This document shows, piece after piece, positions 1 through 64,000 of a DNA stretch of 64,000 nucleotides. The stretch's first letter is position 1. Every line of letters begins with the position of its first letter. This stretch comes from an uncultured Candidatus Binatia bacterium (GTDB lineage: Bacteria; Desulfobacterota; Binatia; UBA9968; CAXXLF01), in contig OZ244621.1 in NCBI GenBank assembly GCA_965218425.1, positions 1,600,001 to 1,664,000 of the forward strand. Direction: 5' to 3'. The notes beneath the pieces were generated by a model. That model searched no databases. It was not told the DNA's origin and saw only the letters and a list, made by a program, of their open reading frames with translations. A program made the position numbers and the translations under genes.

Positions 1-187
1 CTTGAAGGTCAAGACACTGATCCTTTGGGGGAAAAATGATGGTGGGGCTTCAGTGGAGCGAGGCCTCGCCCTATTTCAATCCATTCCCGGGGCAGAACTT
101 CACATCTTTGATGAGTGCGCTCATTGGGTACAGTGGGATCAGGCCCCAAGGTTTCATAAACTCGTCGCGGATTTCCTTGCTAATTAG
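1..187 (+). CDS. Alpha/beta hydrolase, C-terminal part (meta-cleavage-product hydrolase-like); runs off the window edge
   Basis: TLILWGxxD...ELHIFDECAHWVQWDQ matches the C-terminal His region of MhpC/BphD-type hydrolases. Confidence 0.75.
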   Translation, partial: LKVKTLILWGKNDGGASVERGLALFQSIPGAELHIFDECAHWVQWDQAPRFHKLVADFLAN

Positions 188-370
188 GCTTTATGCGTCA
201 TGAGCCGGCCTCGTTGACATAAAAACCTACCTATAGAATACTCATAAGAAGGCACGTGGATCTTCGAAGAACGAGGAGGTCCTCATCGGCGCTCTTCCAG
301 CAGGACCCATTCAAATCGAAATGTTCCCGCCGGGCCGGGACTAAGAATTCTACAACCAGAGGATCCATCC

Positions 371-1405
371 ATGAAAACGATGAAAGCCATCGTCAAAAAG
401 TCCCCCGGCCCGGGTCTCGAATTACAATCTGCCGAGGTTCCCGTATGCGGCACCAATGACGTCTTGATCAAGGTCCAGAAAACCGCCGTCTGCGGCACCG
501 ACCTTCACATTTATAACTGGGACGAATGGGCCCAACGCGCCATTCGCACCCCTCTCATCATCGGTCACGAGTTCGTCGGTGAGATTGTCAACATGGGACA
601 GGGGGTCAAGGGTTTTTCCGTTGGCCATCGGGTCACGGGAGAGGGTCACCTGACCTGTGGTACTTGCAGAAACTGCCGTGCGGGGAAGCGTCACCTCTGT
701 CACCGAACGGCGGCTCTGGGCATTCACAGGAACGGGTCCTTCGCCGAGTACCTGGTCCTGCCCGAGTTCAACGTCTGGCCGGTTCATCCCAATATCCCTT
801 CCGAAATTGCCACTATCTTTGATCCCCTGGGAAATGCCGCCCACTGTGCTCTTTCCTACGACATGGTGGGAGAGGACGTCCTCATCACCGGCGCGGGTCC
901 GGTGGGGCTGATGGCCGTTGCCATTTGCCGTTTTGTGGGAGCGCGGCACATCGCAATAACCGATATCAACGACTACCGCTTGAACCTGGCAAGACTCATG
1001 GGTGCATCACGAGCCATCAACGTAAGCAAAACCACTTTAGAGCAAGGGATTGAAGACCTTCAGATGTCCAACGGCTTTGATATCGGGTTGGAGATGTCTG
1101 GAAACCCCCAGGCTTTCAATGACATGATAAGAAACATGTATCATGGGGGACGCATCGCCCTTTTGGGGTTCTTACCGAAATCCACCCGAATCAATTGGGA
1201 TGAAGTCATATACAAAGGGCTGTTGATCAAAGGGATATTCGGCAGGGAGCTGTTTGAAACCTGGTACAAGATGGCTCAGATGCTCAGAAGCGGTCTCAAT
1301 ATTTCTAACGTCCTCACCCACAGGTACTATGTGGACGATTTTCAGATGGCTTTCGAGGCCATGCAATCCGGCAACTGCGGGAAAGTCATCCTGGGTTGGG
1401 AATAG
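371..1405 (+). CDS. tdh: L-threonine 3-dehydrogenase
   Basis: Zn-ADH motifs [27 protein letters not shown]; adjacent to kbl. Confidence 0.97.
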
Positions 1406-1450
1406 GCCCATGCCCTGCTCAAACATTGTTAGCCGTCGGGCAAGTTGAAA

Positions 1451-2635
1451 ATGCAGACCAAAGAACACTTTTTCTCCCAACTGGACCAGATCCGGTCCGA
1501 GGGCCTGTATAAGGAAGAGCGGCTCATCACCACCCCACAGAGTGTCGAGATTGGAGTGAACCCCGGGGGAGAGGTACTCAACTTCTGCGCCAATAACTAT
1601 CTCGGCTTGGCGAACCATCCCGATATCATCACTGCCGCAACCAAGGCCCTCAAGCAATTCGGCTTCGGCATGGCCTCCGTCAGGTTTATCTGTGGCACCC
1701 AGAGCCAGCACCGGGATCTGGAAAAGTCCATTGCAGAATTCCTCGGCACGGACGATGCCATTCTGTACACCTCTTGCTTTGACGCTAACGGCGGACTGTT
1801 TGAAACACTCCTGGGAGAGAAAGATACCGTCTTGAGCGATGCCCTCAACCATGCCTCCATCATCGATGGAATCCGTCTATCAAAGGCCGCTCGTTCTCGT
1901 TATGCCCACGGTGATATGTCAGATCTCAAAAAACATCTTGAAGCGGCCAAGGACCATGAAATTAAACTCGTTGCCACAGACGGCGTCTTTAGCATGGACG
2001 GAGATATCGCCAAGCTCAATGAAATCGTCCCCCTGGCAAAAAGATTCAATGCCATGATTGTTGTGGACGACTCCCACGCCACCGGTGTCATCGGGAAGAC
2101 CGGCCGCGGTTCGGCGGAGTATCATAAAGTGCTGGGAGATATCGATCTTTTTACTTCAACTCTGGGTAAGGCGCTAGGAGGGGCTTGCGGAGGATTCACC
2201 GCGGGTAGACAGGAACTCATCGACATGCTCCGTCAACGGTCCCGGCCCTATCTATTTTCCAACTCTCTCCCACCTCCCTTGGTGGCGTCGGGTATCAAGG
2301 TCCTGGAACTTTTATCCAGCACCACGGAGTTACGCGACAAACTCGAGGAAAACACCCGCTATTTTCGGGGGAGGATCACGGCTGCCGGTTTTGAAATCAA
2401 ACCCGGGATTCACCCGATCGTCCCTATTATGCTCTACGATGCCAAGCTGGCTAAGACCATGGCCGATGAACTCTTGAAAGAGGGGGTTTATGTGGTGGGC
2501 TTTTCCTACCCCGTGGTCCCCGAGGGGGAGGCCCGCATTCGGATCCAGTTGTCCGCCGCCCACGAGAGGAAACACTTGGACCTTGCAGTGGCAGCCTTCT
2601 CCAAGGTGGGAAAGAAACTAGGAGTCATTAATTGA
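1451..2635 (+). CDS. kbl: Glycine C-acetyltransferase (2-amino-3-ketobutyrate CoA ligase)
   Basis: [35 protein letters not shown] (PLP lysine), [14 protein letters not shown] at 1451. Confidence 0.97.
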
Positions 2636-2650
2636 AAGGAAATCCAAATT

Positions 2651-3193
2651 ATGGGCGGAATCACGGCGGGAGAACTGTTTCCCAGCGCAAGTCTTAGAGA
2701 CATCGATGGCCAATTAGTGGCGTTTCCTTTCGTTTTCGCCAGCGTTACCTCTTTCTATCGAGGTCGTTTCTGACCCTGGTGTCGGGCCCAGGTGACGGCT
2801 TTTGTCTACGACATCGAAAAGTTCACCCGTAACGGAGTTCAGATCCTCGGTATCAGCGCGCAGCCCGCGGAAGAAGGAAAAAAGTTCAGCGACCGCGTCA
2901 TTGAGGATTCAAGTGAGGACCGCCCAGGTATGCCTTGAGTCCTTTTCCGGTAGGCCTCATCTGCGATCCTTATAATAGAGAACTCATTCAAAGGGCTGGC
3001 GCAGGAGGCCAGGAAAGCGAGGATTGATTTCCGGCCCATGAGCACGGTGGTTGACCGCTCCGGTACAGTTCGGTGGCTTTACACGGGAGACGGGAGCCCC
3101 TCGGATAGGCTGGGACCGAGCAAGCACGCAACGGTGGCAGCCGCGGTTAGCCACGGGAGAGAAATCCCGCTAAACATCCCGGGCAACCGGTAG
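2651..3193 (+). pseudogene. Peroxiredoxin-like (AhpC/TSA) selenoprotein gene with a UxxC motif, frameshifted
   Basis: Manual translation from ATG 2651 gives ...FYRGRF-TGA(2771)-PWCRAQ...GVQILGISAQ. Stop at 2936; PFPVGLICDP continues in another frame; RPMSTVVDRSGTVRWLYTG...SDR resumes in the original frame to TAG 3193. Confidence 0.7.
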
Positions 3194-3256
3194 CGGTTGT
3201 TTCCGCAACAGCGAGTTACGCTGACGTTTCTATCGACGTCACCTGGTCACCAGGAG

Positions 3257-4327
3257 TCAGCCCCACACGCTCTTCCCGCCAAAGCGGCTTTCCCACTGCT
3301 GAATCACTTCCTTATTAAAAACGTTGTCCGGCACCTTGCCCTCCAGGGCTGCCAGTACCGAATCGGTAGCCCAATGGATTCCCGGACCGATACCACTTCC
3401 CAGATTGGCAGAGACCATATGGGGAGAGAGAAGGACCTTGTCTCCCATTTTACGCAGCGGGCTGTTCAACCCCAGTGGTTCCTCCTCGAATACATCCAGC
3501 GCCGCCCCCGCAATCTGACTCTTTTCCAGAGCACTCACCATGTCGTTTTCATTTACACAGTATCCCCGCGAGGTGTTGATGAGGATCGCGTTTGGTTTCA
3601 TCTGGGCCAGCTGACCGGCGCCTATCATATGTCGCGTCTCCCGGTTGAGAACCACGTGAAGACTCACCACATCAGATTCCTTGAGGAGGGTGGGTAGATC
3701 CACGCGCTTCACGCCATGCTCCGAAAACTTGGTCTCAGGAACATAAGGATCGCAGGCCAGTATGTTAGCGTTCCAGGGCCGCATGAGGTCCGCCACCCGG
3801 CTTCCAATTCTACCGAGACCGATGAGCCCAATGGTAATCCCCCGGTAGCCGTCTGCACGGGTTCCAATGTAAGTCCCTTCGAACTCCTTCCGTCTCCATG
3901 GCCCCCCGTCCTTGAGGTGCCGGTCCCGCTCGCGAACTTTCTTGAGCAGGGTCAGCAACGCGGTGATGGTGCCCTCGGCAACGCCACCCCAGTTCGATTC
4001 CGTAGGGCAGTGGGTCACCAGAATCCCCAATTCCGTGGCCGCCTCCACGTCCACGTCGTCCACTCCGATGGTGTATTTGGCAACGATGCGTATCTTATTC
4101 GAACTCTGCATGATCTTCTTTGTGATAGGGGAGCTACGTATGGAGGTCCCTGTCAGGGCATCACACCCCGTGGCCATCTTGGCCATCTCCTCCTCGTTGT
4201 TCCCCTGGGGGGTTTCCCAGGAGGCCTTTCCCAAAACCAGTTCGCATCCTTTCCCCTCAAGCTTTCGATGTGTCTCTTCCGTTGGGTCCGCCGGGGCAAA
4301 AATGAATACCTTTGATGATGCTGCCAT
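3257..4327 (-). CDS. D-isomer-specific 2-hydroxyacid dehydrogenase (SerA-like)
   Basis: GLIGLGRIG, SDVVSLH, LINTSRG, AALDVFEEEP, SPH; start moved to ATG 4327 after an AGGGAG RBS. Confidence 0.88.
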   Translation of the reverse strand: MAASSKVFIFAPADPTEETHRKLEGKGCELVLGKASWETPQGNNEEEMAKMATGCDALTGTSIRSSPITKKIMQSSNKIRIVAKYTIGVDDVDVEAATELGILVTHCPTESNWGGVAEGTITALLTLLKKVRERDRHLKDGGPWRRKEFEGTYIGTRADGYRGITIGLIGLGRIGSRVADLMRPWNANILACDPYVPETKFSEHGVKRVDLPTLLKESDVVSLHVVLNRETRHMIGAGQLAQMKPNAILINTSRGYCVNENDMVSALEKSQIAGAALDVFEEEPLGLNSPLRKMGDKVLLSPHMVSANLGSGIGPGIHWATDSVLAALEGKVPDNVFNKEVIQQWESRFGGKSVWG

Positions 4328-4390
4328 GAACTTATTCTCCCTTTTTATAATGTAAATTTGCCGGGCAAAGAAATTGCCTTTCGCGCCCAA

Positions 4391-4560
4391 ACGCCAAGCC
4401 CGCCAAGAGTTATTAACCGCAGATTAACGCCGACGGGCACCGATAAGGATTATTTTAAGAATCGCACCGCAGAGACGCAAAGTTCGCTGAGGAAAGACCT
4501 TTGCCCCCTTCTGCGCTAATCTGCGGTTAGTTGCTGGTGATTCACTTGCGCCCTGTGCTT
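4391..4560. repeat. Intergenic inverted-repeat element (TAACCGCAGATT family)
   Basis: 4414-4430 TAACCGCAGATTAACGC and 4513-4529 GCGCTAATCTGCGGTTA form a 16/17 inverted repeat; the same 12-mer occurs at 17299-17310. Confidence 0.65.
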
Positions 4561-4680
4561 TTCTATTCCCTTTACGCGGCTGATAGCTGATTTTCCGAGG
4601 TCGTTCTGTCAAATATTCTATAGAACTGAGCGCTTATATCATCCGATCAAAGAGGGGTCAAATTTAGCGCCCATTGCAGC

Positions 4681-4709
4681 TTGACAGTTATAAGGGCGAT
4701 GTCTAGCAT
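4681..4709 (+). promoter_or_regulatory. Sigma70-type promoter for the hydrolase at 4785
   Basis: TTGACA-17 nt-TAGCAT; GGAGG RBS before ATG 4785. Confidence 0.55.
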
Positions 4710-4784
4710 AGGCACGCCCAGCGATTAAGCGCTTGAGACTCAAAGCGAGAACTCAACCTTAATGAGAAGCGGAGGTTTAATTTC

Positions 4785-5594
4785 ATGGCTGACAACCTAT
4801 CTTCCATCACAGAGAAGTACATAGAACTGAGTCATGGTAGAACACGCTACCTGGAGGCAGGGACTGGTTATCCTACCATCCTTATCCACGGCGTGGGCTT
4901 CGGTGGTGGCGCGGACAACTGGCGCCTGAATATTGAACCCCTTTCCAAAAAGCTCCGGGTCTTGGCTATCGACTGCCTCGGTTGGGGCAAGGGAGACCCG
5001 TTCGATCGCGAATATTCATTCGCCTACCTGGTGGATCATGTGCGCGAATTCCAAGATGCCCTAAATCTAGAAAGGACTAACATTGTGGGCCATTCCATGG
5101 GGGGATGGATCGCCTCGGTCTTTGCCTACGAGAGTCCGAACCGGGTGAACAAACTGGTGCTCGTGGCCAGTGGCGGTGCGAGGCCCCGAACCCTTGCCAG
5201 TATGACCGAGTTCAAACCACCCACTAAAGAGACCATACAAAAGCAAATGACAGAGCGTACGGATCCGGCATACCACGGAGAACTGGACAAGTGGGTCGAG
5301 GAGGACTACGCCAAGACACAGATCCCCGGGGCCCTTGATGCCTACCGGAAGATCCTTGCGCACATGAACGATAACCCGAACCGCGTCCGTTACAACACGG
5401 TCCGCCGTTTGCCCCATATCACCGCCCCAACCCTGGTGCTCTGGGGTAGAAACGATCAGACCAACGCTCTCGAGATGGGAGAGGAGACCCACAGACTCGT
5501 CAAAGGTTCGAAAATGGTGGTTTTCGATGCCGGTCACTTCCTACCCTCCCAGGTCCCCGGGCCACTTAACCAAGCCTTGCTGGATTTTCTATAA
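4785..5594 (+). CDS. Alpha/beta fold hydrolase
   Basis: ILIHG, GHSMGG nucleophile elbow, LWGRND, AGH catalytic His. Confidence 0.92.
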   Translation: MADNLSSITEKYIELSHGRTRYLEAGTGYPTILIHGVGFGGGADNWRLNIEPLSKKLRVLAIDCLGWGKGDPFDREYSFAYLVDHVREFQDALNLERTNIVGHSMGGWIASVFAYESPNRVNKLVLVASGGARPRTLASMTEFKPPTKETIQKQMTERTDPAYHGELDKWVEEDYAKTQIPGALDAYRKILAHMNDNPNRVRYNTVRRLPHITAPTLVLWGRNDQTNALEMGEETHRLVKGSKMVVFDAGHFLPSQVPGPLNQALLDFL

Positions 5595-5664
5595 CACCGG
5601 ACCTAGGACACGCGTGTTCTGGAATGGAAGGCAGGGAGCTGTTCAAGCAAAACGACGGATGGAA

Positions 5665-6369
5665 TCAAGAAACGGCCAGGTCGTGCGTTCTCTTACCCAG
5701 CCGCCGTGCTCCGTGGGCCGTTGCAACCACCGTATCGCCCCAAGTGCACTTGTAATTTCCCTCTGACAATACAACCGACGGCTTGCAAATGAAAGCTATA
5801 TTTTCCAGGAGCTCGACACTGAACTGTCGCGCGCTGCTGGCGTTGTGAATGATAATGGGTCCATCGTCTCCAGCCCCACGATCGTGCATGGTAAGCGCCG
5901 CTTCTTTGCCCGCCCTCTCCGTGATTTCCGCAAGCTCCTTGCTAGAAACACCAGGTTTCATGCTTGAGCAGACCCGATTAAAAACCTCCTCACCCAGACC
6001 GGTAATTCCAATACGTCCTCGCTCCACATTCAGTTCCTTTAGCCGCTCCACGACGACCTGCCCGTAACGTCGATTGGCCTCGCGCACATCCTTGGTCCAG
6101 TCTTGCACTGGGGGCCAGCGGAGCTTCGCGGAGGTGGCGATGGCAGTCACCTCGCCCTCCAAGGGCAAAACCGCGGCGATGCCAGAGTCCCCTCCACCTC
6201 CGCAGTGGGTCAGGTAGCGTGTGTCCGCCTGAAAATCCGTAGAATTCCCTGTGTTGTTGAGTGTAACAATCACATCGATACCCTGTTGAGCCATGAGCTC
6301 GCGCACGGCCTTCCACCGGCGGTCGCTTTCGGCAAAGGAAAATCCGGGATAAGGATATAAGTCGGACAT
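5665..6369 (-). pseudogene. M24 (Xaa-Pro peptidase/creatinase-like) gene with a large internal deletion
   Basis: Creatinase-N-like region (RRWKAVRELM...RIGITGL) is joined directly to the late M24 domain (MKPGVS, FICKP, WGDTVV..GARRLG); only 234 aa, central part missing. Confidence 0.7.
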
Positions 6370-6477
6370 CTTCTCTATCGCCCGCTTATTTCTTTCTCGC
6401 TCCGGCTAAAGCATTAGCGGCGAGTTTATTGATGTTGCTCATGTCCATCCACTCCGGACGGGCGGTAAAAAGATACT

Positions 6478-7720
6478 TGAGGTAGCCCGGGTTTGACGGA
6501 CACCTAAAAAGGGGACAAGATCCCCGAAGGAGGTGTTCGATGGTCAAGCGAAGGCGATTCACCCAAGAGTTTAAGTTGGAAGCTGTTCGACTACTGGAGG
6601 CGGGTGCGCGGCCGGCAGCGGGGATTGCACGGGAACTGGGAGTCCCTCGCAATCGGCTGTACAAGTGGCAGGAACAGGTGAAAAACAAAGGGTCCGTAGC
6701 GTTTCCAGGAACAGGCCGAGGAAGGGACAACGATGAGGTATCGCGGTTAAAGCGAGAGCTGGAACGGGTAACGCAAGAACGAGATATATTAAAAAAGGCC
6801 GCAGCGTACTTTGCCAAGGAGCTCAACTAAAGTACGCGTTTATACGAGCTCACAGCAAAGAGTTTAGGGTGGTGAGGATGTGCGGGGTGTTAGAGGTTAG
6901 TCGAAGTGGGCACTATGACTGGAGCGGTCGAGGGGTGTCTCAGCGTAGCATACAGAATAAGGTTTTGATCACAAAGATCCGTAAAGTGCACGAAACACAC
7001 AAGGAGGGGTACGGAGCAGTCAAGACATGGCTGACGCTGAAAGAGGCGGGAGTGGCTTGTGGAAAGCATGGGGTGGCGAGGCTGAGGAGTTTAGTGGGGA
7101 TAGAGACGCGTCGGGTGCAAAGGTTTCGATTGGCCTACAAGGCTCGTCACAGTGCGCCACCGGCACCGAACTTGTTGCGTCAACGCTTCGAAGCGTCAGG
7201 CCCCGACCAGGTATGGATGGCCGATATTACCTTCATTGGTACCCGATCTGGGTGGTTATACCTGGCGGTAGTGGTGGACCTTTACTCTCGGCTGGTGGTG
7301 GGATGGTCAATGAAGCAACGTCGCACACAGGAGTTGGTCAGTGAAGCTTTACTGATGGCTATCGAACAGCGCCAGCCTATGGCGGGGCTGATTCACCATA
7401 GCGACCAAGGAATCCAATACGCTAGCAATCACTACGTTGAGTTGCTCAAACGCCATGGGGTGGTGCGCAGCATGAGCCGCAAAGGGAATTGCTACGACAA
7501 TGCAGTGGTCGAGAGTTTGTTCAGCTCACTAAAGAATGAACTTGTACACCATCAGGATTATAAGACGAGGCAGGACGCTAGGTCGGATATCTTCGACTAC
7601 ATTGAACTGTTTTATAACCGACGGCGCAAGCACGAGTCGCTGGGATACCACACCCCAACGGCATACGACTCGATCAAACGTGTGGCTTAATTAACTGTCC
7701 GTGAAACCCGGGTCGGTTCA
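6478..7720 (+). mobile_element. IS3-family insertion sequence (1243 bp)
   Basis: TG...CA ends; IRL TGAGGTAGCCCGGGTTTGACGGACA vs reverse-complemented IRR TGAACCGACCCGGGTTTCACGGACA; 3-bp ACT target duplication at 6475-6477 and 7721-7723. Confidence 0.95.
6540..7690 (+). CDS. IS3 transposase OrfAB (OrfA 6540-6830; -1 programmed frameshift into OrfB)
   Basis: OrfA HTH (FTQEFKLEAV); A-AAA-AAG at 6791-6797 leads into the OrfB frame; DDE motifs WMADITF, HSDQGIQY, DNAVVES. Confidence 0.93.
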
Positions 7721-8323
7721 ACTCGACCCCTTTGACCCGTCTCAGAGAGAAATGAACATCGTCCTTGGAAATATCCTCCCGCATGGAGTTTGACCCCCTG
7801 CCGCCAACAAAGGTGACTTTGATCTCCGGGTATTCCTTGTTAAACAAGCGAAATAGTCTCTCATGCGCGCTGCTGCCGTAAACCGTCAACCGCCCTTCCT
7901 CCTCAGCAGCCCGAACCGTTCTGTCCCATGCGTCTTTTCGGTTGGACTGGGCTTCGGCCTTCCCAAGCAGCACCAGAACGATGATGATGCCGAAACTGAT
8001 TCCGATAGAGTCGAGGCTTGTTCTCCAAAGAACCATATGACACCTCCTCGGTACGATGGATAGCGGTTCAGACCACCTTCCATATTACGGCGCCATGGTG
8101 CTGTCAATCGCGTATTTGTTCGGAACCTTGACACCAAACCGATGCGCATGCTATTGCCAAGCCAATTCCCCGAGTTTTTAATCACAACCCGCAAGCACAC
8201 CATCGCATTATCATAAGGAGAGAAGGTGTCCCCGGCTTTCGTTCTATCTCCAACTTCCGTTACCGCAGGCCAACAACAGAGTTGAGGTACCGCTGACACA
8301 AACGCACCTCAAAGGAGAGCCCA

Positions 8324-9586
8324 ATGCTGACTGCAGAAGAGAACGAGCAATTAACCCGAGTCGGCCCCGGCACGCCCATGGGCGAACTCATGCGCCGCTA
8401 TTGGCACCCCGTGGCCACATGTCACGAGCTTGAAGAAAATCCCGTCAAGGCCATCCGTATCCTCGGTGAATCCCTCACCCTCTTCAGGGATCGCCAGGGC
8501 AAGTTGGGCCTCATCGCACAGAAGTGCGCCCACCGAAGCGTTGATCTGAAGTACGGTATCCCCGAGCAAGAAGGGCTTCGCTGTCCCTATCACGGTTGGA
8601 TGTACGACACCACCGGCCAGTGCATCGATCAACCGGCGGAGACCGCTGAGACCACCTTCAAACAGAGGGTGAGGCTCAAGTCCTATCCGGTGCAGGAGCT
8701 TGGCGGGTTGATCTGGACCTACCTGGGGCCGAAGCCTGAACCGTTGCTGCCGCGCTGGGACCTGTTCGTGATGGACAATGCGTTTCGTCAGATTGGCACC
8801 ACGGTGATTCCGTGCAACTGGCTTCAGTGTCAAGAGAACTCCGTAGACTCGGTGCACACCACTTACTGTCATGGCCGACTTGGCCAATACGTATTGGAAC
8901 GCACGGGTTCTAAGGACCCCAAAAAGATCAACACCTATCAACGAATGAGCGCGCCCCATACGATCATTGCCTTCGAGCGGGTTGAGGTGGGGATCCAGAA
9001 GTACCGTCGCCGGGAAGGGCAACCTGAGGACGTGGAGAGTTGGCGCACCGGGCACCCGCTGGTGTTCCCAAATTACGTGCACATTGGGGGTCAGGCTCGG
9101 CGAGAGTTCCAGATCCGGGTTCCCATGGATGACACTCACACCTGGCACTTGGGTTACCATGTCTATTTCCCAGGCAGCGGGGTAAAAGTGCCGAAACAAA
9201 ATCCCGTGCCGTCATTCGAAGTGCCCATAGACGAGCTTCCCGATTTTGTGCTGGGTCAGGACATGCTCTGTTGGGTTGCGCAAGGGGAGATTACCGACCG
9301 GACGGTGGAGAGGTTAGCCGAGACAGACAAAGGGCTCGTTATGTTCCGTAAGATGCTCCAGGAGCAGATCCAAGCGGTTCAAGACGGCGGCGACCCCATC
9401 AACACCTTCCGTGACCCCGCCAAGAACCAGCGTATTAACTTGGAAATGGAGGACTACGGCGGCGTCCGTAACTACCAAAAGGATGGTGTCCGTCACAGCA
9501 ACCTGGGAACTTTTAGCCCGGTACTCGACGAATTGGACCAGCTGATGCTCAAGGGGGCGGAGGCGGCAAAGCGCGCCGGACAATGA
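8324..9586 (+). CDS. Rieske non-heme iron oxygenase alpha subunit (phthalate 4,5-dioxygenase/LigX-like)
   Basis: MLTAEENEQLTRVGPGTPMGELMRRYWHP N-terminus; CAH...CPYHGW Rieske ligands; ENSVDSVHTTYCH mononuclear Fe site. Confidence 0.93.
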   Translation: MLTAEENEQLTRVGPGTPMGELMRRYWHPVATCHELEENPVKAIRILGESLTLFRDRQGKLGLIAQKCAHRSVDLKYGIPEQEGLRCPYHGWMYDTTGQCIDQPAETAETTFKQRVRLKSYPVQELGGLIWTYLGPKPEPLLPRWDLFVMDNAFRQIGTTVIPCNWLQCQENSVDSVHTTYCHGRLGQYVLERTGSKDPKKINTYQRMSAPHTIIAFERVEVGIQKYRRREGQPEDVESWRTGHPLVFPNYVHIGGQARREFQIRVPMDDTHTWHLGYHVYFPGSGVKVPKQNPVPSFEVPIDELPDFVLGQDMLCWVAQGEITDRTVERLAETDKGLVMFRKMLQEQIQAVQDGGDPINTFRDPAKNQRINLEMEDYGGVRNYQKDGVRHSNLGTFSPVLDELDQLMLKGAEAAKRAGQ

Positions 9587-9590
9587 CGCC

Positions 9591-9612
9591 ACCACGGGCG
9601 TGAGCCCGTGGT
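9591..9612. repeat. Palindrome ACCACGGGC-GTGA-GCCCGTGGT between convergent genes; possible terminator or REP-like element
   Basis: Perfect 9-bp stem; 19/20 identical to the reverse complement of 51738-51757. Confidence 0.7.
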
Positions 9613-9649
9613 GCAATGCGAGAACAGATAACTCAAAATTCTTTTGCTT

Positions 9650-10528
9650 CTAACTGGCCGCTAGTGCGTCATAGGAAAAAGATTTGTCTTCCCATATTTC
9701 AGGCCCGCCCAGACCGTGCTCGATGTTCCACTGCATGGTGTCAAACATCTTACCGGTGATTCCACCGCCATCCTGCGAAGCGAGGTATTGCACCAGGGGC
9801 GCTACATGCTCGGGTACCATGGGCTGAGGGCCCCTTCTCGTAGATCCTGCTGCCATGCGCGCACGGTTTTGTTCATCAAATCCAGTGGTTCGAGTGTGGC
9901 CGGGAATAATGATATTGACGGCCACATTGTGTTCTTTCACTTCATCCGCCAGATAGAAGCTTAGGGTTGCCAGGGCTGCCTTGGATGACATATATGGCAT
10001 CTCCCGGCTGTTGGGGCGCAGCGCCATGTAGCCTCCACCGTGGGAATGATGAAGGACACCACTGCTGACGACACTAATAATGCTTCCCTTTCGCTTTTCG
10101 ATCATGGGCTGAATAAAACGTCTGATAACCTTCAAAACACCAAACACGTTTACTCCAAACAGTCTTTCCCAGTCAGAGTCCTTCGTCTGCAGGGTCGTGG
10201 TGCGACCCGCAGGCGGAAAAAGGTCTCGCTGGCGCATGGCCGCGTTGTTGATTAGAATATCCACGGTTCCGAACTTATCCAGAGTGGCCTTATAGGTCTG
10301 GTCGATCTGGGCGTCGTTGGTCACATCCATATCCGCCATCAACACGTTTTTTTCTTGCGCTTGCAATTCTGCCTGAAAATCTTCCGCACCGGCCCATGAT
10401 CTATCCGTGGCCACCACTTTGGCGCCGTCGGACAGAAAGGCTCGCACATAGGCACGTCCCATTCCCCTCGCTCCACCTGTGACCACCACCACTCGATCTC
10501 GAAAGTCGGCTGTAACCTTTAGTTCCAT
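9650..10528 (-). CDS. SDR family oxidoreductase
   Basis: TGGARGMG, LINNAA, YMSSK. Confidence 0.92.
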   Translation of the reverse strand: MELKVTADFRDRVVVVTGGARGMGRAYVRAFLSDGAKVVATDRSWAGAEDFQAELQAQEKNVLMADMDVTNDAQIDQTYKATLDKFGTVDILINNAAMRQRDLFPPAGRTTTLQTKDSDWERLFGVNVFGVLKVIRRFIQPMIEKRKGSIISVVSSGVLHHSHGGGYMALRPNSREMPYMSSKAALATLSFYLADEVKEHNVAVNIIIPGHTRTTGFDEQNRARMAAGSTRRGPQPMVPEHVAPLVQYLASQDGGGITGKMFDTMQWNIEHGLGGPEIWEDKSFSYDALAAS

Positions 10529-10559
10529 CTCAATTTCTCCTTTTGGTTTAAATTTGCTT

Positions 10560-10866
10560 GCTCCTTTTCTCCTAGTCTCCCTGTCTCTATCTATGTCCTA
10601 ATTCCTCTTTGTGTACTCACTGCTTACTGCCTCTAATCAGTACTGAGGGCTGAGTACTTAGAACTGGAAATTGCTCAGACGCTTTGCGCTTAGCGCCATG
10701 CGCTTTGCTGCTTCCTGGCCGGCGATAATCCGCGGTTAATTTGCCCCGTTCAGATTTCTACCTATCTTCTGTTCTCGTTTCCGTCGCAATCTCGATGCTT
10801 TTATCCCCAATCTAAAATCCAAAATCACAAATCTAAAATGACTTTGTCCCCGTCCCTGTCTGTTTC
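10560..10866. repeat. Mosaic of short (~7-nt) degenerate tandem repeats
   Basis: CACTGCT-TACTGCC, (A/G)CTGAG units, CGCTTTG-CGCTTAG-CGCCATG-CGCTTTG, AATCTAA-AATCCAA-AATCACA-AATCTAA. Confidence 0.65.
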
Positions 10867-10867
10867 T

Positions 10868-12601
10868 TTACCTGAGACCCATGCGGAGACCCAAGAATCG
10901 AGCCGTTAAAGCCACACCGGTGCTGATGATAATCATAACCACCGCTACTACTGTGGCACTCTCCCAGTCCGGTGCCACCATATAGTCTAGCTGGAGCAAG
11001 GCCAAAGTCCGCGTCTCCCCCGCGGTCAGCAGGATTATGTTGCTAACGTCCCGCGATGCACCTACGAAGTTCATCGTTGCAATCAACGCAAGAACGGGTG
11101 CTAACAAAGGTATCATCACTCTCCGCATGGTATAGAACCACGACGCCCCTGACAGCCAGGAGGCTTCCTCCAGTTCGGCTCCTAGCTGTAGCATATTGCT
11201 CTTGATAATCTGCACGCCAACGGTCATACCGCTGGTCACGGTAACGAGGATTAGCAGGGAGATGGTCCCGTACAAGGGTTTGAACAGGGTGAGAACGACC
11301 CAGAGAACGCCGAGGCCCATGAGCATCCCGGGGAGGGACTGCGGTAGCCAGGTCATGACATCGAGGATTGCCCTGACACGAAACTGGGTGCGAACTAGAA
11401 TATAGGCTATCAAGGACTTGATAATAACACCCACCACCGCCGCCCCCCCTGCTATAAGAAAAGTATTCTTTACGGAAAGCAAAAAGACGGGGTCGTGGAG
11501 GATACGCTTCCAGTGGGCGAGGGTCCAGGGGTGTTCCATATTGACGTAACCAAAGACCTTCATAAAGGTGCCCACGGTCACGGAGATTATCGGCAGTATC
11601 GCCACAAACAACGCAATCCCCATCACTATTGCAAATACCGGCCACTTTGCGCGGCCGAGAGGCGTCGGTTGGGCTTTGTAGCGTCCCGTGACCGTCTCAT
11701 AACTCCTACGAACCGAGAACTGTCGCTGCAGGATCATGAAGGGGAGCGTGATAAAGAGAACCGATGACGCCAACACTGTGGCCGCACCGTATTCAGGAAT
11801 CTCCGCGTTGACGAGGTCGTAGATCTTGGTCCCATAGACATAAAACCCTTGGGGAATACCCAGGACCAACTCGGTCTCAAAGCTCTGCCACAGCCGGACG
11901 AACCCCAGGAGCGCCGTGATGATAATGGACGGAACCATCAGAGGGACCACCACGTGGCGCAGCGTACCCTTGACTCCTGCGCCGGAAAGACGAGACGCTT
12001 CTTCCATGGTGGCGTCCAGGTTACGAAACGCAGGGATCAAGAGAATGGTTTTGATAGCGATAGCGTTCTGCCCCAGGTGAACCCAGACCAGACCCCAGAA
12101 CGTGTAGATATTGAGAGGCCCTGTGGCCGTGTTGATGAAGGGAAGCTTCCTAAGCGCTTGATTGAGCAGGCCAAAGGACGGGTCTATAAGAACGATCCAG
12201 CCCATAACAACCGATAGGCTTGGCAGGAAGAAAGAGAGCCAAAATTGAAACTCGATCCAGTTCTTCTTAGGGATATCCGTTCGCCCGAGTATCCACGCTA
12301 AAAGGATAGCGGTGGGCCAGCTGATCATGCTAGTGGCGAAGTACAGACGGATGGAATTCCACATGGATAGCCAAACTTCAGAATTATTGAGAGTCGTTCG
12401 CCAAGCGTCCAGCCCCCAGACCGGTGCCTGCCCCGGTCCAGCCAGCTGGAAACTGCTAACGATAAGGAACAGGATGGGCGCCACAACCAGGGCCGCCACC
12501 AGAACAAACGCCACACTGTACAGGGTGGACAGCCCGGGCGTCTCCAGACGCAGGCGCCATGGGAAGAAGTGTTGAACTGCCGTCGCGTTAGGCATGGTCA
12601 C
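10868..12601 (-). CDS. ABC transporter permease (Fe(III)/FbpB-like, two TM repeats)
   Basis: Two EAA motifs (EEASRLSGA, EEASWLSGA); hydrophobic. Confidence 0.92.
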   Translation of the reverse strand: MTMPNATAVQHFFPWRLRLETPGLSTLYSVAFVLVAALVVAPILFLIVSSFQLAGPGQAPVWGLDAWRTTLNNSEVWLSMWNSIRLYFATSMISWPTAILLAWILGRTDIPKKNWIEFQFWLSFFLPSLSVVMGWIVLIDPSFGLLNQALRKLPFINTATGPLNIYTFWGLVWVHLGQNAIAIKTILLIPAFRNLDATMEEASRLSGAGVKGTLRHVVVPLMVPSIIITALLGFVRLWQSFETELVLGIPQGFYVYGTKIYDLVNAEIPEYGAATVLASSVLFITLPFMILQRQFSVRRSYETVTGRYKAQPTPLGRAKWPVFAIVMGIALFVAILPIISVTVGTFMKVFGYVNMEHPWTLAHWKRILHDPVFLLSVKNTFLIAGGAAVVGVIIKSLIAYILVRTQFRVRAILDVMTWLPQSLPGMLMGLGVLWVVLTLFKPLYGTISLLILVTVTSGMTVGVQIIKSNMLQLGAELEEASWLSGASWFYTMRRVMIPLLAPVLALIATMNFVGASRDVSNIILLTAGETRTLALLQLDYMVAPDWESATVVAVVMIIISTGVALTARFLGLRMGLR

Positions 12602-12651
12602 CGATATGAGTTGAACCGTTAACGGTCGCCCTTAACTCTATCGCTAAGATT

Positions 12652-13770
12652 CTATACCAGGACCTGCACGTCGTAAGCCGAGAACTCAATTCTCACTGTA
12701 TTGCCACGCCTAGCCGTAACCGAATTCGGGGCCGACACCTTAAGGGAATAATCCTCGGTCACAACGTTCAGCTCACGGTGGTCGCCTAAGTAGGTGTTCA
12801 TCTCCACCTGAGCCTCAACCCTATTCACAACACATGGCTCTCGGTCCTGCGGTTGACTGTCCGTGGAGTTTACCGTGATCTTTTCGGGGCGAATGACAAG
12901 CAGCGCCTTATCACCGGCCACAAGGGACCGATTCCCGTCTACCGTGCACGCAACTTTCTCGCTTCCAGTCGAAACATAAACCAAATTTTGGGACGGCTTA
13001 GCATCGACAATTTCTCCCCGGATAAAGTTAATGGCGCCTACGAAATCAGCAACAAACTCGCTTTGAGGCCGCTCATACACCTCCCCGGGCGAACCCACTT
13101 GCTCGATCACCCCTGAATTCATAACGATAATACGGTCAGACAGTGCCATGGCCTCAGCCTGATCGTGGGTTACGTAGACTGTCGTTAGACCCGTCCGTTC
13201 CTGTAGCTGTTTGATCTCTGTTCGCATCTGCCCCCGGAGCTTGGCATCCAGGTTGCTCAGTGGCTCATCCAACAGCAGCACTGACGGTTCCATGACTATG
13301 GCTCGGGCCAAGGCCACCCGCTGCTGCTGCCCGCCGCTGAGACGCGTTGCCAATCGGTCCTCGAAACCGTTCATCTCCACCAGTTCCAGCACATCGCGAA
13401 CACGGCGGCGCATTTCGGACTTCCCAACCTTACGGTAACGGAGAGGGTAAGCGACGTTTTCGAACACCGTCATATGGGGCCAGATCGCATAGGACTGGAA
13501 GACCATACCCACGTCGCGCTTTTCCGGGGCCACATGCAATTCGCTCGGCACCGAACTCACCAAGCGCCCGCCTAGATAAATCTCCCCGCCCTGAATTTTC
13601 TCCAGGCCGGCAATGGAGCGCATGGTGGTGGTCTTACCGCAGCCGCTGGGACCCAGCAGAGTAAGCAACTCACCCTGCTCCACGTCAAAGGTGACGTTGT
13701 TAACTGCCGCGACGTTGTCGTAGCGCTTCGTGATGCCCTGCACCCTCACCGCTGGCGTACCGGTGTCCAC
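12652..13770 (-). CDS. ABC transporter ATP-binding protein (PotA/FbpC-like)
   Basis: GPSGCGKT, LSGGQQQR, LLLDEPLSNLD, TOBE-like tail. Confidence 0.95.
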   Translation of the reverse strand: MDTGTPAVRVQGITKRYDNVAAVNNVTFDVEQGELLTLLGPSGCGKTTTMRSIAGLEKIQGGEIYLGGRLVSSVPSELHVAPEKRDVGMVFQSYAIWPHMTVFENVAYPLRYRKVGKSEMRRRVRDVLELVEMNGFEDRLATRLSGGQQQRVALARAIVMEPSVLLLDEPLSNLDAKLRGQMRTEIKQLQERTGLTTVYVTHDQAEAMALSDRIIVMNSGVIEQVGSPGEVYERPQSEFVADFVGAINFIRGEIVDAKPSQNLVYVSTGSEKVACTVDGNRSLVAGDKALLVIRPEKITVNSTDSQPQDREPCVVNRVEAQVEMNTYLGDHRELNVVTEDYSLKVSAPNSVTARRGNTVRIEFSAYDVQVLV

Positions 13771-13788
13771 TGGTCTTCCCCCCTGAAG

Positions 13789-14919
13789 CTATCTCCTTCG
13801 CAATACTCCCCACTTTTTTATCTTCGCCTGTAGCGCCTTTACTCCTAAGGTGGACGATTCTGTGCTCTGATTGAAATACTTGCCGTCGCGCTTCAGGAGC
13901 CTGGTGGGGTCAGGATCACGGGGCTTGGTATCGAGCCGCCGACTGTTGGTTTCAACGATATCCGCGTACATCTGCTGAAAATCCTTGGACAGGTACCAAT
14001 TGACGAAGACCTTGGCAGCGTTGGGGTGCGGGGCCTTCCTGTACCATCCAATACTGGCGTTGCCACTGCCCCCGCCAGGGTTAATCTTACCGAAGAAGGC
14101 AGGACCGCCAATGACCTTCACATTGGTACCCATCCCCTCTTTCTGCATCAGCTGCAGGGTATTATTGCTCATCCCTATGGAAATGGGTTTCGTGCACGAG
14201 ACCACCCAGTCGGTCATCTGCCGGTAATCCCGCGAAAAGGTAACGGCCTGCTTTGTGAACACGTTCTTCAGCCACTCCTCCCCTTGGGCCAAACTTAAGA
14301 CCCAGGTGCTTCGACTGCTGCTCCCGGGCCTGGTGGGGTCGTACCACACGATTTTTCCCTTGAACTCGGGATTTATGAAATCTTTGGCGCTGTTGAACTT
14401 CCTTTTCGGCACGCATTCCCGGTTCGCATAACCCAGGGTGGCTCCGGCAGTCCCAATGGCGGCATAGAAGATACTCTTTGCGTCATCCATGAAGCCGGCA
14501 TCAAAGCCATGGATCCAATACTTATCCTCGAAACTTTCTGGAATGATCAGCGCATCGCGCAGCGGCGCCAGAGCATTGATGGCCTTGAATACGAAGACGG
14601 TGGGATTGGTGGAGGCCAAAATGATATCCCAGTTGAATATGCCCACGCGCCGCTCCCTTGCTACCTTGGAAACGATCGTGCTTCCCCGGGCACCGGTGTA
14701 CCTCAACTTGATGTCCGGGAAGGCCTTCGCCCAACCCTCAGTGATGGCCCTTCTTTGATAGGCCCCTGGAGGGCCGGAAACGAAGACCGTACCTTCCTTA
14801 CGGGCTCCAGCAAGAACCTTGTCCCATTCCTCCTGCCACCCCGACTTGGCGGGTGAAGCCGTGAACAGGATCAGGGCCATTAGAATCATTAGGTTCAACC
14901 ACCGTGTGTCATTCTTCAT
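13789..14919 (-). CDS. ABC transporter substrate-binding protein
   Basis: True start MKNDTR at 14919 (GAGGGGG RBS); signal peptide; WDKVLAGARKEG; APHPNAAKVFVNWYLS. Confidence 0.9.
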   Translation of the reverse strand: MKNDTRWLNLMILMALILFTASPAKSGWQEEWDKVLAGARKEGTVFVSGPPGAYQRRAITEGWAKAFPDIKLRYTGARGSTIVSKVARERRVGIFNWDIILASTNPTVFVFKAINALAPLRDALIIPESFEDKYWIHGFDAGFMDDAKSIFYAAIGTAGATLGYANRECVPKRKFNSAKDFINPEFKGKIVWYDPTRPGSSSRSTWVLSLAQGEEWLKNVFTKQAVTFSRDYRQMTDWVVSCTKPISIGMSNNTLQLMQKEGMGTNVKVIGGPAFFGKINPGGGSGNASIGWYRKAPHPNAAKVFVNWYLSKDFQQMYADIVETNSRRLDTKPRDPDPTRLLKRDGKYFNQSTESSTLGVKALQAKIKKWGVLRRR

Positions 14920-14950
14920 TTTAACCCCCTCTTGTTTCTTCTGATCATCC

Positions 14951-16402
14951 TTACGGCAAGCCGAACTCCTTCCAGCGACTGGCGGCTTTGTCCGTAAGCT
15001 CCTTGCGGACCTTATTGACCGGTGGAAACTTGGCTTCCTTGAAACGCATGGTTGCGTCGATACCCATCCCGCGGCTTGGCAGGTCAAAGTCCACCTCACC
15101 CCTGGAATGCTCGGCCCGGGGAAAGACCTTACCCATGAAGACGTCCTTCTCAGGCTCTGCAGCGGAAACAACTCTCCACATGACCTCTCCCCAGTCCCGG
15201 ACGTTACATTCCTCATCCACAACGATTATCCATCGCCATGCTTCCGTGTTCCAAATGGCATCCATAATGCGCTTTGGGTCGTCTTTATCGCGTATCTCGG
15301 CCGAGACGATCAACATCCCATGACGCCCAACCTCAGGGAAATAGACCTCCTTGATGTTGGTCATCCCGCTCTTTTGTATGACTCGAGCCTGGATGGAACC
15401 CGATCTGAGTAACTGGCGCGGATAGTCTTCCACGCGCTGACAGATCAACCCGTAGTTGATGGGATTCTTGCGGTGGGTTATGCATTTGATCTTGATAACA
15501 AAGGCCGTTTTGTTCTCCCCGTAAAACCCCGTGGATTCTCCATGAGGCCCTTCTTCGGTCCTCACGTTTGGGAGCACCTCCCCTTCGATGATCATTTCAG
15601 CGTGGGCTGGGACCAGCAGGTCGCTGGTCTCACACCGCACGAGCTCCGTAGGAGTACCCCTCCATCCAGCCGCCGCTTCATATTCCATGGACCCCTCCAC
15701 GCCGTCAGCACCGGGACGCACCGGACTCCCCGAGGCCAAGGTGAGCAGTGGGTCCATTCCCATAACAATGGCAACGGGGGTTGCTCGCCCCTCCTTCTCA
15801 TTGTCCAAGATATGGTCGCCGCCACCCGGGCCCGTTGATGAATTGCGACCGCGGGTCCCACCCGACAAGGAGAGGGTCTGCTTGTCCTTGAGCATGGCCC
15901 GGTACGAGCCCATGTTCAAAAATCCGGTGATGGGGTCCCGCGTGATAATGCCGGCGGTAGTGCCGAGGTATTGGCCACCGTCCAACTCATGCCAGTGGGG
16001 CGTGGGAATAAAATAGATGTCAATCTCGTCGCCCTTGATGACCACCTCTTTACACGGCCCCGTGGACCCAACCACCGAGGCGATGCGTTGGTTCATTCCT
16101 TCCACCACCCGCTCATGGATCCTCTCTTCATCCGGCTCAGTGTTAAAGGTGATGCCAAGCTGTTTGGTGGAGGAGATGATGTTGGACACCAGCGGCTTAC
16201 CGGGGTAGCCCTTGATGTTTTCAAAGAACAAAGCAGGACCGCCCCTTTCTAGGGACCTAGCAGTAATGGCCCCAATCTCGTCGTTGAGATCCACCTCAGC
16301 CTTAATTCGATGGAGCAGACCGGCTGACTCCAGTAGTTTTAGGTAGTCACGCAAATCCTTATACTGTACCCGCGGTTTATTAGAAGCCATGGCCTTGGAC
16401 AT
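14951..16402 (-). CDS. UbiD family (prFMN-dependent) decarboxylase
   Basis: DLRDYLKLLE, PALFFENIKGY, NMGSYR, EGPHGESTG, GIDAT. Confidence 0.93.
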   Translation of the reverse strand: MSKAMASNKPRVQYKDLRDYLKLLESAGLLHRIKAEVDLNDEIGAITARSLERGGPALFFENIKGYPGKPLVSNIISSTKQLGITFNTEPDEERIHERVVEGMNQRIASVVGSTGPCKEVVIKGDEIDIYFIPTPHWHELDGGQYLGTTAGIITRDPITGFLNMGSYRAMLKDKQTLSLSGGTRGRNSSTGPGGGDHILDNEKEGRATPVAIVMGMDPLLTLASGSPVRPGADGVEGSMEYEAAAGWRGTPTELVRCETSDLLVPAHAEMIIEGEVLPNVRTEEGPHGESTGFYGENKTAFVIKIKCITHRKNPINYGLICQRVEDYPRQLLRSGSIQARVIQKSGMTNIKEVYFPEVGRHGMLIVSAEIRDKDDPKRIMDAIWNTEAWRWIIVVDEECNVRDWGEVMWRVVSAAEPEKDVFMGKVFPRAEHSRGEVDFDLPSRGMGIDATMRFKEAKFPPVNKVRKELTDKAASRWKEFGLP

Positions 16403-16499
16403 GTTTCACTCTCCCTCTGGATTAATCACCGGCACGCTATCTCCCCCGACCTTGGCTGTCAAGCTCTTTGAGACTGGGGTTTTTTCAAACCGACCCCTC

Positions 16500-17190
16500 C
16501 GAACGAGCGAGTACGGTCTCAAAACAATTTAGGGTCAGGCCTGGATATCATGAGGGGCACGATGCGGCTCGCGACTTTTCCAATGCGTTGAATCCCGCAA
16601 TAATTACCCCGCCAACGGTTAGCATACAGATCACTGCGGTCCAGCCCTGGCCCAATCCGTAGGAGCTCTCCAGAACTTCCGCTAATTGATTAGCCTGAAA
16701 CAGAGACAGGCAACCCACGAGTCCGCAAACGAAAAACAAAATCGAGAGGATCCGAAAGGGTCGGCCGAGACCCGCCTCGATAAATACATGGGTCCCCCTT
16801 GAACCACGCCGTTTTCGTCCCTTATGCGGTACACACACGCAAGGGTGCAGGTGAAAAATCTGGTGGCCATGCCGACCGATGCCGAGACCCACATCCAGAA
16901 TACGGCTCCCGGTCCACCTTGGGTGATGACCACCGCCACACCGGCAATGTTGCCCATACCGACGGTGGAGGAAAGGGCTGAAAGTGAGTGACCTCTCCCG
17001 GATCGTCTGGATCGTCCCATTTACCAGGCAGGATTTGCCAGGAATGACGAGCAAAACGAAATGGGGTCGATCGGGAGTACAAGGTGAGGAATAGACCGCC
17101 GCCAATCACGAGCAGGATTAGCGGCCAACCCCAGGCGTAGCCCACTGTTACGGACAAGAGGTGATCAAGGCTGATAAGCCAGGTGGTCAA
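16500..17190 (-). pseudogene. Alanine/glycine:cation symporter (AgcS/AlsT family), frameshifted and truncated
   Basis: GEVTHFQ | ALSSTVGMGNIAGVA...GGPGAVFWMW...GGPMY | FIEAGLG...FQANQ spread over three frames; 3' boundary approximate. Confidence 0.88.
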
Positions 17191-17298
17191 AATTCAACCG
17201 ACATGATTTGAAATTTTCCGTCTAATTTCGGATTACCAATCGGAAAAACAACGACTCGTACAAAGGCGCAAAACACGCCAAATTCGGAAAAATTATAC

Positions 17299-17485
17299 TA
17301 ACCGCAGATTTCCGCAGATAAGAGTTCGGACATTTCACCGCAGCGGCGCAGAGAGTTAATTTTTTGTTTGTCGGGAGACGACGACAAACAAAAACATGTC
17401 TCCTTTGAAGCCCTTAGGATCTGACCAACAGCCGTCTCCCGATTGGGCAAAAATTCTCCTCTTAGCGTACTTGGCGCCTTGGCAT
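17299..17485. repeat. Structured intergenic element with two loop-complementary hairpins
   Basis: 13-bp stem 17361-17373/17382-17394; TCGGGAGACG (17371-17380) is complementary to CGTCTCCCGA (17433-17442); flanked by CGCAG-type repeats. Confidence 0.6.
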
Positions 17486-17686
17486 TTCGGTCCGTAGGGC
17501 CCCCAGCCCGGCGAACACGAAAAACCTCATTGAAGTAGTTCTGTTCGACATTCTATCGGCGAGAACCTGAGATTATACACCCCCATAATGGAGGGGTTAT
17601 TGAATTGCATTCTGGACTGATTTAGGCTCTGCATGCAAGCGACGCTGCTGACGCATTCCATGTTCGAGAGATAAGTCGTAGGAAAC

Positions 17687-19078
17687 ATGCGATTCAATAT
17701 TCAGGCCCTTTTGCTGCTTCTTCTCGCCCCCTGCATGCCGGCATGCCAAACTCTGCGTCTAAACCAGGAACGCGCAAATATTCCGACCAGCCAACTTCCC
17801 CGAATCGTGATACCCAAACACTACGACCTGGCACTTACCGTATTACCCGACCAGGAGCGTTTTCAGGGCAGGGTTGCCATCCATGTGGAGACCCAAAAAC
17901 CGACGAGTATTATCTGGCTGCACGGTTGGGAATTAAATGTCACCCGGGCCTCACTATCACTGGCCGACGGTTGCACCGTCAAGGTGAGGTACAAACAACT
18001 CAATGACGACGGGGTTGCCAAGGTAGAGCTACCTGAAGAGGTCAAATCGCAGAGGGCGCGCCTAAAATTTGATTACGACGCTTGGTTCATGGCCACCGAC
18101 CTCGAGGGTCTTTACCGCGTTCAACAAGATGACCATTGGTACGCCTTCACACAGTTCCAGGCCATCGCGGCCCGTCACTGCTTCGTCTCCTTTGATGAAC
18201 CCGTGTGCAAGGCAACCTTTGCCGTTTCCCTTACAGTGCAAAGGGAGCACACCGCGCTGGCAAACACGCCGCAGATTGGCGAGGTAGAACTTCCTAACGG
18301 AACCAAGCGGGTACAATTTGCCACCACGAAGAAAATTCTTAACTACCTGGTGGCAATGGCGGTGGGTCCCCTCGACGTAGTTGAGGCGGAACCCATTCCT
18401 CCAAACTCCGTTCGGAAAGTCCCGCTACAATTACGAGGCATTGCCGCTCGTGGCCAGGGGCATCGTTTGACCTACGCTCTCAAGCACACGGGGCGGGTAC
18501 TGCAGATTCTAGAGGAGTACGTTGGCGTCCCCTATCCTTTTCGCAAACTCGACATTGTGGCGGTGCCAAGATTCGGCGGTGGCGCGATGGAGAACGTGGG
18601 TCTCATAACCTTCAGAGATCTGGTGCTCATGGTGGAGCAAGAAACCATCATGGAAGTTTCGACTCGCGGTTGTCCGGACTGGATTCTCCCAAACGCAGAC
18701 GGTGCAGGTTACTATCGCTGGAGCTTACCCCCCAAGTATCTCCGCCGTTTGAAGAAGACTTCCAATGACAGACTACCAACCCGCGAGCTTTTGTCAGTAG
18801 GTGACAGCTCGTGGGCTGGCTTTGCTAGGGGTACGGTTTCCGCTGCTGCCGCTCTGGAGCTGGCACCGTGGTTCACGCGACACCCAGAGCGTGAGGTGGC
18901 AACCATACCTATGCGATTTGTCCGTTTTACCCGAGACCGCCTGGTGGAGGAGGGGCAGCGTAAGAGGGTCGAGAGGTTTGCCCGGGACCTTTTTCGCGGG
19001 CCTCCCTGCGGCAAATGCGAAGTAGCAGGTGGCATCGTTTTGTCGGGCCCTAGGAAGGAATCTAGAAATGGACTTTGA
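17687..19078 (+). pseudogene. M1 family aminopeptidase with the catalytic domain deleted
   Basis: N-domain and GGAMENVGLITF are present, then the sequence jumps to ERAP1-C-like PNADGAGYYR; no HEXXH; tail truncated. Confidence 0.8.
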
Positions 19079-20207
19079 ACTGACCCCAGAGCAGAGACGA
19101 TTAGTCCAACAGGTGAAGCGACTCGTAAAGGAGCGAATTTCTCCCCGTGCCGCGCAGTATGACCAGCCCATTGAATTGCCCGTGGAAGATATTGAGGATC
19201 TTCATCGCCAGGGGTGGCTGTTGGCAAATCTAGCACGGGAGCATGGTGGTTTGGGCTATGGCTTGGATGGAGACGATCCGTTGGCCTTCTTCCTTTTGAT
19301 TGAGCACCTGGCCCATGGCAATCCTTCCACGGCCCACTGCTTTCAAGTACACAACAACACCTTGATGATGATCAACGCCATGGCAACTGAGCAACAAAGA
19401 AAACGATGGCTTGAGCCCACCATCGAGCACGGCGCATTGTTGGTGGGCTCCGGTGCCGAGCCCCAGGGTGCTCCCACCACCACCGCTCGACGGGTGGACG
19501 GTGGATTTGTCGTCAACGGCCAGAAACATTACGCCACCAATGCCACACAGGCGGAGTGGCTTTGGATCGGAAGAATCGCCTTTGAAGGCAAGCCTGGAGT
19601 CCTCGGGTTAATGGTCCGTCGAGACACCCCAGGTTTGATCATAGACGCTTCCGCGTGGCGTCCCATGGGAATGAAGGCTTGTGTGAGCCCATGGCTCCAG
19701 CTCAAGGATTGCTTTGTCCCTGAGGAGGACATGATCGGCGCGCTGGGCCAGTTTCGAGTTGAGAACTGGTTGGGAAAGATCAATTTCGCCTTCTCGGCCA
19801 ACTATCTTGGCTCAGCTCAGGCCATGTACGAATGGGCACTGGCCTATGTCCGGGAACGCGGCGGTGGGAAGGATCCTTATCGGCAGCTCCGTGCCGGGGA
19901 ACTCAAAAGCCTATTAGACGCTTCCAGGTTGCTACTCTACCAGGCAGTTAACATGTACAAGCGCGACGCTAAAATGGCCATGGTGCGCGCCCATGCGGCG
20001 AAATGGATGGTTAAAGAAACTCTCTATAAGGTCACAGCGGGGGTTGGAGAACTGGCAGGCTCCACCTCTCTGTTTGAAAAGCATCCCCTGGAACGATTTT
20101 GCCGTGACATGCATGTCCATATGCTCCATGGTCGTCATGACATCGCGGCGCAAATTGTGGGGGCCTCGGAGTTTGGGGAGCCCTACGATGTCAATCGCAC
20201 CCACTGA
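19068..20207 (+). CDS. Acyl-CoA dehydrogenase family protein (possibly a flavin-dependent monooxygenase)
   Basis: MDFELTPEQ, HGGLG, VNGQKHYATN, PLERFCRD; AGGAAGGA RBS. Confidence 0.88.
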   Translation: MDFELTPEQRRLVQQVKRLVKERISPRAAQYDQPIELPVEDIEDLHRQGWLLANLAREHGGLGYGLDGDDPLAFFLLIEHLAHGNPSTAHCFQVHNNTLMMINAMATEQQRKRWLEPTIEHGALLVGSGAEPQGAPTTTARRVDGGFVVNGQKHYATNATQAEWLWIGRIAFEGKPGVLGLMVRRDTPGLIIDASAWRPMGMKACVSPWLQLKDCFVPEEDMIGALGQFRVENWLGKINFAFSANYLGSAQAMYEWALAYVRERGGGKDPYRQLRAGELKSLLDASRLLLYQAVNMYKRDAKMAMVRAHAAKWMVKETLYKVTAGVGELAGSTSLFEKHPLERFCRDMHVHMLHGRHDIAAQIVGASEFGEPYDVNRTH

Positions 20208-20252
20208 GGCATAACAAACTCTTTGTGAATCAAAGTTCAAGCCTCAATGCGT

Positions 20253-20306
20253 TTAAGATAAAACACCATCGATCCGTAAATTAACACCATTCTCGCTGGC
20301 AATCAT
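20253..20306 (-). other. Short ORF (17 aa, MIASENGVNLRIDGVLS) with a strong RBS; small protein or gene remnant
   Basis: AAGGAGGAGAGAA directly precedes ATG 20306; TAA at 20253-20255. Confidence 0.35.
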
Positions 20307-20321
20307 TTCTCTCCTCCTTTT

Positions 20322-20449
20322 AGAATCGAGCGCGCAGCCGGCTGCCTAGCCGTCTAGACGGCTAGTTTATAGAACTGCCTAAAAGCTTAGGCACTGCTTG
20401 CCTTTGCATCCCCGACTCTTTATCATACAGGACCCATTTTTTTGCTCAA
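20322..20449 (-). promoter_or_regulatory. Putative promoter followed by a palindrome-rich leader
   Basis: TTGAGC-16 nt-TATGAT (20449-20422); perfect 20-bp palindrome 20346-20365; inverted repeat 20376-20393. Confidence 0.45.
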
Positions 20450-20603
20450 TGGAAACCATGGCACCCGGCGCCAAACGAATTCTTCCATAAGATTTGACGC
20501 CGATCAGAATTTCGACGTCGGTAATCGACGATCGGATTTTGACTCAGAGGAAACCTGCGTGACGGACCAAGACACGTAACTTCCAGTCCTTCACACGAGA
20601 CAC

Positions 20604-20630
20604 AGCGGCGGTCCGTTTTGGGCCGCCGCT
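20604..20630 (-). terminator. GC-rich hairpin downstream of gltB
   Basis: AGCGGCGGTCC-GTTTT-GGGCCGCCGCT; no clear U-tract. Confidence 0.45.
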
Positions 20631-20668
20631 TGATAAGTAATCAACAAACTATTGATTGAATAGGCGAG

Positions 20669-23600
20669 TTAGGAAATGGCGCTGACCTCTTGGAATGGCT
20701 GTTCCATAAGGCGGCTGATACTTGCCACCGATACGCGACCGGCTTCCGAAAGAGGTTCAACTTTCCAAAAAAGTGAAAGAAAATGTTCCCAGCGGTCTAA
20801 GATATCCTGTGCCCTTTTGCTCTTGGTAAATTCCAAATGATTGAGAATGAGGTGGCGCAGTAACTCCGTGTCTTCTTCCTCCTCTATTTCGGCCAGGCCC
20901 ACCAGCTGCGGGTTGTACTTCAACTTAAATTCCCGGCTTTCGTCCAGGATGTATGCCAATCCGCCAGTCATTCCAGCTCCAAAGTTCCGTCCGGTCTCAC
21001 CCAACACCACCACAACTCCGCTGGTCATGTACTCGGAGCCATGGTCTCCTACACCTTCAACGACTCCGACACCGCCGCTGTTGCGCACACAAAAGCGTTC
21101 GCCGGCCCTGCCCGCAGCGTATAGAAATCCGCCGGTGGAACCATACATCACTGTGTTACCCACAATGGCATTCTCCTGGGTCTGGTACCGCGCGCCTTTA
21201 CCCGGACGAATGATGATCTCACCTCCACCCATCCCTTTGGCCACATAATCGTTGGCCTCACCATTGAGGTAGAGACGCAAACCACGAATCAGGAATGCTC
21301 CGAAGCTTTGCCCTGCGGTGCCCTCAAAGTGGCACTGGATGGTCCTTGGAGGAAGGCCTGTATCCCCGTAACGGCGCGCTATCTCTCCCGCAACACGGGT
21401 TCCAACGGCCCGGTGAATATTGCGGATCTTATAATAGAGTTCGATTGGACCGTCTCCCTCTAAAGCGCCTTTGGCGTCCTTGATAATCTTCTCGTCGAGA
21501 GGTTTATCCTTGCGATCGTTTCTCGCCCAGGTGTGGTATCTAGGCCGATCCCAGGTTGGATCCACTGGAGTCAGGACACGGCTTAAATCAAGGTTAATGG
21601 CTTTAGGGTTATCTATGGTTTTTTGTTCTAAGAGATCCACTCGACCGACGATGTCGTCAATCTTTCGAAAACCGATCTCAGCAAGTATACGTCGAACGTC
21701 GTGCGCAAGGAGGCTAAAATAATTTACCACCATGTCGGGTGTCCCGATAAATTTTTCCCTGAGCTCAGGCTTCTGCGTAGCGACACCCACGGGACAAGTG
21801 TTGAGATGGCACTGACGCGCCATCACACAGCCCACCGCAACCATGGCTGCGGTACCAAAACCATACTGCTCAGCGCCCAGCATGGCCCCGATGATCACGT
21901 CTCGAGCGGTTCTAAAACCGCCGTCGGTCCGGAGAATTACGCGTTCGCGCAGGTTGTTCAGCACCAAGGTCTGTTGTGTTTCGGCCAGTCCCAGTTCCCA
22001 AGAGACGCCCGCGTTTTTCACCGAACTCACCGGAGAAGCGCCCGTCCCGCCATCATGACCGGAGATCTGGATCACATCAGCGTAGGCCTTAGCCACCCCG
22101 GCGGCGATGGTACCGACGCCCGCCTCGGCCACGAGTTTCACCGCTACTTTGGCCCTGGGGTTGGACTGTTTCAGGTCATAAATAAGCTGGGCGAGATCCT
22201 CAATGCTGTAAATATCATGGTGAGGTGGTGGCGAGATGAGGGTAACCCCGGGAACGGAGTGACGAATGGTGGCAATTTCAACGGAGACCTTGTGTCCCGG
22301 GAGCTGGCCCCCTTCGCCCGGCTTCGATCCCTGAGCCATTTTGATTTCCAGTTCCATGGCGGCGGACAGGTACTCGGGTGTGACTCCGAAACGTGCCGAG
22401 GCCACTTGCTTGAGGGCGCTGTTCGCCCAGTCGTCGTTAGGTCGGCGATGGAAGCGTGATGAATCCTCTCCCCCTTCACCGCTACCGCTCTTGGCCCCCA
22501 ATCGGTTCATACCGATGGCTATGGTCTCATGCGCCTCGCGGCTAAGGGCCCCGTAGGACATGGACCCGGTTGTGAAACGTTTGGTTATCTCTTCAACCGC
22601 CTCCACCTCCTCGATGGATACGGGTCTCGTTGGCTTGAAGCTTAAAAGATCACGAACAGCCGTGGGGGGACGCTCATCCACAGCTTTGGCAAAGGTCTGA
22701 TAATCTTTCTCCGCTCCACTGTTGATCAACTTGTGCATTCCCTTGAAGACGTCAGGGTTAAACGCGTGATACTCACCCGTCTTACGGTACCGGTAGATGC
22801 CCTCCTGGTGGAGCCTCGGTTTTTCCTCGTTAAAGGCGGCTTGATGAAAACTCAGAACATCTTTGGCAATATCCTCCAATCCAACTCCGTCCAGCCGCGA
22901 CGTGGTGCCGGTGAAATACTTGTCGATGACTGACCGGTTGATTCCCACTGCTTCGAACACCTGGGCTCCCCGGTAGCTGGAAAGTGTGGAGATCCCCATC
23001 TTGGACATGATTTTCAAGATCCCGTGCTCCACCGCCTTTTTGTAATTTTGCAGCGCTTTGTGCTCGGTCATTCCATCGAGTCCATGTTTAGCGCCGTTAC
23101 TCAGCAGACGGAGGATGGTCTCAAAAGTGATGTAAGGATGGATCATGCTGGCACCGTAGCCCAGTAGAGCGGCAAAGTGGTGTTCCTCTCTAGGCTCCCC
23201 ACTCTCAGCCACGAGGCTTGCTCTCATCCTCTTTCCCTGCTGTATCAAATAGTGGTGGACGGCGCTGACGGCGAGCAGCATTGGGATGGGGGCGTGAGTC
23301 GGACTCACTCCTCGGTCACTGATAATAAGGACGTTTTCTCCCTTGTCCACAGCACAGGTGGCTTTCTGACAGAGTTTTTCCAGGGCGCTCTCCAGGCCAG
23401 AGGCACCATCGGAAACGGGAAACAGGGCGGACAGAACGATTGAACTGAAACCGGAGCGGACCTCGCCGCCGTCGGTCATGGTCTGCGGTAAACCTTTCAA
23501 CCATTCCATCTCTTCCTGGCTCAGAATCGGACTCGAAAACTTGATCAGCTTTGCATGCTCCGGGGTCTCTTCCAACAGGCTCCGTCTGTAGCCGAGGGCC

Positions 23601-25225
23601 GTATTTAGGGACATGACCAGTTCCTCCCGCAACGAATCGATGGGAGGATTGGTAACCTGGGCAAACATCTGCTTGAAGTAGGTATAAAGCAGGTGCGAAT
23701 TTTTCGATAAGACAGAAAGCGGCGTATCATCGCCCATGGAGCCAACGGCCTCCTTGGCCTCGATCAACATGGGAGCGATAAAGACGTCAAGCTCTTCTTC
23801 CGAATAACCAAAGGTCCTTTGCAAGCGAATCAGCTCCACTGGGTCTATGGAACTCGAAAACTTATCCCATTTGAGTCCCAGGGAATCCACGCGGAACAGA
23901 TTTTCCTTCAACCACCGGCCATAGGGTTTTTGCCGTGCGATCTCTTTCTTGAATTCATCATTCCTCAACAACTTCCCTTTAGCAGTATCCACCGCAATCA
24001 TCTGTCCTGGACCAAGCCTCCCCTTCTCTATGATTTCCGAATCAGGGATTTCTAGGACTCCCACCTCGGACGCCATAATGAGGACACCGTCCCGGGTGAT
24101 TTTATACCGGGCGGGTCTCAGACCATTGCGGTCTAGAACCGCGCCCACCGTCACCCCGTCTGAAAAGGCCACTGCTGCGGGTCCATCCCATGGCTCACCG
24201 ATGCAGGCGAGGTATTCGTAGAGACCGTGCAGTTCCGGGTCCATGTGAGGCATCCTTTGGTAAGCCTCGGGGATAAGCATGACCATGGATTCCAGGACGC
24301 TTTTCTTGGACAGGGTGAGCAACTCGAGAGCGTTGTCGAGGCTTGCGGAATCGCTTCCCCCGTCGGTAATAATAGGCTTTAGTTTTTCAATCTCCTTGCC
24401 CCAGACTTCGGATCGCATCTCCGCCTCTCGGGCCCGCATCCAGTTGCGGTTCCCGTTAAGCGTATTGATCTCACCGTTGTGCCCCAGCATCCGAAACGGT
24501 TGCGCCAGCGGCCAGGTGGGAAAGGTATTGGTGCTGTAACGCTGGTGGAACACGCATAGAGACGTGTCATAGTCAGGATTTTTAAGATCAAGATAAAAAC
24601 GCTCCAGCTGGGGAGCCACCACCAAGGCCTTATAGACCAAGGTCCGATGTGAAAAAGACGGGATGTACAGATCGTTCAACCCCTTGTCTTTGGCTTCCTT
24701 CTCAATGACTTTTCGCGTGAGATAGAGAGCCCTTTCGAATTGGTCGCCGTCCAGCCCGCTGGTTTTCCCAATGAGCACCTGTTCAATCTCAGGTCTCGTC
24801 TCCTTCGCCGTATCACCCAGTGCGTCAGGGTCAAGGGGGACTTTTCGCCACCCCAGAAAGGCCATCCCCCGCCCCTGAATGGCCTGTTCGATTATTTTCC
24901 GAGCCAATTTACGCCCCGCCGGATCCTTGCCGGGGAAAAAGATCATTCCCACTCCAAGGTCGTCGAGGCCATTGAGATGAGCCCCTAGCTTTGTCACCTC
25001 TTTGGCAAATAGGCTTGCTGGGACCTGGGTGAGGATACCCGCTCCGTCACCGGTTTTTGCGTCTGCATCCACTGCACCCCGATGGGTCAGGTTGATGACC
25101 GCACGTAGTCCGTGAACGAGAATACTATGACTTTTATTCCCGCCAACGTCGGCCACAAAACCGGTTCCGCAACCGTCGTGTTCAAAGTTAGCCTGATAGA
25201 GAGTGTTTCCTGCAGCAGACAGCAT
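20669..25225 (-). CDS. gltB: Glutamate synthase large subunit
   Basis: EHDG-CGTGF N-terminal Cys, HQRYSTNT, IKMAQGSKPGEGGQLPG, CVMARQCHLNTCPVG, GXGXG C-terminal domain. Confidence 0.97.
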   Translation of the reverse strand: MLSAAGNTLYQANFEHDGCGTGFVADVGGNKSHSILVHGLRAVINLTHRGAVDADAKTGDGAGILTQVPASLFAKEVTKLGAHLNGLDDLGVGMIFFPGKDPAGRKLARKIIEQAIQGRGMAFLGWRKVPLDPDALGDTAKETRPEIEQVLIGKTSGLDGDQFERALYLTRKVIEKEAKDKGLNDLYIPSFSHRTLVYKALVVAPQLERFYLDLKNPDYDTSLCVFHQRYSTNTFPTWPLAQPFRMLGHNGEINTLNGNRNWMRAREAEMRSEVWGKEIEKLKPIITDGGSDSASLDNALELLTLSKKSVLESMVMLIPEAYQRMPHMDPELHGLYEYLACIGEPWDGPAAVAFSDGVTVGAVLDRNGLRPARYKITRDGVLIMASEVGVLEIPDSEIIEKGRLGPGQMIAVDTAKGKLLRNDEFKKEIARQKPYGRWLKENLFRVDSLGLKWDKFSSSIDPVELIRLQRTFGYSEEELDVFIAPMLIEAKEAVGSMGDDTPLSVLSKNSHLLYTYFKQMFAQVTNPPIDSLREELVMSLNTALGYRRSLLEETPEHAKLIKFSSPILSQEEMEWLKGLPQTMTDGGEVRSGFSSIVLSALFPVSDGASGLESALEKLCQKATCAVDKGENVLIISDRGVSPTHAPIPMLLAVSAVHHYLIQQGKRMRASLVAESGEPREEHHFAALLGYGASMIHPYITFETILRLLSNGAKHGLDGMTEHKALQNYKKAVEHGILKIMSKMGISTLSSYRGAQVFEAVGINRSVIDKYFTGTTSRLDGVGLEDIAKDVLSFHQAAFNEEKPRLHQEGIYRYRKTGEYHAFNPDVFKGMHKLINSGAEKDYQTFAKAVDERPPTAVRDLLSFKPTRPVSIEEVEAVEEITKRFTTGSMSYGALSREAHETIAIGMNRLGAKSGSGEGGEDSSRFHRRPNDDWANSALKQVASARFGVTPEYLSAAMELEIKMAQGSKPGEGGQLPGHKVSVEIATIRHSVPGVTLISPPPHHDIYSIEDLAQLIYDLKQSNPRAKVAVKLVAEAGVGTIAAGVAKAYADVIQISGHDGGTGASPVSSVKNAGVSWELGLAETQQTLVLNNLRERVILRTDGGFRTARDVIIGAMLGAEQYGFGTAAMVAVGCVMARQCHLNTCPVGVATQKPELREKFIGTPDMVVNYFSLLAHDVRRILAEIGFRKIDDIVGRVDLLEQKTIDNPKAINLDLSRVLTPVDPTWDRPRYHTWARNDRKDKPLDEKIIKDAKGALEGDGPIELYYKIRNIHRAVGTRVAGEIARRYGDTGLPPRTIQCHFEGTAGQSFGAFLIRGLRLYLNGEANDYVAKGMGGGEIIIRPGKGARYQTQENAIVGNTVMYGSTGGFLYAAGRAGERFCVRNSGGVGVVEGVGDHGSEYMTSGVVVVLGETGRNFGAGMTGGLAYILDESREFKLKYNPQLVGLAEIEEEEDTELLRHLILNHLEFTKSKRAQDILDRWEHFLSLFWKVEPLSEAGRVSVASISRLMEQPFQEVSAIS

Positions 25226-25227
25226 GG

Positions 25228-25770
25228 TTACTTATTTTTCCTCGAACCTACTGCCCATTTCTTTTTTTCCGAGTGCCCAATCATTTCCTTACCCAAATCT
25301 GTTGACTCCGGGGTGCTGGCTTGTTCAAGTTCCAGGACCTGACTCTCCTTGGGAGTCGACAGCACAACCTTTGTCACCGTCCGGGTGACTCCCTCCATGG
25401 AGCGAATCTCTCCCAGAAGTCGCTCCAGGGAATCCGTGTTCGCCGTTTTAACTTTAAGTATAAAGCTCTCGTCTCCCGTGACATGGTGGCACTCAAGCAC
25501 GTCGTGCTGCCGAACCATGTGAGAGGCAAAGGGGATAATGTGGCGCTGATGGCCAACTGAAACCCCTATGAACGCCACAATGTCCTTGCCCAGCGTCTTG
25601 GCGTCCAAAAGGGCATGGTAACCCTTGATAATTCCATGTGATTCTAACTTTTTGACCCTTTCCATTACCGCGGGCGGGGAGAGATCCACCTCCTTCGCTA
25701 TCTCAGCGAGGTGGCGCCGGCCATGATGCTGGAGAATGGAGAGGATATTTTTGTCTATTTCATCCAACAT
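25228..25770 (-). CDS. Lrp/AsnC family transcriptional regulator
   Basis: LDEIDKNIL HTH; ECHHVTGDESFILKV. Confidence 0.95.
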   Translation of the reverse strand: MLDEIDKNILSILQHHGRRHLAEIAKEVDLSPPAVMERVKKLESHGIIKGYHALLDAKTLGKDIVAFIGVSVGHQRHIIPFASHMVRQHDVLECHHVTGDESFILKVKTANTDSLERLLGEIRSMEGVTRTVTKVVLSTPKESQVLELEQASTPESTDLGKEMIGHSEKKKWAVGSRKNK

Positions 25771-25810
25771 ATGCTTAAGTTCCTTAGGGAGAGGCGACCA
25801 AAGGCTTGAG

Positions 25811-25840
25811 ATTTTTATGTGATTTCACGAAAAATGTCAA
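25811..25840 (-). promoter_or_regulatory. Putative lrp-gltB promoter with an overlapping imperfect inverted repeat
   Basis: Minus-strand TTGACA overlapping ATTTTTCGTGA-AA-TCACATAAAAAT; -10 weak. Confidence 0.35.
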
Positions 25841-26038
25841 GGTCCGTACTGGAAATAAAATTTTAACCTAATTTTATAAGGTATGGCAAGATTAAACGAC
25901 CTATCAAGAGATAGGGATGGGCCTTAAGGACGTTTCCTTTTTAATTTCAGCTAGATGACTTTGATTACCGCTCTTCCAAGCAGTTTCAAGGCTTCTTTAT
26001 ACGGTCAGGTATCCTGAATGCGGTGTTCGGGCGGGAGG

Positions 26039-26980
26039 CTACTTGAGCGGAACCGGGATAAGGGCACCCTCCTGAGCGTCACGCAACATTTCTCTCATGC
26101 GGCGCAGGTCCACCGATAATCCCAGCTTTCGCACCGCCTGAATGAGCTCAACAAGTAAAATTCCATCCTCTGCGTCTTGGTAGCGATAAATTTGAAAATA
26201 AGGCTTGCCCTCTCTGAACCCCACCTTCGCGCGCTTGTACATGATCTCCACAGGTGTTTTAGAGGAAACCTTAGGAAATAGATAGACAATGTCCTCGGGA
26301 TAGAGTCGCAGGCAGCCGTGAGTCACCTTGCGGCCCACCGCCCACGGATTATTTGTTCCGTGAATTCCGTAGGAAGTTTCCGACAGTCGCATCCAGTGGC
26401 TACCGAGGGGGTTCCCTGGACCTGGAGGAATCACCTTACGTGGTTGTTCCATCTCCTCTTGAATGGACTTGGGGACATACCAGAACGGATTTTTCCTCTT
26501 TTCCCCAATCCTATACTTTCCCGCAGGGGTATCCCAACCCTCCATCCCGATTCCGAGAGGAAACGTCATTACCTCGGTGGAAGACATATAGTAGTAGAGT
26601 CTCATCTCTGGAATATTCAGGACAAAGCCCCGAGCCTTCTGTTGGGGTAGGATCCAGGTGGAAGGAATGTTGATTGCCAGACCTACCGGCGGAACCCAGG
26701 GATCAACCCCTGGATTGGCTTGAATCAATTCGAGATATCCGAGGTGATGGAGACGAGCGATGTCCAGAAGGGTTTCACCTTGCTGGACCTTGTGGGTCAC
26801 GGCCTCTCCGATGACGGTCTCAGCTTGAGGGGAATCTACCCCATCCTGCGGGGCGCCATAGTTATAAACCTTCGTACTGGCTTGCCATATCCCTGGCTTT
26901 TCTTGCAGGGCTTCGGTGTGGTGGGCACTTAACACCAACAGGACAAAGAGAGAAGGAACTATTTTTACCGTCAATTTCAT
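26039..26980 (-). CDS. L,D-transpeptidase with LysM domain (ErfK/YbiS/YcfS family)
   Basis: GETLLDIAR LysM; PGPGNPLG; YGIHGT...THGCLRL; start MKLTVK with signal peptide. Confidence 0.93.
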   Translation of the reverse strand: MKLTVKIVPSLFVLLVLSAHHTEALQEKPGIWQASTKVYNYGAPQDGVDSPQAETVIGEAVTHKVQQGETLLDIARLHHLGYLELIQANPGVDPWVPPVGLAINIPSTWILPQQKARGFVLNIPEMRLYYYMSSTEVMTFPLGIGMEGWDTPAGKYRIGEKRKNPFWYVPKSIQEEMEQPRKVIPPGPGNPLGSHWMRLSETSYGIHGTNNPWAVGRKVTHGCLRLYPEDIVYLFPKVSSKTPVEIMYKRAKVGFREGKPYFQIYRYQDAEDGILLVELIQAVRKLGLSVDLRRMREMLRDAQEGALIPVPLK

Positions 26981-27090
26981 CGGCCCGCTTTCTCTCCTAT
27001 ATAGATCCTCCTCGGCCCGAGTCAAGTAGTTGATTTTTATTCAGGTGGGTTATAGGATTCGAACCCTAGAAGAAGGAGGGTTTTGAACCC

Positions 27091-27954
27091 ATGCCCCTGG
27101 TAAATGCACTGGCCGCCAGCCACGCACCCAATATCCTAATGGAACCTGGTGTTGAGTGGGACGATTTCATGAAACTCCACTACCGTATGGCTCCCCATAC
27201 GACAGGCTCCGGGCCCTCCCTAGAAATCCAGAAACAACTTCGCGCAGATGCAGAAAGGGCCTTCAGCGAACTCCAGGCAGAGTTGATGGCTTCCCGTCCC
27301 GATGTCCTGATCGTCGTGGCCAATGATCAGTTTGTCAATTTCTTCTACAACAACATTCCAACTTTTTATGTGACCTTAGCGGACGAAGTGCAAGGACAGT
27401 TCACCCGGCATCATTTTCATTACCAGAACCACAAGGAGCTTGGACAAGCCATCCTCAGGTCTGGGCTCGATAAAGGAATTGACCTGTCCTTTGGTCGCTT
27501 CGTGGAGTTGCAACACACCCAGGTTGTCCCGCTCTATTTTCTCCTTCCCGAACCCGCGATACCAATCCTCCCTATTTATGTGAATACTTGGGTAAGCCCT
27601 TTGCCGACACCTCAACGATGTCACCGCTTGGGAGAAGTCATCCGAGAGGTTGCCGTGGAGCGCACGGAACGAGTGGCGGTATTGGCCACAGGCGGCCTAT
27701 CTCACTTTCCAGGTTCGCCAAAGATCGGAGAAATCGACACGGAATTCGACCACAGGCTATTGCAGATCATGCGCGAGGGTAAGGGTAGAGCCCTAACGAA
27801 ACACTCGGCAGATTATTTCTTTCAGGCTGGGAATTCGGAGTTTCTGAACTGGATGGTTGTTTTAGGAGCGGTGGGGGAAACTAAGGCCACGACCACCCAT
27901 TACATGCCTGACCATGTGGCCACGGGTTGGGGGTTCGCAAGCTGGAAACTCTAA
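27091..27954 (+). CDS. Class III extradiol dioxygenase, LigB-like subunit
   Basis: SHAP, DVLIVVANDQF, ATGGLSHFPG, EFLNW. Confidence 0.88.
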   Translation: MPLVNALAASHAPNILMEPGVEWDDFMKLHYRMAPHTTGSGPSLEIQKQLRADAERAFSELQAELMASRPDVLIVVANDQFVNFFYNNIPTFYVTLADEVQGQFTRHHFHYQNHKELGQAILRSGLDKGIDLSFGRFVELQHTQVVPLYFLLPEPAIPILPIYVNTWVSPLPTPQRCHRLGEVIREVAVERTERVAVLATGGLSHFPGSPKIGEIDTEFDHRLLQIMREGKGRALTKHSADYFFQAGNSEFLNWMVVLGAVGETKATTTHYMPDHVATGWGFASWKL

Positions 27955-28057
27955 AGACGTGAATCGTTACTCGTCAACAGTCAATCGTGGCTTTGGAGGG
28001 TTAAGCTCTAGGACTAAACCATTAACTAATGACTAAATAACTTTGTCAGGGCCGCTT

Positions 28058-28303
28058 ATGAGTAGTTACCATCTGAATCGATTTCTATTTGACTTAAAAA
28101 TGAACGAAGCCACGTTGAAGCAGGCAAAGGCCGATCTCAGCGCGGCCATGAGCCCGTACGATCTCAGCGGCGAAGAAAAAGACGCACTGACCGCTGGAGA
28201 CCCTAAGCGGTTGAGCCAACTTGGGGCTCACGGCATGCTTGCCATTTGGATTATGCGGCTGGATCCTGACTTTCAAACCAATACTTATTGGACGCAAAAG
28301 TAG
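28058..28303 (+). CDS. LigA-like small subunit of the extradiol dioxygenase
   Basis: YHLNRFLFDL...YDLSGEEKDAL..GD...LGAH; adjacent to the LigB-like gene. Confidence 0.75.
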   Translation: MSSYHLNRFLFDLKMNEATLKQAKADLSAAMSPYDLSGEEKDALTAGDPKRLSQLGAHGMLAIWIMRLDPDFQTNTYWTQK

Positions 28304-28479
28304 AACAATGACAGAGATCGAAACAGGGACAGACGAAGAAAGACGGTAAACAGCGCGCAGTAAGCAGTAAAAACAGTGTAAAGTGTTAAGGGGACACGCA
28401 AGGCGCAAAGGGATAACAGACCGAATTCACGTAACACTCGACCCAATTCTGCTGAAGGCATCGAGGAGGAACTAAGAAC

Positions 28480-29271
28480 ATGGATCTTGGACTGAAGGGG
28501 AAGGTGGCGTTAGTAGCCGGATCAAGTAAAGGTATAGGGCGGGCGATTGCCCTGGGGTTTGCCCGTGAGGGGGTCAAAGTAGGAATCTGTGCAAGGGGTG
28601 AGGAGGGGGTCCGGGAGGCGGCTGAATCGATCCGCCGCGAGACCGCTACGGAGGTTCTTGCTGTGGTCGCCGACATGACTCGCTCTGATGATATTAAAAA
28701 CTTTGTCGCCAAGACGGCGGAGAAATTCGGCCGGATCGATGTCGTGTTGACCAATGCCGGTGGACCACCGCCGGGGGAGTTCATGAAGTTTACGGACACC
28801 GACTGGGAAAAAGCCTTTGAGCTAAGCTTTCTCAGTACGCTCCGGCTCACCCGCGAGGCGGTGCCACACTTACGCAAGGTCGGGGGTGGCCGCATCATTA
28901 ATATCAGCTCTTATGCAATCAAAGAGCCTATCGCCGGTCTGGTTCTGTCAAACGCAATTCGCAATGGGGTCATCGGTCTGGCCAAGACACTCTCCCGCGA
29001 GTTGTCGAAGGACAAAATTCTCATCAACAATGTTTGCCCGGGCAGAATCGATACCGAACGTCACCGCAAGCTCAATGAGGATCGCGCCAAACGCTGGAAT
29101 CGACCATTGGAAGAAGTCAATAAAGAAATGAAGGGAGAAGTCCCCTTGGGTCGCTATGGGGAACCTGCAGAGGTGGCGGATCTGGTGGTCTTTCTCGCCT
29201 CCGAAAGGGCAAGCTACATGACTGGCAACACCATCCAGATCGACGGAGGTTTGGTCAAGTCCACTTACTAA
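28480..29271 (+). CDS. SDR family oxidoreductase
   Basis: GSSKGIG, NAGGPPPG, IQIDGG. Confidence 0.93.
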   Translation: MDLGLKGKVALVAGSSKGIGRAIALGFAREGVKVGICARGEEGVREAAESIRRETATEVLAVVADMTRSDDIKNFVAKTAEKFGRIDVVLTNAGGPPPGEFMKFTDTDWEKAFELSFLSTLRLTREAVPHLRKVGGGRIINISSYAIKEPIAGLVLSNAIRNGVIGLAKTLSRELSKDKILINNVCPGRIDTERHRKLNEDRAKRWNRPLEEVNKEMKGEVPLGRYGEPAEVADLVVFLASERASYMTGNTIQIDGGLVKSTY

Positions 29272-29291
29272 ACGGTGGGGTTAGGAGAGTT

Positions 29292-29624
29292 ATGGTGCTC
29301 TATTTTATCCAGTGGGACCTTCCGGATCAAAAAGCAAATCTCACCATCTACGAAAACAAGGCAAAAAACGATTGGTTGCCCTTGACTCTGAGCCATGAGG
29401 GTGTGCGAGAGGTTCGCAACTACCGCAATCCTCTGGAAGTAACACCCCAGGTCGCCATCAGCATCGAATTCGAATCCATCGATACCTGGCGGAGCTTTAT
29501 TAATTCTCAGGACTATATTCGCATCATGCGCGAGCTCCGGATCCTTGGCTGCCACAATTTCACCGCTCGTCTGTGGGCTCCCTCGAAATACTTTCCCGAA
29601 TCACTTACCCCTAAAGACAAGTAG
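29292..29624 (+). CDS. Hypothetical protein, possibly dimeric alpha-beta barrel fold
   Basis: AGGAGAG RBS; IEFESIDTW pattern. Confidence 0.6.
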   Translation: MVLYFIQWDLPDQKANLTIYENKAKNDWLPLTLSHEGVREVRNYRNPLEVTPQVAISIEFESIDTWRSFINSQDYIRIMRELRILGCHNFTARLWAPSKYFPESLTPKDK

Positions 29625-29639
29625 GGGATAGGCCGCGAC

Positions 29640-29960
29640 TGTCATAATTCCATCGTCGTGATTGGCGGTGCCTCTCTCGCCGCAATCGCTATGGAACAAG
29701 CCAGCTTGATGACCATCGGCATCAGGTCGGCACTGGAGATTGCCGTTAGCACCCACGGGGCACTGCACTACACCTTTGTGCGCATATGCCCTTGCCGCCC
29801 GTATCGGGATGCGAGGAATGCTTATCACTGCACCTTTTCCCGCGGTGGGCGCTGGAATCGTCGCAGTCCTACTCACGGGGGCCGACATCAACTACTATCT
29901 CTCCCAGCGTCCGCCCGTCTTCTGGGTTGCCGTCTTCCTGCTCGGCATCGTAGCCGCCGC
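29640..29960 (+). pseudogene. Fragment resembling the membrane domain of glycerophosphodiester phosphodiesterases
   Basis: IAMEQASLMTIG and, in another frame, APFPAV...LLTGADINYYLSQRPPVFWVAV; recognised from memory of the family. Confidence 0.5.
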
Positions 29961-30190
29961 ACTCTCGATATAAGCCGTTGCAGTGGAAGTGCCAAGCATG
30001 GCGCCCACCATGGTCGAGCCGCTGTCAGCGATGAGCGTCTTCTTGAGTCGGGGAAAGTGTCCCTCGGCATCGAGGAAGCCGGCTCTCTGGGCAATCCCAA
30101 TCAGAGTTCCTGTGGAGTCGAAGACGTCAAGCGGCAGAAAGGTGAAGACGATGGTCACCAGACATGCAATGCCGTTAACCCGGGGTATCA
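29950..30190 (-). pseudogene. Fragment of an NCS2/AzgA-type purine permease
   Basis: DVFDSTGTLIG...FPRLKKTLIADS...GAMLGTSTATAYIESAA. Confidence 0.85.
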
Positions 30191-30274
30191 ATTGTAGTAA
30201 TGCTCGATCCCGCCGATTGTTCGTGGTCGGCCTGCAATTGAACGGACACGATCTCCCCCCTAACGAGGTGGCGT

Positions 30275-31342
30275 ATGAGAATTTATCATGCACACAGGAA
30301 TTCAATGGTGACGTTCTGTGGTGCCCTTCTCTTTTTTCTTTTCGTCTTGACCCTTCACGAAGTAGCGGCGGCCCCTTATTATGAGGGCAAAACCATCACC
30401 ATTGTCCGAGGGGGAACACCGGGAGGAACCGGTGAAAGGCAGGCCAGGACCGTCGTCCCGTTTCTTAAGAAATATATTCCGGGTAGCCCCTCCATCGTTG
30501 TGCTACACATGCCGGGTGCTGCCGGGAGGAAGGCCGCCAACTATGTCTACAATATACGGCGTAAAGACGTTACCCTCGCGGCTATTGGAGGCGGGCTCGC
30601 CATCGGCCCCATCCTGGAACTCCCAGGGGTCAAATACGATCTAAACAATCTCAATTATCTGGGCTCCACGGAAAGCGGAACTCCCTACCTCTTTTACACA
30701 AGAAAGGAGGCAGGTTTAGATTCGCTGGATAAACTTCGCGCGGCCCCCGTGGTCAAGGTGGGCGGCCAGACGGCAGGTCATCCCATCTATTACAGTGCCA
30801 GAATGATCGCCTATATTCTTAATTTGAAAAACCAGAAATACGTTACCGGGTACTCGGGGAGAGAGATGGATCTCGCTGTGCTCCGGGGGGAGATCGACGG
30901 CAGAACGAACAATGCCACCACTTTACTCAGGAGAAACCCGGAGTGGGTGCAAAGAGGGATGATCAACCTGCACGTGACCATCACTGTCCCCAAAGGGAAG
31001 TTTCACCCGCGCTTCAAGAATGTTCCCGCCTTGGACTCCTTTGCCAAGACGGACATGGATCGCAAGCTGCTCGGTATGTTCCGCGCGCTCCTGTATCCGC
31101 GGTGGCCATTCTTCCTGGCGCCGGGGGCTCCCAAGGAGAGCGTTAAAACACTCAAAGAGGCCTTCCGCAAAACCTTTCAGGACCCTGAATTTAAGAAGCA
31201 TTTCAAGAAACTGATGGGAACCGATGCTTCGCCCCTCAATGCAGAAGATGTGAAACGGGCCATTGCAGCCATTCCCCGCGATCCTGAGGTGCTGACTCTT
31301 TTCAAGGCCCTCGCGGGACCAGGGCCACTACCGTCACGCTGA
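30275..31342 (+). CDS. Bug/TctC family tripartite tricarboxylate transporter substrate-binding protein
   Basis: YYEGKTITIV..GTPGG, HMPGAAG, GYSG.EMDLAVLRGEIDG. Confidence 0.88.
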   Translation: MRIYHAHRNSMVTFCGALLFFLFVLTLHEVAAAPYYEGKTITIVRGGTPGGTGERQARTVVPFLKKYIPGSPSIVVLHMPGAAGRKAANYVYNIRRKDVTLAAIGGGLAIGPILELPGVKYDLNNLNYLGSTESGTPYLFYTRKEAGLDSLDKLRAAPVVKVGGQTAGHPIYYSARMIAYILNLKNQKYVTGYSGREMDLAVLRGEIDGRTNNATTLLRRNPEWVQRGMINLHVTITVPKGKFHPRFKNVPALDSFAKTDMDRKLLGMFRALLYPRWPFFLAPGAPKESVKTLKEAFRKTFQDPEFKKHFKKLMGTDASPLNAEDVKRAIAAIPRDPEVLTLFKALAGPGPLPSR

Positions 31343-31408
31343 GGGGCGCTGGTGATTCAATTGGAATTCTATTCCTAGGATAGTTGGGGGAGAGTTCGAT
31401 ATACAGGC

Positions 31409-32065
31409 CTAGCGGTGAGCCTTGACCCCCACCCTGTCGCAATACTTTTCCACCGGGCATTGAGTGCAAACCGGCGAGATGGGTCGACAGAGATGCTGGC
31501 CAAAAGTAACCAGCAGGTCATTGTACTCAATCCAATATTTGGGGGGCAGTTTCTCCCTCAAGGCGAATTCGGTCTTCTCAGGAGTCGTCGTTTTCACATA
31601 TCCCCAGCGGTTGGAGATGCGATGCACGTGGGTATCCACACAAATCCCAGGTTTACGAAACCCCAAGGTAACCACAAGATTAGCAGTCTTCCGACCTACA
31701 CCCTTGAGTTTGAGTAACTCATCGATGTCAGCGGGGACCTTCCCGGAATAATCTTCCTTAATGACCTTGCATATCTCGCGAATGTTTTGTGCCTTGACTC
31801 GGTAAAAGCCAACCGGGAAAATCGCTTTTTCGATGGTTTTTACGGGCAGCTCCAACATCTTTTCAGGTGTTTGGGCGAGGGCAAACAACCGGCGACAGGC
31901 TTGGGAGGTGGTGTTATCCTGGGTCCGCAGGCTCAAGACACAGGAAATAAGAATATGAAAGGGGCTATGTCGTGACTCGGCCATGAGTGTAACAATGGGC
32001 GTTTCCCATTTGGGCACTTCACGCCGAAGATTTCGAATTGCGTGGTGAATCTCTCTCTCAGTCAC
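31409..32065 (-). CDS. nth: Endonuclease III
   Basis: HhH LKGVGRKTAN, VDTHVHR, C-X6-C-X2-C-X5-C. Confidence 0.95.
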   Translation of the reverse strand: MTEREIHHAIRNLRREVPKWETPIVTLMAESRHSPFHILISCVLSLRTQDNTTSQACRRLFALAQTPEKMLELPVKTIEKAIFPVGFYRVKAQNIREICKVIKEDYSGKVPADIDELLKLKGVGRKTANLVVTLGFRKPGICVDTHVHRISNRWGYVKTTTPEKTEFALREKLPPKYWIEYNDLLVTFGQHLCRPISPVCTQCPVEKYCDRVGVKAHR

Positions 32066-32159
32066 TGTGGTGGATTTTTCAACCTCAATTAGATAGATTG
32101 GCTAGAGTTCTTTTTTCTAGCATAGATTTCAGTCAAGAGAAACTTTTTTTGGCCCGGTT

Positions 32160-32732
32160 ATGGCACCTGATACGATTTCATCTATCCTGCAATCGCGGGA
32201 ACCCAAAATTCTCGCCGCAGACAACTATCGTCCCGCTGCAGTGTTGATCCCCCTCCAAGAAAGGGCAGATGGAAACCACTTGATTCTGACGCAAAGGGCC
32301 GAGGGGCTCAATTCCCATAGCGGCCAGGTGGCCTTTCCTGGAGGTAGTTTAGAACCGGGGGATCCAGGACCCGTCGACGCGGCCCTACGTGAAAGCCAGG
32401 AGGAAGTTGGAATCGACCCTCGTCACGTGCGCATTTTAGGGCAGCTTGACCAGGTCACTGCGGCTTCAAGCTTTCTGGTGACTCCATTCGTTGGGGTGAT
32501 CCCCTTCCCCTACGAATTTGCCTTGAACCCCAGCGAGACCGCTGCGGTCTTTTCCGTACCGGTATCCGCCCTCCTGAAACCCAATTGTATGACGGTTGGC
32601 CCGCGTCCCCTTAATCCGCGGGGCCCCACCTACCACTTTCAATACCAGCAATGGGATATCTGGGGAGCCACGGCAAAGATGATCAAACAACTTTTGGAGC
32701 TGGCCTATGACTTTAAAGCTGAATACCACTAG
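32160..32732 (+). CDS. Nudix CoA pyrophosphatase (NudL-like)
   Basis: LTQRA...HSGQVAFPGG, AALRESQEEVG, IWGATA. Confidence 0.93.
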   Translation: MAPDTISSILQSREPKILAADNYRPAAVLIPLQERADGNHLILTQRAEGLNSHSGQVAFPGGSLEPGDPGPVDAALRESQEEVGIDPRHVRILGQLDQVTAASSFLVTPFVGVIPFPYEFALNPSETAAVFSVPVSALLKPNCMTVGPRPLNPRGPTYHFQYQQWDIWGATAKMIKQLLELAYDFKAEYH

Positions 32733-32739
32733 CGCGTCA

Positions 32740-33178
32740 GTTTGGCTGTTGTTTCTTTCCCTCAATTTCCTTGCCTGTATCCCTTCCGCTCATTTGCACA
32801 TGCAGGACAAGGGCTAACTGACCCACGCTCATTTAGAGCAACTCCTCTCAGCATGCCCTTTATCTCCGGATAAGAATATCCGGGCGACCTCCTTGGGCAA
32901 GGGCAAAGGGTGAGTCACCACCTGGTGCAAATGACCGTGAGACACCCCACGTCCACAGGACCCACGACCTGACAGTGTTGATGCCAAAAGGAAAGGGCTA
33001 TCTCGCGTTGGAACAAAAGCGGTTGGAACTGAGGAGGGGAGACGTCCTTTTTATTCCATAGGGCTCGGTCCATTACTTCGTCAACACCTCCTCTGAACCG
33101 TCGGTTGGATTGGCCGTCTTTTCTCCGGTTTTTAAGGGAAAGGATTCCATCCCTGTGGGTGAAGCTCCCACTCGCTAA
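32740..33178 (+). pseudogene. Cupin-domain gene with frameshifts and an internal TAG
   Basis: Manual translation: ETPHVHRTHDLTV...GKGYL...GDVLFIP-TAG(33059)-GSVHYFVNT...AVFSP; 5' end approximate. Confidence 0.75.
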
Positions 33179-33221
33179 AGGGTCTTGCCGCTTCAACGGT
33201 ACAATTGTGAAACCTCGCCCC

Positions 33222-33962
33222 TTAACGCACGCCTTTTCTCCCGTATCCGGTGTATAGTATTCCGATCTCGGGAGTCAGGCTGAACCCTTCCACTGGTTGT
33301 TTCGTCAATTTATTCCACAAGATGACTGAATAGGACCGGCGCCGGCCCACCCCCTTGGTCTCCACATTTTGGATCCCATTGGCCCTCAATGCAGCTTGCA
33401 GCTCTTGAGGGCGACGAAACCGTTTCCAGTTCAGCGTGCCCGGGGGTATCTTTTTGAGTACGTATTGAAAGCCAATGCTGATGATCGCCAAGGATTTCAA
33501 GGTGCGATTGATTCCGCTGTAGAGGTAAAACCCCTCCGGCTTGAGCACCCGAGCCACATTTGCAATGGCCCTGTGAAGGTCAGAAACATGTTCGAGCACG
33601 AATGAGGTTAACACAACGTCAAATGACGCCTCCGGCAATTGTAGATCCTCCACCGATCCCACGCGATAGTCGATGGAGAGTCCCACTCTCACGGCGTGCT
33701 CCCTAGCGGTCTCAATGGCTCCCGCCCGCACATCGACTCCCGTCACCAGTGCTCCGGCCCTGGCAAAATCCTCCGACAACAATCCTCCTCCACAACCCGC
33801 GTCGAGTATCCTCTTACCCTTAATATCCCCACCCATGGCCTCCATGAAATAACGCATTGTCACCGGATGGGCGGCATGAAGCGAGCTGAGGGCTGCATTC
33901 TTGTCTCTCCATTCTTCCCCCAGTTTTCCATACCAGTCACGGTTCATGGCCTGTGCACTCAC
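33222..33962 (-). CDS. UbiG-like SAM-dependent O-methyltransferase
   Basis: ILDAGCGGGLLSE, FDVV...VLEHV, INRTLKS. Confidence 0.82.
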   Translation of the reverse strand: MSAQAMNRDWYGKLGEEWRDKNAALSSLHAAHPVTMRYFMEAMGGDIKGKRILDAGCGGGLLSEDFARAGALVTGVDVRAGAIETAREHAVRVGLSIDYRVGSVEDLQLPEASFDVVLTSFVLEHVSDLHRAIANVARVLKPEGFYLYSGINRTLKSLAIISIGFQYVLKKIPPGTLNWKRFRRPQELQAALRANGIQNVETKGVGRRRSYSVILWNKLTKQPVEGFSLTPEIGILYTGYGRKGVR

Positions 33963-34209
33963 TTTGATCTCCTTTTTACCTTTAGCTGAATTCCATAGCT
34001 AAGATGTGTCCGGACCGCCCGCGCAACCGGATTTTTATAGTTCCGCTTCTCTGTGACAGTTCGATAGGCAGGGAAAGGAAACGCGAGAACTCTGGAGCGA
34101 TATCTAACCAAAGGCAGGCACCACTATGCATCACCGCCAACCCGCTGTCAAATCAGGACTAAGGGTCTCTGCGTCGGCGTCCCCACGGGGGAGTGGGTAA
34201 AGGATCTTC

Positions 34210-35829
34210 ATGGATTGGCGGAACGAGTGCCTCCAATGCTATAATTTTACAAATGCCTCTAGACGAGTAAAAATTCAGGCCATTCCTACCTTGCAACACG
34301 AGAACCTTAAGAGACGATCCATTTATTATTTGCTTGCGCTATGCTCCGCCATACTGTTAGCAGCGCCGTTTCTTTTTCCCGTTCTGTTTCCAGTAACCTG
34401 GGTATCCCTCATCCCCCTTCTTTGGCTGCTTCAGCGGGTGTCCGTGCGGCAAGCCTTGCTGTTTGGCCTAGGGGTAGGCGGGGTGATGAATCTTTTGGGA
34501 TTTTATTGGCTGAATTACACCATTCGAGTCTTCGGCGGTTTTCCCCACGGTCTAAGTGAGATTATCTGGCTTGGCTTTGCCGTTTACGCGGCCCTACCCG
34601 TGGCTCTCTTCTCCCTGCTCGTTAGATTCTACGGATTGGGTCCACTGGGTCTCTTTCCGGCGCTCTTTTGGGTCACCATTGAATTCTGGTTTCCATTACT
34701 TTTTCCCTGGCACCTGGCCAACAGTCAATCTTACTTCCTAACTCTCATCCAATCCGCCGACCTGATTGGGCCCTACGGCACCAGCTTCGTTCTCGTATGG
34801 GTCAATTCCGTGCTCTATCAAATTGGAGAGGGCGTATTCGTTTCAAAAAGCCGGAAACGGATTCCTGTAACAGAAACGACCATTGTGGGAGCGGTGTTGG
34901 CAGGGTTCCTCGTATACGGCCACGCGAGATTGGCGGCCGTCTCAACGGAAATGGAGGCTGCACCTGCCATCACCGTAGCTGCTGTACAGGGCAATATTAG
35001 TATTCGCACCAAAGGGAACCTTACCTACCTGCAAAGCAACCTGGCCTCTTACAAGGATCTTACCAGCAAAATCCAAGGAGCCCAGTTAGTGGTCTGGCCG
35101 GAATCCGCTGTAGAGGCTTGGGTTCCGCAGAACATGAAGCGGCTCCCACCGCAACTCCCCCTGCCACTTCCTCCTGGTGTCTCATTTTTAATTTTCGGTG
35201 TGAGGAGCCTGGAACGGGATGCGGCCACTTCCAAGACGAAAGTATTCAACAGCGCTTTTCTAGTGGATCGTGAAGGTCAAGTGGTGAGCCGCTATCACAA
35301 ACAGACGCTCCTCGCCTTTGGGGAGTATGTCCCGCTAACGTCAGTACTCTCCCTTCTCCCAGGAATGCCCCCCATTGGCCAGGGATTCAGTCGGGGTGAT
35401 GGCCCGCGCACCCTTGACCTGTCCTCCACCATCCGGTTGGCCCCTCTCATATGCTACGAAGATTTGATGCCGTGGTTATCACGCAGATTTGTGGCCGCAA
35501 GCCATGCCAATCTTCTGGTGAATCTCACCAACGACGGTTGGTTCGGTAACACGGTTGCACCATGGCAACACGCCCGGCTTTCCCAGTGGCGGGCCATCGA
35601 GACCCGTCGGAGCCTGGTGCGGGCCACCAATACCGGCGTGACCACCGTCATCAATCCCAGGGGAGAAATTCTCGAATCCTTGCCGGTGTATTCCACCGGG
35701 GTGTTAAACGTAAAAGTTCCCCTCATGAAGAGCAAAACTTTCTACGTCCGATTTGGCGATTGGTTTACCTGGGTCGCCACAGCGGCGTCACTCAGCATCG
35801 TCATCATACGTCAGCTTTTCCACCACTAA
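34210..35829 (+). CDS. lnt: Apolipoprotein N-acyltransferase (start uncertain)
   Basis: VQGNI, VWPESA, YHK..L..FGEYVP, LICYED, TNDGWFG, RATNTG. Confidence 0.95.
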   Translation: MDWRNECLQCYNFTNASRRVKIQAIPTLQHENLKRRSIYYLLALCSAILLAAPFLFPVLFPVTWVSLIPLLWLLQRVSVRQALLFGLGVGGVMNLLGFYWLNYTIRVFGGFPHGLSEIIWLGFAVYAALPVALFSLLVRFYGLGPLGLFPALFWVTIEFWFPLLFPWHLANSQSYFLTLIQSADLIGPYGTSFVLVWVNSVLYQIGEGVFVSKSRKRIPVTETTIVGAVLAGFLVYGHARLAAVSTEMEAAPAITVAAVQGNISIRTKGNLTYLQSNLASYKDLTSKIQGAQLVVWPESAVEAWVPQNMKRLPPQLPLPLPPGVSFLIFGVRSLERDAATSKTKVFNSAFLVDREGQVVSRYHKQTLLAFGEYVPLTSVLSLLPGMPPIGQGFSRGDGPRTLDLSSTIRLAPLICYEDLMPWLSRRFVAASHANLLVNLTNDGWFGNTVAPWQHARLSQWRAIETRRSLVRATNTGVTTVINPRGEILESLPVYSTGVLNVKVPLMKSKTFYVRFGDWFTWVATAASLSIVIIRQLFHH

Positions 35830-36476
35830 TCCATCTCTTTCTTCACGTTCGTTCTGCGAGCCGACTTCTGTTTTCTCGTTACAAGAACAGTCCACCTGTC
35901 CGGCCACGCCACGACCATTCGATACCCGAGTAGAATCGTGAGGATGCTGCCATATATCAAGGGTTCCCGTTGGTCCGCCTTTACCAACCAGATGTAATGG
36001 ATCACTCCTCCTATGGCGGCCAGATAGACCAGACGGTGCAATTGCTGCCAGCGACGCCCGCCGAGCCTTCGAATCATCCCGCTGGTGGAGGTAAGCGCCA
36101 AAGGGACGAGGAGTAAAAAGCTGACAAATCCCACGGTGATAAAGGGACGCTTCATTACGTCCCCCACCATTTCCGTAAACTCAAAAAATTGATCCAGCCA
36201 GACGTAGGTGGTGACATGCAGGCAGACGTGAAAGAACGCGAACAGGCCCAGCATCCGCCTGAGCCGTATAAGCCAGTGGAGACCCGTTAGTCTACGCAGC
36301 GGCGTCACGCTGAGTACGATCAAAAGAAACACCAAGGTCCATGTTCCCGTTGACCGTGTAATGACCTCAACAGGATTGGCACCCAGGTTATTGGTATAAG
36401 TATTCCAACCCAGGCGGACCATGGGAACAAGGCAGAGCAAGAAAACCGCCACCTTGATTGGGGTCACATAATTCAC
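35826..36476 (-). CDS. msrQ: Methionine sulfoxide reductase heme-binding subunit
   Basis: GANPVE, RRMLGLFAF, PLALTS, WQQLHRLVY. Confidence 0.95.
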   Translation of the reverse strand: MNYVTPIKVAVFLLCLVPMVRLGWNTYTNNLGANPVEVITRSTGTWTLVFLLIVLSVTPLRRLTGLHWLIRLRRMLGLFAFFHVCLHVTTYVWLDQFFEFTEMVGDVMKRPFITVGFVSFLLLVPLALTSTSGMIRRLGGRRWQQLHRLVYLAAIGGVIHYIWLVKADQREPLIYGSILTILLGYRMVVAWPDRWTVLVTRKQKSARRTNVKKEMD

Positions 36477-36496
36477 AGTTGTGCTTTGAAGGTGGA

Positions 36497-37459
36497 CTAA
36501 TAGTACGCTGTCAGATCCATGCCTTGATACAAAGACGCCACCTGATCCGCATACTCATTGAACATGAGAGTCTTACGCTTGCGAAATTCACCGATACGGC
36601 GCTCCCGTGCTTGACTCCAGCGGGGATGATCCACGTTAGGATTTACATTGGAATAAAAGCCATACTCCCTGGGCGCCGCCTTTTCCCACGAAGTCATGGG
36701 TTGCTTCTCCACAAAACGAATTCGCACAATAGACTTGATGCTCTTGAATCCGTACTTCCAGGGAACCACTAAACGGATGGGCGCCCCGTTCTGGTTGGGA
36801 AGAACCTGGCCGTATAGGCCGATGGCAAAGATGGTCAACGGGTGCATGGCCTCATCCAATCGGAGCCCCTCCACATAGGGCCAATCCAGGACCCTCCTTT
36901 TCTGACCCGGCATCTGTTCAGGGTCATGGAGAGTCGTGAATTCCACATACTTGGCTTTAGAGGTTGGTTCTACCTTTTTGATCAACGCGTTCAGCGGGAA
37001 ACCCACCCACGGGATCACCATGGACCAACCCTCCACGCAGCGCAACCGGTAGATGCGTTCTTGCAGTGGACTCATTTTCATCAGCTCATCGATGTCATAT
37101 TCCTTCTCCCGCCTGACCTCCCCCTCCACCACCACGGTCCAGGGACGGGTCACGAGTCTTTTTGCCTGTTTCGCGGGAGAATATTTATCGGTACCGAATT
37201 CATAGAAGTTATTATAGCTGGTGATGTCCTTGTATGGTGTCTTTAGTTCATCTGTGCTGAATGGGCTCTTTTGCGCCCCTTGGAGCTTCACGCCGCCGAC
37301 CCCTTTTTCGGACTGCACACCCACCGCGGGGAGAACCAATCCAGCGCCCACTGCCACCGCGGTCACGGAGGCGCCCATTAGGAATTGACGGCGATTGAGA
37401 TAGACCTTCTTATCGGTAATCTCGCTTCCCTTGATATCGCTAGGCTTTTTAATCAACAT
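36497..37459 (-). CDS. msrP: Methionine sulfoxide reductase catalytic molybdo-subunit
   Basis: Tat motif [38 protein letters not shown]. Confidence 0.97.
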
Positions 37460-37497
37460 AGTCTCCCCTTTCAATGGCTCTCATTTCAGTCCGCTTC

Positions 37498-38052
37498 CTA
37501 GTTTTCATCTAGCAGATGACGAATCAACGACTCCGTCTCGCGGTATCCTCCTTCACCAAATCTGGTGTGACGGACAATTCCTTTCTTATCAATCACATGT
37601 AACGTCGGCCAGTAGCGTGTCCCATAACGGTTCCAGGTGGCGAAATCGTTGTCGATGGCCACGGGATACTTAATCCCGAGTTGGGCACTGGCTGCTTGCA
37701 CTTTCTCCCGAGGCTTTTCCCAGAAAAATTCCGGCGAGTGAATACCTATGACCACTAGCCCCTGAGAACCGAAACGCTCATACCAATCCGCCAACCTGGG
37801 GATCGTACGTTTGCAATTGATTCAGCCATAGGTCCAAAACTGCAAAAGGACCACCTTGCCGCGAAGATCCGCCATCTTCAGTGCTGGAGAGTTAATCCAA
37901 ACTTTGTTTCGGATCTCCGGAGCGGGCTGACCGATCAACCTCGCTTCGGCATCAAGTTTTGCAAAATGGAGACTCAGTAAAATAAACAAAACTACTGCAA
38001 ATCGCATGCTATGTGTCTTCATCCCGCTTACCTCCATTGAACCGTGTTTCAT
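37498..38052 (-). CDS. Exported thioredoxin-like (DipZ/TlpA-type) selenoprotein, UxxC
   Basis: ORFs 37822-38052 and 37498-37794 share a frame; read-through gives FWTYG-U-INCKRTIP...GIHSPEF...YWPT; hairpin at 37805-37784. Confidence 0.85.
37784..37805 (-). promoter_or_regulatory. Candidate bacterial SECIS hairpin
   Basis: CGAUCC-CCA-GGU-UGG-C-GGAUUG begins 16 nt after the UGA; G-led apical loop. Confidence 0.6.
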
Positions 38053-38813
38053 TGCTTGTCCTTAAGAGCGGGCCAGTTTTTATTGGCCTTAACCATATAA
38101 TCGGGAATATCCTTTTCCCATATTCTCGCCACCCCCGGACTCAAGTTGAGATAGAGCTTGCCATCGATGATTTCCCAAGCTGTCGGGTCAATGTCCGCGG
38201 TGATTCCCTGGCTTACCGCGGAGTCCATGGGACGAACCTTATTGCGCAGTGCCGCCTGCAGCATCCGCCGTGCCCCGCAGACCCTGGAGCGGAACCTGCT
38301 GATGGAACATTCCATTACCCGGGCGCCGTCGCGGTAACTCAGCTCTTCGATGTCCACCAGGATGAGCGCCAAGCGGTGCGCCTCAGGGAGCATTTTGACA
38401 GCCTTCTCCACCTCCCCCTGGCTGCATTGTGAGACGGATAGATTGTGGATGGATCCACCGTTTTGCTGTGGAGGATCCCAATCAATAGTTGCCTGAACAC
38501 CCACTCTTTTCCGATAGCGGCGGTTGAAGATTCTTCGCAAGATGCACAGGAGCCACACCCGGGCGTTGGTATCCGCATTATAAGAACTGAAACGTCCGTG
38601 GGCCTGTAGGTAGGTTTCTTGAACCAAGCCTTCCGCCATCTCACTGTCCTGTGCGAGGTAAACAGCACAGGTATAGAGCCAGGGGAGCTGGGAGAGGCTC
38701 GCCGCCTCAAACTCTGCCCCGGTTACCTTTTTCCCCTGATCCCCAATAAACGGCCATAGTCGTTCTTTGTAGATCACAGCACAGGCCCATCTCATCGATT
38801 TAAGATCTCCCAT
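38049..38813 (-). CDS. Degenerate ECF sigma factor fused to the C-terminal half of a YHS-domain (seleno)protein; possibly a pseudogene
   Basis: Sigma2 (AEGLVQETYLQA..WLLCIL) and sigma4 (LVDIEELSY), then AVSQGITADIDPTAWEIIDGKLYLN...ANKNWPAL. Confidence 0.7.
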   Translation of the reverse strand: MGDLKSMRWACAVIYKERLWPFIGDQGKKVTGAEFEAASLSQLPWLYTCAVYLAQDSEMAEGLVQETYLQAHGRFSSYNADTNARVWLLCILRRIFNRRYRKRVGVQATIDWDPPQQNGGSIHNLSVSQCSQGEVEKAVKMLPEAHRLALILVDIEELSYRDGARVMECSISRFRSRVCGARRMLQAALRNKVRPMDSAVSQGITADIDPTAWEIIDGKLYLNLSPGVARIWEKDIPDYMVKANKNWPALKDKQ

Positions 38814-38856
38814 TTCATTCGAAAGTCGGCCTTGAATTTCACGCTTACATGTCCAG

Positions 38857-38911
38857 ATTATAAAAGAAGGAGATAAAGAACCAATAAAGCGATTGTAAAG
38901 ATACGGTAAAG
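38857..38911 (-). promoter_or_regulatory. OmpR/PhoB-type activated promoter: four 11-bp-periodic boxes plus a TATAAT -10
   Basis: TAAAG at 38874, 38885, 38896 and 38907 (CTTTA on the minus strand); TATAAT at 38862-38857. Confidence 0.7.
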
Positions 38912-38933
38912 ATCGAGGACCTGGGGGAAGGGG

Positions 38934-39998
38934 CTAAAGGGGGACGGTAAACCCTATGCGGGTCTCGGCCAGAGAACTTTCGGCACTCACCTGGCCACCA
39001 TGGGCTTCCACCAACTCCTTAACGATGGCAAGGCCTATACCGGCCCCACCATGTTGACGGGAACGAGACTTTTCGCCTCGGTAGAAACGTTCGAAGACAA
39101 ACGGAAGATCCTCATTGGTGATACCTTCTCCAGTATTGGCGAAGACCCACTTGACGGAAGCCGTGGACCTTTCGGCATAGATCCTGACCTTGCCGCCTGA
39201 GGGGGTGTACTGCCAGGCGTTGTGTAGGAGGTTCCTGAAAACCTGCGCAAGTTTTTCGGGGTCCACGAGCACCTCATAGTTTCCATCAGGAAAAATTTTC
39301 TCAATTTGAATTCCTTTTTCCGCAAACTTGTGCCGGAAGAGTTCCAGGCTGCGTGACCCCATCTCCAGTAGATCCGTTGGCTTTCGTCTCAGGCTTCCCC
39401 TGGATCCCTCCGCATGGGCCAGTTGGAGGAGATCTTCTACCAGTTGGGCCAACCGGACGGTTTCCTCCTGGAGGGACTCCATGGTTTCTTTCGAGGGTGC
39501 CACCACTCCATCGCTCAATGCCTCTAGATATCCCCGGATGTTTGTCAGAGGGGTGCGTAGCTCATGGGCCACATCGATTACCATAGTCTTCCTCAGTTGC
39601 TCGATCCTCTGGAGACTTTCGGCCATTTGATTGAAGGCGGAGGCCAACTGACCGGTCTCGTCGTTGGAAGAGATCCGGACACGGGCGGAATAATCCCCCG
39701 AGGCGATTTTCCTCGTAATCCCTGTCATTTGAGAAAGGGGATTCAATACCTTTCGGGTCAGAAGAAAGCTTAGGAACACCGCAAGGGCCAGGGTAGCAAG
39801 GCTCGCCCATATGAGGGAACGATGGGTGGCTTCCAGAAACATCCTGTGAACGGAGGACGGAGAGATGTTGTACTCATCCATCAACGTCATGAAATAATCC
39901 GAGGCTAGATAGTCGATGGCAAGCCAAACGATGAGAATGACCACGCCGATGACGAGGATGTTGATCCCCAAAAGTTTCCAGAGAAGGCGGCTTTTCAT
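38934..39998 (-). CDS. Sensor histidine kinase (HAMP, BaeS-like)
   Basis: Two TMs, HAMP, DVAHELRTPLT, NLLHNA, GAGIGLAI. Confidence 0.95.
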   Translation of the reverse strand: MKSRLLWKLLGINILVIGVVILIVWLAIDYLASDYFMTLMDEYNISPSSVHRMFLEATHRSLIWASLATLALAVFLSFLLTRKVLNPLSQMTGITRKIASGDYSARVRISSNDETGQLASAFNQMAESLQRIEQLRKTMVIDVAHELRTPLTNIRGYLEALSDGVVAPSKETMESLQEETVRLAQLVEDLLQLAHAEGSRGSLRRKPTDLLEMGSRSLELFRHKFAEKGIQIEKIFPDGNYEVLVDPEKLAQVFRNLLHNAWQYTPSGGKVRIYAERSTASVKWVFANTGEGITNEDLPFVFERFYRGEKSRSRQHGGAGIGLAIVKELVEAHGGQVSAESSLAETRIGFTVPL

Positions 39999-40005
39999 TT
40001 TCAGT

Positions 40006-40713
40006 CTAATCATCCCACTCGGCTAATTGGTAGCCGATACCCCTCACGGTTAACAGGTATCTAGGTTTTGATATGTCAGGCTCGATCTTCTGCCTGAGCT
40101 TTCCGATGTGAACATCGATGACGCGATCGATGACCGCCTCACCGTGGGGATAGAGGTGATTGAGTAGTTCCTCCCGTGAGAAGACACGCCCTGGAGACTC
40201 CATTAGGATTTGGAGGAGCTTGAACTCGAAACTCGTGAGTGAAATCGGCCGGCCCTTCAGGGTTACTCTCCGCTTTTCAGGATCCAGGGCAAGCCCCCCT
40301 TGAGACCCCAACTCTTTTCCCTGGGACACATCTGGACTCACTCGCCGTAGTATGGCTTTTACCCTGGCTGTCAACTCCCTGGGGCTAAAAGGCTTCACAA
40401 CGTAATCATCGGCGCCCAGGGATAAGCCCAGGACCCGGTCCATCTCTTCTTCCCTGGCTGTGAGAATCAGGATGGGGACATTGGAGGACTGCCTCAGCTC
40501 CTTGCAGATCTCCCACCCATCCACATTCGGAAGCATTAAATCCAGGATCACAAACTTTGGGTGGTGCCGTTTTGCCAGGTCCAGACCCTTGTGGCCATCG
40601 TAGGCCGTGACGGTCTTGAACCCCTCCCTCTCAAGGTAAAGGGCCACCAGGGAGGCCGTCTTTTTATCGTCCTCTACGATCAAAATGGGTCCTGATTTAC
40701 CCGGGCGATCCAT
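40006..40713 (-). CDS. OmpR-family response regulator
   Basis: ILIVEDD, ILDLMLP, KPFSPREL, DVHIGKLRQK, TVRGIGY. Confidence 0.95.
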   Translation of the reverse strand: MDRPGKSGPILIVEDDKKTASLVALYLEREGFKTVTAYDGHKGLDLAKRHHPKFVILDLMLPNVDGWEICKELRQSSNVPILILTAREEEMDRVLGLSLGADDYVVKPFSPRELTARVKAILRRVSPDVSQGKELGSQGGLALDPEKRRVTLKGRPISLTSFEFKLLQILMESPGRVFSREELLNHLYPHGEAVIDRVIDVHIGKLRQKIEPDISKPRYLLTVRGIGYQLAEWDD

Positions 40714-41341
40714 GGTCGATATGAGTGTAGCGGACGGGTGTCGATTATGCACACTCAACCCCAAGGGGGGAAGGCACTTGAATGCCCATTACACTACCCT
40801 ACGGCAAACAGTAGGGAGGGAGTGTTTTTTTAACCACATCCAATTGGGGGAGATGATCGTTACACTATTTTCATTCCTGTTACTTTGGGCTTCGGCAATT
40901 TCCTTCGCTCCCCGGGGAGCGAGCCCCCGGCCGCGCGGGCAACAGGCCAGTGAATATCTGAAGCTGTACCTTCGATGCCCACGGCCTTCCGTCTCACTCC
41001 ACTTCGTCGCTTTTCCGATTTGGAGCCAGAGGGCTTGCACCGAAGAAAGGGAGACGTCCGATACTAGAGGTCAGGCCATACTGGCATGCCAGATCAAATG
41101 ACGGAGCCTCGATGCACAGGCCCACCGGCTCCCGCTGAGGGCAGGCCTCCGAGCCCCAAATCGCATGGGCGAATGAACGTTCCCGCGCCGGGGTAACTGG
41201 AGCGAAGGGATGGCAGCTATTGAAAAAACCAGGCTTAACGCCGGGGAGGATGGGATTAGCACCCCAGGGGACTACACTCTTCGCACTAGAGGCTTTTACG
41301 GCTTGACTTGCGAGAAAGGCCCCACCTAAACTCCAATAGAT

Positions 41342-41926
41342 ATGGACCCTACGGCTCACCATTCGGAAAGGTGCCCGGACTGCAAGGAACGGGTCCGCCG
41401 GTTGCTCACCGCCATATACGGAGAGTGCCGCCTCAACCATACATTCCCATGGCCCACCAGGCCGCACCATTACAGCGGTACTTCCATGGGAAATGCATTG
41501 GATGAAATTCAGCAGCACCTCGACCAACTAAGGGGCTACACCGATTACATCAAAGCGGAATGGATGCCCCCCTGCGATTATTATCTCCCCACGGCAGGCT
41601 TCATCGTAGAGTTTGATGAGAGCCAACACTTCACGGAGCCCCGGCGGCTAGCCCTCGAACACTACCCCCAAGAGTGGGACGCGGGGTTTCCCCTAACGCG
41701 TTGGATTGACCTCTGTCATCAGATCAACGCAAAGGATGATGAGCCCCCGGACCGCGATGAAAGGCGCGCCTGGTACGACACCTTACGGGATCTATTGGCT
41801 CCGTTTCACGGGATGAAACCCACCGTTCGGATTTACGCTGACGATTTTCGTTGGTGCTCCCTCAGTGACGATTCGGCAAAGGATGTGGAAAGGTTTCGCT
41901 CTCTCGTGAAACACCTGCCCTCGTGA
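41342..41926 (+). CDS. Hypothetical protein with a PD-(D/E)xK/Vsr-like nuclease pattern
   Basis: CPDC; PCDYYLP...IVEFDESQHF; RAWYDTLRD. Confidence 0.6.
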   Translation: MDPTAHHSERCPDCKERVRRLLTAIYGECRLNHTFPWPTRPHHYSGTSMGNALDEIQQHLDQLRGYTDYIKAEWMPPCDYYLPTAGFIVEFDESQHFTEPRRLALEHYPQEWDAGFPLTRWIDLCHQINAKDDEPPDRDERRAWYDTLRDLLAPFHGMKPTVRIYADDFRWCSLSDDSAKDVERFRSLVKHLPS

Positions 41927-42200
41927 GTCGTTAAGTCAGTTTCCAATAAGCTGCCGCCAATTGCGCCAAGTGACTCTTTCATAGAGGAGATGGAAGGCTC
42001 GGGGTCTCGCCCCGAAGTGAGGAACGGGTGAAAAGCGCTGAGTTCCGAGTAAGACAGACTCTAAGTCCACGAAGGGAGTGTCGAAGCCCTGGCTGGATTG
42101 CCGCCGGAAGCGTGGAGCGATCATTCGGCATGCTCTTTCTTGGGGCGGCCGAATCGGCTATCTTGAAAACAGCGATGCCAAATCAAGCGGGAGAGTGACT

Positions 42201-42557
42201 ATGTCAGAATTGACGGAAGAGAAGTGTACCGCGTGTCGGGTTGATTCTCCCCATGTGACCGACTCAGAGATCAACCAACTCCAGCCCGGGATTCCAGAGT
42301 GGAAACTCATAGAGGAGGCAGGAATCCGAAAGCTTGAGCGTGCCTTTCGTTTTCCAAATTTTGTGAAAGCCCTCGCGTTTACCAATGGGATCGGAGAACT
42401 CGCTGAAGCTCAAGGCCATCACCCCCGGCTAACCACCGAATGGGGGAGAGTAAACGTCACCTGGTGGACACACAAGATTCGGGATCTGCACCGCAACGAC
42501 TTTATCATGGCCGCCAAAACGGATCGGCTTTACAGTGACACGTCCCCTTCCAGCTAA
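42201..42557 (+). CDS. phhB: Pterin-4-alpha-carbinolamine dehydratase
   Basis: [29 protein letters not shown]; start ATG 42201. Confidence 0.93.
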
Positions 42558-42739
42558 AAGGGATAACGCCGGGGTATTGAATCGCTCATACAAACTACAC
42601 CAGCCCAAGGAGAACCGTTATTCAGCTCAATTTACCCATAGGAAATCGGGCCAGTGGAACGAAGCTGACCCTCCCGGACCTCCTCCAACGTGCTACGGGC
42701 GGGCAGAAGCTCAATCGGCGCACAACCTTTCGCCCTTCC

Positions 42740-44140
42740 TTGGCGTACCAGCTCCTCCACGACCCATTCTGGATATGGTGTGAGTATCACGCCCCGCGCT
42801 CAGAGGCAGTTGACGAAACTACTCGCTACCAAAAGATACGGATGCAGCAAGGAGTGGAATTTGAGCATGCCTGGATTCAAGCAAATTACCCAGAGGCGGT
42901 GACCATCAAACCGGCTTTCGGATTCGAGGCCTTGAAAAACACCTTGGAGGCGATCCTGGCGGGGGTCCCCGTCATTGCCCAACCACAACTGTGGGACTTG
43001 CAGGGAGGAACTTACGGGAAGGCGGATCTTTTAATCCGTGACGACTCCCGCGCCTCAGAGCTGGGTCCGTATCACTATTATCCGGTGGAGGTGAAAAGGT
43101 CCAAGTCTTTGCGGGAGTACCACGTCCTTCAAACAGCTTCCTACAACAGAATGATGGCACGAATCCAAGGGTATACCCCCGAAAGGCTCACGGTGGCTTT
43201 ACCCGAAAGGGAAGAGAAGGTTTTATACTCTGAAGCTGAGAAGCAATTGGATGAAAACCTTACCAGGTGGAAGGCCCTGCGCGATGGCCGGTGGGTCCCT
43301 GAGCCTGGACGGCCACCGGATGTCACAGACTCACCCTGGCGTCAATACGGTAACAGCCTGGTGGAGGCAAAAAAGGATCTCGTCCTCGTTGCCGGGCTTG
43401 GTGCACGGGAACGTGAGAAACTTCGCCGGGCGGGGATTGATCGCCTCGACCAACTGTGGAGCCTTCGGCTGGAAGAAACTCGTGAGATCCTTGGCGAGGG
43501 CCATGGGATGACGGCTTACTACGTCGCGCAGGCTTACAGAACTAACGGTCCCATCGCAAAGCCGGGGGCAAACCTCGTCATCCCCCGAGCCAAACGGCAT
43601 CTCTACTTTGATTTCGAGACTTCAGACGGGGTTCATCCCACAGAACCTCCACATGTCTATCTCATCGGATGTTGGGACGCCGAGCGGGACCGGTTCGTCA
43701 AATTTCTTGCTCGCGGGGCACAGGACGAAGCAAGAATCTTTACAGAGTTCCTTGATTATGTGGGTGAGGTGGAAACGACTCGCCTCTACCACTGGACCGA
43801 TTTCGAGATCAGGCAAATGTCCGCCGCCATGGACCGCTGTCCTACCCTGAGGGGGTCTATACAGGCGTTGCTCTCCTCCTGCGTTGACTTGAAGCCGTTG
43901 ATCCAATCGGCGGCATACCTTCCGGTGCCGACATTTTCAATCAAAAGTGTGGCGCCGGCGCTGGGATTTCACTGGCGACAGAAGGCCTTCGGGGCTTTCG
44001 AATCCATGGTTTGCTATTGGGATTACCTTGAAGACAGAGAAAAAGGCGAGATCAATAAAGCGGTCCTCTACAACGAAGACGACTGCGTGGCCATGTGGCA
44101 CATCGACCAGGAGCTTTCGAAACGGCTACCCCAACCGTAA
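42740..44140 (+). CDS. TM0106-family RecB-like nuclease with a C-terminal RNase H-like domain
   Basis: GKADLL, VEVKRS, QTASY; YFDFET, VDL, SIKSVAPALGFHWR, YNEDDC; start uncertain. Confidence 0.88.
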   Translation: MAYQLLHDPFWIWCEYHAPRSEAVDETTRYQKIRMQQGVEFEHAWIQANYPEAVTIKPAFGFEALKNTLEAILAGVPVIAQPQLWDLQGGTYGKADLLIRDDSRASELGPYHYYPVEVKRSKSLREYHVLQTASYNRMMARIQGYTPERLTVALPEREEKVLYSEAEKQLDENLTRWKALRDGRWVPEPGRPPDVTDSPWRQYGNSLVEAKKDLVLVAGLGAREREKLRRAGIDRLDQLWSLRLEETREILGEGHGMTAYYVAQAYRTNGPIAKPGANLVIPRAKRHLYFDFETSDGVHPTEPPHVYLIGCWDAERDRFVKFLARGAQDEARIFTEFLDYVGEVETTRLYHWTDFEIRQMSAAMDRCPTLRGSIQALLSSCVDLKPLIQSAAYLPVPTFSIKSVAPALGFHWRQKAFGAFESMVCYWDYLEDREKGEINKAVLYNEDDCVAMWHIDQELSKRLPQP

Positions 44141-44157
44141 GTTGAGTTGGTAAGGAA

Positions 44158-45060
44158 TCACTGCTGTAAGACCTTCAGCTTGGTATCAATGAATAGCTTG
44201 TGGGGAAAATCCAGCATGTAAGCGATTTTCCGGATCGCCTCTACTTCTTCGTGTGACATCTTTCCCTCGGCTTTGGACAGGGCAAAGATTCCCTCAATGA
44301 GAAGTTTCCGTTCAGCCATGGGCATGATGCGTTTCACTTCCTGAACTAACCGGTGAAGATCCACTCCCTGGCGGACAGTCTCCAGGGCCACCTCAATTAC
44401 CGCTCCAACCGCTGCTTCCGAGATTCCCCAAATCTCAAAAAGGATTTTTTTCATATAGGCTTCTTCCTGAGGCAAAAAGTCATTGTCCACATAACCTACT
44501 CGGGCCAAAAGCGCTGCGCTCAGGGTCAGTCTTTTGAGTTTATCCGGGGTTCCCTCTTTCTCCAGCAGTTTCGAACCCAGTCGGCGACGCAATTTAAACA
44601 GAACACGATTGTGGATAAAGTCATGAAGATCCGCTTCGCGGCTACCGTCCTGAGCTTCTTGGGTCGTGCCGCCGACCCTGAGAAGGCTCTTCAGCCCGTC
44701 CAAAAGAAACGCGGCCCCTTTGCTTTCAGCTACCACCTCCTCCAGAGCGCTCAGCCACTCCTTTTCCTGAGGTGTAAAACGTTCATTGCCCTGAAGAAGA
44801 TCCTTCACGGCCTTCATAAGGATTTCACGTTCTTTCTTGCGGCGGGCGCTTGAAAGGAAACGCCGCGTCACCTCTTTCATCTCCGCCAATGGAACTTTCT
44901 CAACTAAATACATTTCCATCTGCGCCCAATCGTCCCCGCTCAAATCAAACTTTCGCACAAACTGCTTGATGAAGTTCATTTCCTCCGCTGTCACTTCTTC
45001 GTCCGCCCACGCCACGCACGCGAGGACCTTCAAAAATTCCACCTCTGTTGATGATGCCAT
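44158..45060 (-). CDS. TerB-family protein with two TerB-like domains
   Basis: AWADEEVTAEE and, later, AEGKMSHEEVEAIRKIA. Confidence 0.8.
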   Translation of the reverse strand: MASSTEVEFLKVLACVAWADEEVTAEEMNFIKQFVRKFDLSGDDWAQMEMYLVEKVPLAEMKEVTRRFLSSARRKKEREILMKAVKDLLQGNERFTPQEKEWLSALEEVVAESKGAAFLLDGLKSLLRVGGTTQEAQDGSREADLHDFIHNRVLFKLRRRLGSKLLEKEGTPDKLKRLTLSAALLARVGYVDNDFLPQEEAYMKKILFEIWGISEAAVGAVIEVALETVRQGVDLHRLVQEVKRIMPMAERKLLIEGIFALSKAEGKMSHEEVEAIRKIAYMLDFPHKLFIDTKLKVLQQ

Positions 45061-45148
45061 AACCCTCAGACCTCTCCGTCTAATTCCGTAAGGTTACCTA
45101 CCGCTCCTTGGGGAGGCGGCCCGTTTTAATAGAGGACTTATCCACCTA

Positions 45149-46237
45149 TTGAGAACCGCATAATATAGTAACATTGGATAAGAACTAATGTATAGTGGTG
45201 GTATGGGAAACCCACTTGGAGTGCGACGGGACTTTGAAGCATTGGAGCGGCGGCGGATGGAGGTGGGGAGGCTGTTGAAGCGAGGGCTGTCGGAGGCGGA
45301 GGTGGCGCGTTGGGTGGGAGTGCACCGCCAGTCGGTGAATCGATGGGCGCGGCAGTTGGCCGAGAGCGGCAGAGCCGGGCTCAAGCAGGCGGGGCGTGCC
45401 GGACGCAAGCCGCGACTGAGCCCGGCGGATCTGAAGAAGATCGAGGGCGGTTTGAAACGGGGACCCGAAGCGCTGGGGTACGACACGAGCCTGTGGACCG
45501 CAAGGCGAGTGGCCCACTTGATTGGGGAAGCCTGCGGAGTCACATACCATCCGGGCCATGTTTGGCGGATATTGCGGCAGTTGGGGTGGAGTTGCCAGCG
45601 GCCGACGGGACGTGCCTTGGAACGAGATGAAGAGGCGATCCGGCAGTGGAAGAAGAAGCGCTGGCCGGAGATTAAAAAAAAGCCCGAAACGAGGGGCGAA
45701 CCATAGTGTTCGTGGACGAAAGCGGGCTGAGCGAGCGGCCGAATCGGTATCGTACGTGGTCGCCCCGAGGACAGACGCCAGTGCTGCAATATCACTTCAA
45801 CTGGAAGAGTCTGTCGGCCATCGCCGGAGTCACCTGGTGGCGCTTGTACTTTCGAGTGTATCCGGGAGCCATCAAGAGCCCCCAGATCATCGAATTCCTG
45901 AAGCACTTGATGCGTCATGTTTCCGGGCCGCTGCTGGTAGTGTGGGACGGACTGCCCAGCCACCGGAGCCGGTTGGTTCGGGACTTTGTTGCCGCTACCG
46001 AAGGCGCGTTGGTGCTGGAACGGTTGCCGGCCTATGCACCGGAACTGAATCCCGTCGAATACCTCTGGGGATACTGGAAGCATCATGAACTGCCCAACTT
46101 CTGTGCCAAGGACTTCGCTCAACTCAGCCACCATGCTCGTCGCGCCCTTTGCCGAATGCGCCGCAGGCCTCGTCTCGTTACCGCCTTCTGGAAACAGTCC
46201 AGCCTTTTCTGATGTCATTATATTATACGAGGATCAA
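45149..46237 (+). mobile_element. IS630-family insertion sequence
   Basis: IRL TTGAGAACCGCATAATATAGTAACAT vs reverse-complemented IRR TTGATCCTCGTATAATATAATGACAT; TA at 45147-45148 and 46238-46239. Confidence 0.93.
45203..46212 (+). CDS. IS630 transposase (-1 frameshift at the A8 run 45674-45681)
   Basis: HTH OrfA; shifted frame KKARNEGRTIVFVDESG, VWDG, PAYAPELNPVE. Confidence 0.92.
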
Positions 46238-46617
46238 TAAGAACCGGTAAATTCAGGAAAGGACTTACCCATAGAAAATAAGTGGGTCGCTTTCTTAACA
46301 GATGGCGGGCACTCCCTTGGGAAGGTAGGATTCTCGCAAGCCCTTCCTCCGCTTTTCCTTCGTAACAGGTTATCCCCAAAATACTCAATGTTATCCTAAA
46401 CACGAGAAAGAGCAACAAAGTGGAAGAAAATCAGGCACTCAGATTTTCGTCCGCGCAGGACAGGCCGGAGCGTTTGTTAAGCGTTTGGAACATTAATAAT
46501 TTATGGTTTCGGTATTGCCTAGGCTTTCGTGTTTCGTATTTAGGATTTTCACTTGGGTTCGTCGCGGCGCGATGAACCTTGCTAAAGTCTTTCTTCTGAG
46601 CACGTTTTTGGTAAGAA

Positions 46618-47244
46618 TCAACTAGAGACAAGAAGCGTTCGTAAATCTTCCAAGATGACCTTGGCGTCAGGGGCCGTACCATCGTAGGTAATCCGGACAA
46701 TTCCCTCTTTGTCCACCAGCGCGGTCAGTGAGGTATGACTTACCAGTCCGCGAGCCTTCCTTAGCACCTTGATCCCGAAGGCCTTCCAAACAAAGGCGAG
46801 CTGCCGGGCGTTTCCGGTGAGCAATGACCAGTTGGTGAAATTCACCTGGTGGCGTTCGGCGTAGGACTTTAGAACCTCTGGTTTATCCACCTCAGGATCC
46901 GTAGTGACTGAAAGTAGATAAACGGATTTTCGCTCTTTTCCACTCAACTCTTTTTGCACCGATGTCATACTAATCGTAGCCAGAGAACAAACGTCCGGGC
47001 AAGTGGTGTAGACGAATGACAAAAGGACCACCTTACCCCTGAGGGTCTTGAACTCAAAGATCTCTCCCCTTTGGTTCGTCAGGGAAAAACCCGGGATAGG
47101 CAAATTGACCTTGCGCCGCACGGCCTCATGCGCGCTGGAGCCCGACGCGGGGTGGTGAGCCTTCACCACCAACCAACCCCCAAGGACCAAACATCCCGTG
47201 GCCCAAAGGATCATAAGGACTGTGAACTCTTTCCTTTGTCTCAT
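46618..47244 (-). CDS. SCO family copper chaperone
   Basis: YTTCPDVC, TDPEVD, VSHT; ATGA overlap with the upstream gene. Confidence 0.92.
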   Translation of the reverse strand: MRQRKEFTVLMILWATGCLVLGGWLVVKAHHPASGSSAHEAVRRKVNLPIPGFSLTNQRGEIFEFKTLRGKVVLLSFVYTTCPDVCSLATISMTSVQKELSGKERKSVYLLSVTTDPEVDKPEVLKSYAERHQVNFTNWSLLTGNARQLAFVWKAFGIKVLRKARGLVSHTSLTALVDKEGIVRITYDGTAPDAKVILEDLRTLLVSS

Positions 47245-47678
47245 CCGTCTTTCCCGTTTTTGGACGGATCGTAACCGTACACGTACTGCCAAGGCACACT
47301 ACAGTGGGCCCATAGGAGGGGCTCAAATTTCTCCCACCAATCAGGGTTACGACCCTCCAGGCTTAGAATCCGTACGAAGCGCACCATGTCCTGAATTTCA
47401 TAATTCTGTAGCGCGGGCCCAAAGGCAGGCATAACACCCTTCCCGCTTCTGATCACGCTGCGAATTTGAATCACGCTTTTCTGCTTTACCGTGTCCCTGA
47501 AATCTGGAACGGGATCTGGCAGGGATGCGGCAACGGGGCCATCCCCCCTTCCGGACGGACCATGACAACCCAGACAGCGTTGGCCATAATTGAGCTGCAT
47601 TTCCTCTTTACGCAGACAGCCGGCCAGAAAGAATGCGATCCCGCATAACATGAGGATTCGAACGATCACATAACGCAT
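47241..47678 (-). CDS. Monoheme cytochrome c lipoprotein
   Basis: Lipobox FLAGC; CLGCHG..GRGDGP; MPAFG. Confidence 0.9.
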   Translation of the reverse strand: MRYVIVRILMLCGIAFFLAGCLRKEEMQLNYGQRCLGCHGPSGRGDGPVAASLPDPVPDFRDTVKQKSVIQIRSVIRSGKGVMPAFGPALQNYEIQDMVRFVRILSLEGRNPDWWEKFEPLLWAHCSVPWQYVYGYDPSKNGKDG

Positions 47679-47982
47679 CTTCACCCAGCACCCTGCCTTT
47701 TCTACCATAGGCCCCGTACCCTTGCCAGGAACGCGCTCCAAGGGAGAATTATTGGCTATCATAAGAAATGTGCATCGCTTAACGGACACCAACCATAAGA
47801 GCTGGAAGGATCGTTCCGAGATAAACCCCGAACCACGGATTTACGTCCGTGACTTGAGGCACTTCCCTTCGGGGAAGTTCGCAACATTCATCCCCGGACT
47901 CAGGTCCCGGACGTTGTGTGGTTCGGGGCAAAAAGCAGCAGATGGTGTTGGGGACAAGTCCAGCTTGAATGCTACCAGACCA

Positions 47983-48483
47983 TTATATGGCCTGGTACTC
48001 AAAGCGGCGGACCTTTTCCGTATTTTTCCCCTCGATTCGTACGAGCTTCGTGGCGGCTTCACGCCTGGGCGAGTGCAGGTCACCCTCATTGTACAAATGC
48101 GCCATGCCGGGTTTGAGCAGGTATGTCCCGGCCATGCGCACCTTACCTGCTTTACCTTCCGCTGCCGGCTCCACAAGCTCCCAGTCGGTCATTTCCGTCT
48201 GGCCTGCCGCTTGACCGTAAATCGCCCACACGGGGCCATGGTCGTGAGGGTTACTCGCCTTAGCGCCCTTGTTGTAATGGGCCAGGATACAGAAACCCAA
48301 TTCTGGATCTTCATAAATAATCTTGCGGTCCGGCGCGTCTTCACCGAACTGCTTGGCAATAAACTCTTGATCCTGCAACACCTCCTCCAACAGGGCGCAC
48401 ACCTTTTTCCGTCCTTGCGGGCCGGGTTCGGATTTAAGAATTCGATGACATTCTTCGGCAAACTGTTCCAGCGTACAGACCAT
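47983..48483 (-). CDS. Cupin / thiol-dioxygenase-like metal-dependent protein
   Basis: PHDHGPVWAIYGQAAG...GDLHSP. Confidence 0.75.
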   Translation of the reverse strand: MVCTLEQFAEECHRILKSEPGPQGRKKVCALLEEVLQDQEFIAKQFGEDAPDRKIIYEDPELGFCILAHYNKGAKASNPHDHGPVWAIYGQAAGQTEMTDWELVEPAAEGKAGKVRMAGTYLLKPGMAHLYNEGDLHSPRREAATKLVRIEGKNTEKVRRFEYQAI

Positions 48484-48748
48484 AATTGAACCTCCGTGAA
48501 ATGGTACCATTTTTTACGTCATGACACAGGAATAGTAAAGGGCAAATCCCTTCGAGACGGATTAATGGGCACAGTATACTTGAAGGCGATTATACCCTCA
48601 GCATAAGGGTGGCGCTGGGTGTCGGGCGGGTAGAGGGACCTTCGCAACTCATACGCCGTGGGTCAGATCGGCTGCTTGAGAAACATTACACTAGGCCGTA
48701 GAATCAGTTTGGTTGAAATCTGCAGCTACGGCTTTGAGGAGACCAAAA

Positions 48749-49148
48749 ATGATTATGGAACCTGAGCAGGAACAGTTTCTTTACAAGCATCGCTTCGGTG
48801 TGCTCTCCACCCTCAAGAGGAACGGCGCCCCCCAAGCGACACCGGTCTACTACCTTTACGAGGACGGGAAGATCCTCATCTCGGCCAATCAGTGGAAGTA
48901 CAAGACCCGCAACGTCCAGCGCGACCCCAGAGTTACCCTGTGCGTCCTGGACGAAGGGCCTAGGAACCGCTACCTTCAGGTTTCGGGAAGGGCTGTCGTC
49001 ACGGAGAGGGATCTGGTGGAAACCAGCACCCGCATCTTCAGCCGCTTCCGCTCCGAGATCCGTGAAGACTTCCCGGAGTGGCTCTAAGGAGCAACAGCGG
49101 GTCATCCTGGTGCTTACCCCACAACAGGTGGCTCCACGCCCTCGGTAA
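48749..49148 (+). pseudogene. PPOX-class (F420/FMN-binding split barrel) oxidoreductase with a 1-nt frameshift near the 3' end
   Basis: LSTLKRNGAPQATPV, KTRNVQRDPRVTLCV; stops at 49087 while KEQQRVILVLTP continues in the +1 frame. Confidence 0.8.
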
Positions 49149-49201
49149 CGACAAACTAAATCCATCTCCTTTTCTCAGAAACCATCTAGATGATCAGCTG
49201 C

Positions 49202-49266
49202 TTGACAGAAAGGGCCCGGAGGCTTTATATTATGCTACACAGCATTATGTGTTTCTACATAATGCT
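49202..49266 (+). promoter_or_regulatory. Promoter plus operator-like palindrome upstream of the ATPase
   Basis: TTGACA-18 nt-TATATT; AGCATTATGT-6 nt-ACATAATGCT (49241-49266). Confidence 0.6.
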
Positions 49267-49290
49267 CTTCTACTGCCCCTGGAGACCTCC

Positions 49291-50427
49291 ATGCAAAACC
49301 CGTTCAAATTCGGTTCCGTGGTAACCGGCAGCGATTTTGCCGATCGCCGGCGAGAACGGGCTGAGCTGGCAAAGGAACTTACCGATGGACAGCACCTGTT
49401 TCTTCTTTCGCCGCGCAGGTTCGGCAAGACTTCTCTGATATTGACCGTGCTCGATTCCCTGGATTCTCGGGGCATGACGGTCGCCTATCTGGACACCTTT
49501 CGCACCACCACCCCAGTGCAGATGCTTGAACTGATGGCTCGAACCCTCCTCAGGGCGGCGGAGTCTCGGCCCGAGCGTTTGTTGCGTCTTGCCATGAATC
49601 TTCTAGGGCGACTTCGTCCACAGGTGGGCACGGACTCCGAGGGCAACTCCACCCTCTCTTTCGACATTGGCGCTTCGCCTCGTAGCGTCCTGGCCCTTCA
49701 GGAGGAAGTGTTGACCCTGCCGGAACGGTTGGCTACGGAGCGCAAGAAGCACCTGGTGCTCTGCATCGACGAGTTCCAGGAGATCCAACGCTTCCCCGGT
49801 GGCGGGCTGGAAAAGGCCATGCGGTCCCATTTCCAGCGGCATCGCCACGTGAGCTACCTTTTTGCCGGTTCCAAGGAGAGTGCCCTGAGGGAAATGGCCA
49901 CCCGCGAGCGTAGTCCCTTCTACAAATTCGGCCGGCTACTCTCCCTCGGTGCCATCCCGCAGGACGAATTCCTGCCTTTCATGGAAACGCGCTTCAAACG
50001 GGGTCGATTGAACACCACGAGTGAGGTACTGGAGGCGATCCTGGCCGCAGCGGATGATGTTCCATACAATGTCCAGCGGCTGTGCCACCAAATATGGGCT
50101 GACCATGCCGGGCAGTCCAAGCGCATCACGGAGAAAGATATCGGCGACGCCCTAGCAACCATATTGGATCAAGACAATTCCTACTTCAGCGCCCTTTGGG
50201 ATGGTCTTTCTCTACACCAACGACAGGTTCTCCAAGCCATCACCAGGGCCGGTGGCCGGAATGTGTTTGCGAGCGAATTTCTCACTGCCCACCGACTGGG
50301 CTCCCATTCCTCCGTCCAAACATCGTTAAAGAAAATGCTCAAAGAGCAAATTGTGATTAAAGTGGACGGCGAGTACCGCATTGCCGACGCATTTTTCCGA
50401 GAGTGGATTGGAACCCGACTCCCCTAG
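49291..50427 (+). CDS. P-loop ATPase (archaeal-ATPase/AAA-like) with a probable C-terminal wHTH
   Basis: MQNPFKFG, FADRRRE, SPRRFGKTS, IDEFQ, YRIADAFFREW. Confidence 0.88.
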   Translation: MQNPFKFGSVVTGSDFADRRRERAELAKELTDGQHLFLLSPRRFGKTSLILTVLDSLDSRGMTVAYLDTFRTTTPVQMLELMARTLLRAAESRPERLLRLAMNLLGRLRPQVGTDSEGNSTLSFDIGASPRSVLALQEEVLTLPERLATERKKHLVLCIDEFQEIQRFPGGGLEKAMRSHFQRHRHVSYLFAGSKESALREMATRERSPFYKFGRLLSLGAIPQDEFLPFMETRFKRGRLNTTSEVLEAILAAADDVPYNVQRLCHQIWADHAGQSKRITEKDIGDALATILDQDNSYFSALWDGLSLHQRQVLQAITRAGGRNVFASEFLTAHRLGSHSSVQTSLKKMLKEQIVIKVDGEYRIADAFFREWIGTRLP

Positions 50428-50575
50428 ATTTCTTCCCAGAGGTACCACAAGGGAGACATTGGCAAAATTCCTTTGTTGCGTGAAAAGAGCTTGACCTGGC
50501 ACCATGGGGATTCTAATAGGACCTCACAGGCAAACTTCATTCGAAGGCTGCCTATAACAGTGAAGGGACGGACCT

Positions 50576-51376
50576 ATGAAAGACTTCGGACTCGACGGAA
50601 AGGTTGTGCTCATTACCGGCGGTGGCGGCGTTCTGGGAACTGCCTTCGCCCAGGGCTTTGCGGACTTCGGGGCAAAGTTGGCGGTCAATGATTTAAAGCG
50701 ACACAGGGCGGTGGAGGCCATACAAAAACTCGTGGGGAAAGATAATCACGCCCTGCCCCTGCAAGCCGACATGTCCAAGGACGATGAAGTGGCACACATG
50801 GTGGCGGAGGTGATTGAACACTACGGGACCATCGATATCTTGGTGAACGCCGCTGCCGTGCAGATCTATCCCGGGAAAGAGATCACCGAACTGGAACCAA
50901 AGGAATGGGATTTTGTGTTAAACATCGGACTCAAGGCGGCCTACCTTAGCACTCGCCATGTGATCCCGATCTTCAAATCCAACGGTGGTGGAAAGATTGT
51001 CAACATCGCCTCCATTGCGGGCCATCGCGGATCGCCGGGCGGCTCTGCCTACACGGCCGCGAAAGGCGGTGTCATTGCCCTGACACGCCAGATGGCGGTG
51101 GAGCTTGGTCCTCACCATATCAATGTCAACTCCGTCAGTCCGGGTTTCACGCCGAATCGTTTGACCACCGTTTACGAGTATCAGGCAATGATGGGAGGGA
51201 CCGATCAGCCGCCGGCCCCTTCTACGGGGACCTCGGCAATGAGCCCGCCACCACTGGGAAGAAAGGGAGCCATCGATGATTTTGTCGGGCCGGTGCTGTT
51301 CCTAGCGTCCCGCTGGGCTGATTTTATCACTGGCGTTGATCTGCCGGTCGAGGGGGGCAGGCTCGCCGCTAGATAG
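50576..51376 (+). CDS. SDR family oxidoreductase
   Basis: TGGGGVLG, YTAAKGG, VNSVSPG. Confidence 0.93.
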   Translation: MKDFGLDGKVVLITGGGGVLGTAFAQGFADFGAKLAVNDLKRHRAVEAIQKLVGKDNHALPLQADMSKDDEVAHMVAEVIEHYGTIDILVNAAAVQIYPGKEITELEPKEWDFVLNIGLKAAYLSTRHVIPIFKSNGGGKIVNIASIAGHRGSPGGSAYTAAKGGVIALTRQMAVELGPHHINVNSVSPGFTPNRLTTVYEYQAMMGGTDQPPAPSTGTSAMSPPPLGRKGAIDDFVGPVLFLASRWADFITGVDLPVEGGRLAAR

Positions 51377-51727
51377 CGCTTCTTGCCAATTACCAGGGAC
51401 TTGATCTCACAACGTTGCACTCACAACGGGTTTGCCACAGTGAGCCCCTTCGTACTTGAACGCTTTTCCATAGGGTTTTGGCCTGCGTTCAAAATAGACC
51501 AAGTGGGATGGGCATCGACAATCCGAGGAACCGAAGCCAGGGATCAACGTCTTCGCTCCTGGCAAGGCCGCGTCTAGCGCTTCCTGTGTGTACGTAATAC
51601 CCGGACGGGTAGCCTCTTGGGCCTAGACTACCGGCTCGGAGCCTTCTAGCCCTAGGCATATTTAAGCACGAGACGATAGAGCCCCCCGGTGTTTCTCTCG
51701 CATGAGCTGTGACATTGAATGGACTTT

Positions 51728-51816
51728 CATGAAGCCTCCACGGGCTTACGCCCGTGGTATCCTTCATGTCTTCGGCGGAATCCGCCGAAGCGGCTTAGGC
51801 TGCGAAGGCGGATAAA
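51728..51816. repeat. Palindromic element resembling IS200/IS605 ends or REP/MITE-like sequences
   Basis: CATGAAG..CCACGGGC-TTAC-GCCCGTGG..CTTCATG followed by CTTCGGCGG-AAT-CCGCCGAAG. Confidence 0.6.
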
Positions 51817-51938
51817 ACCTGAGCGGGAGAGGTTACCATTGCAGATCAGAACGTTAAACTGTTAAAGAAACATGAAACACGGCTAAGAATTTTTCGCAGG
51901 TCATTTCCCTTGTTGCACCGACGAAGTTTCAACCTCTG

Positions 51939-53315
51939 ATGCAACCTACCGAACTCAAGAGAGAGCTTGGTGTCTTTGACTCCGTCATGCTTATCGCGGG
52001 GAGCACCATTGGCATCGGCATCTTTGTCACCACGGGCTTCATCGCCCAACAGATTTCCTCCCCTGGGATCATCCTCTTTATCTGGCTCATGGGCGGCCTC
52101 CTGCCCATAGCCGGCGCGCTGAGCTGCGCAGAGCTCGGCGCCAGTCTCCCCTATGCGGGGGGAGACTACGTCTACCTCAGAGAGGCCTACGGACCCCTGA
52201 TGGGTTTCCTATCCGGATGGGCCAGCTTTTTTGTTACCTTTTCGGGTTCCGCCGCTTCTTTGGCGGTGGGTTTCACCCAATTCATCGCCTTTTTTGTTCC
52301 CCCACTTGAACGCACACGAACTTTACTTACCGTGGAGTTATGGGGCTTTTCGTACCACCTCACCTTGGCTTCGATATTTTCCATCGGTATCGTTCTGTTT
52401 CTCTCGGGGATTCAGGTGGTGGGGATCAGGCAGGGAAGTCGGGTGCAGAATCTCTTGACGCTGTTAAAAATTGGATCTCTGCTGTTTATTATTCTTCTAG
52501 GTCTCAGTCTGGGAAACGGGCGCATGGCTCATTTCTCTCCTTTCCTAGATTTCTCACAAATCAATCATTGGAGCTCCCTTGGAGCCGCCTTCATTCCAGT
52601 CATCTTCACCTATGCGGGATGGAACGCGGTGATCTATGTGGCCGGTGAGGTCAAGAGGCCCGCAACGGATCTTCCTCGGTCCCTCATCCTGGCTAATCTC
52701 GTGGTGATCTCACTTTACCTGGTCATCAATGCCGTCTACCTTTACGGCGTTCCAACGGAAAGCATGCAAGGAGTTGTGCGGGTGGCCGAAGTGGCTACCA
52801 CGGCACTATTCGGTTACGGCACTTCCGCATGGATTACCGCACTCATTGCCCTTTCTATCCTGGGTGCCATGAACGCCATTATCATGACCGGGCCAAGGAT
52901 TTACTATGCCATGGCCCGGGACCGTACCTTCTTCTACCGTCTGGCAAAGATCCACCCTCGATTTTACACTCCTTCCAACGCGATACTCTTACAAGCGCTC
53001 TGGACTTCCATCCTCGTACTTACAGGGACCTTCGAAACCTTATTGACCTATGTGACCGTTGTCATCGTGCTGTTCTCCGCCCTTACGGTGGGGTCGGTTC
53101 TAGTACTTAGAATCGCGCAACCGCAACTCCCGCGCCCTTACCGCAGTTGGGGCTATCCGTGGGTCCCCACTTTTTTCATCCTTGCCAACTTGGCTATCGC
53201 CATGGCCACCCTTTGGGAAAAGCCTCTGGAGTCTCTGCTGGGCGCGGGCATCGTGGCTCTCGGCATTCCAGCCTATTGCCTCTGGTCCAGGCGCCGTGAG
53301 CCAGAACGTCCCTGA
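51939..53315 (+). CDS. APC family amino acid permease
   Basis: GSTIGIGIF, AELGASLPYAGGDYVYL, YAGWN, RPYRSWGYP. Confidence 0.95.
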   Translation: MQPTELKRELGVFDSVMLIAGSTIGIGIFVTTGFIAQQISSPGIILFIWLMGGLLPIAGALSCAELGASLPYAGGDYVYLREAYGPLMGFLSGWASFFVTFSGSAASLAVGFTQFIAFFVPPLERTRTLLTVELWGFSYHLTLASIFSIGIVLFLSGIQVVGIRQGSRVQNLLTLLKIGSLLFIILLGLSLGNGRMAHFSPFLDFSQINHWSSLGAAFIPVIFTYAGWNAVIYVAGEVKRPATDLPRSLILANLVVISLYLVINAVYLYGVPTESMQGVVRVAEVATTALFGYGTSAWITALIALSILGAMNAIIMTGPRIYYAMARDRTFFYRLAKIHPRFYTPSNAILLQALWTSILVLTGTFETLLTYVTVVIVLFSALTVGSVLVLRIAQPQLPRPYRSWGYPWVPTFFILANLAIAMATLWEKPLESLLGAGIVALGIPAYCLWSRRREPERP

Positions 53316-53463
53316 GCAATCATTTGCCGTCTAATCTATTGGCCAGAGCCTTATTTAGTGTTATTAAAATGAATTGGTTTCATCGAGATTTGTGTGCGGG
53401 ATTTAAATCATCCACAACGGATCGCTGGAGACGGACCGCCGGCATCCGAATTTCTCAAGCACC

Positions 53464-54075
53464 ATGGCCATAAGAATCAACCGCGTTTACACCCGTACGG
53501 GAGACAAAGGGGAAACTGGTTTAGTGGGTGGGAAGCGGGTCCCCAAGGACTCCCCAAGAATAGAAGCCTACGGGACCGTGGACGAACTCAATTCCATCGT
53601 CGGGTTGGCCAGGGTATTCAACGAGGAGAGAATTGAGGAAGGGGAAGCACATCGCTTTCTCGATCAAGTGCTACGCGATATCCAGGAAGAACTTTTCAAC
53701 CTCGGCAGCGAACTGGCGACTCCACCGGATTCCCGTCACAAGGGAACCACCTCCATAGACGAAGAACAGGTCAAGAAAATCGAAGGCATCATTGACGAGT
53801 GCCAGAAAACAATGGATCCCCTGAAATCCTTCATCCTTCCTGGTGGAGGTAGAATCGGAGGGTATCTCCATCAATGCAGAACGGTGTGCAGGAGAGCCGA
53901 GCGGGAGGTCCTTAGGCTATCCAAGATGGAGGAAACCAGTGAGTGGGGGATCAAATATATCAATCGATTGAGCGATCTCTTTTTCGTGCTCTCCCGTTGG
54001 GTCGGGAAACATCTGGGCGAACAGGAATATCTGTGGCAGAGAGGTCTAGTGGAAACATCTAGAGGGAAAAAATAG
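53464..54075 (+). CDS. PduO-type cob(I)alamin adenosyltransferase
   Basis: [39 protein letters not shown]. Confidence 0.95.
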
Positions 54076-54086
54076 CAAGGGGACCC

Positions 54087-54857
54087 ATGGAGATACTCAA
54101 AGGGAAAAAGGGAGCCATCTTTGGCGTTGCGAACGATAAGAGCATTGCATGGGGGATTGCCCACATGCTCCACCAAGAGGGGGCAGATCTGGCCTTCACC
54201 TACGCGGGTGAAATATTGGAAAAACGGGTGCGCCCCCTAGCTGAAAAAGTAGGTTCCAAAATAGTTCTCCCCTGTGACGTCACAAAAGACGAGGACATCG
54301 TCAAGGTGTTCCAGAACATCAGACGGGAATGGGGTGGGTTGGACTTCCTGGTCCATGCCATTGCGTATGCCAACAAAGACGATCTCGCCAATCCTTACAT
54401 CGAGACGAGCCGTGAAGGATTTCATCTGGCGCTGGATATTAGCAGCTATTCGCTGGTGGCCCTGGCACGTCACGCGGCTCAGCTCATGGAGGGTCGCCAG
54501 GGTGCAATCCTCACCATGACTTATATGGGATCGGAAAAGGTGATTCCCAACTACAACGTCATGGGCGTCGCCAAAGCCGCCCTGGAGGCCAGCGTAAAGT
54601 ATCTGGCCTACGACCTGGGACCTAGAGGGACAAGGATCAACGCCATCTCCGCCGGACCCATACGGACTCTTGCAGCATCAGGAATCAGCGGCTTCAAGGA
54701 GATGCTTCACTTTAGTAGTGAGCGCGCTCCTCTGAAGCGAAACATCGACCAGGACGAAGTGGGACGCACGGCTCTATATCTTCTGAGCGATATGGCAAGC
54801 GCGGTGACCGGAGAAATTCTCCACGTTGATGCCGGTTACAATATTATGGGGATGTGA
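54087..54857 (+). CDS. fabI: Enoyl-ACP reductase
   Basis: [37 protein letters not shown]. Confidence 0.97.
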
Positions 54858-55007
54858 CCGGACAGGCGGGCCGCAATAAGTGTAAAGTGTTAAGAGGGGT
54901 AAAATAAATCAAAAACTCGCGGATGACTGACCTTAACACTGGAGACACAACGCTATTTAGCTGAAGGCCCACTGCTGAAAGCTGACAGCTAAAGAAAGGA
55001 TTTTCTT

Positions 55008-55448
55008 ATGGCGGTAAAACAGATAACCCCTCAGCAAGCCTATGATATGCTCACATCTGAAGACGGCTACATATATATCGACGTTCGAACAGAGCATGAA
55101 TTTTCTTCAGGTCATCCTGAGGGAGCAATTAATATTCCCATTGCCATTGCGGACCCGGCTCAGGGAATGGTGATCAACGGGGAATTTGTTCGGGTGGTTG
55201 AGGCCAATTTCGTCAAGGAAAAGAAAATCATCTTGGGATGTCAGGCAGGTCCACGTTCTAATCGAGCCGCTGAACTCCTGCAAGGGACCGGGTTTCAGGA
55301 GGTTTCCAGCGTTCGTGGAGGATTTGGCGGCATGCGTGACCCGTCCGGACAAGTCATCGCCCCAGGTTGGTCCAGTCTTGGCTTACCAGTCAGCCAGGAG
55401 AACGGCGATGGCGTGAGCTACGAATCCTTAGCCTCTAAGGCAAAGTGA
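55008..55448 (+). CDS. Rhodanese-like domain protein
   Basis: IDVRTEHEF..GHPEGAINIP; GCQAGPRS. Confidence 0.92.
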   Translation: MAVKQITPQQAYDMLTSEDGYIYIDVRTEHEFSSGHPEGAINIPIAIADPAQGMVINGEFVRVVEANFVKEKKIILGCQAGPRSNRAAELLQGTGFQEVSSVRGGFGGMRDPSGQVIAPGWSSLGLPVSQENGDGVSYESLASKAK

Positions 55449-55597
55449 CTGACAATCTTCACCCCGTACCATAAGAACCCGTCGCACCCGGGTGTGACCG
55501 CAAGTGTCATGAAACTACCCGAAGGGCGACGCCCTAAAGCCACAGACGCCAAACCATGGAACGGGGTTTACTTCGAACAAATTGAAAGCTTGCCAAG

Positions 55598-55876
55598 TTG
55601 AAGGTGGAGCAAAAAAGACAGGATTGTAACCGGGCCTTTCAGGACTCTGAGAAGGCTCAAGTGGCGGCCAACCGTGATCAAGCCATCGCCCTTTACCGAA
55701 AGGGGCTCAGTCTCTGTCCGGACGATGGTGTGGCCCGGTATAAGTTGAGAAAGATTTTCCTAACCGTTGGACAGCACGCGAAGGCAAAGCAGGAGTTCGA
55801 AGCAGCCCTGAGAATTAACCCCGACTTCGAATCCGCTGGACGCGAGTTGAAAGCCTTACAGGACGCCGATAAATAA
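55598..55876 (+). pseudogene. TPR-containing C-terminal fragment
   Basis: AIALYRKGLSLCP; EFEAALRINPDF; no convincing start or RBS. Confidence 0.5.
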
Positions 55877-56022
55877 AGAATTGTTTTATTCGTTGCTTAA
55901 CGCCTTGATTGTCACCCCGTTAACCTTCCAAGATAATATATTCACCCAACCGCGAGGGGGGGGGTTGACTCTACCCTCATTCCATCCTTTAATATGTCCA
56001 CTTTATCTTGAGGGGGGAACCT

Positions 56023-57072
56023 ATGCACAGGAAAATCACTTATATAGTTGCACTAGTCATTGGGCTGGCGATTGTTGCTGGCGGCTCATCCAATGCTTCG
56101 GCTAATGACTTCTATAAGGGTAAGAACATCCGCTTCGTTGTCGGTTATGCACCCGGTGGCGGGTACGATACCTACACCCGGGCCGTGGTGCGCCATTTGG
56201 GCAAACATATCCCAGGAAATCCTACCCCTATCGTGCAGAATATGACCGGCGGCGGTAGCCTGATCGCTGCGAATTACGTTTACAGAAGGGCTAAACCGGA
56301 TGGGTTAACCGTGGGGATCTGGAATAGCGGAATCATTTTGCAGCAGGTGCTGGGCGAAAAAAAGGTTAAATTCGAAGCTAATAAGTTCGGCTGGGTTGGC
56401 GCCCCTGTTAAGGGATGGCCCACCTGCGCCATCATGGGCCATACCGGCCTAAAGACACTGAAGGAGGTCGTAAACTCCAACCAAAGAATTAAGGTGGGAG
56501 CTACGAGGGCGGGATCGACCACTGACGACCTGCCGAAGATCCTAAACAGAACTCTGGGAACGAAATTCGATGTGATCTCCGGCTACACAGGAACAGCCAC
56601 GATCCGCATCGCCATGCAGAAACAAGAAGTGGACGCCGCCTGCTGGGGATGGGAGTCAATGGGTATTACTGCCCGGGCTATGCTGGACGCAACAGGAGAC
56701 GGCAGATTGATCCCGTTTCTTATTCACGGGACGATTGATGACCCAGAGGTCAAGGATCTTCCCCGGATTCTCGATGCCATCAAGGGCGACAACAATCTCG
56801 CCACTTTCAGGGCGTGGGCGTCGACATACGATTTTCAGCGGCCGCTCTCACTGCCGCCCGGGACACCTAAAGACCGGCTAGCGATTTTACGGAAGGCCTA
56901 CAGGGCTACTATGCAAGATCCGGCATTCTTAGCCGATGCCGAGAAATCCAAGCTCATCCTCAGCTACGTGTCTGGGGAAGACATTGAGAAACACATTGCT
57001 ACTATCCTTGGAACTCCTGCGGCGGCGAAAGAGAGGCTCGGTTTCCTTGTGAGGAAGAAAAAGAAAAAATAG
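56023..57072 (+). CDS. Bug/TctC family substrate-binding protein
   Basis: FYKGKNIRFVVGYAPGGGYD, NMTGGG, KPDGLT. Confidence 0.93.
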   Translation: MHRKITYIVALVIGLAIVAGGSSNASANDFYKGKNIRFVVGYAPGGGYDTYTRAVVRHLGKHIPGNPTPIVQNMTGGGSLIAANYVYRRAKPDGLTVGIWNSGIILQQVLGEKKVKFEANKFGWVGAPVKGWPTCAIMGHTGLKTLKEVVNSNQRIKVGATRAGSTTDDLPKILNRTLGTKFDVISGYTGTATIRIAMQKQEVDAACWGWESMGITARAMLDATGDGRLIPFLIHGTIDDPEVKDLPRILDAIKGDNNLATFRAWASTYDFQRPLSLPPGTPKDRLAILRKAYRATMQDPAFLADAEKSKLILSYVSGEDIEKHIATILGTPAAAKERLGFLVRKKKKK

Positions 57073-57089
57073 CAGTGTAGTCTCTTGCA

Positions 57090-59159
57090 GTGGATTATCT
57101 CACCGCGTTCTATACAGGCCTGACCAGCATCCTGCCGTTCTCGGCGGCGGGCACACATCCCTTCCTGATGATGCTGATCGGGATCGCCATTGGGTTCGTG
57201 GTGGGCATCCTGCCAGGGTTGGGTGGAGCCACTACCCTGGCCCTCATGCTTCCGTTCATCTACGGTATGGATCCCACGGCAGCCTTTGCTTTCCTGCTGG
57301 GCTCCAATGCTGTCACGGCCACCACGGGCGACATCACCTCAGTACTCTTCGGCGTGCCCGGCGAAGGGATTACGGCCGCAACCATTGTGGACGGGCATCC
57401 CATGGCCAAGAGAGGCGAAGCAGGGCGCGCCTTGGGAGCTGCCTTGATGAGCTCGCTGGTAGGCGCGATCTTCGGCGCCTTCGCCCTCGCATTGGCCATC
57501 CCTATTGTTCAGCCTCTAGTCCTGTCCATCGGCTCAGCAGAGTTTTTCATGCTTGCCATGCTGGGAATCACCTTTGTCGCTGCCCTAAGCGGGGACAACA
57601 TTTTCAAGGGTCTCACGGCTGGGGCCTTTGGCCTTGCCCTGGCAACTATTGGACTTGACCCTATAGATAGCGTGGCACGATTTACCCTTGATCCGATCAT
57701 CGGGGACGATGGTGCGCTTTTCTTGTGGGACGGCATGTCCCTTGTGGCGGTGACCGTGGGACTCTTTGCCATTCCAGAGATCGTTGAGTTGGCCGTTCAG
57801 GGCTCCAGCATCGCCAAAGAAGGAATGGGCAAACTGGGGGGGGTCATGGAGGGCGTCAAGGACACCTTTCGTCACTGGAAGCTAGTCCTTCGATGCAGTG
57901 GCATCGGCGCGTACATAGGTCTGCTCCCTGGGCTGGGGGGTGGCCCGGCCCAGTGGATGGCTTACGCCCATGCGGTGCAGAGCTCTCCCGATAAGGAGCG
58001 TTTTGGCAAAGGTGCCATCGAGGGGGTTCTCGGACCGGGGGCGGCCAACAACTCCAAAGAGGGAGGGGCCCTGGTTCCAACCATTGCCTTTGGAGTTCCC
58101 GGCAGTGTCTCAATGGCGATCCTGCTGGGAGCCTTCATCATTCAAGGCATCGTGCCGGGCCCGGATCTCTTGGACCCCGCCAAGCACCTTACCCTGACCT
58201 TCTCCTTTGTTTGGATCATTGTGGTCTCTAACATCATCACGGTTGCGGTTTGTCTTCTCTTTATCAACCAGATCGCAAAGATTACCTTCGTGAAAGGGAC
58301 CTATCTGATCCCGTTTCTCCTCCTCTTGATTTATCTGGGCGGCTTCGCGGTTAAAAACAGCTTTGGAGATATGGTGATGGTCCTCTTATTCGGGGCCCTG
58401 GGATGGCTAATGGTCCGCTATAACTGGCAGCGGCCGCCCTTGCTTATAGGGTTGGTTTTGGGAGGGATCGCAGAAAACAACCTTTTTATCGCCACAAAGA
58501 TCTACGGAGCTAGCTGGCTCCTTCGCCCCGGGGTTATTGTCATTATTCTGCTGATCGCCGGTGCCCTCCTTTGGCCCATGTTCCAGAAGTTTCGAGAGAG
58601 ACGCCGGAGGGGTGAAGCCGATCCTTCTACGGCAACTTCGAATCCGCTCCCAGAGGGTGAAGAGCACAAAAACACAGCAAGCCGCGTCCCCAATGTTATG
58701 TTTGCCCTCTTCTTTGTGCTCATTTTCGTCTACGTACTGAGAGAGGTATTCTTTGGTTTTGGCGCGGGAGAGGAACGGGCCGCCCTTTTCCCCATAATCA
58801 TCGGCATACCTGGTATGGGCCTGTCCCTTCTCGCCTTTGGTAAGGAGTTCTCATCTACCGGCCAGGTGGTGACCACCAGTGAAGAACCAACCAATGTAGC
58901 ACCTGATGTGGCTCGCCGTCGAATGATTTCGATTATCGGCTGGATCGTGGGTTTCTTTATCTCCATCTGGCTGCTGGGCTTCGTCATCAGCTCTGCCGTG
59001 GTCACCTTTCTTTACCTCAAGTTCGGCGCGGGAGAGAAGTGGCAAATAAGCATTATCTTAACTCTAGTCGCCTGGGGCTTCTTCTACGGCGTTTTCGACT
59101 ACGCCCTACACCTTCCCTTCCCCTCAGGTGAACTGCTAATCTGGCTTGGATTGGATTAG
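57090..59159 (+). CDS. Tripartite tricarboxylate transporter permease, TctA-TctB fusion
   Basis: GILPGLG, DGHPMAKRGEAGRAL, AANNSKEGG, then a ~155-aa multi-TM domain ending LHLPFP. Confidence 0.9.
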   Translation: MDYLTAFYTGLTSILPFSAAGTHPFLMMLIGIAIGFVVGILPGLGGATTLALMLPFIYGMDPTAAFAFLLGSNAVTATTGDITSVLFGVPGEGITAATIVDGHPMAKRGEAGRALGAALMSSLVGAIFGAFALALAIPIVQPLVLSIGSAEFFMLAMLGITFVAALSGDNIFKGLTAGAFGLALATIGLDPIDSVARFTLDPIIGDDGALFLWDGMSLVAVTVGLFAIPEIVELAVQGSSIAKEGMGKLGGVMEGVKDTFRHWKLVLRCSGIGAYIGLLPGLGGGPAQWMAYAHAVQSSPDKERFGKGAIEGVLGPGAANNSKEGGALVPTIAFGVPGSVSMAILLGAFIIQGIVPGPDLLDPAKHLTLTFSFVWIIVVSNIITVAVCLLFINQIAKITFVKGTYLIPFLLLLIYLGGFAVKNSFGDMVMVLLFGALGWLMVRYNWQRPPLLIGLVLGGIAENNLFIATKIYGASWLLRPGVIVIILLIAGALLWPMFQKFRERRRRGEADPSTATSNPLPEGEEHKNTASRVPNVMFALFFVLIFVYVLREVFFGFGAGEERAALFPIIIGIPGMGLSLLAFGKEFSSTGQVVTTSEEPTNVAPDVARRRMISIIGWIVGFFISIWLLGFVISSAVVTFLYLKFGAGEKWQISIILTLVAWGFFYGVFDYALHLPFPSGELLIWLGLD

Positions 59160-59314
59160 TGGTGAATCCCTCGTTCATGGCACCCCCTGTAGCCAGCTTT
59201 GATCGGGTGGGCATCAGTAACGATTTCCAGTGCCAATGAGTGTCGGATCGGGGCTAACGGCCCGATAAAGCCTCTATTGCGCCATCCCAGGAGTCCATCT
59301 ATAATTTTGTCTCC

Positions 59315-60703
59315 ATGTTGCGAAGCGTTTTTTACCTCTTAATGTTCAGCACACTTCTGACCGGATGCGGAACTTCCATCCCCACGCCGTTGGGTGCGTT
59401 TAAACCCCTTACCGAAGAGGATGAGATCAAGATCACCCGGCAATTCCGTCGGGATGCCAGGAGAACGTTCAAGCTGGTGGACCAACCTGAAGTGCAGCAA
59501 TATATCGACCAGGTGGGCCGAAAGATTCTATCGGTCATGGGACCCCAGCCCTTTGAGTATAAATTCTACGTAGTGGAAAATCCCCAGTTAAACGCTTTTG
59601 CGGTGCCAGGCGGGTCCATCTACATTCACACAGGCATCATTGAGAACGCTAAGAGCACGGATGAAGTAGCCTCGGTTATTGGCCATGAAATCATCCACGT
59701 AAAGGGGCGCCATCTCGCGCGCATGTCAGGACTAGACATGGGCAGTTTAATTGGAATGGTGGGTACGCTCCTAGGTGCAGTGGGCGGCAAGGCCGGGGCC
59801 GCCGGAGTGATGGGGCAGGCCCTTGCAACACAGCGTCAGCTTGCATTTACCCGCATAGTTGAACAGGAAGCTGACACTCTTGGCGTCAAATATATGACCG
59901 AAGCTGGTTACGATCCGAGAGGGGCTCTGGGCTTTTTCCGAACCCTTTCCAGGAAAAGGGCATTGAACCCCGTCAATGTTCCTCCATATTTGCTGACCCA
60001 TCCCCTGACGGATGATCGTATAGCGTCCGTTAAAATCGTCCTTCGATCCTTGAATCTCAGGGACGTCGGTCCAACGGGTCCTGACCCGATAAAAAGGGTC
60101 CAGACCATACTGCGCCTGGAAAAACAAAGGGCCAATCCCGGGGATAATATCGTGCGCGATTTGTCTGTTCAGCATTTTCAGGAAAGAGGTGAAATCGCTC
60201 ATCTGCGAGGTTTAAAATATTTTTACCGAGGAGACTGGACCCGGGCTCTGGAGAGCTATGAACAGGCAAGGACCACGACCCCGAACAGTCCAGGACTCGA
60301 GCGAGATTTTGGCCGTCTGTATACGCAGATCGGACAGTACGAGCTGGCTCACCAGGCCTTCGAGCGGTCCTTGAGCCGGGAACCCAAGATGTCTGTCACT
60401 TACCTTTATCTTGCGGAGCTACTGGAACGGGAGTCCCAATACGGAGAGGCCGCGCTGGCTTATCGAAGGGCCCTTCAACTCTCACCCCTTTGGCCCGAAG
60501 CAGCACGCCGACTGGGTGAAGTCTACAGCAAAATGGATCGTTTAGGAGATGCCTATTACTATTTGGGACGTTCCCACCAGTTGGCCGACGAGGACGAGAA
60601 GGCCATTGCCGACCTGGAACGGGCAGTGAAAATTTTTGGCCTGCACTCGCCACGCGGGCAATTGATCTACGATGAGCTGCAAGCCATCAAAGCGAGGATC
60701 TAA
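59315..60703 (+). CDS. M48 family metalloprotease lipoprotein with TPRs (BepA-like)
   Basis: Lipobox LLTGC; NAFAVPGG, HEIIH, EQEAD, YLLTHP. Confidence 0.92.
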   Translation: MLRSVFYLLMFSTLLTGCGTSIPTPLGAFKPLTEEDEIKITRQFRRDARRTFKLVDQPEVQQYIDQVGRKILSVMGPQPFEYKFYVVENPQLNAFAVPGGSIYIHTGIIENAKSTDEVASVIGHEIIHVKGRHLARMSGLDMGSLIGMVGTLLGAVGGKAGAAGVMGQALATQRQLAFTRIVEQEADTLGVKYMTEAGYDPRGALGFFRTLSRKRALNPVNVPPYLLTHPLTDDRIASVKIVLRSLNLRDVGPTGPDPIKRVQTILRLEKQRANPGDNIVRDLSVQHFQERGEIAHLRGLKYFYRGDWTRALESYEQARTTTPNSPGLERDFGRLYTQIGQYELAHQAFERSLSREPKMSVTYLYLAELLERESQYGEAALAYRRALQLSPLWPEAARRLGEVYSKMDRLGDAYYYLGRSHQLADEDEKAIADLERAVKIFGLHSPRGQLIYDELQAIKARI

Positions 60704-60715
60704 CCTAACCCTTCG

Positions 60716-63118
60716 TCAGTGGTAGAGTTCCAGCAGCTCTACCATGCCCAGATTTCGCATCTGACTGAAAAAGTATCCTTTAATCTCACCCACGGTGTCC
60801 ATGTTCAAGGCAATCTGTACTGAGGTCTTTGCGGTTTGATAGCTCATGGAACGAATGACTTTTTTTATAACGGGGATGAACAGAGACTCCATGCTAAATT
60901 CCTCCAACCCCATGCCCACTAGAAGCAACGTAGCAATGGGATCGCCTGCCATCTCACCACACATGGCCACAGGCTTGCCTTCTTTTTTGGCGGCCTGGAT
61001 GATCTGCATGAGAGCTGAAAGAACGGCTGGATGCAGGGGTTCGTAAAGACCCGCCACCTTCCTATTCCCCCGATCCACCGCCAAGAGGTACTGGATAAGA
61101 TCGTTGGTTCCAATGCTGAGGAAATCCACTTCACGCAATAGCCGATCCACCATTTGAACAGCGGAGGGAACCTCGATCATAATGCCGAGTTCCATCTGAC
61201 GGTCGAAGTGAGCTCCCTCCTCTTCCAGCTCTTCCTTAACCTCTGCCAATATTTCTTTGATCCGTATTATTTCCTCCATCCTCGACACCATTGGAATAAG
61301 CAGTCGCACTTTACCCAAAGTGCCCACCTTCAAGATGGCTCGGAGTTGAGTCTTGAAAATATCTACCAATTCGAGGGAGACACGGATGGAACGCCACCCT
61401 AAAAACGGGTTATCTTCCGGGGTAGCCCTACGAGCGTAGGGCGGATACTTGTCTGCCCCGATGTCCAAAGTACGTATCGTTACGGGTCCTCCCTCCATCC
61501 CTTCCACTACCCGGCGGTAAAGAGCGTACTGCTGCTCTTCACTGGGGAAATCATGGTGCGCCAAAAAGGGAATCTCAGTTCGGTAAAGACCAATGCCCTG
61601 CGCACCGTGGTTATGAGCAAATGTAATGTCTGTTAGTAGACCGACGTTTGCGTAAAGGGATACGCGGTGGCCGTCTACGGTTTCCGCGGGTAGTTCCCGA
61701 ATTTCATCGAGTTGCCGATTGAAAGCGAGGTAATCTCCTTCTAGCCGGTCGTATTCCTGAAGGATCTCACGGCTCGGATTGATGTAAACCACTCCTGAAT
61801 TTCCATCCACGATGAGCGACTCCCCCTCGCGAACGTTTTCCAGTAGTCCGTTCACTCCCACCACGGTTGGAATCTCGAAAGACTTGGCCAAAAGCGAAGC
61901 ATGAGAGGTGACCCCGCCTGTGGACAGCACCACCCCCCGGAAACGATCTCCCTCGATGAGACTCACATCCGCAGGGGAAAGATCCTCCGCTACCAGAATT
62001 GCCTCTTTTGGCAGCTCTACTTTCCTTCCTACCCGACCGGAAATGTTTTCCAAAACTCTCTGGGCTGCGTCCCGGACATCCGCCCCCCGCTCTTTTAGGT
62101 AACTATCCCCAATTTGAGTAAAGGACTGCAGGTGCTCATGAAAAACGCTACTCACCGCGTATTCCGCGTCACAGCGATCGTAACGGATCTTAGACTCGAT
62201 CTGACCTCGTAGCGTCGGATCCAAAAGAATTAACCGGTGAACCTCGAAAATGGCCCCTGCGTCGTTTGAAATCAGCTCATTCATACGTTGCTTGAGCTCA
62301 TTGACCTGGCGGATGGACTTCTCCACCGCGGAGCGAAATTTTTCCAGCTCCTTTGCGGGATTTTTTGCTCGCCGCCTTCTCACGGAATTCAAATCGATCA
62401 TAGGTCGCATAATATAGGCCGTGCCGTGACCGAATCCCGGTGAGGCAGTGAGACCCGTCAACCGACCTCGCCATTTATGAGTCACCCCCCGACTAACCCG
62501 CCCTTTGCCCCTCCCTTCATAGGATTGCAGTCTCTTTAAAGCACCCATCAAGCGTTTGCGGTATTCCCTACCCTGTCGATCTCGAGTCTCCAGGGACTCC
62601 GCCATTCGAGCTTGGATAATGATGCTGGAAACTTGACTCGATATGGCGTTGAGTAGACGAATTTCATCAGGAGAAAACTCTCGCCTGCGCGAAGTCTGAA
62701 CCACAAGCACGCCAACGGGGGTTCTTTTCTCCGTCAAAGGAATTCCCAGGAAGGAGTGGAAACGTTCTTCCCCGGTCTCGGGAAAATATTTGTACCTGGG
62801 GTGTGTTTGTGCATCCACCACCGTCACCGGTTTCATCTTCTCTATGACCAGACCCGTCAGACCCTCATCAATGCCCATGGAGACTTTACCCACTGCATCT
62901 TCATCCAATCCCATGGTGGCGCATAGGGTCAATCTCGTGCTCTGGCGATCGAGGAGGTAGATAGAACACACCTCGCTCTCCATTCGCTGGACGATAATCG
63001 TTACAATGCTCCTAAAAGCCTCTTGAAGGTTCTCGGAGTGACTGATGAGTGTGCTGATATCTTCCAGGGTCTCCAGGTGGGGTACGACCTTGCCGCCGGT
63101 CTTATGAACTCGTGCCAT
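60716..63118 (-). CDS. ptsP: Phosphoenolpyruvate-protein phosphotransferase with N-terminal GAF (EI-Ntr-like)
   Basis: GAF domain; TSHA phospho-His; GLYRTE, NPFLGWR, SIGTNDLIQY, CGEMAG. Confidence 0.95.
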   Translation of the reverse strand: MARVHKTGGKVVPHLETLEDISTLISHSENLQEAFRSIVTIIVQRMESEVCSIYLLDRQSTRLTLCATMGLDEDAVGKVSMGIDEGLTGLVIEKMKPVTVVDAQTHPRYKYFPETGEERFHSFLGIPLTEKRTPVGVLVVQTSRRREFSPDEIRLLNAISSQVSSIIIQARMAESLETRDRQGREYRKRLMGALKRLQSYEGRGKGRVSRGVTHKWRGRLTGLTASPGFGHGTAYIMRPMIDLNSVRRRRAKNPAKELEKFRSAVEKSIRQVNELKQRMNELISNDAGAIFEVHRLILLDPTLRGQIESKIRYDRCDAEYAVSSVFHEHLQSFTQIGDSYLKERGADVRDAAQRVLENISGRVGRKVELPKEAILVAEDLSPADVSLIEGDRFRGVVLSTGGVTSHASLLAKSFEIPTVVGVNGLLENVREGESLIVDGNSGVVYINPSREILQEYDRLEGDYLAFNRQLDEIRELPAETVDGHRVSLYANVGLLTDITFAHNHGAQGIGLYRTEIPFLAHHDFPSEEQQYALYRRVVEGMEGGPVTIRTLDIGADKYPPYARRATPEDNPFLGWRSIRVSLELVDIFKTQLRAILKVGTLGKVRLLIPMVSRMEEIIRIKEILAEVKEELEEEGAHFDRQMELGIMIEVPSAVQMVDRLLREVDFLSIGTNDLIQYLLAVDRGNRKVAGLYEPLHPAVLSALMQIIQAAKKEGKPVAMCGEMAGDPIATLLLVGMGLEEFSMESLFIPVIKKVIRSMSYQTAKTSVQIALNMDTVGEIKGYFFSQMRNLGMVELLELYH

Positions 63119-63292
63119 ATGCCTGATCTTATACTATGCGGACCTATATCGGAAATTCAAATGATACTCATTTATCCATCTCCTTAATTTTATCCTTCAA
63201 CGGAGGATCGTTCCCCACATTGAGGTGATCAATCGAGTTGAATTCGTCTGGGCTAGATGGTATTTTTTTGATTCTACTATTGAGCCTGCCAG

Positions 63293-63853
63293 ATGGAGAC
63301 GATGATGGAAGAACATGTGCGGGCCCTACTAAGGTCCGTGGGAGAAAACCCAGACCGGGAGGGGTTAAATAAAACACCGTCACGGGTGGTTGAGGTGCTC
63401 AAATACCTCACCCATGGATACGACCTTGACCCAGAAAAAGTACTTAACGGGGCGCTTTTCTCTGAAGACTACCAGGAGATGATCGTCCAAAAGGACGTCG
63501 ACTTCTTTTCCTTGTGTGAACACCACCTACTCCCCTTCTTTGGCAAGGCGCACGTGGCCTATATTCCCCAACACAAGATCGTTGGAGTTTCTAAGTTGGC
63601 CCGGCTGGTGGACGTCTATGCCCGTAGACTCCAGGTCCAGGAACGCCTAACGAACCAGATTGCCCAGACCATCATGGATACGATCAGGCCCCTCGGAGCC
63701 GGGGTGGTAGTGGAAGCTGAGCATCTATGCATGAGGATGCGGGGCGTGGAAAAGCAAAATTCACTCATTATTACGAGCACCCTTCTTGGCGTGTTTCGGA
63801 CTCGCCAGGAAACCCGTGCTGAATTCATGAACCTCATTCGCAAAGGGTCCTAG
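63293..63853 (+). CDS. folE: GTP cyclohydrolase I
   Basis: [29 protein letters not shown]. Confidence 0.97.
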
Positions 63854-63862
63854 ACCGTCTCC

Positions 63863-64000
63863 ATGGATATCAAACTCAAGGACCAAAGTCCTGAGAGACT
63901 CAAAACGCCTCTCTTAGCCATCCCCGTCAAAGAACAAGGCCTGAAGGATCCGGTGATCCGAGTCCTGGACCGCCAGCTCAGGGGAAGACTATCTGAGCGA
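63863..64000 (+). CDS. N-terminus of a gene running off the window, possibly leucyl aminopeptidase (M17)
   Basis: Open frame MDIKLKDQSPERLKTPLLAIPV...LDRQLRGRLSER resembles M17 N-domains; only 46 codons visible. Confidence 0.45.
   Translation, partial: MDIKLKDQSPERLKTPLLAIPVKEQGLKDPVIRVLDRQLRGRLSER

Follow-up and report, generated by a model that had tools for sequence, protein, structure and literature searches.

On the minus strand of the window, the stretch of 64,000 nucleotides of Binatia DNA that we analyzed, positions 38052 to 37498 form a single frame of 184 codons with one internal stop only, a TGA at 37824-37822. When this codon is read through, the motif is FWTYG-U77-INC(K), and the TGA takes the place of the first Cys in a CxxC of the DipZ type. 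Under the standard code, the gene is split into an ORF of 76 amino acids (37822-38052) and an ORF of 98 amino acids (37498-37794). The original prediction had described two fragments in one frame with a TGA at this Cys position, as well as an ATG that overlaps the TGA stop of the upstream gene (ATGA), and we confirmed both in the sequence. It had also expected gene callers to split the gene. We found the two halves deposited as separate proteins in a public collection, which contained 6 of the 8 sequences that we queried. Contigs from three sequencing runs of three studies, two of which may be the source of the window DNA itself, had zero letters differing from the window across 36400-39200 (runs X1 and X2) and 37300-39200 (run X4), the TGA included.

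The gene (37498..38052, minus strand) encodes a DipZ/TlpA-type thioredoxin with U77-I-N-C80 and a proline, P149, at the cis-Pro position, as judged from Pfam, PDB comparison, alignment, and a structural model. The read-through protein scored above the cut-offs of PF00578, PF08534, and PF13905, with AhpC-TSA as its best Pfam match. No NCBIfam model reached its cut-off, those for ResA, StoA, DsbE, TlpA, and WAxxUGC proteins included; the best gave 67.8 bits against 170, and WAxxUGC gave 26.7 against 300. Among solved structures, its closest match is the DipZ thioredoxin domain (PDB 2HYX, E 1.1e-46), followed by SOQ1, YkuV, and NHLRC2, and these homologues carry Cys opposite the U, as an alignment had been expected to show. 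There were also weak matches to 2YP6 (E 2.3e-10), which we take to be Etrx2, and 2H30 (E 1.9e-4), presumably the N-terminal domain of Neisseria PilB. Across 62 Cys homologues, both the Cys at position 77 and P149 are invariant. In an AlphaFold model in which U was entered as C (mean pLDDT, 91.6), an N-terminal helix spans residues 14 to 32, a strand spans 67 to 73, and the active-site helix spans 78 to 97, with the CxxC at the N terminus of that helix and a pLDDT of about 98 in this region. By inspection and hydropathy, approximately residues 1 to 36 (37945..38052, minus strand), which end in AEA, form a predicted cleavable signal peptide. A second possible start is M11, which is preceded by GGAGG. 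Where the 5' end is intact, nearly all TGA loci encode a hydrophobic stretch about 60 residues N-terminal of the U, again by hydropathy and inspection; thus, the signal-peptide-like N terminus first noticed at this locus appears to be a predicted export signal conserved in the family.

The thioredoxin gene is followed 23 nt downstream by the start of msrP, for the catalytic subunit (36497..37474, minus strand; NF003767, 490.6 bits against a cut-off of 207), and then by msrQ, for the heme-binding subunit (35826..36476, minus strand; NF003831, 187.8 bits against a cut-off of 130). The upstream gene (38049..38813, minus strand) encodes an in-frame fusion of an ECF-type sigma factor with the C-terminal third of a YHS protein, and its stop overlaps the thioredoxin ATG. 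At the related locus L042 the order is intact: response regulator, histidine kinase, ECF sigma factor, YHS protein, thioredoxin, msrP, and msrQ. Compared with L042, the genome that carries the window (G000) has undergone a deletion of 399 bp that removed the stop of the sigma factor, the spacer between the two genes, and the initial two-thirds of the YHS gene; the junction, at 38220/38219, is also present in other sequencing runs. Therefore, the YHS protein is likely inactive in G000, and transcription of trx-msrPQ would start further upstream. Possible regulators encoded there, found by profile matches and in the same order in L042, are a HAMP histidine kinase that is BaeS-like below cut-off (38934..40013, minus strand) and an OmpR-type response regulator (40006..40764, minus strand). 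A sigma-70 promoter scan found nothing above chance, and the locus in G000 contains no Met-rich peptide and no anti-sigma gene. Elsewhere in the window, positions 45094-46218 hold two overlapping ORFs, which we take to resemble an IS630-type transposase.

We asked whether the in-frame TGA (37822..37824, minus strand) is read as selenocysteine. G000 encodes tRNA-SeC, selB, selA, and selD, all above cut-off, and selD itself contains a TGA; an absence of Sec machinery, one of the two outcomes that were to speak against the original prediction, was thus not what we found. We then examined 109 homologous loci, a set that includes the best 80 of 132 matches. The site was covered in 107, and after removal of one duplicate and three paralogues, the remaining 103 loci had TGA in 75, TGC or TGT in 28, and no other codon. 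The resolving Cys, C80, is retained in 72 of the 75 TGA copies. Among 40 relatives, we found TGA in 22, TGC in 1, TGA with a frameshift in 1, a remnant in 1, and no match at E 1e-20 in 15. selA is present in 38 of the 40 TGA-bearing genomes tested, the two misses being the genomes that carry L059 and L065, neither with a stated completeness. selA is missing from three Nitrospira genomes with the Cys form and present in seven further Cys carriers. For the part of the gene past the TGA, a comparison of G000 with L042 gave 25 synonymous and 4 nonsynonymous changes (dN/dS, 0.035), and the dN/dS of this part was at most 0.35 in all 9 pairs tested. The upstream value of 0.99 for the pair L019/L030 comes from an ungapped comparison and is probably caused by an indel. 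The second outcome that was to count against Sec, TGC or TGT in relatives with relaxed selection on the downstream half, likewise did not materialize.

The prediction had also placed a hairpin with a CA-GGU-UG top 16 nt downstream of the stop. A bacterial SECIS-like hairpin with the loop GGU is present there (37784..37805, minus strand): it begins 16 nt past the UGA and reaches its loop at 25 nt, its top is CCA-GGU-UGG, and it folds at -10.1 kcal/mol. These values lie within the range described for bSECIS elements, with a loop of 3 to 9 nt that has G in its first two positions, 16 to 37 nt from the UGA, and a minimum free energy of -7.5 or below (PMC13188914, section 5, excerpt). In G000 alone, the stability of the hairpin was not above that of shuffled sequences (z, -0.02 to -1.34), and the loose bSECIS filter is unselective, passing 290 of 776 TGA sites in G000 with a Cys three codons away. 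Thus, the hairpin counts as evidence only because it is conserved across the family. The folding energy is at most -8.1 kcal/mol in all 59 of the distinct TGA contexts (mean, -11.5); among the Cys loci, 5 of 28 fold at -7.5 kcal/mol or below (mean, -4.5). The Leu codon at +10 that forms the loop is TTG in 73 of 75 TGA loci, whereas TTG makes up 15 of 319 Leu codons in the remainder of the gene, although the loci are not independent and kinship among the loci inflates both the hairpin and the codon counts. In a base-pair test across the family, the percentage paired and the covariation exceeded those of shuffles, with no excess of double-change pairs (401/500) or of pair types (487/500). We place little weight on this test because the structure was derived from the same sequences.

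Since the Sec machinery, a site that holds only TGA or Cys codons, the G-loop hairpin, and purifying selection downstream all agree, these sequence comparisons make it almost certain that the window gene is a genuine selenoprotein gene. The operon does decay locally, with the 399-bp deletion upstream, the remnant in G002, and the frameshift in G029; however, the notion that the gene is a pseudogene, its TGA a nonsense mutation or sequencing error, is highly implausible given 75 TGA loci in one clade, TGC or TGT alone at all other loci, the constraint on the hairpin, the identical letters in other runs, and a conserved TGA with purifying selection beyond it, which together exclude a nonsense mutation.

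We placed the Sec forms in a midpoint-rooted tree of 104 rows from a quick IQ-TREE search, in which every row received the same coding at the site. The 75 Sec forms and L062 share one branch (SH-aLRT, 95), beside the stand-alone Cys forms of Nitrospira and of genome G039. A single origin of Sec would be compatible with this tree. L062 (1504-2031, plus strand) is a TGC copy nested among the Sec forms, with the full hairpin kept and in a genome that has selA, and is likely a recent Sec-to-Cys reversion. In three NC10-type copies (L044, L045, and L046, around 5127 / 101), the resolving Cys is replaced by Ser to give UxxS. Each of the three precedes the gene for a small secreted peptide that is rich in Met and Lys and MrpX-like in composition, and at L044 and L045, ccdA is located upstream. 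The remnant in G002 (L038, 799-1731) is a decayed copy with its C-terminal part fused behind an unrelated ORF, and the TGA copy in G029 (L037, ~1323-1830) has its frameshift shortly past the hairpin.

G000 contains six further likely UxxC selenoprotein genes on contig C1, at 3004097(-), 3186166(-), 3707210(-), 2612550(+), 3295591(-), and 4453868(+). From their motifs, we take these to be one Grx-like gene, one DsbA-like gene, two Prx-like genes, and two UGCC-type genes.

We next considered which genes accompany the thioredoxin, counting neighbors by targeted searches in which the loci from the 40-relative search had flanks of 1.5 kb only. Kinship among the loci means that the neighbor counts, too, are not independent. 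The position directly upstream of msrPQ held up and recurs in several lineages: a same-strand msrP or msrQ accompanies the gene at 37 of 75 TGA loci (21 of the 35 whose flanks are long), in Binatia and Rokubacteria-type genomes and usually without ccdA nearby. Four arrangements occur, with msrP/Q as the next gene (17 loci), behind a kinase-regulator pair (14), upstream (5), or behind an insert (1). Near Cys homologues, msrP/Q was found at 0 of 19 long DipZ-like loci and 2 of 10 stand-alone loci. msrP is present somewhere in the genome in all 25 relatives with a thioredoxin match and in 11 of the 15 without, it was not found in the genomes of the three Nitrospira Cys homologues, and in 14 genomes of genus g5 the thioredoxin and msrP genes lie far apart. 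The earlier proposal of a combined repair unit co-expressed with MsrPQ found no support here: the gene is unlinked in g5 and at NC10-type loci, and msrP also occurs without it. Thus, the link to msrPQ, as judged from gene order, is conserved yet nonobligatory.

Other neighbors recur. msrA lies near 13 TGA loci, 12 of them with convergent genes in g5, where the adjoining msrA product has no evident signal peptide. A small gene of the sulfite oxidase family stands beside 11 TGA loci. One Rokubacteria-type subclade (L057, L058, L060, L071, L072, L075, L076, L083, L088, L092, and L094) has a short gene of this family in the place of msrPQ after the kinase-regulator pair; its product there has no evident export signal. 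In 4 NC10-type TGA loci, ccdA is directly upstream, with genes for an ECF sigma factor and a zinc anti-sigma factor. Met-rich ORFs are found beside 12 TGA loci and also beside 7 of 29 Cys loci. Those that adjoin the thioredoxin at L031 (1031-1432), L049 (5479-5748), L054, L085, L098, L106, and L109 bear a signal peptide and have 10 to 17 Met in 50 amino acids, and the three that we scanned matched no Pfam family. The theme of the neighborhood, as read from these genes, is methionine and envelope oxidation, with no fixed partner.

By analogy with known systems, we consider it fairly probable that the protein is a CcdA-fed, predicted periplasmic UxxC disulfide reductase that belongs to a regulon for oxidative repair of the envelope, acts in parallel to MsrPQ, and recycles exported MsrA and MsrB. 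SelB would use the in-frame hairpin to insert Sec, and the signal peptide would be cleaved to leave a soluble periplasmic protein. CcdA would reduce the U77-C80 selenenylsulfide, and the selenolate would in turn reduce oxidized envelope thiols and recycle the exported MsrA and the Tat-type MsrB encoded elsewhere in G000. Shared regulation with msrPQ during oxidant or hypochlorite stress would account for the gene linkage. A CcdA-fed Sec reductase is the simplest reading, the analogues being CcdA-Etrx-MsrAB2 and SOQ1. In Streptococcus pneumoniae, an extracytoplasmic TlpA-type protein is proposed to pass electrons from CcdA to Msr (PMC3914529, excerpt). Etrx and PilB are lipoproteins or fusions of the Cys type, encoded alongside ccdA and msrAB, whereas here the thiol-independent MsrPQ adjoins; unlike in CcdA-Etrx-MsrAB, ccdA, trx, msrA, and msrB are all present in G000 but unlinked. 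The thioredoxin-like domain of Arabidopsis SOQ1 (PDB 7DJJ) is a homologous CINC domain (E 3e-22) located outside the cytosol, from which a methionine sulfoxide reductase domain receives electrons (bioRxiv 2024.11.01.621559, excerpt). The Msr activity of SOQ1 sits in its C-terminal domain, according to the same excerpt, and the window protein lacks that domain.

The genomic data bear on the donor and the substrates of such a reductase. Of 19 long DipZ-like Cys homologues, 15 have ccdA fused to the thioredoxin domain; ccdA is present in 57 of 62 genomes and occurs as one stand-alone copy in G000. It adjoins only 4 of 75 TGA loci, and the CcdA of G000 could instead serve the two other TlpAs of that genome. 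The MsrA of G000 has a signal-peptide-like N terminus, and its MsrB has a twin-arginine motif. Neither TlpA nor ccdA lies within 1.5 kb of any of the 32 MsrA/MsrB loci checked, both G000 genes included. With these queries and by score tier, the exported-type MsrA and the Tat MsrB were not found in some Sec thioredoxin genomes, including G006 (1 contig) and G010. Therefore, exported MsrA and MsrB are not obligatory partners. The UxxS of the three NC10-type copies would fit a plain disulfide reductase less well.

Those UxxS copies, which keep Sec without a resolving Cys, are what a periplasmic peroxidase-like or hypochlorite-quenching enzyme, in which the selenolate itself does the scavenging in place of protein disulfide reduction and is recycled by CcdA or small thiols, would explain. 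AhpC-TSA as the best Pfam match fits such a scavenger too, as do neighbors (ECF sigma, anti-sigma, and Met-rich secreted peptides) that resemble the SigF/MrpX/YedY hypochlorite module (PMC4436054, excerpt). However, C80 is kept in nearly all TGA copies, the nearest solved relatives (DipZ, the SOQ1 thioredoxin domain, YkuV, and ResA) are CxxC disulfide reductases, and there is no peroxiredoxin TxxU motif. We regard this function as unlikely.

A dedicated third component of MsrPQ, drawing electrons from MsrQ or reactivating MsrP or its substrates to let a single membrane donor serve Met and Cys repair, would also fit two observations: msrP/Q recurs in four gene orders beside about half of the TGA loci, mostly where ccdA is not close by, and every relative with a thioredoxin match has msrP. 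Against this stand the retention of msrP in most relatives that lack the gene, its distance from the thioredoxin in g5, the three Nitrospira genomes in which it was not found, and the availability of CcdA in most genomes. In addition, transfer from MsrQ to MsrP is described as heme to Mo, and the word thioredoxin is absent from the accessible text of PMC12525009. The original prediction had held that MsrPQ draws on the quinone pool and not on thioredoxin; the second part agrees with this source, and the first is disputed there, as the electron source is argued to be NADH/Fre rather than quinones. A third component of this kind is thus quite improbable, and we give equally little credence to the more specific proposal that a soil-type clade (Binatia, Rokubacteria, and NC10) recruited Sec once into an exported thioredoxin derived from DipZ and that the low-potential heme of MsrQ recharges the Se-S bond without DsbD or CcdA.

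A CcmG/ResA-like maturation factor that keeps the cysteines of exported cofactor proteins reduced seems more doubtful still. The similarity to the NCBIfam models for ResA, StoA, and DsbE that would favor it is weak and far below cut-off; by sequence inspection, G000 has its own ccmF-ccmG-ccmH-like operon, and no cytochrome c maturation genes are among the annotated neighbors. Separately, we rejected the Sec thioredoxin as an Msr enzyme itself, since the Msr activity of SOQ1 is assigned to another domain (bioRxiv 2024.11.01.621559, excerpt).

How new is a Sec thioredoxin of this type? Mycobacterium tuberculosis DipZ (Rv2874; PDB 2HYX/5CYY) has the same thioredoxin domain and shares the FW-Y-C-I-N-C, H-x-PEF, and RYWP motifs. 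DipZ carries an N-terminal CcdA and a C-terminal Thioredoxin_10 domain in one chain, whereas the window protein has the thioredoxin domain only, stands alone with a predicted signal peptide, has Sec at the first Cys, and is encoded in an msrPQ context. L110 served as the contrast to this stand-alone form in the comparison with the full DipZ architecture. Catalogued UxxC families include a "Prx-like thiol:disulfide oxidoreductase" (PF00578), a "Redoxin family protein" (PF08534), and a "Thiol-disulfide isomerase-like" family (cd02966), with the named representatives WP_010940744.1, HEU0032618.1, and MGB1650493.1 (PMC13188914, excerpt); UxxC proteins of such domains are also catalogued in PMC2398784 and PMC5029168 (excerpts). 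Compared by domain and description only, the window protein shares with these families PF00578 and PF08534 matches above cut-off, UxxC, and an in-frame bSECIS. "DipZ" is absent from the accessible main text of the 2026 review PMC13188914 and of PMC5029168, and the accessible operon section of PMC13188914 lists no msrPQ-linked selenoprotein operon. In the literature searched, a scope outside which BSepDB sequences and Haft and Tolstoy 2025 (PMC12013261) fall, we found no paper on a DipZ-type Sec clade or its link to msrPQ. The SigF/NrsF-MrpX-YedY1 hypochlorite regulon of Azospira suillum (PMC4436054, excerpt) has an ECF sigma factor, Met-rich periplasmic peptides, and msrP (yedY), all of which recur near our homologues; its main text contains none of "thioredoxin," "DipZ," "ccdA," or "YHS." Thus, UxxC redoxins are an already catalogued class of selenoproteins, and the DipZ-type clade is possibly an uncatalogued subfamily of it.

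The finding corrects a systematic annotation error, in which at least 75 loci of abundant uncultured lineages are stored as fragments, and an HMM for the Sec clade would add these loci to selenoproteome catalogues. L070 with TGA and L062 with TGC and an intact hairpin form a natural Sec/Cys pair for testing the contribution of Sec. If the thioredoxin were wired to MsrQ, this would change the view of MsrPQ as independent of thiol chemistry. More broadly, the clade points to the use of selenium in the oxidative repair of the envelope.
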